A DNA stretch of 64,000 nt. Source: Saccostrea cucullata (Eukaryota). Both the position numbers and the translations under genes were made by a program. Below the pieces are notes generated by a model that saw only the letters and a list, made by a program, of their open reading frames with translations, made no database searches and was not told where the DNA came from. Of the stretch, positions 1 through 64,000 are shown piece by piece (the stretch's first letter is position 1; every line of letters begins with the position of its first letter). The DNA is taken from the NCBI RefSeq assembly GCF_032062105.1, contig NW_026931975.1, forward strand, positions 310,001 to 374,000, read 5' to 3'.

Positions 1-290
1 ATCAGACCAAAACTGTAGGAGGAGTAGCATTTTGAAAGAATTTCACAGAAATTTCTATTTTTAGTAACCACGGCAACACCGTTCATCGAAATCAAAAACC
101 GATACACAGAATTATGTATCTTAGTGTAGTCTATTTGTGTGCCAAGTTATATTGAAATTAGACCAAAACTGTAGGAGGAGTAGCATTTTGAAAAATTGTT
201 TACAGACAGACGGACAGACGGACAGACAGACAGACAGACGGACAGACGGACGGACGCCGGACGCATTACTAATAAACTTTCAGTAGAGGA
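1..290 (+). mobile_element. End of a HINE with 156-bp repeat (same family as 6943-8348)
   Basis: 156-bp unit followed by (GACA/GACG)n microsatellite. Terminal hairpin is degenerate. Confidence 0.85.
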
Positions 291-3089
291 ATCAAGCCCC
301 AGGCTCGCTGACAAAGAGTGCATCGACCCCCACTTTTTTCCTCTTCGTTAAAAGCAATACTGACATTTTTGACTCAAAAAATTCTTTTAATTCATCAACA
401 AACAGAACTTACACGGATGTCTCTATATATCGTTACGGAAGGTATTTGGCTTTACTAAAACAGCTATGCTAAGTAAAGGAAATATAGGGTTTGTACACTG
501 TAGCACAAATTGGTATGCTTGATATCAACAGAGATACCGCAGTTTTTTAAAGTTGGAGATTTGAAAAACGATGACAAACGTTTTATCCCCTAAAAACTTT
601 CTGGAAGCTCGTCAAGAGGCAGAACATTTAACATCGAACCCAAGATGTCTTTCGTACGAGAGATTTGATAATTGAAAACGGCTTCCAAGATAACTCTAAA
701 ATACTTGTACTTGAAATTGAGAAAGCAACAATGTGATCTTGAGAAATATTGAAAAATTAAAGTATTTAAATTGCAACATCATGTCCTCGAAGACTTCGAA
801 CAAGGAAAATGTAACATCGTTCCTCAAAAAATTCCAAACTTACCGGCTGTGTTTCAGCATCATTCGTCGAATTGGCTACTGAATCTTTGAACGGAAAGTC
901 AGCTTCATTGGTTTTGGCGAGTTTATAATTCTCCTCGAAATGTTTAACCCAAGAAGGTGTGTTATCCATAACAGAAATCTTAAATCAATGCAAGTAATCC
1001 AGATAATATTATCATTAAATCTTCCTCACTATTTTCCATTATATGGTATTTTCACAGTATATTCCTTTGCAACAACACAAATTTAGGTTTCAAACAAATC
1101 AATAAACAACTTTCCAGCTGATGGAACTTGCTTATAGACTCGCGTTGACATCTCCCCTCTTAGTTAGAGGAACCGGTATCGTCTCCTGGCCGATGGAATG
1201 GGCCAGTGACTATTAGGGTCCGTGTATCGACGGTACAGGTAAGAATTCAATGATGCGGAACCACAGCACAGACGTGTGGAATTGTGCCAATAGCCCGGTC
1301 CTCGGGCTGTCATTATAAGCTCATTGTTCTAGTACCGGAGGGGCACAATTGACTAACTCGTGTGTATCGCCAAAAAATTGTACAATAGATTTTGGCGCCA
1401 TCCCTTTTATGGATGTGTTTTTAGCCATAATGGTGCTTGTATACGAGTGGTTTTTATAGCAAAAATAAAAACAAAGAGAAAAGAAGGTATATTTTTCATG
1501 CAGATTCCTCAGTTTTTGACAATCTACATGTATTATATTTTATAAATAGAATGTTTTTCATACTAATTTCACGAAGCTAAAATTGAAAAATTCTGGGCTA
1601 ATTTGGAACCATGTGTACAAAGTACACTTATTTTCAAGATCCTTGTAAACGTGAAAATGGCAACGCGCAATATCTGCATTTAGAAAGTATTTACGATAAG
1701 CATTTATTTAGTATTTATAGTATTTACGTATGTTTTATGTGGGATTTGTCATTGTGAAATATAAAAAAAGTCTCCATTTAAGGAAGTTACTTCATTTTTA
1801 ATGGATTTTAAAAGTTTAATTAACAGTTGAAATCTCATTATCTCTAATTTGAATCTTCAAAATCTATTTCTATACGAAAATAGTACAGATTATGGCAGTT
1901 TTATCCTTAATGACCCAGTTTTTGCTTTCTACTTTATCATATTTAAAAAAAAAATTAATGGATAGAGATTTTCATGTTAATTTTTGTGTTTTTATCGCAA
2001 AAAATGGGTAAAAACAAATATAAAAGATAAAATGATTCAAGTAAATTGCCGAAAATTGTATGGTAATTGAATTTAGTTGGGGCTGGGGGTAAAAACTAAA
2101 TTTTCAAGAAATGAAATTAGAATTCGATAAAAATTAAGCCTTGACGTAAAGTATTGCAAACTATTAAGTAAAAGCAGGGGACTTAAAACAGTTTTAGCGG
2201 TATAAAGACGGGAAAACTTCGCATACTATTACATATTGAACAGAAATAGTTTGACTTATCATCAAATCAAGGCACATTATTAAATAAAATTCACTTTACT
2301 GTGCTAGGAGATTGCAGATATTTATTTGTTGACACTAGTGAATAAATGCATTTTTGGAAGGAGGTTGTCATTCCGCGACAATCAAAATTTATACCTACTT
2401 CATTGAGAATTTCAAGAAATATGCATTTAATTATTTTAAAATTTAATCATCTCAGCACTTATTTAATTTGGTTATTTTTTTCAAAAGCTTAGTCAGCTAG
2501 GAATTTTATACATTCTTTTCTCGTTTGTAATACTCAGTGTATATAATAGTTACGTTCAATGATCTCACAGTCATTATTATAAAACTCCACCCAGTTCATA
2601 GTACACGGAAATATATGAATATTATCACGATCACAAATCGCCAGATCACTGTTTGATCCTCCCCCCGGGCCCCGTCCGAGCCGCGTGCGTGGGTCACTCG
2701 CTGACCATCGTAAATCTGGGTCAAGTCTGTCACAGGTCCTCCGGTGTTAAAAATACACGAAAATCCTACATCTGCTTTAATTAAAACTTCACAACATTTA
2801 ACTTGTGATCGATTTATTATAGATCTGGACACTCTCATTTCACAATCTACAACTGACGGGTCAATTTGATAGTGTAACCGTTACATGTGGGTTGTGTGAC
2901 ATTATTCATGTTTACCCAATTTTATCCAGACGCTGGAAATATTTGATGGACTTGATAAATTAAAATCTAAGGAATGGATAAAATAAATGGAATATTACTT
3001 TACATAACACTGTTGTGTAGAACTAAATAATAGAAAATGCTGTTATACTATTACAATTTAAGGACCCCCCCCTCCTTCCACCCTTTTCT

Positions 3090-3260
3090 GTAAAATGAAA
3101 AGATGAAGATCATGAACAGTGGTTGATCTTTTAAAAAACAGAATAAATCTGTGAAAAGTTCACAAAACACAGACCCAGGAAATTCCAGAGGTGGGATCAG
3201 GTGCCTAGGAGGAGTAAGCATCCCCTGTTAACTGGTCACACCTGCCTTGAGCCCTGTGTA
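3090..3260 (-). mobile_element. Fragment of a common bivalve interspersed repeat, probably a retroelement end
   Basis: Minus strand GGGCTCAAGGCAGGTGTGACC...GGGGATGCTTACTCCTCCTAGGCACCTGATCCCACCTCTGG resembles a repeat I recall from oyster DNA. Family not assigned. Confidence 0.45.
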
Positions 3261-3608
3261 TCAATAAAGTACATGTAAATGGAACATCCCATAGTCAAAT
3301 TCAATATGAACACAAGGGCCTAACAATTTCAGACATTTGAAATGTTAATTGTAACAACACATTGTTTAATATTTTTAAATAACCAACACAAACAAATACA
3401 GAAATAGTGACTTCTATACCTTTTATTTCAAAGAAAATGGACGGAATGTTTTCAGATCACATACAACCAAATAATTTCCAATATGATATGTCATAGATTA
3501 AGATCATCCAAAATAACTGTACCAAAAGCTGTACAGGCAAAACAACATTAAAATAATGTCAATTCAGATCAATTTCTCTCTCTCTTGTGTCCCCTAATGA
3601 CAAGTCCA

Positions 3609-6600
3609 TCACATGACCAGGCGATCTTCCTCCAGCACAGCGGGGGGCTGCTCCCCATAGACACCCCCTCCCATTCCTCCCCCGAAGCTCCCGGACAGCT
3701 CGAAGCAGTGCCTTTTACACTCCAGGAGCCTCTCCACGTCCTTCCACATCTTCATCTGCCTGAGGCTGGGGCCGTGGTTCTCCCTGACCGTCTTCTGCTG
3801 TTCTCGCAGACCTTTACCTAGGTTCTCCTGCTCCTGGATCTTCCTCTGGTAAAGCTCTCTGTAAAAGATTAAGAAGAAACAGGCATTATTAGAGACCCCT
3901 GTGTACGACTGACAAAGCAGACAAATTTAGTGTCTAGTGTTAATAATTTTAAGAGAAAAAGCGATCAAATAGCACTACCTCATAAGTGTCAACTTTAATC
4001 AGTATCCAAGTTGAAAAGGGGGAGAATATTTTTTTAAACATTTTTTTCACATTAGCCAGAGAATCCAATATACTAAAACTGAATTATTTTAAACTAAGAC
4101 ACTAAAATTGATGAATATTTTCAAGTTTCAAAAGTGAATCCAATGATACAGAATGGCAGAATCAGAGCCACATCAGGTATACTAAATGTAGCAATCTTTT
4201 GAATGCCATTGTTTGTCCAATCTCATGTAGGGAAAAAAAAGCATGTCTACCAAAAACAAACATCAACACTACCTGTATGTCTTTTTGCGAGCGTAGGGAT
4301 CAGCTGATGTGTAGGCCTTCATCTCGTCAGCCACCTTCCTCTGTTGTACCTCCACCATCTGCATCATACAGTGGAGGTAGTGGTAGCGGGACTCCTCCTG
4401 GGAACACTCCTCCTGATAGGCCCGCACCTCCTGTAAAAGGAAAATCATAAACATTAATTAGGCAAAACAATCATGTCCGCACCCCCTGTAAAGGAAAAAC
4501 CATAGGAAAATCAATAACGCCCACACCTCCTGTAAAAGGAAAATCAATTAGGCTTCCACCCCCTGTGAAAAGAAAATCACAGGCAAATAAATAACGCCTA
4601 CACCTTCTGTGAAAGAAAAATCACAGGAAAATCAAATAGGCCTGCAACTCCTGTGAAAGGAAAATTTGGCACATTTATCAGGCAAATCAATTAGGCCAAA
4701 ACCTATCATGCAAATCAACTGGATCAAAATTTCCTGTTAAATGCTAATTAGGAACATTTCTGGGGCTATCAGGCAAATCAATTAAGACCTGAACTTCTTG
4801 TCAAATTCAAATAAGGCACACAATACAAAATCTTAATATGGATTACGTGACTGATGTATATAATTTATTATAGAGTAAGTAGGAATCAACAAAATTAATG
4901 TCATACTGATGATACGAATTAATTTATTATATTATGTCAAGAAGTTTATGAAACTGTGTTTGAATTGACTGGGCAACATGGGATCCTATTTCATAGCAAG
5001 AAGTGAAGGTGTCCTGAAATAAGGGTCAACGCTGAATTTAATCTACTTGTAGATCACTTTACATATTTTAACATTCATAGGTTAATAAGTAACAATTCTG
5101 AACAAATCAAAACTCTAGATTCCCAATTCCTTTAATTTTGGATAAAAATAACAAAAATATTTCACAGAATGTCAGAACAAGTGAAAATTTGAATCCTTCA
5201 GGAAATAATGTTTATCCCTTTCAAAATACACTGAAAACCATTTTCTTGTTTTCAAGTTGAGTATCTTTTATTTATTCATACCAAACTACAAATCTGCAAA
5301 TTAATTACAAGGTAGAATAGGATGAAAATCAAATGATGAAAGCAGATATTTCCATGAATATCACTCATTTTTGTGGGGATTTTTCATCGTTTTCGAAGTA
5401 CGAAGATACCAACAAATTTTTGTCCACAATGAAATGTAATTTCTCGCATACATGACTACTCAACGATTTCTTCATCCACAAAATCAAATCCTTTCGAACT
5501 AATATTTTTGATACATGTACAGACCACAACATTTTACCTGTTCTCAGTAATTATCTTAACCTGTATACAATAATTCTGTTTACCTGTTCCAGTTTAGCCA
5601 TGTTGCTCTCCAGGCCGGCAGCAGCAGTATCATAGGCCTGCTTCTTCTCCGTGTGTTGGTTTGTCAACTCCTGTAAAAAGAAGTAGTAAAATTTCATAAC
5701 TTTTTTCCTTATTTTGGCAGCCTTTTTAAAATAAGGAATTATAAATTCAAAGATTCTGCATCATAAAAACTGGAAATTGGCATGTATAAGCATATAAGAG
5801 GTGCAAATTTTTTTTCACTTCTTTTGTTTTCATAAGAAAAAATGAAGGGTACCCTTTTTGCCCATTTTGAAATTAAAAAAAACAGTGTTCATATGCCTGA
5901 CAAAAATATATTTGGAAATTGGGAAATTAATTGCTGATTTTCATAAATAATTTAAAGTGTTTTATTTCATTCATTCAGCTTGACTTCAAACACATTCACA
6001 TACATGAGCAATATACCTATATCTTCCCCCACATAAATAAAGGAAAAAATCACACATTTATTACATCAAAGCAACACTTTTATTTATCATTACAGTCATA
6101 AACTGGTTATCAAACATTTATACATGAAGGCAAAACGTGAAACTGTTTTCCCTATGTTTATGTCACTGACTTACATATTCATGAGTAATTTATTCTCTTC
6201 ATGACTCACAAATATAGATATATCCAATCTGATCAACAGGGAACCCCATACTAATCTGCTTGTATGAATATTTCATGGAAAGCGGAGAGATGAGAACAGA
6301 TTAACTTTGACATGTAGATTTTTTTTTTTACTTTATGTATGTATATTTATAGACCCTGAGTTATTTCTTTATTGTGAGAATAAAACACAATGGTTTGTTT
6401 TTTCTATATTTATAGAAAGTTTTTACATTCCAGCACGAAGCACTGTCCTATAGTGCCAATCTTTTTCAATACAAAATTTACTATTGTTGACTTTTATTGA
6501 TGCAGTTTTCTTACAAGTTTAAAATAAATTTACTTACATAACTTAAAATTACAATTTACAATCTGTATTTTAACACTCAATTTGAAATCATCTATGTGTA

Positions 6601-9600
6601 TGTATTCATATTTCATAAATTTCACATTTCAGGGAAGATATCTAAAATGGAGTTATATGTCTTCATTGTCTTGATAACTTAGTTAATTTCAATTTAAAAT
6701 TTCATTGATATAGTAATGTGGTTATCATTAAATTTCAGTTTTAGTGATATGCTAATATGATTTAAATTTTATGATTTTGATGTTCTTGTTGCTATGGAGT
6801 TTGTTGGAAATAGCAGTAGATTAACACGTCATTGAAATTTTATGCTTCACTTTGGATGAATGCATCAAAAAACACTTTTTAATTTAAGTAAATTCAATGT
6901 TATTGATGTTTTTAATTTGACATGATATATTAATCACCCAATAACCAGAAGTCTCTGTCGAGACTGAAGCTCTACTGGTTTGTACTTATAGCAAAGGAAG
7001 AGAAAAGTACTTAAGCAGTTGGAAATTGAAACTTTTCAACAGCAATAAATAGAATAATGATCCTTGATTAAGTCTCTTTATGTTCTTAGTGTAGTCTACT
7101 TGTGTGCCAAGTTATATTGAAATCAGACTAAAACTGTAGGAGGAGTAGCATTTTGAAAGAATTTCACAGAAATTTCTATTTTTAGTAACCACGGCAACAC
7201 CGTTCATCGAAATCAAAAACCGATATACAGAATTGTGTATCTTAGTGTAGTCTACTTGTGTGCCAAGTTATATTGAAATCAGACTAAAACTGTAGGAGGA
7301 GTAGCATTTTGAAAGAATTTCACAGAAATTTATATTTTTTGTAACCACGGCAACACCGTTCATCGAAATCAAAAACCGATACACAGAATTATGTATCTTA
7401 GTGTAGTCTACTTTTGTGCCAAGTTATATTGAAATTAGACTAAAACTGTAGGAGGAGTAGCATTTTGAAAGAATTTCACAGAAATTTCTATTTTTAGTAA
7501 CCACGGCAACACCGTTAACGAAATCAAAAACCGATAATCAGAATTGTGTATCTTAGTGTAGTCTACTTGTGTGCCAAGTTATATTGAAATCAGACTAAAA
7601 CTGTAGGAGGAGTAGCATTTTGAAAGAATTTCACAGAAATTTCTATTTTTAGTAACCACGGCAACACCGTTCATCGAAATCAAAAACCGATACACAGAAT
7701 TATGTATCTTAGTGTAGTCTACTTGTGTGCCAAGTTATATTGAAATCAGACCAAAACTGTAGGAGGAGTAGCATTTAGAAAGAATTTCACAGAAATTTTT
7801 ATTTTTAGTAACCACGGCAACACTGTTCAACGAAATCAAAAACCGATAAACAGAATTGTGTATCTTAGTGTAGTCTACTTGTGTGCCAAGTTATATTGAA
7901 ATCAGACTAAAACTGTAGGAGGAGTAGCATTTTGAAAGAATTTCACAGAAATTTCTATTTTTAGTAACCACGGCAACACCGTTCATCGAAATCAAAAACC
8001 GATACACAGAATTGTGTATCTTAGTGTAGTCTACTTGTGTGCCAAGTTATATTGAAATCAGACTAAAACTGTAGGAGGAGTAGCATTTTGAAAGAATTTC
8101 ACAGAAATTTCTATTTTTAGTAACCACGGCAACACCGTTCATCGAAATCAAAAACCGATACACAGAATTATGTATCTTAGTGTAGTCTACTTGTGTGCAA
8201 AGTTATATTGAAATCAGACCAAAACTGTAGGAGGAGTAGCATTTTGAAAAATTGTTTACAGACAGACAGACAGACAGACAGACGGACGGACGACGGACGC
8301 ATTACTATCGCATAAGCTCTTCTGGTCTCTGACCAGTAGAGCTAAAAATGAAACATGAATGAATTGATCTTTCAAATTCAAACAAAATTAAGTATCAAGA
8401 TCTTAACACTTTGGAGGTTTAAGCTTCCAGTTTACAAGCCCTTCAGGCTTGTTAGTTGCAAATTTCCACTTGCCAGCTAATAATTCTAACGATATCATGC
8501 CCCCATCCCATAACATCAGATTTGTTAAAGACTGGAATTAAGAATTTAATTATAGACCATCCACACGACACCTACCTGATTAATTATTGACCACCCCCAT
8601 GACTCTTACCTGAGCTCTCTGTCTCATTGGTCTCAGTTCTTTGATTATCGGAGCCAGGGAATTCTTCTTGTTAGCGATCGTCCTGGTCAGTCGCTGAACC
8701 ATCTCAGAAATATCCTCCAATGTCTTTCCTTTCCTCTCGTCCAGTTCACTTTTGACGGCGGACACTTTCTCCAGTTCCTCCTGGGTCTGACGATACCCTG
8801 TCACTCCTTTCTTATTCTCCACAGCTTCCTGTAAAGACCAATATTTACTTTAAAAAACATCAAACACATGTGTGTAATACAAATATGGGGACAATTTCAG
8901 AATACAATGTACTAACAAGTGGACGCAAATATAATGCATCACAGGAAAAAAATAAAATTTGAACACTTATGGATTTATGCTGCATAATTTTTAAGATGTA
9001 CGTTCTTATAAATGAACCCTAACCTTTTCATTCTCTAGCACTATCAAAAAGACCACAATACATAAAGAATTCACATATTTTCTATTTTAAAAAAAAAATG
9101 AATTAATGTCTGATAATTCTTGACCCGTTTTTTTTTTAAAACAGAGAAAAAAAGCCATAAGAGACTCACCAGACTCCTAGTTATAAATTCATCTCTCTGA
9201 CGTAAAATCTGCTCGGTGCGAGACAGAACTCCAAACTCAGCTCTGATTTCGGCAATCTCCTGTCTCTTCTTCTTGTAGATAGTGCTCTTACTTCTCAGTT
9301 TGTTTACATATCTTTTAAACTAAATCAAATAAAAGAAATAATCATCTCATTCAAAGTTTAAACAAACATGGAAATCTTAGACTTACATCAGTTCCACATG
9401 ATCTGAGAGAGTTTACAAGTGTCCTTTAATCTCTAATGCATCTTTACCAAGTTGGAACCTTTAATACCATTTTTGGATTGAAAGGGGGACTTCGGTTAAT
9501 GATAACCTCTGCACTAATAGCAAATGACTGACAAGGAAAAAATCTAAACTGAAGCAATAATTTGAAATTTGACATAATGTATGAGGCATGTTATAAATCA

Positions 9601-12600
9601 ACGTGTTGTCTACATGTGGGTAAAACACATACGAGTCAATGTAATCTACATGTCTAAGCCACAACTCACAATACTGTATACAGGGAAATGAAATCATACA
9701 AAGTGGGTGAATTTAAAACAGGACAAATTAAGGACTCCCTTTAGGACTACCCCACCCCACATAATCCACCTATGTAATACTTACATCCTCTCCCTTTAGG
9801 ACTTCCCCACCCCACATAATCCACATGTGTAATACTTACATCCTCTCCCTTCAGGACTTCCCCACCCCACATAATCCACCTATGTAATACTTACATCCTC
9901 TCCCTTCAGGACTTCCCCACCCCACATAATCCACCTATGTAATACTTACATCCTCTCCCTTTAGGACTTCCCCACCCCACATAATCCACATGTGTGATAC
10001 TTACATCCTCTCCCTTTAGGACTACCCCACCCCACATAATCCACCTATGTAATACTTACATCCTCTCCCTTCAGGACTTCCCCACCCCACATAATCCACC
10101 TATGTAATACTTACTTTAGGATTCCCCACCCCACATAATCCACCTATGTAATACTTACATCCTCTCCCTTTAGGACTTCCCCACCCCACATAATCCACAT
10201 GTGTAATACTTACATCCTCTCCCTTCAGGACTTCCCCACCCCACATAATCCACCTATGTAATACTTACATCCTCTCCCTTCAGGATGATACCCCACATAA
10301 TCCACATGTGTGTTACATCCTCTCCCTTTAGGACTACCCCACCCCACATAATCCACCTATGTAATACTTACATCCTCTCCCTTCAGGACTTCCCCACCCC
10401 ACATAATCCACCTATGTAATACTTATATCCTCTCCCTTCAGGACTTCCCCACCCCACATAATCCACCTATGTAATACTTACATCCTCTTTCTTCCCCACC
10501 CCACATAATCCACCTATGTAATACTTATATCCTCTCCCTTCAGGACTTCCCCACCCCACATAATCCACCTATGTAATACTTACATCCTCTCCCTTCAGGA
10601 CTTCCCCACCCCCGGCTTCCTTGGCGGCCTCTCGTTTCTGCTCCAGCTCCATGGACATTTTGTGATAGGAATCACGCACCTCTCTGAAGTCCCTCAGAGC
10701 ACCCTCCTTCTTACTAGCTATAATCGCAGCCTAGGAGAAAATAAGAGGTCTTGATTACATTCACGGATTAGGCCTATTCTATCAGCATACAATGACTTTT
10801 CTTCCTATTCTAGAGGAGATGGACAAAGGATAATATACAAATGTAAATTAAAAAATATGAGATTTTGTAAATTTCTTCATCAAATCAAAAAGATTTTCTG
10901 CAATAAACTTGAAAATTGAATTTAAAAGAAAATTTAAAAAAAGTTAAAATTTTGCGCTTTTGTGCAATTTCCAAATACGAATAAATGATTGAGAAAAGCT
11001 GCTTGGTGACCAAGCTGACAAAGATCACCCTGACCTTCTCTTTATGTATATAAACCTGACAGAGACACAAGGATTTATTGCCCTGTATAGAGATCTGATT
11101 GAGAATTGACTGACCTGCTGCTTGAATAGGGCTGATTTGTTGTCAGTGGGGTCCTCAGTCCTTAGTTTCTTCTCAACAAGTTGTTTTATCTCCTCTGTCA
11201 AGTCTGCTATCTAAAATGAATTTGTTGAAAAAAATTTCAGGTTGATATAACAATTTTTTTTATAAAAATCCTAACTCAATAAAGGATCCTTAAGAATAAC
11301 AGCAGGATAATCAGTGCCATAATAAGAAGCACCCTTATACTAAATTTAAAAATCTGCTCTTCAAAAGGAGAGACACAGAATCTGAATGGGTAGTGATGAA
11401 GGGTTTTTCAAAGATTCAAGAAATTTTTCTATTGATTCTTATTAAGAAACAACCTAACACAATTTTTAAAAATTTCTTCATACGAAAGATAACCAAATTG
11501 AATGAAAATGCTCTCACATAATTTCTTCGAATGCATTTCATAGCATAGCTATGAGAGATCTTATGAAATATATAAGGAAAATGTAAAATTGAAATTCATT
11601 TGAACATGTAGTACATGTTGCACACTTCATATAGAATGTTATATGCTTGTTTTAACTAAGGACTAAGGGAAGTAACTCTTTCTTAACTTTGAGATTGCCG
11701 ACATTTTTAGAGGTACAGTCATGTACACTATGAATTAACATGTACCTGTGAGAAAATGATTTCTCATACATTATGCATTTTCTATCAATATATTGTGGAC
11801 ATTGGTAAGCTATATATGATATGGTTTATTCCAAATTTGAAGGAATTTTCTATTTATTTCTACAAAATTACATAAAACTAAATTAAGAGTATCCATGTAC
11901 CTGGTCATGCAGTTTGTCTAGATCAGACTGTCCCATGGCAGGCTCAGCTACCACTTTCTGAAGGTTAAGAAGAATTTTCTTCTGCTGTGCTATCTCTTTA
12001 GGCATTTTCTCTGTCACTATGTATTTGTTAGTGTGTGTTTCTTCTTCCAGTCTCTGCAGCATCACTATAATGAAGATAAGCATTCAATAAAAATGAGCAT
12101 TTAATGAAGATATAAGCATTTAAAGTACCACTTATAAAAGAAAAACTGTTAGTTTGTGAATGCTGAAAAAATTTGTATTAACATGAATACCAATTTATCA
12201 ACTCAGTTCAAAAAATTTTGGTTATCAGTGAAAAAATGCAACCAAAATGGGTCGGGAGTTGGTTGTACACAATGACAAAAATAAGCACTGACACTCTCTG
12301 CCTCTTCACAATTTATTTTAATTTGCAATAGTCAATATGGAATTATATGCTACTGGACCATCTTTTCTACTAGTAAGATGAAATTTACCTGCAGGGTTGG
12401 CCCCTATAGCTGCTTGTCTGGTGTCATGTAACTGTGACTGCAGTCTCCTGATTTTCTGATCTTCATGTTGAATCTTTAAAAAGAAGGCATATATACAATG
12501 ACCATATACTCTGCCTTTACATACATGTTATGTAAAGGCAATGTAATTTTTTGTCTGGCAATGTGACTAGATATCATGTATTTAACAACTTTTCACATTT

Positions 12601-14677
12601 TCATATCAATATAGGGAAAAAATAATAATGATAAAGATGTTACTTTCTATGCATGGAGACATCACAATCTATATCAATTACTGGAATCCCTTGAATTCAT
12701 CACTGAATGAAATATTAATCAATGTAAATGACCCCTGGTCAAACTGACCAGTGTGGACTGTTCCTGTCTTTGTTCAGCTAACTTCTTCTCTTTGTCTCGT
12801 TCAAGTCTCAAATTCCTGGCCACATTCATCATAGTGGTGGAATTAGGATGAGACTCCACCTATTAAAACAGAAAAATAAATTGTGTTGGATATTTTAATG
12901 TAAGGCTTTTAATATTTTAGTATTAAACATTTACAATTAACAGGTCACAGTGTAATAGAGATAAAGATTATTTTCCTTTGGTAATCAAATCTTAAAAAGA
13001 ACTTCTAATGCACATGCAGTGTAATTGTTTACTACACTTATTATGGACATATACAATACCTTTCTTTTGAGTCTTTCTACTCGTTTAATCAGCTGTTCTT
13101 TCTCTTCCTCCATGTTGGAGATGTCCTTTTTGATTTCCCCTGTGTTATATCCCGAGTTCTTCAGACCCTCTGCCTCTTTGTGCAGCTCTTTGAATTGTTC
13201 CATAGCTTCCTCATACTTTAAAATAATCAATAATAAAATGTACTTACACTGAACAACATAAGAAAAATATAATGTTCTCTTCACAACATGCAAAATATAC
13301 TGTCAAATTATTTCTTTCATAATTGCATGCACTGAAAAAACAAAGTAGACTTATTAGTTGACACAAACCTGTGCAAAGAGATCAGGAATGGGATCCTCTG
13401 CCATGATCTCCGGGGGACATCTACCTTCACCAAAAACCGGGCCAGGTAAGCTCTCTTCTTGAGATCTGGTATCCGCTTTAACAGCCATTCCAGGATGGGA
13501 TAAATAACTAACTTGTCTCCCTGCACTAAGCCACTTCTGAATGATTGCCTGCAAGTTATGTTCAGAAGTGTTAAAAGAAGAAAAGCTACAATATTACACC
13601 CCTACCAATTTCCTTCTTCATATCATATGACAAATACATGCACTTCTGTTATATCAACAACTTAAAGCTAAATAACTATGTAACATTTAAAAGTGTTTTT
13701 TTTTTCATCCAATGATAAATTCATTTGTAATTAACTAAGTACAAGAAATTAACAGTTTCTCATTTTATTTTATGCTTACTTTATGCTCTATGTGTATAAA
13801 ATTACTTGTAACTGTTTCCTTTACCTTATCAAATCCATATACAAGTAACACAGAGAGACTGAAATTGTATACTTACACATCACTGTAAAAAAAAAAAAAA
13901 TAGAAAAGACAGACATATTAATAAAACATATCAAAAATTATAAGACATGGATATATGTTTTCATGTAGGTAGATGCATTACATTTTCCAAGGAATATCGA
14001 TTATACAGAATTTTAAATTATAAAATGCATGTATGTATTCCCTTCATTTGTGTTAAGTCAATGTAAAAATTCATTTTAATTTCGATTTCAATAATAGCAA
14101 GGAAAATGACATCAATCTTACTCTGTTGGGGGTTTATATTTAAGGATCCTCAAGGTGTTAAACATTCTGACTGCAGTCTGATCAGCTGATTCCTCCCGGA
14201 TATCAACTTTTTGCTGTAAGTCAAAACATGATTAAACATTTAAATTCATTAACACTCTTACAAGTATGTGTGTACACGGTTGTCCCTAAGACCCTGGGAA
14301 TTTCCCCACCTATAATGACATATGAAATCCCTGGATATTCTTGAATCACCCCTCATGCCCCTGTTAGGGAAGGAACCCCATGCCTTTCTACTTTTTTAAT
14401 ATCTTGCTAGTTGTTAGGGACAACCCTGCACAAATTCTAAACGATTTAAAAAAAATTTTAATTCTGGTAAATTAAAGTCATGAAGCATAAATAGTCAACT
14501 AAAAGTAAATGATTATTGTACTGTAGAATTAACCTTTGGATCAATAACACCCAAAACATCAGTCAAAACTTGGAGAAGTTGTAAAGGCTCCAAGGAATCA
14601 AATGATATCAAGTTATAGGTCTTGCTGAATGGCTCCTTGGCCAATTCCTGGACAATGAACTTCAATTGTTCACTCAT
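3609..14677 (-). CDS. IFT81: Intraflagellar transport protein 81 (IFT-B), ~681 aa, 15 coding exons
   Basis: Exons 5'->3': 14677-14534, 14213-14122, 13882-13877 (micro-exon), 13548-13369, 13215-13060, 12859-12749, 12473-12389, 12064-11901, 11210-11115, 10730-10584, 9319-9170, 8828-8610, 5670-5584, 4430-4273, 3858-3609. All are GT-AG and phase-consistent except one missing base at 13412-13416. Translation [38 protein letters not shown]...[13 protein letters not shown]...[18 protein letters not shown]...EEDRLVM* is collinear with human IFT81 as recalled. A 5'UTR acceptor lies at 14700 and AATAAA at 3427-3422. Confidence 0.97.
4420..4665 (-). repeat. Degenerate ~40-bp repeat (6 copies) of an IFT81 3' splice site
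   Basis: Plus-strand CACCTCCTGTAAAAGGAAAATCA variants at ~4421, 4477, 4519, 4553, 4596 and 4638. Confidence 0.85.
6943..8348 (+). mobile_element. Non-autonomous Helentron-type element (HINE/pearl-like) with ~7.5 x 156-bp tandem repeats
   Basis: Subterminal inverted repeat AGCTCTACTGG / CCAGTAGAGCT, near-identical 156-bp units, (GACA)n(GACG)n, and terminal hairpin AGCTCTTCTGGTC-TCT-GACCAGTAGAGCT followed by an A-run. Confidence 0.9.
9733..10612 (-). repeat. 55-bp minisatellite (~16 copies) made of an IFT81 exon end plus its 5' splice site
   Basis: Unit on minus: GGGGTGGGGAAGTCCTGAAGGGAGAGGAT|GTAAGTATTACATAGGTGGATTATGT. The first copy is the true exon end (GEVLKGED). Confidence 0.95.
14275..14428. 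mobile_element. Small MITE
   Basis: CACGGTTGTCCCTAA / TTAGGGACAACCCTG inverted termini. No clear TSD. Confidence 0.6.
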
Positions 14678-14881
14678 CTTTATTTCACTGCTGGATATTC
14701 TGAAATAAAATAAAACAATTGCTTTTCACAGAAACTAGATTACTGCATGTAGCTGCTGTACAGTCTAACAAACAGTCATGGCTGTTAATTCTAAGAATTC
14801 TAAGAAAATGGCCATTATTATTAAGCTACATTTTTCGTAAAGTGAAACCAAACATTTCATCTAATAAATGACAGGACCAGT

Positions 14882-15680
14882 CAATGTAATCTCAGCGAAA
14901 TGTCCTTGGGACTAAAAATTTTGTCTGGAATCCCTTGTCGGAGAGTCAACATCTCAGCCCGGTGTCACACAAACTGATTCAGGTTTTCTTGCCCTGATTT
15001 TGTTTGTTTCAATCAACACAAGTTGAAATGAATTAGCTGATTTTGTTTAAAAGGTTTAAATCCAACAAAATATAAAGTTGAATTTTTTTATTTGTTTAAA
15101 TGCAGCTTCAAATACTTCGTTCTCCTCCTGTTTCCTATAGGAATTTATTTGATGCAGACTATTGCTGGAACTCTTCAGCATTGAAGGTTTAAACAAATTG
15201 GATACTGTAAACCAACTATTATTTGCATCATCTTTTATTAGCGATTTGTCAGTTTGAAATCAATCCGCGACAATTAATTTTCATGAATAAGGAAACATTG
15301 TCTACAAAAACAAAGCAAAATAAATGATTCATGACGATTAATATTCGCAACCTAACGAAGGTCGCAAAAACTCGTGAATATTTCTCACACACGAATAAAA
15401 TTTGGTTTACAGTATATATCTATGAAAAATCAACAACTTTATATTTTGTTGGATTTAAATCTTTTAAAGGTAAGAATTAGAAACGAAAGTTTTATAGTGA
15501 TAGAGACCTAAAAGGAAGTTGAAGTGGGCAGCTAATTCATTTCAGCCGGTATTCATGGAAACAAACTGTCGAAGTCGGGGCAAGAAAAACCGAATCAGTT
15601 TGTGTGACATTGGGCTGAGATGTCCTAGGGACACCAGACCAAAATTTTTAGTCCCTACGTCATCTCGCTGAGATTACAGT
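14882..15680. mobile_element. Foldback element with ~200-bp inverted arms and a nested MITE (~15203-15414)
   Basis: TGTAATCTCAGCGA..GGGACTAAAAATTT..CACACAAACTGATTC is mirrored at 15590-15680. The inner arm 15045-15080 is mirrored at 15434-15468. Nested TACTGTAAACCAA...TTGGTTTACAGTA. Confidence 0.78.
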
Positions 15681-16000
15681 CTATGCTTAACTAATTAAGT
15701 CACCAGACCGTTGGGTTTTACTGGTAAAGTGTGATTACAATAAGTAAAAAAAAAAGATTCTAGAATTGATTTTCTTTTGAAAAAATAATCTGAATTTACA
15801 AGTACCATGCAATCCTATTTTTTTACTATTGGTTTACTCTTCAGAATTTTTGTTTTCTAATCAGTCCAGAAACAATGTCTTTATTTACCCATAAAGCTTT
15901 ATGTAGCCGCTCATATTTACCACTCAACAAATAAAAATAAATTATTGAACTTAAAAAGGGGGGGGGGGTACTATCTTCATCAAATCATCAGACGCCACAC

Positions 16001-16015
16001 GTTACTATGGACAAT
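16001..16015 (-). promoter_or_regulatory. Candidate RFX X-box in the IFT81/SPCS2 divergent promoter
   Basis: Minus strand ATTGTC-CAT-AGTAAC fits the relaxed RYYNYY-N3-RRNRAC consensus, upstream of a ciliary gene. An ETS-like ACTTCCTG lies at ~16283-16290. Confidence 0.55.
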
Positions 16016-16300
16016 AAAAATCCTATAAATATGAATTGCTGCAATAAAATTGATGTGAAAATTTAATTGTCATTGTTTAATTAACAAAGTATTTGACTTC
16101 TATGAAATTGTACAATTTCTTACCATAGAAAATGTGTGATTGTTGCCACTTTTTGCTGTTTTTTTTCGGTCTTCTGAAAATATGCAGATCCCCGGATGAA
16201 CACAGAAATTGTAGAAATATCGATCCCGATTTAAATAAAAATTTAAATCGGGTGCGGGATTCAAATCTATTGAAAAACGTGTACTTCCTGCTAGACGAAG

Positions 16301-19300
16301 ATGTCTTCAAAAAAGTCTGCAAAGGTATTTTATGTGTACATTCTTTACAAATACATTTTTTGATTTCATAGGGCATTCATTTCAGGTTCACCGAAAACAG
16401 AAAGCAGAACTTCAGTGCTTCAAGTCCCTGTTTCAGAGGACAATCAATGTTATTGTTTAAGATGACATATGGAAGTTATCCATATTTTTTTTAACCATGT
16501 TTATAACAGGAAATTCTTGTTACAATATCTAAAACAAAAATATTTTGTCAGGAATAAAATGACTTGCTCTCAATTTTGAATACAAGGTAGAAAAATACTC
16601 TTCCTTTTTTCTTGATTTAACAATTTTTGAAAATAAAATTACATGTACATGCTTCAATATTTTGTATTGATCTGGGATTCAGGGATCATGATTTATACTA
16701 GTCAAAAATAAGCCATCTCTCTAGAAAAGCCTTCATCACATTTAAAACATGGCTCGAATAGTTGCAATATAGTGAAGAGTAAATCTTTTCCGGTGTAATT
16801 TTGAAGAATACCGAGGAGTTGCACTGGAAATAAAAACCATTTTAAATATCACATAGTTGCCAACTCACCCGATTTCGTCGGGTCACACCCGATTTTTCAA
16901 CCCGTAACCCGATTATTTTTTATGACACGGCGGGTCATGCTTATATTTTTGCCGAACAACCCGAAAATCTCCCGATTTCCGGATTTGGTTCGTAAATTAG
17001 GTTGCACTTTTAACTTCCAGTTACAACCCACGCTTAGATCTACGTAAACAATGCCAATGGATTAATTATCTTTGCAGGTGTAAACAATTAACTGGGTGTT
17101 GTTTTGACAAATCAATGTCTGAAGTCAATTAAAATGGCTTCCGATAGAACTAGATCGTTATCAGGGCCAACAGGAACAAATTGAACCAAACACATGTCTC
17201 TAATTGAACCAAGAAAAAGAGAAACGATATTTAGATACATATCAAGGAATTTTGGGGGAAAAAAATTCATTCTAGATAAAATAAAGTGATCAAAGACAGT
17301 GTAGGCCTAACTTCAAATTTAAAACATGTTGCAGTAGTTAATTAATTAAGAGAGAGGTAAAATAACTTCAAAAATGAAATTGGTATACTTTCAAATTTAA
17401 CAGAAACTGAAAAGGCTTTTTTAAAAAAAATGCACATTCTGACTTCAGGTCAATACTGAAATATGAAACCTTCAATTTTCATTTTTAACATGTAAATTAA
17501 AGCAAATTATGTATGAATTTTTTGTCATAGTAAATTAAATCCTTTTTCAATAAAAGAATTCTCAATACACAAATACTTTGTATATATGTATAAAATTTAA
17601 TCATGGTAAATATGTCGTGAATGTCGTTACGCCTTATGACCAGATTTTTTACTTTCCAAATCTGGTCATGACCAGATTTTTACATGCTGGAGGTTGGCAA
17701 GTATGATATCATGACAAACCTTTTCAGGCTTCTATATATAAAACCTTTTTCTTAATAATCATCCATATAAATAAAAAAAACAGCACTTTATAAAATGTTT
17801 TTTTCTCACCTCAAATGTGCAGATTTGACATTTCGAACATCCTAGATTGTTTAATATTGTATTTTATGCATAGACTAGAATTATCTGCCCCTACTGATTT
17901 TGCTAAATAGCGATAAGCCAACACACGGAATGAATTCTATTGTTATACCATATTTGTAGAAGTAGCAGTTTGATTATAGTTGTTCTATCTAATCATGCTC
18001 AATTCATGCTAATTGTGTAAATACAGATGGGCTCTTAATTATTGTCAGCATACAATCTTGAAGTGCATGAAATTTTTACAGGTTGTTCGTTAGATGTTTA
18101 TCATAGCTGCATCTATATACAGAAAGTGCAAAATTATTATTTTTTAAATGTGAATTTACAATGGCAGTGTGGAAAATACTTTTTATACTAGGAAGATTGT
18201 ACTTTCTTTTAAGAATGGTGAGGAGATTATTGATGAAAAGGACCAAAAGGTTTGGCAAAGTTCATTTCATGCATGTATTGTTTATTTTATGGTGACAGAA
18301 ACATTCAAACACATATGTATACATGTAGCCACCAATTCTTTGTTCAGGTCAGACATCGAATCTATAGCTTCAATTATTTTTCAATAAGAAAAATGTGTTT
18401 TTATGAATTTTATGGCCTTTAAGCCTTTTGATATGTACATAAGCTCAGGGGAAAGTAGTTTATTTGTGCATGTTTGAATGATTTTCAATGTCCCTGGTAT
18501 TTGTGCTGCCATTATATACCTGTATACCAAGTGTTTTGGTAGTTGACTTTTTGCTTTGGCATGTTTCCCATGTGCCATGATGAAAAGTGCTTCAGGTACT
18601 GCATACAGTTCGTGTTATGGATGTTAAAAATGTACTGCAATGCTGCATAAGTGCCCGTCATTGTTGAAGTTTTTAACCCACAAAACAGATAATTTATTGT
18701 CTAATTAAATGTTGAAATTTTACGCATGCTACCTTAAAGTTGGTTATGGGAATTAGAAAACTGTATTGGTGGTTACTGGATAGTTAGCATGGTTAGTTTT
18801 GCCAGCGGAATTTAAAGAGATAAAAAAAGACAGAATTTTGGATTACAATGGTGACCACTGGTATTTGAAAAACTGATATACTGTATTTTGGATTGACTTT
18901 TGCAGATTGAGTGAACAATATACCTGTTAATGATAGGGCTGTATCAATATATCGATATATCGATACGTATCGATTTTGAAAAATAATTTCCAATTATGAC
19001 ATACAGTTTTTAGTCTAATTCTGTTAAAAAGATGGGAATTTTAATCACCAAAGATTACATTTCACATTTCTAAATTAAAAATGATCAATAATTATATAAT
19101 CACTGATAATTATTAAGGAAATAACACAATTTTTATAATTGATATAAAATACACAGACTATGTTATTTTAATATGTTGATTTTACAGACATTAAAAGTTT
19201 AAATTTGAAGTGTTTTTTGTGATGAAAATGAGTCAAGAACTTTAAAATGGGTAATAAAACACTAAATTAAATTATAAAATTCATCCATTAAATGATTCAT

Positions 19301-21745
19301 AAGCCTTTTTTTATTAACTTTTTTTAGAAACCAATATATCGCATATCGCTTTAAAAAATATCGTATCGTATTGTATCGAAATACTTTGTTCAATACACAG
19401 CCCTAGTTAATGATACTATTTTGTTAATTTGACTGTAGTGGAACATTGATGAGAAACCAGTGAAGATTGATAAATGGGACACAGCAGCTGTGAAGAATGC
19501 TCTAGATGATGCTGCCAAGAAGGTAACCAAAATTTGAATATTAAGATCTCCATCAGAGTGTTCAAATCTAAGTTCTTGACTGCTTTCATCTCTGTCTGTA
19601 TCAATATAAACTATTGGGAGGGGGTAGGTCTAGTATAACAATAATCCATAATGAATGTATATTAAATATGTATATACCTACTCCTCATATTGATCTTAAT
19701 ATGCTCACTGATTTTGGAGTGTATACCAAAGTTCCAAAATACTTTTTTGAGTAAAGCATGCTGATTTTTTTTCATTTTCAAGTAAAAGGAACACTAATGA
19801 AGGAGATATGACAACATTTTTTTTTCACCATTAATTCAAAACTGTTAGATACTGTAATTTTATTTGGATTTTTCAATTCTGAGACAGTGAGTGCTATATT
19901 TGTTTCTGAATGTAACAAATTATAAAATGTTGCATATAGTGCAGTACATTCTGTTCTTTGAATTTTTTACACATCCATTGTCTAATACAACCATTTGTTG
20001 ACTGATCTAATATGATGTCTTACACAGGTGTTGAAGGAGAAGTTTGGTTACGTGGAGTCACACAAGCTGATGGACCTCCGTCTGTTGATCTGTACCGTCG
20101 CCGTGGGTTTCTCTCTGTTCGCCCTCATCTGGGACTATCTCCGGCCATTCCCCGAATCTCGACCCATTCTCATCATGTGTGTTTTATCGTATCCTTTCTG
20201 TCACCACAACAGGAGAGAAAAATGTTTATCTGGATATTTTAGCTTGAATCCAAAAAAATACAATCATTAAAAAATAAATGATTAGCATCTTTGTTTTTGA
20301 AAATGAGGCATGTACCATATCACAATAAGTATGGCACTGCACATTCACAGGGGAAATTGATATTAATGAAATAAAAGATGTAACAGCTGTACAATGATTA
20401 TGACATGATCAGGCGAGTTTTCCTTTGAAGTATCTGCCTTCTAGAGTTTGTCAAACTGTATTAATTTGCTCCACAAAAGAGCAGTACCACTGACAGTTAA
20501 TTTGAAATGGTTTATTATTGCTGCAAATTCAAATTCTTCTACAGTTCAAATGCTTAATTTAGCATCTTATTTCATTCTAATGTTCATAAATGGCAAGGTC
20601 TTAGTGTAATAATTTGTGTTTTTTTATACACACACCAGGTACTGCATGTTTTGTTTATATGTTTGAGTTTGCTCCTTTACCCAGTGTCTAGATACTTTGT
20701 GTTGATGGGAATACTGACCCTGTACACCACCTATGTGGAGAAAGGGATTTTTCTGGTGGCCCTCCAGAAAGACGAAGCAGGGGTGGATCCAGACAATAAA
20801 TGGGAGTTGTCCTCACTGTTAAAAAAGTAAGTTATAAAAACCACTCAGTGTGTGTATTGTAAAATGTTGGCGTCTTTATGATAGTGAGGTTTAGTAGACA
20901 AAATCTGTGTGCCAATTGATAAATGTGTATTACAAGTAAGGATTATGCTTTCTCTGTTTATCGGTGTATAGTGCATACATTTGCTCGGAAATGTTATGAA
21001 TGTTACATGAAATTTATAATGTATATCAAGGTCAAGTGTATAAGGTATATAAAGGTCAAGATTTTATGTATTTAATCTCTATAAAATGATTCAGTGATAA
21101 TCTTTTAGATCTTTGGTGTTTTGCTATAAATCTTTAGGAATTAGAAAAACACACATCTTTACTGAAATTTCAGAATTGTAAAACTTGATATTGTAGAAAG
21201 TAGGTACACATTAATGTTAGATTCTCTATGTTATTACTATGCCCCCCTTTGATGAAGGGAGGGCATAATGCTTTGCTGCTGTGTGTTGGTCGGTCTGTTG
21301 GTCCATCATCAGTTTCCGCTCATATTTTGCAATGGTTGCACATATTGAAATAAAGTTTGGTATACAGATTTATCATGAGAATATCTAGGTCAACGTCTGT
21401 TTTGGGTTTGATCGAGCCATTTTGGACAGAGTTTTGCCCCTTGGACTTTGTAAAATGCCAATAATTTGCAGTTTTAAATTATTTGGGGGAGGGGGGCATA
21501 AGTGTTTTACACATCTCTTGTTTACAGTTTTATATAAATTATTATGCTCTATTTATAGATATGATGACATGTACCACCTCACCATGACCTTCACAGACGG
21601 AATCACAGGGATCCAAAGGTCAAAGGAATTCTCCAAGTCTGTCGCCAGCTACTTTGATGAAAATGGAACATTATGTTTCGATCTCTTTGAACCAGAAATT
21701 AGACTTCTTCATAATCAAATTTCAGCAGAAGGAAAGAAGGACTAA
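16301..21745 (+). CDS. SPCS2: Signal peptidase complex subunit 2 (SPC25), 196 aa, 5 exons
   Basis: Exons 16301-16324 (MSSKKSAK, least certain), 19439-19522, 20028-20188, 20692-20826, 21559-21745. Motifs [52 protein letters not shown] and [13 protein letters not shown] match SPCS2. AATAAA at ~22052 and ~22094. Confidence 0.96.
16852..17705. mobile_element. Non-autonomous TIR element with 6-bp TSD (ATATCA)
   Basis: TIR CATAGTTGCCAAC / GTTGGCAAGTATG with ATATCA on both flanks. A related inverted fragment lies at ~47915-48092. Confidence 0.85.
18934..19405. mobile_element. hAT-type MITE
   Basis: TIR TAGGGCTGT / ACAGCCCTA, perfect 8-bp TSD GTTAATGA, subterminal ATCG repeats. Confidence 0.9.
20189..20691 (+). 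other. U12-type (minor spliceosome) GT-AG intron in SPCS2
   Basis: 5' site GTATCCTTT at 20189. Branch-like CTCCTTTAC at 20672-20680, with the A 12 nt from the 3' end and no polypyrimidine tract between. Joining restores the CVLS|YFVLMG frame. Confidence 0.93.
21236..21523 (-). mobile_element. Short HINE/pearl-like element in SPCS2 intron 4
   Basis: Hairpin TATGCCCCCCTT...AAGGGAGGGCATA, GTCG/GTCT microsatellite remnant, and distal GGGGCATA...CTCTTGTTT. Confidence 0.75.
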
Positions 21746-23298
21746 TTTAGCAATGAACATCTTATCGACTTTTCATCCTGAACATTTCTATGGCTATAGG
21801 CTTTAACATAATTCATAATATATTTTGGACATTATTTTTACAATGTTGTGCAAAAAAACGTCTGATTTATCTGCATATAAGGAGTGGTGCTGAGCATTGA
21901 CTGGGTAAAAGGGAGATTTCATTGTGTTGTGTCATAGATTTGAATGTTGTATATTTTTTGTCTGAGTGCTCTTTATGTGAATGTTCATTAAATATGGTAC
22001 ATACTAGTCAATGATGACTTTTTTTGGAGGAAGAGGATATTTACAATTGTAAATAAAATTCATTACACCAATCAACATGATCAATGCTTTTGTAAATAAA
22101 ACTGCAGTTAACTGTAAAACATACTTGTACCTGTATATAACAGTGTGCTAGGGATAGATCATTTTGCTTCACTATAAGAATAATTCATTATATTTGTTAA
22201 GTTTAAAATATATTTTTTTGTGATGTTCAATAATAGGAGGAACAACAATTTGAAATCCCTTCTATAATTATATTTTCATCAAGGTTAAAAGTGCTTTTGC
22301 TATATTAGCATCAGTTACTATATTATAAGTTTTTATCCCAGCAGTTCATTAAGACATTGAATGTCCAATGAAATCATATTGTGATGTTAAATAATAGAAT
22401 CTTTATTACATATTGCCATTGTGCACCTCCTATTTTACTTTTTATAACATATATTTTCATAGCAAAACATGGACACTGCCATTTAAACAGGGCAATTTTT
22501 AATCTTATTTTCAATTTAGGATGGGTACTTAAACAAGATTTGTATTTGAGTTATCTTTCTTTGTGTTCTAGTATGACCAGCAGCCACAGAGCGAAAAAAT
22601 GTCAGTCTTGGAAATTAAGAAAATAAGGGGGAGCGGCGCAATATCCCTAAATATTAAAAAAAAAATTCTTGGGGAAAGATACCAGTAAACACTTTCCAAA
22701 GTCAATTATTGTGATGATTGACAACCCCCCCCCCCCCCCCCCACCCTGACCCGATCCGCGCATGAGTATGCCCTGACTATAGGAGGCTTATAAGTAGGCT
22801 GTCTTGTTCAATTTGGTGTGCATTTTATTGTATATAATGAAGAAAATGTAGATTGTTTTGTAATTTACACACTTCATGAGAATTACAGCAATTGCAACCG
22901 CATGTTATGATCCATCCAAATATAAGCAATCTGAAAATATTACTGAAAATGCACATTTTTCTACTAAAATTCATTCATTTCTTGGTGACACAGGGTATAG
23001 AAATTTTTAAAAAATTCTTATGAGTTCTACTTTTATTGTGTTATACTTTTAGAAGAATTTTGAATTTTCATGTTTTGAATATACATTCACATGTTATCAA
23101 TTTTTCCTCTTATAAATATTTTTTTTCTGTGAACAAATTATTTTTGCGTCTTTGGCAAGCTTACTGTGTGTATTTTAATGTCCCAAACTGCGTGTGTGGT
23201 GTAGATACATGTATATACCCAAATTGTAAATCACAAGCCGATTTCCTACACTTTCATGTTCAATTAAAAAAAATATATATTAAATTAATGAGGTATGT

Positions 23299-24026
23299 CA
23301 GTGGCGTATAGTCCTTTCTGCTAATGAGTAGGCTAGGGTGAACTCACAGATTTAACTGAGGTGCAAAGTGTGTGTAGACAAGGAGCTTCCTCTCAAAAGG
23401 TATTGGGGGGTGTCAAAGGGAGCATATTTGCAGACTCAGACATCTACAGTTTTAATTTAACCAGTGAAAACAATAGCAGAGACGTATTTACAGTTCAGTT
23501 ATATCGTGATGTGAAGACCACTTAACAAAACTGAGAACTATTAACCTATCCTTTAACTCTGCTTACATGTAGAAAATATGGAAACTTCCTGAAACTGAAT
23601 AATTAAAATTCGATCAATACGTTGAATTTCCTACTAACCAAATATAAGTCGTTATCAATTTCGTTTCCTGCACTTATTATAAACTTCTGTTGCTTTCGAT
23701 GAAATTTCTGAAACAGACTTAATATGAATAACACTTGAACTTTTGCTCAATTTTTTTTTCAGCTAAGGGAATACTAGCAGTTTTCACCTTCAATAAAAAG
23801 GAAAACTGTAAACATAATCGGATATATGTATAAAAGTACAGATTGCAAAGAATGTTTTTTTTTTTTTTTTTTTTTTTTTTGCATTTGCATTTGCAACAAA
23901 ATAAATTAATAAGTACAATTTATTATCAACTTCCCGCCCCTTTATCTAACCAAATTTTTTATTCCTAAAATAGAAAATGATGTGTAGGCTAAAGCCTAAT
24001 TTGTCTATATGGAATGTACGCCACTG
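23299..24026. mobile_element. Non-autonomous TIR element
   Basis: TIR CAGTGGCGTA / TACGCCACTG. Flanks TATGT / CATGT form a near 5-bp TSD. Confidence 0.75.
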
Positions 24027-24448
24027 CATGTCTTTATAACAAATATAGTAGAAGATATTCATATTGCAGTGTATAAAATTTTCCGGAAAAAAATGTGAAA
24101 GGAAAGATTAAAAAATATCCACCTGTTTTAATTTGTCATTTTAAATAAAAGCTAGAAGTTATTGGAGTGCAAATGTACTAAAATCAATTACAGAGACTTT
24201 ATTTTCTAAGTAATCTCTCCAAATGATATGAAATTTACGTTAATAAGGTCCCACTCAACCGATACTGATGTGAAACAGATTTCAAAGTTGATCCAATAAC
24301 TTCCTATAATCGCGATAATGTAATTCATTTCTCTGGCAAAGCGCACCCCTCATTATTTGTTTACGTTCGGGGGGTGCATTCACGTTCGTCGTAAATAAAA
24401 TTGTACGCGAACATCTTTACCTATTTCAGTGGCTGCGCTTGTAGAGGA

Positions 24449-27400
24449 ATGGCCACTGTTCGTTATATTTTATTTGTCTTATTGGAAAGTGTTTTCCTTG
24501 CCCAGTAAGTATATGTTTAGATTTCTAGTATATTAAGTTATGATAATTATATCCATTTGACACTTTTTGAAAAAAAAGTTTTTTAATCTCGACTGAAATT
24601 CGTACGAGGAAGAAATACTACACCTGTAACACGTAGTATATATGATTTAAGCAGTGCCCAGTCATTTCTCTTATATGGCTTTTTCTTTATTTTCTTAGGG
24701 ACATACAAGCACTTTTTGAAAAAAAATATGATATAATGATAATTAAAAGAATAAAAATTCAATAAATATATTATAACTAAGTTATTCGGCGGGTATATAA
24801 TTGAAACAGAGTTTGAGAAACAAACAAAAAATTAAGCCAAACTAACGTTCTTTAAAAATTATTGCTTTAGTACCGAGTTCACAGAAGCTATATATCAGTA
24901 CTTTAAAATGTAAAATGGCATTTTTTCACTTGTTCGGTAATATAAATCCGAATCCGAAAGATTATATTATTACAAGAAATATTGTCTAGGTAAGAAGTTA
25001 AATATTTCACCAGGTAAATTCATGTCGCTCTTTAATACCGAATTACTACTACTGAACTGTCCATAGTCCTGCAAAACGCCCAATTCTCTCTGAATAAGCC
25101 TGGGACTGTCCAGTGTTAATACATGTACTTCGTTCCAGGATGAACGGCTGGAACCACCCCTAGACCGATTAAAAGCTTTCCAAAGTACGCGGATTACCTT
25201 AATGTTTTGATCTGACTTCTCAGACGAACACAGAGCGTAATTAAGTTCAGTTGAGGAGTTTCTTCGGTGGAAAAATTAACCTGATGTTTAGCAGACCTAC
25301 ATAGAATGCAAGTTATCGCAGCACGAATCAGGTGTTTTTGTAGGTTTTACGTTAGGATACATGTGTGAACTATTCCAATTATCCGTGACCCAATGCTTTT
25401 AAATCGTTTCTTTCGGGTTGCTTTTGGCAAGTCCTCAAATTGGAGAAATTCAAAGCAGGTTTAGAACGATTAGTTAGTCGTGTTTTAAGGAATGTATCGT
25501 TTTTTAATAGTTCTTGTGCCATAATTTGAAAAACATTTATGAAAAACAAAACCCTGTTTTAACTTAGTTTATGAAATGATAATTAACAATGTATAGAAAT
25601 ATGGGCAAATTCCAAAGCAATGTAGAAGAACAGGGGCATTGGAATTGGATTCGTTATGGAACACAACTGGAATATTTTAATTCTTTTCACGTTAGCTAGG
25701 TCACCAGTGCAGTGAAGAAAGCGAAATCAATCCAGCTAGTACGAAGAGGGAGTAGACGGGAAAATTAATTTCTGTAATTAAAATTAAATGACTATTTTCG
25801 TAGCACTTATTGTAAAGCAAAACAAGAATCACTCGACTTTCTAAATATACGTTATTCTAGCAAATTATATCTTCTTTTTTCCCCATGCATGAAATTTCGC
25901 TAATAATTAAAAATTAAATCTCAGTTATTACCCATGACAAAAAAAAAAAATGAAACATATCTATAAAAACCTACACGTTTAAGATTCAATCGGGAAAAAA
26001 ACTGTGTGAAAATATTTAGTGAAATTCAAAAAACAATGAGCTCTGAATCTTAATAATTTTTCTTTCAATTTTATCTAATAAATAAATAATATTAAAGGTT
26101 CCAAGACGGTATCTTCCTCTTTCCTTTAAAAAAAAGCAAGAGAACTAACGTTACAGAGTATAAATTTACAAATATTGTAAAGCAAGCACGAAAAAGTAAA
26201 TCTTTCTATGAATTTTACAGAAAAAATGAAAACGTTATATATTTTTTAAATAGTTTGCGGGCACAGACACTTAATATCTTGGCGTATGAATACAGCAGGA
26301 AATTTTGGGAGATCCCAGATCTCGGATTAGAAATGGGACAATGTGCTCATTACGTACAAGAAGTGATGCCAGGATTCCCACTCGTCCACAGATGGTAAGT
26401 TACTTTATCATATCAGTTTACTTTTTCCTTACTATAGTACACATAATTTATGCATGGAAACCAATCTTTTTTTAAGGAGGCTACCTGGGGGGAGGGGAGG
26501 GGTTAACAAATCAACCATCAGATACAATTTATCCTTTAGATATGATATTTTAAGCTGTCAACTATCATTTGGCAAAGAAAAATTTCATACATTTTAGTTT
26601 TAGAATTTGATAATTTTTGTATATCTTAATAAGTTTATATGGAGTTGCATTCTTCTAAAGAAGATAAATATGGTCTAAAAATGGCCACAGCTACCCAGCC
26701 CTCTTAAATCACTTGGGTCACTCAAGTGGTGTATTTCTTTCTGTATAATCTTTTTTTTTTGGGGGGGGGCATAATTTCCTCCTTTAAAATGGCTTTAATC
26801 AAATTAACTCAAGTGTGGCAAGGTTTTTTAAAAAAGGGTCGAACCGCAAGATTTTTGACCACAACGAACAAATATTTAATTTCTTGTTTGGCTAATGAAA
26901 AGAAATTTTGTGACGCCATTAATCAAAACGCCGATTTACAATGTAGAACAATCAAACGCGCTTTATGATACTGCTTGTATTGTAGCAGTACTTGTCTAGT
27001 GAGATATACTCACACTAAAAACAAACTTTACAACTGACTTTACCGTTGGTCACTTTGGCGTCATCATTTAAGCGTTAAGAATTAGAGTCCCTGAAGTCTT
27101 ATATAGTTTACAAACTTGCCGCCTGATAACATTGACTGAACATTTGCATAATATAAAGCAGAGAGCAAAGATAGTTTTATCTACGTTGTTCAAAGGGTCA
27201 TAATTTGAGTTATCGAACTTGTAACAAACTGACATTATGCAAATTTCACAACTTACAATCAGTCGTAACAGAAAAATGTACATAAAGGCTGCCTTGAGAG
27301 GGTGGATGGTGGGGGAATATTTGCAATACATTGACAAGAAAAAATGTGCTTGTCTAAATTAAGGTATCAAGACACGATACTGCACTCTGCTGCAATACAA

Positions 27401-29721
27401 TGCAACACATTGTAATGCCTACATGTAAATGCAAATTGACCGATGTTTTCATTTAAAGAACAGACTTGCTGGGATTTTTTAAATTCACATTATCTTTCAT
27501 ATTTATTCAATTTGATAGGAATCAAAATTAACTTTCTGTAATTATGTCGAAAGACTTTTGGACAAAGTTACGTGCAAATATTTAAAGAAAAATAAATATT
27601 TGCTCTCTTTTATATGCATCAAAATTAACAATCAAAAATTATGTCGAAAGCCTTTTTCGATAAAGTTACACATTCCTTTTTTTTTTTTTTTTTTTTTTTA
27701 CCGAACAACTAGTTAAGTATGTGAAAACGTCTAGAAAAAGTGGATACTCCTCTTTGATTGATGTGTAAATTTCTTAATTTACCTGAGAATTACTACAACA
27801 TATCTTAATAGAAATTGAACGTTATTGCACTGGACAAGAATTCTATGTCAGCCAAAATAATTATGTCCAATTTTGTTTTATGTGATTTATTGAAATAAGG
27901 TTGAAACTGACCATTTTGTCTGATTACATACATAAAATAATATACTCACCTTTTTAATTTAATTTTTTTTTTTAAAATGCCATATCTTGATAATAAATGC
28001 CACATTTTTTTTTAAATTGCTTATCTGCTTGAAGATTTTGAAATTTTAACTTTTTTTTTTAAAAACATTTTTAATTAATTATTTTTGTATTAATTGATCC
28101 TAGGATATTTTTGAATGTATAATTGAGACATAATTTTAAAAAAGAATAAAAATTAATTAAATTAACCCTTAAAAAACAATTTCAGACTTCTGCAGCCTCC
28201 CCGAGAGCGAGAAAAATAGGGACAGTAATTATCAGTAAATGTCAGGACGTGTCTAAGTTTTTCATCATGGACAGTAAACGGGTCAGTAATTGTCTAAGTT
28301 TATCAACACCGACTAAGATTGTCAGCACTTTTTTAAGTTTATCAAAACCGACAGAAAAAAGGTCAGTAATTGTCTAAGTTTTGCAGTCAAGACAGCATAT
28401 TCTCAGTAATTGTCTAAGTTTGTCAGTATAAATTGGGAATACAAGTACGATTCTGACTTAGTAGTGAACATTTTGCAAAGAAAATCAACAAGGAAACTGA
28501 TCTCAGCTGCCCCCTTCTTACCCCCCTCCCGTCCCCCCCCCCCCCCCCCCCCCGCCCCCAACTGAATTCATTGAATGGTAAGAATTGTCTGAATGCTAAG
28601 TTTTCTCCTCTGATATTTTTTTTTTATATTTTCCAGCATTTTACCACCAGTCTCGGGCCAGTCAACGTTACACCATTTCAAGTTTCAAAATGATACCCAG
28701 AATATTCAAGTTCAGTCAGCCAACGACATATTTGCTTACATTGGACTATGTGACGCCACTGCTGTTACATCACTTGGCCTGCTGCACAGGGGGGATTGCA
28801 TAGCAGTAAGTATATCAACTAAACTCACTAATTTCAACGACTTTGAAATATATTTAGAACATTTTGACAGTTAACAGTTTTGAGACTCAAAAAAGTTATA
28901 AACACCAACTTTCATTTTAAAAAGTCGTTGCTTCTTTTTTTAATTTCTGGTATATGAACCATCAAATTGGAGTGGATGAATACAGGTATTACAAATTTTA
29001 CGGCATACATTTTAAGAGAGAAAATACTTATGGTACTTCACTACAAGTCACAGTTGAACTTGAATATCTCAAATATTATTCTTATGACGGAGAGCTAGCA
29101 AACTGGGAGCCCCTATTTTATTTTTTATTTCCCCTTATAATTAAATTTCAAGAAATCCTCTGATAATCTTCTGTCACTCCCTGGCATTTTCATGTCTCTC
29201 CGTGACTTTCCCCCATGAATACCTACCGTTGTCCCTGCATGACTACTCTGTCTATCCCTGACATCCCCGATGTCCCCTGACTTTACCCCTGGTATCACTG
29301 TCTAATCTCTGATGTTCCATGACATTTTCTGACGTCCCTGTCAAGTCTCCGATATTCATTTATTCATGAGAATAAAGGTTAATTCACGAATTAGCTAATT
29401 TTTATTGTTTGTAGAAAGATATATATATAGTATATATATTAACCTGTATCCAAATGTTCCTGTCCAGCATTTATGCTAAAAGTTTGCAGGGAATTGAATT
29501 TATTAATAAGAAAAAAATAATTATTACATGGTATAGGATTTCATCCGTAATCAAAATGGAAATCAAAACTCTACACATGGAAGGAAATGTTTCTGGTATA
29601 AGATTTTAGCTTTTATTATCTGAACGAAATGAAAATTCGTATAAACACATCTAACATTGTTCACATCACGAATTAAAAGAATTTACACTTAATGATCAAA
29701 AATTGGCCTGATTATTTAATA

Positions 29722-29753
<32 letters not shown>

Positions 29754-32700
29754 TATTTCATGGCATAAAATGGTACAACGGGTAACATTAAAACTTATGG
29801 GGGAGTCGTTTTCAACGTATGGGGAATTAGATCACCGCTTCGGAGTCAGAGGAGATGTGGGTCAGTCTTTTTGGGTAAATTAGGTTTGACAAATATCCCA
29901 CGGAAGATGGCTATATATAGCTTTATCTTGTCATTTGTTGTTCTGTCATATACATACATGTATAAAAAAAAAAAACCAAATGAATATATGGATAAATTCA
30001 TAAAAATTTTCATTTGAACAACCTCCCTTTTTACAGTTAAAACATTAAGAGAAAATTTTTTTTAAAAGATTGAAATAGCCAGACTTTACAAAAATTAATA
30101 ATTGAGACATTTTCTCCTCGGTTACATTGAATACTATCGGAAAAATCACGGGAGTCGCAAAATAAAGTCAAATGCATACTTTGTGTTGTTTTCATCTCTT
30201 TTATACTGCCAATACCTATTTATTTACTCTTAGATATCTATAAATCTATGTTTGGTAACTTACTTTATAATCTGAAGTTATGAAAAGATATTTTTCTGTG
30301 GCTTTATCAGTTCTAGAAAAAAATCAGCAATATAGATTACATGAACAATTGGATTATATATCATCAGAGCACATGTGCTTGAAGGACTGTAATTTTTTCA
30401 TGTTTTTCACAAAAATTCAAACAGTCAGGAACCATCCAACATCAAAGTAATTCTGACTATCCTTCTTGTAAAAATTTTTAATATCAAACAATTTTTTTGC
30501 AGAATACTTAAATCATAGTAACTGTTATTTGCTAATGTGTTGATAAAACTTGGTTGTCAAACTGTCCGTCGTTTCAACAACCCGTGTGTCATGTGTTAAC
30601 ATTTGAACATTTTCAGCTTCTTAATTTAAAAATTGATTTACCAATTTCAACCAAATTTGGTATACAGCATCTATGATGTTGGACCGGGAACAAAAATTTT
30701 GAATTTCATGGTCCCCGCCCGTTTATGTCAAAGTGGGGTGGGGCCAAAACCACTAAAATTAATGAAATCTTTAAAAATTTCTTCTTTACTCCTGGACATC
30801 AAGCAGGCAAACTATTGGCATGAATGTAATGAGCATTGAGTCCTCTACCAAAATTGTGAAATTCATGGCCCCAGGGTCAGGGGTTTTAGTACAACAACGG
30901 GGCAATATAACAGATTATATAGTGAAAATGCAATATTTCTTTGAAAATCTTCTTCTCTGCTCCTGGGTATTAAATACACTAACTAAGCAAATTTTATGAT
31001 AATATTAACCATTTTTTTTATTTTCAAAAAAATTTGTGAATTTCATGGCCCCTTCAGGGGTTCTGGTGTTAGGGGGGATAAATTTAGATTATATAGTGAA
31101 AATGCATTATATTTTTCTTTGATTAATCTTCTTCTTGCTCCTGGGTATTAGATACACTAACTAAGCACATAGCTATGATTGAGAATATTTTGGCCTCTTT
31201 CAGATTTGTGAATTTTATGGCCCCAGGGAAGGGGTTCTGGTGTTAGGAAATGGGGCTCTATAGAATTATATAATGAAAATGCATTAATTTCTTAGAAAAT
31301 CGAAAATTTTCTCTGCTCCTGGGTATTAAATACACTAACTAAGCTACATAGTTATGATGAGCAAGAGTGCCTCTTCCAGATTTGTGAATTTTATGGCCCC
31401 AGGGCGAGGGGTTCTGGTGTTAGGGCGTGGCTCTATAGATTATATAGTGAAAATGCATTTATTCTTTGAAAATCTTCTTTTCTGCTTCTGGGTATTAGAT
31501 AAACTAACTAAGTACATAGCTATGATGACAAAACACATCTTTCAGCTAGATTTGTGAATTTTTGCCCCATACATTTTTCTGTGTTAATGATATTATCATT
31601 ATCAAATTATATAGTGAAAATGCATTAAAAATTTCTTCCGTAAATCTTCTTCTCTGCCCACACTGACATGGGCAATACTCGAAATGTACACTAACTAAGC
31701 ACATTTACTATTTGACTTAAGAAAACAGCTGAAAGGTTATTCTTTTTAGTATGAATTTAAATAACAATTTTTAAATTACATACAGCTCAAATAAAAGATT
31801 TTTACAGGCAAAAGAAAAAAAAAAATGGGATGTGAAAGGAGGTAACAACAGTTTGACAACCAAATTATATAGTAAAAATGCAAATTATTTCTATGAAAAT
31901 CTTCTTCTCTGCTCAATAATAATAAAAAAATTTTTGATATTATTAAGCACATTATATCGGGATGATCTTTTATTAGAGTGCCTCTTTCGGAAGATTTGTG
32001 AATTTTATGAATTTTTGGATATATATGGAAAATTACATATTGGTGTTAGGGTCCCCAAGCACATGTGCTCTGATGATATATATATTGTTCATGTAATCTA
32101 ATGCTGATTTTTTTTCTGATAGAAAAATATCTTCTCTAACTCCTGGGTATTAAATACACTAACTAAGCACATAGTTAAATGATGCAGTATAAAAGAGATG
32201 AAAACAACACAAAATTGTGAATTTTATGGCCCCAGGGTGATGTGCTTTGGTGTTAAACGGGACTCCCCCCTACGTAACCGTTTATATAGTAAAAATGCAT
32301 TATTTTTTTGAAAATCTTCAAGTTTAAGTTGGTATTAAAAGATAAACTTAAGCACATAGCTATTTTAAGCAAGAGTGCCTCTTCCAAAATTGTGAATTTT
32401 ATGTTTTTCCAGGGTCAGGTAAATATGAAACTGGTGTTAAGTGTTTGAGAAAACTATTGTATATATATAGTAAAAATACATTTATTGCCATTTGTAAATA
32501 TTTTTCTTTGCTTTTTATATTTAGCCAATGAAAGTATATATATATTTATGATGAAGATTCATTTGGTGCATACGTTGAAAAGTGGTTATTAATGCCCCCG
32601 TTAGTTGTATACGGGGGGTCACGTGGTTACATACCTGAAAATAAATTAATGCTTTGAAATCTGCTCTTTGTTATATTAATCAACCATTTTACATAAATAA

Positions 32701-35700
32701 AATTTGCAAAATTTTGAATATAATATATGGCCCTGGAACAGTGGTTCCTTTGTTATTTGGGTTAATTTCAATTTTTTTTAAAAGTGGAAGTGCATTTTCT
32801 CTTTGTTACTCTGAATCTACCTCTGGGTATTAAGTAAATAAGTAAGCATGCTAAGTTAATAATTATGATATGCAAGGCACCATGGAAGTTGTGCAAAATT
32901 GTAAATTGTGAATTTCATGAAAGCCTCTGGTTTAGGAACACGAACCAAATTTAATTGTTTGAAAGTTGTTACACAAACTCAGGTCCAACATCAAAGTGAC
33001 TATCCTTCTTGTAGATAATTTTTCGTTAATTAGTTAAGTATAGATGAATCACACCAGAGAACGTAAATATTTTTTTTAGATTATGCCCTTTAATTTCTTT
33101 TCTTCATGCCTGATATTTCTTAGGTTTGAAATAAATATTCCAGGTTGTCTGTATTGCGGCTTTTTATTTTGTATGTTGTTTTCTTGTTTGCACGTACATT
33201 TTATTCTCTGACGTCATTTACTATTTGTACATGTATATTGTATCAATTAAATCCATACAGTTCATATATATTTGTAGCATAAGCTCAGTTTTTCTCTTTT
33301 CATATGCTAAAATAATTTCGAGAGTCTCTATGGTCAACAATTAACGAAGCAGAACGTTTTTGTTCATTCAAACCAGAATTGGTTATCTGTGCAAAAATGA
33401 ACATAAATGTTAATATGTTCTCTTAAACATTTTACATGTTTTAGGTATTAATCTGTTGATTAGGTACGTTGATATTACAACTTAATTTTGTATCTCTATA
33501 TACATTCTTTAAACGAAAGGTGATTCGAATGTCCACTGCAAGACGGCTCATGGAAGTGAAGAAATACAGGACTGGTAAAATGGCGGAGATTAAGGGATTG
33601 CTGGGGCGTTACGAGGGGGAGATAAAGGACATAAGGAGAGAGATAGAGCAAAACTATATACAGCCCCACCTAGACTACGCCTTCCAGCCCTATTTCTCCA
33701 GACCCCAGGGTAAGTATACAGAACTACATACAGCCCCACCTAGACTACGCCTTCCAGCCTTACTTCACCAGATCCCAGGGTAAGTATACAGAACTACATA
33801 CAGCCCCACCTAGACTACGCCTTCCAGCCTTACTTCACCAGATCCCAGGGTAAGTATACAGAACTACATACAGCCCAGGCCACCTAGACTACGCCTTCCA
33901 GCCCTATTTCACCAGGCCCCACGGTAAATACAGAATTACATACAACTCCACGAAGATCTAGACTATGCCTTCCAGCCCTATTTCACCAGGTCGCAGGGTG
34001 ATTAATAATATGTTGGAGGAAAAAGAGAGTGTAGTGACAATCTAGGGAAACTATCCACGACAAGAGACAAGGGTTGATTGATTTTGTGTTGTTTACTAAA
34101 CGAGGGAGAGAGAGAGAAAGAAAGAAAGAGAAAGCTTGACCTGTTTTGAGTCTTTTATGTTTTAGTTTTGAGTCTTTTATGCAGTGAAATTTATTGACAT
34201 GTTGAGAAAAAAATTACCATTAGTTTTATCTATTTTATTCACTATAGGACTTCAGTTTCGCAGTGGCACAGACAGAGCATTATGGGAGAAGGCATCAATT
34301 ACAGAGGTCAAAATTATCAAAGCCCAGGCTCGCCAGAGGTCCATATTGCGAAGAGTAAGTAAGAATGTGGTGTGTCGTTGGAGACAGGATGGAATGAGCT
34401 GTAGATAGGGTGAATGTTGTATTCAGGATAGGATGTGGTCAGATGCAAGGTTAAATGTTGCTGTAGGCAGAATGAAATGTGGTAGGTAGGGTGGAATGTG
34501 ACTGCAGACATGATGAAATGTGGTGGTAGGTAGGATGAAATGTGGCTGTAGGCAGAGTGAAATGTGGCTGTAGACAGAGTGAAATGTGGCTGTAGACAGA
34601 GTGAAATGTGGCTGTAGACAGAGTGAAATGTGACTGTAGACAGGATGAAATGTGGTGGTAGGCAGGGTGGAATGTGACTGTAGACAGAGTGAAATGTGGT
34701 GGTAGACAGGATGAAATGTGGTAGGCAGGGTGGAATGTGACTGCAGACATGATGAAATGTGGTGGTAGGTAGGAATAAATGTGAATGTAGGCATGGTGAA
34801 ATGTGGCTGTAGGCAGGGTGAAATGTGGCTGTAGACAGAGTGAAATGTGGTGTAGACAGGATGAAATGTGGCTGTAGACAGAATGAAATGTGGTGGAAGG
34901 TAGGGTGGAATGTGGTGGTAGGCAGGATGGAATGTGACTGTAAACATGATGAAATGTGGTAGGTAGGAATAAATGTGGCTGTAGACAGGGTGAAATGTGG
35001 CTGTAGACAGGATGAAATGTGACGGTAGAAAGGATTAAATGTGGTGGTAGCCAGAGTGGAATGTGACTGTAGACAGAGTGAAATGTGGTGGTAGACAGAG
35101 TGGTATGTGACTATAGAAAGGATGAAATGTGGTGGAAGGTAGGGTGGAATGTGACTGTAAACAGGATGAAATGTGGTGGTAGGTAGGAATAAATGTGGCT
35201 GTAGACAGGATGAAATATGGTGGTAGAAGGGATGAAATGTGGTGGTAGGCAGAGTGGAATGTGACTGTAGACAGGATGAAATGTGGTGGTAGGCAGAGTG
35301 GTGTGTGACTATAGATAGGATGAAATGTGGGAGGTAGGGTGGATTGTGGTGGAAGGCAGGGTGGAATGTGCCTGTAAACTGGATGAAATGTGGTGGTAGG
35401 TAGAATGAAATGTGACTGTAGACAGAGTGAAATGTGGTGGTAGGCAGGGTGGAATGTTGCTGTAGGCAGTGTGAAATGTAGCTATAGGCATGCAGGGTGA
35501 ATGTGGTGCTATCCAAAATAGGATATGGTCGTAAGCAAGGGGAAATATGATGGAAAGAATCAGGTTGTAGACACGATGGGTTGTGGTCGTATGAAATGGG
35601 GATTTATATTATTGTAAGGGCACAGTGCCATATATGTGAGGCATGCAGGTTGCAGTTTGACTGTAAGAAGAGTTGGTATTGTTCAAAGGTAACAAAAGTT

Positions 35701-37091
35701 GCATGGTTAATACTTGCTTACATACCACATATGGTCACTGACCATTGATAAAATTCTTTAACTGTGTTTTAAACGCTCTCCATTTACCAAGACTCCACAA
35801 GACTTTAGGATCAACTCCTTAATGTAGCTTTAAGTTGAAATAACTTTTTTATACCCCACGCAACAAGTTGCGTGAGGTATGTTTTTGACCGTCAGTCCGT
35901 CAGTCCTTTTTTGTCAGCGCAACTCGTAAACCGCTACACAGAACTTCGTCAAACTTTGGTGCAGATATTTAGGACACAATGTGTAGATGTGCATATTACC
36001 AGGGAATTCCGATTCCTTTATTTTTTCCGGGAATTTCCGCACTTTTCAACTTAGATTTTGGCCATATCTTGAATATAGAGATGAATAGTTTGTCAGCGCA
36101 ACTCCTCAGCTGACAACTCAAACTTTATATTTAGGACACAATGTGTAGTGTTAAGGAAATTCTTTTCATTTTTTCTGGGAATTTCCGAACATTTCAGCTT
36201 AAATTTTTGACTATATCTTGAATATAGATATGAACAGTTTGTCAGCGCGACTCCTCATAAACCGCTGCACAGAATTTCGTCAAAATTTGCAGATATTTAG
36301 GACACAATGTGTAGACATGCACATTACCAGGAAATTCCGATTCCTTCATATTTGCCGGGAATTCCTGCAATTTTTAACTTAGATTTTTTGCCATATCTTG
36401 AATATAATGATGAATAGTTTGTCAGCGCAACTCCTTATAAACCGCTGCACAGAATTTGGGCAAACTTTGCAGATATTTAGGACACAATGTGTAGAAGTGC
36501 ATATTACCAAGAAATTCCAATTCCTTTATTTTTTTCCGGGAATTTCAGCACTTCGACTTTTGGGGGAGCGTGGGGTTTGTGAGCTTACTCACTTTTTCTT
36601 TCATTTTGTTTAAAAGAAAACATATAGTATTGGTTATAGCTACCTGTAAGACTAAGTTACTCAGTAATCAAATTATATGATGAACTTTTCAACGACAAGT
36701 ATAACATGACTTTTATTCTCTTCAGTGTAAGCGGATCATGTTGCCCAGTTGTGCCACAATGAAAACTCTTAAGTTAAACATCAAACTACTTAAAGGAGCG
36801 TTCGATACAGAGAGACAAAAATGGGTCAATCTAAGTGTGAAACAAAAACAACAAACAGTGGAAACAACTAGAAAGAAGATCAACAACTTGGCACAGCAAC
36901 AGTCGAAAATGATTTCTCAGTTTAAGCAATGGCGAAGGCAACAGAAAGCCGCGAAGAGAGCCGAGAAATTAAAACAGAAGAAACTCCGCCAGAAACAGAG
37001 ATCACAAAGAAAGAAATCCAAGAAAATTAAAATGAACAGAGGCAAAATAGTGTTGTTAACCAATAACACTATCCTACAGAATGTTGTGTAG
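24449..37091 (+). CDS. Uncharacterised, probably secreted protein, ~342 aa, 6 exons, with Lys/Arg/Gln-rich C-terminal helix
   Basis: Exons 24449-24504, 26254-26394, 28637-28805, 33520-33709, 34248-34354, 36726-37091. All five donors are GTAAGT, intron phases 2,2,0,1,0 match, and 1029 nt are open. N-terminus MATVRYILFVLLESVFLAHLRA is signal-peptide-like. No family recognised. Confidence 0.82.
28215..28430 (+). repeat. Degenerate ~40-bp repeat
   Basis: CAGTAATTGTCTAAGTTT recurs 4-5 times. Confidence 0.65.
30560..32950 (-). mobile_element. Degenerate HINE with ~170-bp repeats, reverse orientation
   Basis: Reverse-complement HINE core (CCAATTTCAACCAAATTTGG), then repeats of TTGTGAATTTTATGGCCCC...TATATAGTGAAAATGCATT...CTCCTGGGTATTA. 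Heavily scrambled in its second half. Confidence 0.7.
33649..34000 (+). repeat. 70-bp tandem repeat (5 copies) of exon-4 end plus donor of the unknown gene
   Basis: CAGCCCCACCTAGACTACGCCTTCCAGCC...CAGG|GTAAGTATA at 33661, 33731 and 33801, with diverged copies at ~33871 and ~33944. Confidence 0.93.
34430..35510 (+). repeat. ~22-bp degenerate minisatellite (GAAATGTGGCTGTAGACAGAGT)
   Basis: Continuous for ~1.1 kb in intron 5 of the unknown gene. Confidence 0.92.
35846..36610 (-). mobile_element. HINE with ~4 x 150-180-bp repeats, reverse orientation
   Basis: T-run, hairpin ATACCCCACGCAAC-AA-GTTGCGTGAGGTAT and GTCA/GTCC microsatellite. Repeats anchored on TTTGTCAGCGC at ~35910, 36089, 36238 and 36417. 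Confidence 0.8.
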
Positions 37092-38045
37092 CTTTAGTAC
37101 TATACCGGTATTTTAATTGTTATTGTTAAAACTTTCTTTAAATTGTTATGCTTTCTTTATTGCATGGAGAGTTGGAGATTTGTTATCTTCTAACATAAGA
37201 TGGTAATGACAATACAATTTAAAACAATATGAATGGTTCTTATTCAAACGTATACATTTACCAATAATGACTGAGATACTATATAGTTACTCAATGGCTG
37301 TTTTCTAAACTTCAACAACAGTCCTAATGGTTTGATATTTTTAAAAATGTCTACTTCTGAAGTAAGCCTTGATTGCTCGTTAATTATTTCCCAAAACTAA
37401 ATAAAAACATGAAAACTTTTACGTAAACTGTTTTAAGACTGCAGGACTTTCATCCTCTCAATGCCGTGAGACCTGGCATTGCGAGGATGTAGGACTCTGG
37501 TCTAGCCGTTTGCCTGTTTGTCTGTATGAACAATTTTTCACATACAGTTAAAACTAATTATTTTTCTGGTTTTTGATGTCAATGAATGTTTAAAATAGAA
37601 TATTTTGCAATTCTTATTTAAGTTATGTCAGAAGACGAAGTTCATGTATTACATTTGGTAAACTGACAGCCTGACAACACCAACTATTTTATTGTATTTT
37701 GATATTTGAATGATTTTTAATTCCAGTAAATTATTGAAGTATTACAAACAGAAATTTTGAAAAAAAATCTTTCTACCAACACAATTTGGAAATGTTTTAA
37801 AATTTTCAAAATTCATAACAAGTGACTATTGTCTCCCAATAGAGATGGGCAGATGGCTAATGTTGAAAGAAATGAAAGCTTGTGTTATTTGTGCAGTAAA
37901 AATTAAATTGGAGATCAATTTCAGAACTTAATGGAATGGAATGAATTAGGTAATAATTGGAAAATAATTGTTGTAAAAGTATTATTGTATGATCTAATTG
38001 TTAGAATATTCTGAACTTTGATGACAAATTCTGATCTTGCATTCT

Positions 38046-38047
<2 letters not shown>

Positions 38048-38082
<35 letters not shown>

Positions 38083-63635: not shown

Positions 63636-64000
63636 CTGAAATAAGGTACATCGTAAGATGAACATGTAAATACAATGTCTTTTTTTTGTTTTAAGATCTA
63701 TATAAAATGTTTTTGACTTTGTAAGACTGCATCCTATAGATAATGCTTCATAACTTTCATCCATAGCTCATGACAATCCTTCAAAAAAAAATTTTATGAT
63801 TTTAGATTAGGTATTTAAATAATTTTTGTCACACACATAATATTTTGTGTTTGATGTATACAGGTACATGCATCTATGAGTGGGATGCATGAATCAGATC
63901 GATTTATTTCATTTCTATGTTGTTACTTCACAAAACACACTAAATATCTTCCACTGTGTAAATAAAACATGCATGCTTATAGTGAAGAAACATTATACAG

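Follow-up and report, generated by a model that had tools for sequence, protein, structure and literature searches.

The IFT81 locus and its X-box-like sites

The window, i.e. the whole 64-kb stretch of oyster DNA that was analysed, contains the gene that the original prediction had named as host of a tandem set of RFX X-boxes. This gene is indeed IFT81, since two of its exons matched IFT81_CH over the Pfam cut-off; the exon reading frames ran in order from 14677 to 3609 on the minus strand, and most exons were joined at GT-AG introns by spliced reads of related oysters. The sequencing runs represent relatives at roughly 90-95% identity, with word shares of at most 0.23. A non-coding first exon of IFT81 probably ends near 16123. 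The gene, the intron concerned and the X-box-like sites with their family members were located as follows:

3609..14677, minus strand: IFT81 coding span (reading frames, IFT81_CH, relatives' spliced reads)
5674..8609, minus strand: IFT81 intron containing the element, between exons 8610-8828 and 5584-5673 (frames, GT/AG borders)
7185..8133, plus strand: seven X-box-like 14-mers GTAACCACGGCAAC, one per 156-bp unit (regular expression)
1..260, minus strand: second family member, terminal part, with 13.6 units and the 5' stem-loop absent; 3.4 kb past the IFT81 stop
59712..60133, minus strand: third family member, older, with a CAT variant of the box; adjoins RB_A exons of an RB1-like gene

The junction across intron 5674-8609 would follow from its GT/AG borders and the reading frame, and spliced reads covered the lower exon. 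A one-base frameshift at 13411 in the assembly is probably an assembly error; most or all reads of the relatives' three RNA runs had an extra G. Another IFT81 intron contained a 55-bp C-rich minisatellite (16 copies, 9735-10612) abutting an exon, and exons of SPC25, a signal peptidase complex subunit, were situated head to head with IFT81 at 20558-21742 on the plus strand.

A regular-expression search of both strands of the window found the seven copies of GTAACCACGGCAAC exactly where they had been predicted (7185, 7341, 7497, 7652, 7808, 7964 and 8120), and the sequence fits the mammalian X-box consensus GTNRCC-N0-3-RGYAAC. Nine sites in the window matched this consensus, namely the seven of the array and those at 64 and 59900, compared with a chance expectation of 0.32 and a maximum of 2 in 100 Markov-1 simulations. 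The site at 64 had the same sequence as those in the array, and that at 59900 was GTAACCATGGCAAC. GTAACCACGGCAAC is a 14-bp imperfect palindrome with a perfect GGCAAC 3' half-site, differing from the perfect palindrome by two mismatches, one of which creates a CpG. The consensus RYYRYY-N1-3-RRNRAC, quoted for ciliary X-boxes in the available part of PMC4168999, had no match within the array on either strand; that consensus is from the fly.

The seven boxes had been described as invariant, which is correct, but a special meaning of this is not supported, as 40 of the 157 14-mers were likewise invariant across these seven units (144 of the 157 alignment columns were invariant). The seven sites are not independent, being a single motif within a tandemly repeated unit. 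Likewise, the copy at 64 was present but is in fact the final repeat in a longer array, of 13.6 units, crossing the left edge of the window, and the copy at 59900 was found as predicted, flanked on one side by the RB_A exons. The family thus has three copies in the window, two of which are in or beside IFT81.

Architecture of the element

The suggestion that the array had been delivered by a transposon was borne out, as it lies in a complete non-autonomous Helentron (HINE) of about 1.4 kb with the Pearl/CvA architecture, composed of the following parts:

6943..8345, minus strand: complete HINE, about 1.4 kb; similarity to dispersed copies ends here, both ends being uncertain by 2 bases owing to insertion within a T run
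8332..8343, minus strand: 5' subterminal inverted repeat (subTIR), 12 bp, with TTTT before it; perfect pair with 6968-6979
8315..8326, minus strand: internal inverted repeat (IR), pairing with the 5' subTIR into a stem-loop (DNA fold)
8258..8299, minus strand: GTCY-type microsatellite (ACAG/ACGG on the plus strand), the motif class of the Cg_HINE left flanks in the available part of PMC7492417
7084..8253, no strand assigned: central array, 7.5 copies of the 156-bp unit, 96% matches (tandem repeat analysis)
6968..6979, minus strand: 3' subTIR, perfect 12-nt inverted pair with 8332-8343
6950..6965, minus strand: 3' palindrome with a 6-bp stem and a 4-nt loop; the element ends 5 bases on, followed by TT

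Dispersed copies had ends identical in position to those of the 6943-8345 element and otherwise unrelated flanks, with TTTT directly upstream of 18 of the 19 distinct 5' ends and TT downstream of 20 of the 22 distinct 3' ends; loose ends also accumulated at 6943 in both DNA and RNA runs of relatives. The 5' stem-loop had a folding energy of -10.7 kcal/mol (z -6.0), equalled in none of 200 shuffles, and the 46-nt 3' end of the element folded with a z of -3.3. The 3' subTIR and palindrome are carried by a 139-bp module, and the central tandem repeats keep a fixed orientation after the 5' module and the microsatellite. The flanks of dispersed copies revealed a TT or T-rich insertion site without target-site duplication, and the family is interspersed, high in copy number and non-coding, the longest stop-to-stop frame across the element being 54 aa. 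Every hallmark given in the portions of PMC4067079 and PMC7492417 at hand is present, and the element belongs to HINE. Judging from its repeat unit, the 156-bp-unit HINE appears to be a new family of an already known kind, and an RFX motif in such transposons is apparently unreported; a literature search returned no report of one, and the satellitome supplement of PMC11136912 may name the repeat.

It was also noticed that the window contained at least seven further arrays with units of 128-180 bp (30838-31528, 36198-36544, 38216-39251, 48969-50348, 51103-51599, 54079-54397 and 55876-57069), which are probably other HINE families, several of the Cg170/HindIII type. The array at 48969-50348 adjoins an ACAG microsatellite, and by eye the 166-bp arrays of the window resemble cluster CL1 of Crassostrea gigas. 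An intact 533-aa pogo/Tigger-like transposase frame with HTH_ABP1_N, HTH_Tnp_Tc5 and DDE_1 was located at 45482-47080 on the minus strand.

Copy number and age of the insertion

Exact GTAACCACGGCAAC occurred 24,734 times in 1.17 Gb, compared with 3 occurrences of the reversed pattern, and an unrelated 14-mer of the same 156-bp unit occurred 21,876 times. At about three exact boxes each, this corresponds to some 8,000 elements, in an assembly that includes some haplotigs. The probability that a 12.7-kb gene, the size of IFT81, holds at least one copy is 8-15%, and the presence of the element in IFT81 is therefore likely due to chance. Forty arbitrary 10-kb stretches, drawn from six large contigs that had a match, contained 6 elements and 2 weak fragments, and in a sample of about 950 kb the family accounted for about 40 of the 47 consensus X-boxes. 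A complete, 97%-identical member with seven boxes was situated about 0.5 kb past a proteasome-subunit exon (G000:C18427, about 118,860-120,450) and is a twin of the IFT81 case in a non-ciliary gene. With copies adjoining this exon and the RB_A exons, the family is, as had been stated, not restricted to ciliary genes.

The 3' module of the element (6943-7080) had a depth of about 780 in a relative's oligo-dT RNA, compared with 25-40 for IFT81 exons, which suggests that many family copies ride in transcripts. The depth at the element end was rejected as a signal of the IFT81 copy, the mixed loose ends there representing other loci.

The terminal modules were 94-100% identical to their best-hit copies elsewhere (27 and 21 of 29 partly overlapping loci). 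In run X7, from the DNA of a relative, an 810-nt contig matched 6798-6920 and continued for 584 nt without a listed match to the element end, pieces as long as the element end being among the matches listed for other contigs of that run. This one contig from one run suggests that the relative's IFT81 site is probably empty of the element, and the insertion in the IFT81 intron looks young. The intron had a single match in the assembly, so that no empty allele was found there.

RFX palindromes in the family and in other oyster transposons

A factor of the kind invoked in the original prediction is encoded in the genome, with 52 of 60 residues identical to the DNA-binding domain of human RFX1 (RFX1/2/3 type), and from this domain binding of RFX to the boxes is predicted to be plausible. 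The perfect palindrome, GTTRCCATGGYAAC, was found at 4,320 sites, compared with 12 for the reversed control. When the first 50 sites listed were grouped by flank, 17 clusters resulted, 9 of which had several sites; 10 sites belonged to the 156-bp-unit HINE family, 18 to a 1.75-kb family flanked by TTAA and split into two clusters, of which one is a 77-85% relative, and 4 to a 0.65-kb element with TTAA-CCC-like ends. The representative of the 1.75-kb family (L178:1857-3604 in G000:C128) had seven boxes, compared with 0.2 expected, and TTAA at both ends with short terminal repeats, and several more distant clusters or families share this type of end. It was further observed that this family is non-coding, with copies 92-95% identical and extra half-sites besides the seven palindromes, and that the 0.65-kb element (L176:1528-2182 in G000:C128) has TTAA-CCC-like terminal repeats, one perfect X-box and 4 copies at 83-88%. 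From the end structure, the 1.75-kb family is putatively Kolobok-like and the 0.65-kb element putatively piggyBac-like. Both superfamilies occur in bivalves, according to the part of PMC10294476 available.

Flank clustering of the 50 sites gave no flanks in common among the HINE, 1.75-kb TTAA and 0.65-kb types, and descent of the TTAA family and the HINE unit from one ancestor was rejected, as their flanks had no similarity beyond the box. As far as sequence can tell, the oyster genome has three or more mutually unrelated types of DNA transposon that carry the perfect RFX palindrome.

In 98 distinct units from loci chosen independently of the box, the box ranked 89 among 143 windows for conservation, or 39 once CpG columns were dropped, and its ranks within two subfamilies were 55 and 83; by this alignment its conservation does not exceed that of the other parts of the unit. 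In one subfamily, G/C columns in the box were somewhat less diverged than other G/C columns (5.5% versus 9.7%). Across the subfamily consensuses, 29 of 156 columns varied overall and 2 of 14 in the box (positions 3 and 8, both free in the X-box consensus), for which P was 0.03-0.16, a rough value from a consensus set chosen in part for perfect boxes. In the most diverged HINE cluster (8.3%) the box was perfect and in the next (5.3%) it had one mismatch, whereas clusters at 2.7-5% divergence, including the IFT81 copy, had two, the second change creating a CpG; the box departs most from the canonical form in the least diverged subfamily, to which the IFT81 copy belongs. Within the unit, CpG columns decayed three times faster than others (15% versus 5%), suggesting that the unit is methylated. 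According to the accessible parts of PMC8106159 and PMC6923324, methylated DNA is bound by RFX1, and mCpG can stand in for T; a methylation switch of the box at position 8 is therefore conceivable.

It can be entertained tentatively that the motif serves the transposon, i.e. that oyster DNA transposons have been selected for RFX sites and that recruitment of the host RFX, which in the mouse is a major germ-line regulator, would open chromatin or aid mobilisation. The excess of GTTRCCATGGYAAC, its presence in three element types with unrelated flanks, the perfect box of the most diverged HINE subfamily and the encoded RFX1/2/3-type domain are consistent with this, as is the role of RFX2 in driving spermiogenesis in the mouse (PMC4498915, in the part available). 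However, within the HINE family the box has no extra conservation and the youngest subfamily has drifted off the palindrome. Neither CCATGGCAAC nor CCACGGCAAC occurred in the 13 main C. gigas HINE clusters (CL1-13, CL5 included) in the readable part of the array-table cells (400 characters). An X-box was absent from four further repeat arrays in the window, and outside the HINE family the motif was only mildly enriched in 939 kb (4 versus 0.5, one palindromic site being counted twice), with no enrichment of four related 10-mers in the same 939 kb. Moreover, the bound protein could be a transposase. Selection of this kind is compatible with chance insertion into IFT81.

It is rather unlikely that unrelated oyster transposons (HINE, the Kolobok-like TTAA family with up to seven boxes per copy and a piggyBac-like MITE) converged on the RFX palindrome as a means of recruiting the host regulator of cilia and germ line, forming across the genome a pool of RFX sinks or enhancers gated by methylation, in which IFT81 would be one of many hosts and the HINE family by itself would provide about 25,000 sites. 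If so, the CpG box of the youngest HINE subfamily would be switched on by methylation.

Possible action in cis on IFT81

The original prediction had also considered altered ciliary expression. A cis effect of the seven boxes on IFT81 is quite improbable in our view; the array would then be a decoy or a fortuitous enhancer within the intron, perhaps switched by methylation with the methylated C at position 8 mimicking T. The perfect 3' half-site, the match to the mammalian consensus, the CpG decay and the binding of RFX1 to methylated DNA speak for such an action, and in the mouse testis some two thirds of all RFX2 peaks map outside promoters, although the strongest are at promoters (PMC4498915, available part). 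Between the array and the IFT81 ATG there are 6.5-7.5 kb, and the probable first exon is about 8-9 kb away, whereas functional ciliary X-boxes would be expected no more than about 500 bp from the transcription start; in the accessible parts of PMC4498915, PMC2873420 and PMC4168999, documented functional X-boxes mostly cluster at the transcription start. The mismatch to the fly ciliary consensus on both strands also argues against it, relatives express and splice IFT81 with the site probably empty in at least one of them, and there would be competition for the factor from thousands of equivalent arrays.

The weakness of IFT81's own 5' boxes could be taken in favour of the intronic sites. No strict X-box was found at the 5' end of the gene, and the best of the weak candidates was recorded in single-copy DNA:

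16001..16015, minus strand: candidate ordinary IFT81 X-box near the 5' end, fitting RYYRYY-N3-RRNRAC

This candidate is weak, with 29 such consensus matches across the window and a low depth there in a relative's DNA. We discarded a C. elegans-type box at 15549 as part of the promoter, since it sits in an arm of an old inverted-repeat element (14885-15670, arms about 125 bp) within the first IFT81 intron.

Distribution relative to ciliary genes

Enrichment of the family near ciliary genes was examined with 14 ciliary loci (5 tektin, 3 B9, 2 TMEM17-type, 3 radial spoke and IFT57), 8 of which are tektin or radial-spoke genes and only one an IFT gene. Controls were 14 proteasome loci (280 kb) and the 40 arbitrary stretches (400 kb), about 20 kb being counted per gene locus. 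Seven probable haplotig duplicates, one weak tektin match, fragments below 78% identity (two in the arbitrary set) and IFT81 itself were excluded. The ciliary, proteasome and arbitrary sets had 3, 3 and 6 elements, at 3 of 14, 3 of 14 and 6 of 40 loci, with densities of 11.0, 10.7 and 15.0 per Mb, respectively. No enrichment was seen: 3 elements in 271.6 kb versus 9 in 680 kb of controls gave a rate ratio of 0.83 (95% CI 0.15-3.3), which, with only 12 elements, is compatible with up to 3.3-fold enrichment and excludes strong targeting.

The proposal that RFX tethers insertion of the family near ciliary genes is thus extremely improbable: two copies are in or beside IFT81 and 3 of 14 additional ciliary loci hold a copy or fragment, but proteasome genes and arbitrary stretches show the same rate, the T runs at insertion sites explain the target choice, the copies at the three ciliary loci are all old (80-88% identity to the unit of the IFT81 copy), and the Cg_HINEs of C. 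gigas have no chromosomal preference in the available part of PMC7492417. More generally, the lack of enrichment, the proteasome twin, the absence of excess conservation of the box and a young insertion that is probably missing from a relative give no support to ciliary targeting.

Origin of the sites and their significance

Taken together, we consider it highly probable that the array in the IFT81 intron is a complete copy of an abundant HINE, most likely there by chance, recent, and probably of little effect on the gene. The Rep/helicase of an autonomous Helentron would have recognised the terminal stem-loops, and rolling-circle transposition would have placed a copy at TT; one motif would have become seven as the core expanded in tandem, and splicing would remove the element copy with the intron.

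In the oyster genome most consensus X-boxes are in repeats, and prediction of ciliary genes from the motif therefore fails where repeats are left unmasked. Binding of RFX to the arrays would mean that one mobile family had distributed about 25,000 sites for the master regulator of cilia and sperm tails across an animal relying on cilia to feed, swim and breed; transposons would then be hijacking or titrating a germ-line factor. Among these results, the repeated occurrence of RFX palindromes in unrelated oyster transposons most deserves to be followed.

Comparison with known systems

Binding sites spread by Helitrons are known and would represent a comparable case. The boxes resemble promoter X-boxes (PMC2873420, PMC4498915 and PMC4168999, available parts) in the 14-bp imperfect palindrome, the GGCAAC half-site and the association with an IFT gene, but they lie deep in an intron, in tandem and on a transposon, are probably lineage-specific, occur at about 25,000 places and have no match to the fly consensus.

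The DINE-1/HINE elements of Drosophila and mites, in the part of PMC4067079 at hand, are similar in having subTIRs, an IR by the 5' subTIR, a microsatellite, central repeats, a 3' stem-loop and TT insertion without target duplication; they are from another phylum, and the likeness is one of architecture. The Cg_HINEs of C. gigas (PMC7492417, available part) have the same module order (5' subTIR and IR, GTCY microsatellite, array, 3' subTIR, palindrome), a short array of 140-180-bp repeats, a TT target and a dispersed distribution, also within genes. Cluster CL5 has the 12-mer CTGTAGGAGGAG in common with the 156-bp unit, whereas the unit with its box was not found in the readable part of the CL1-13 array table, so that the family differs from the Cg_HINEs, for which that part of PMC7492417 does not mention an RFX motif.

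Pearl/CvA, known from Crassostrea virginica and from scallops and now classed among the non-autonomous Helentrons (PMC5874043 and PMC7492417, in the parts available), has a terminal module of about 150 bp and 156-bp core units, the first truncated. It has 2-6 units, compared with 7.5 in the IFT81 element, and by eye the scallop CvA primer printed in PMC5874043 is unlike the element ends. By description in the accessible part of PMC5874043, the 139-bp module, the 156-bp unit and the ACAG/ACGG tetranucleotide microsatellite of the IFT81 element all have their likeness in Pearl/CvA.
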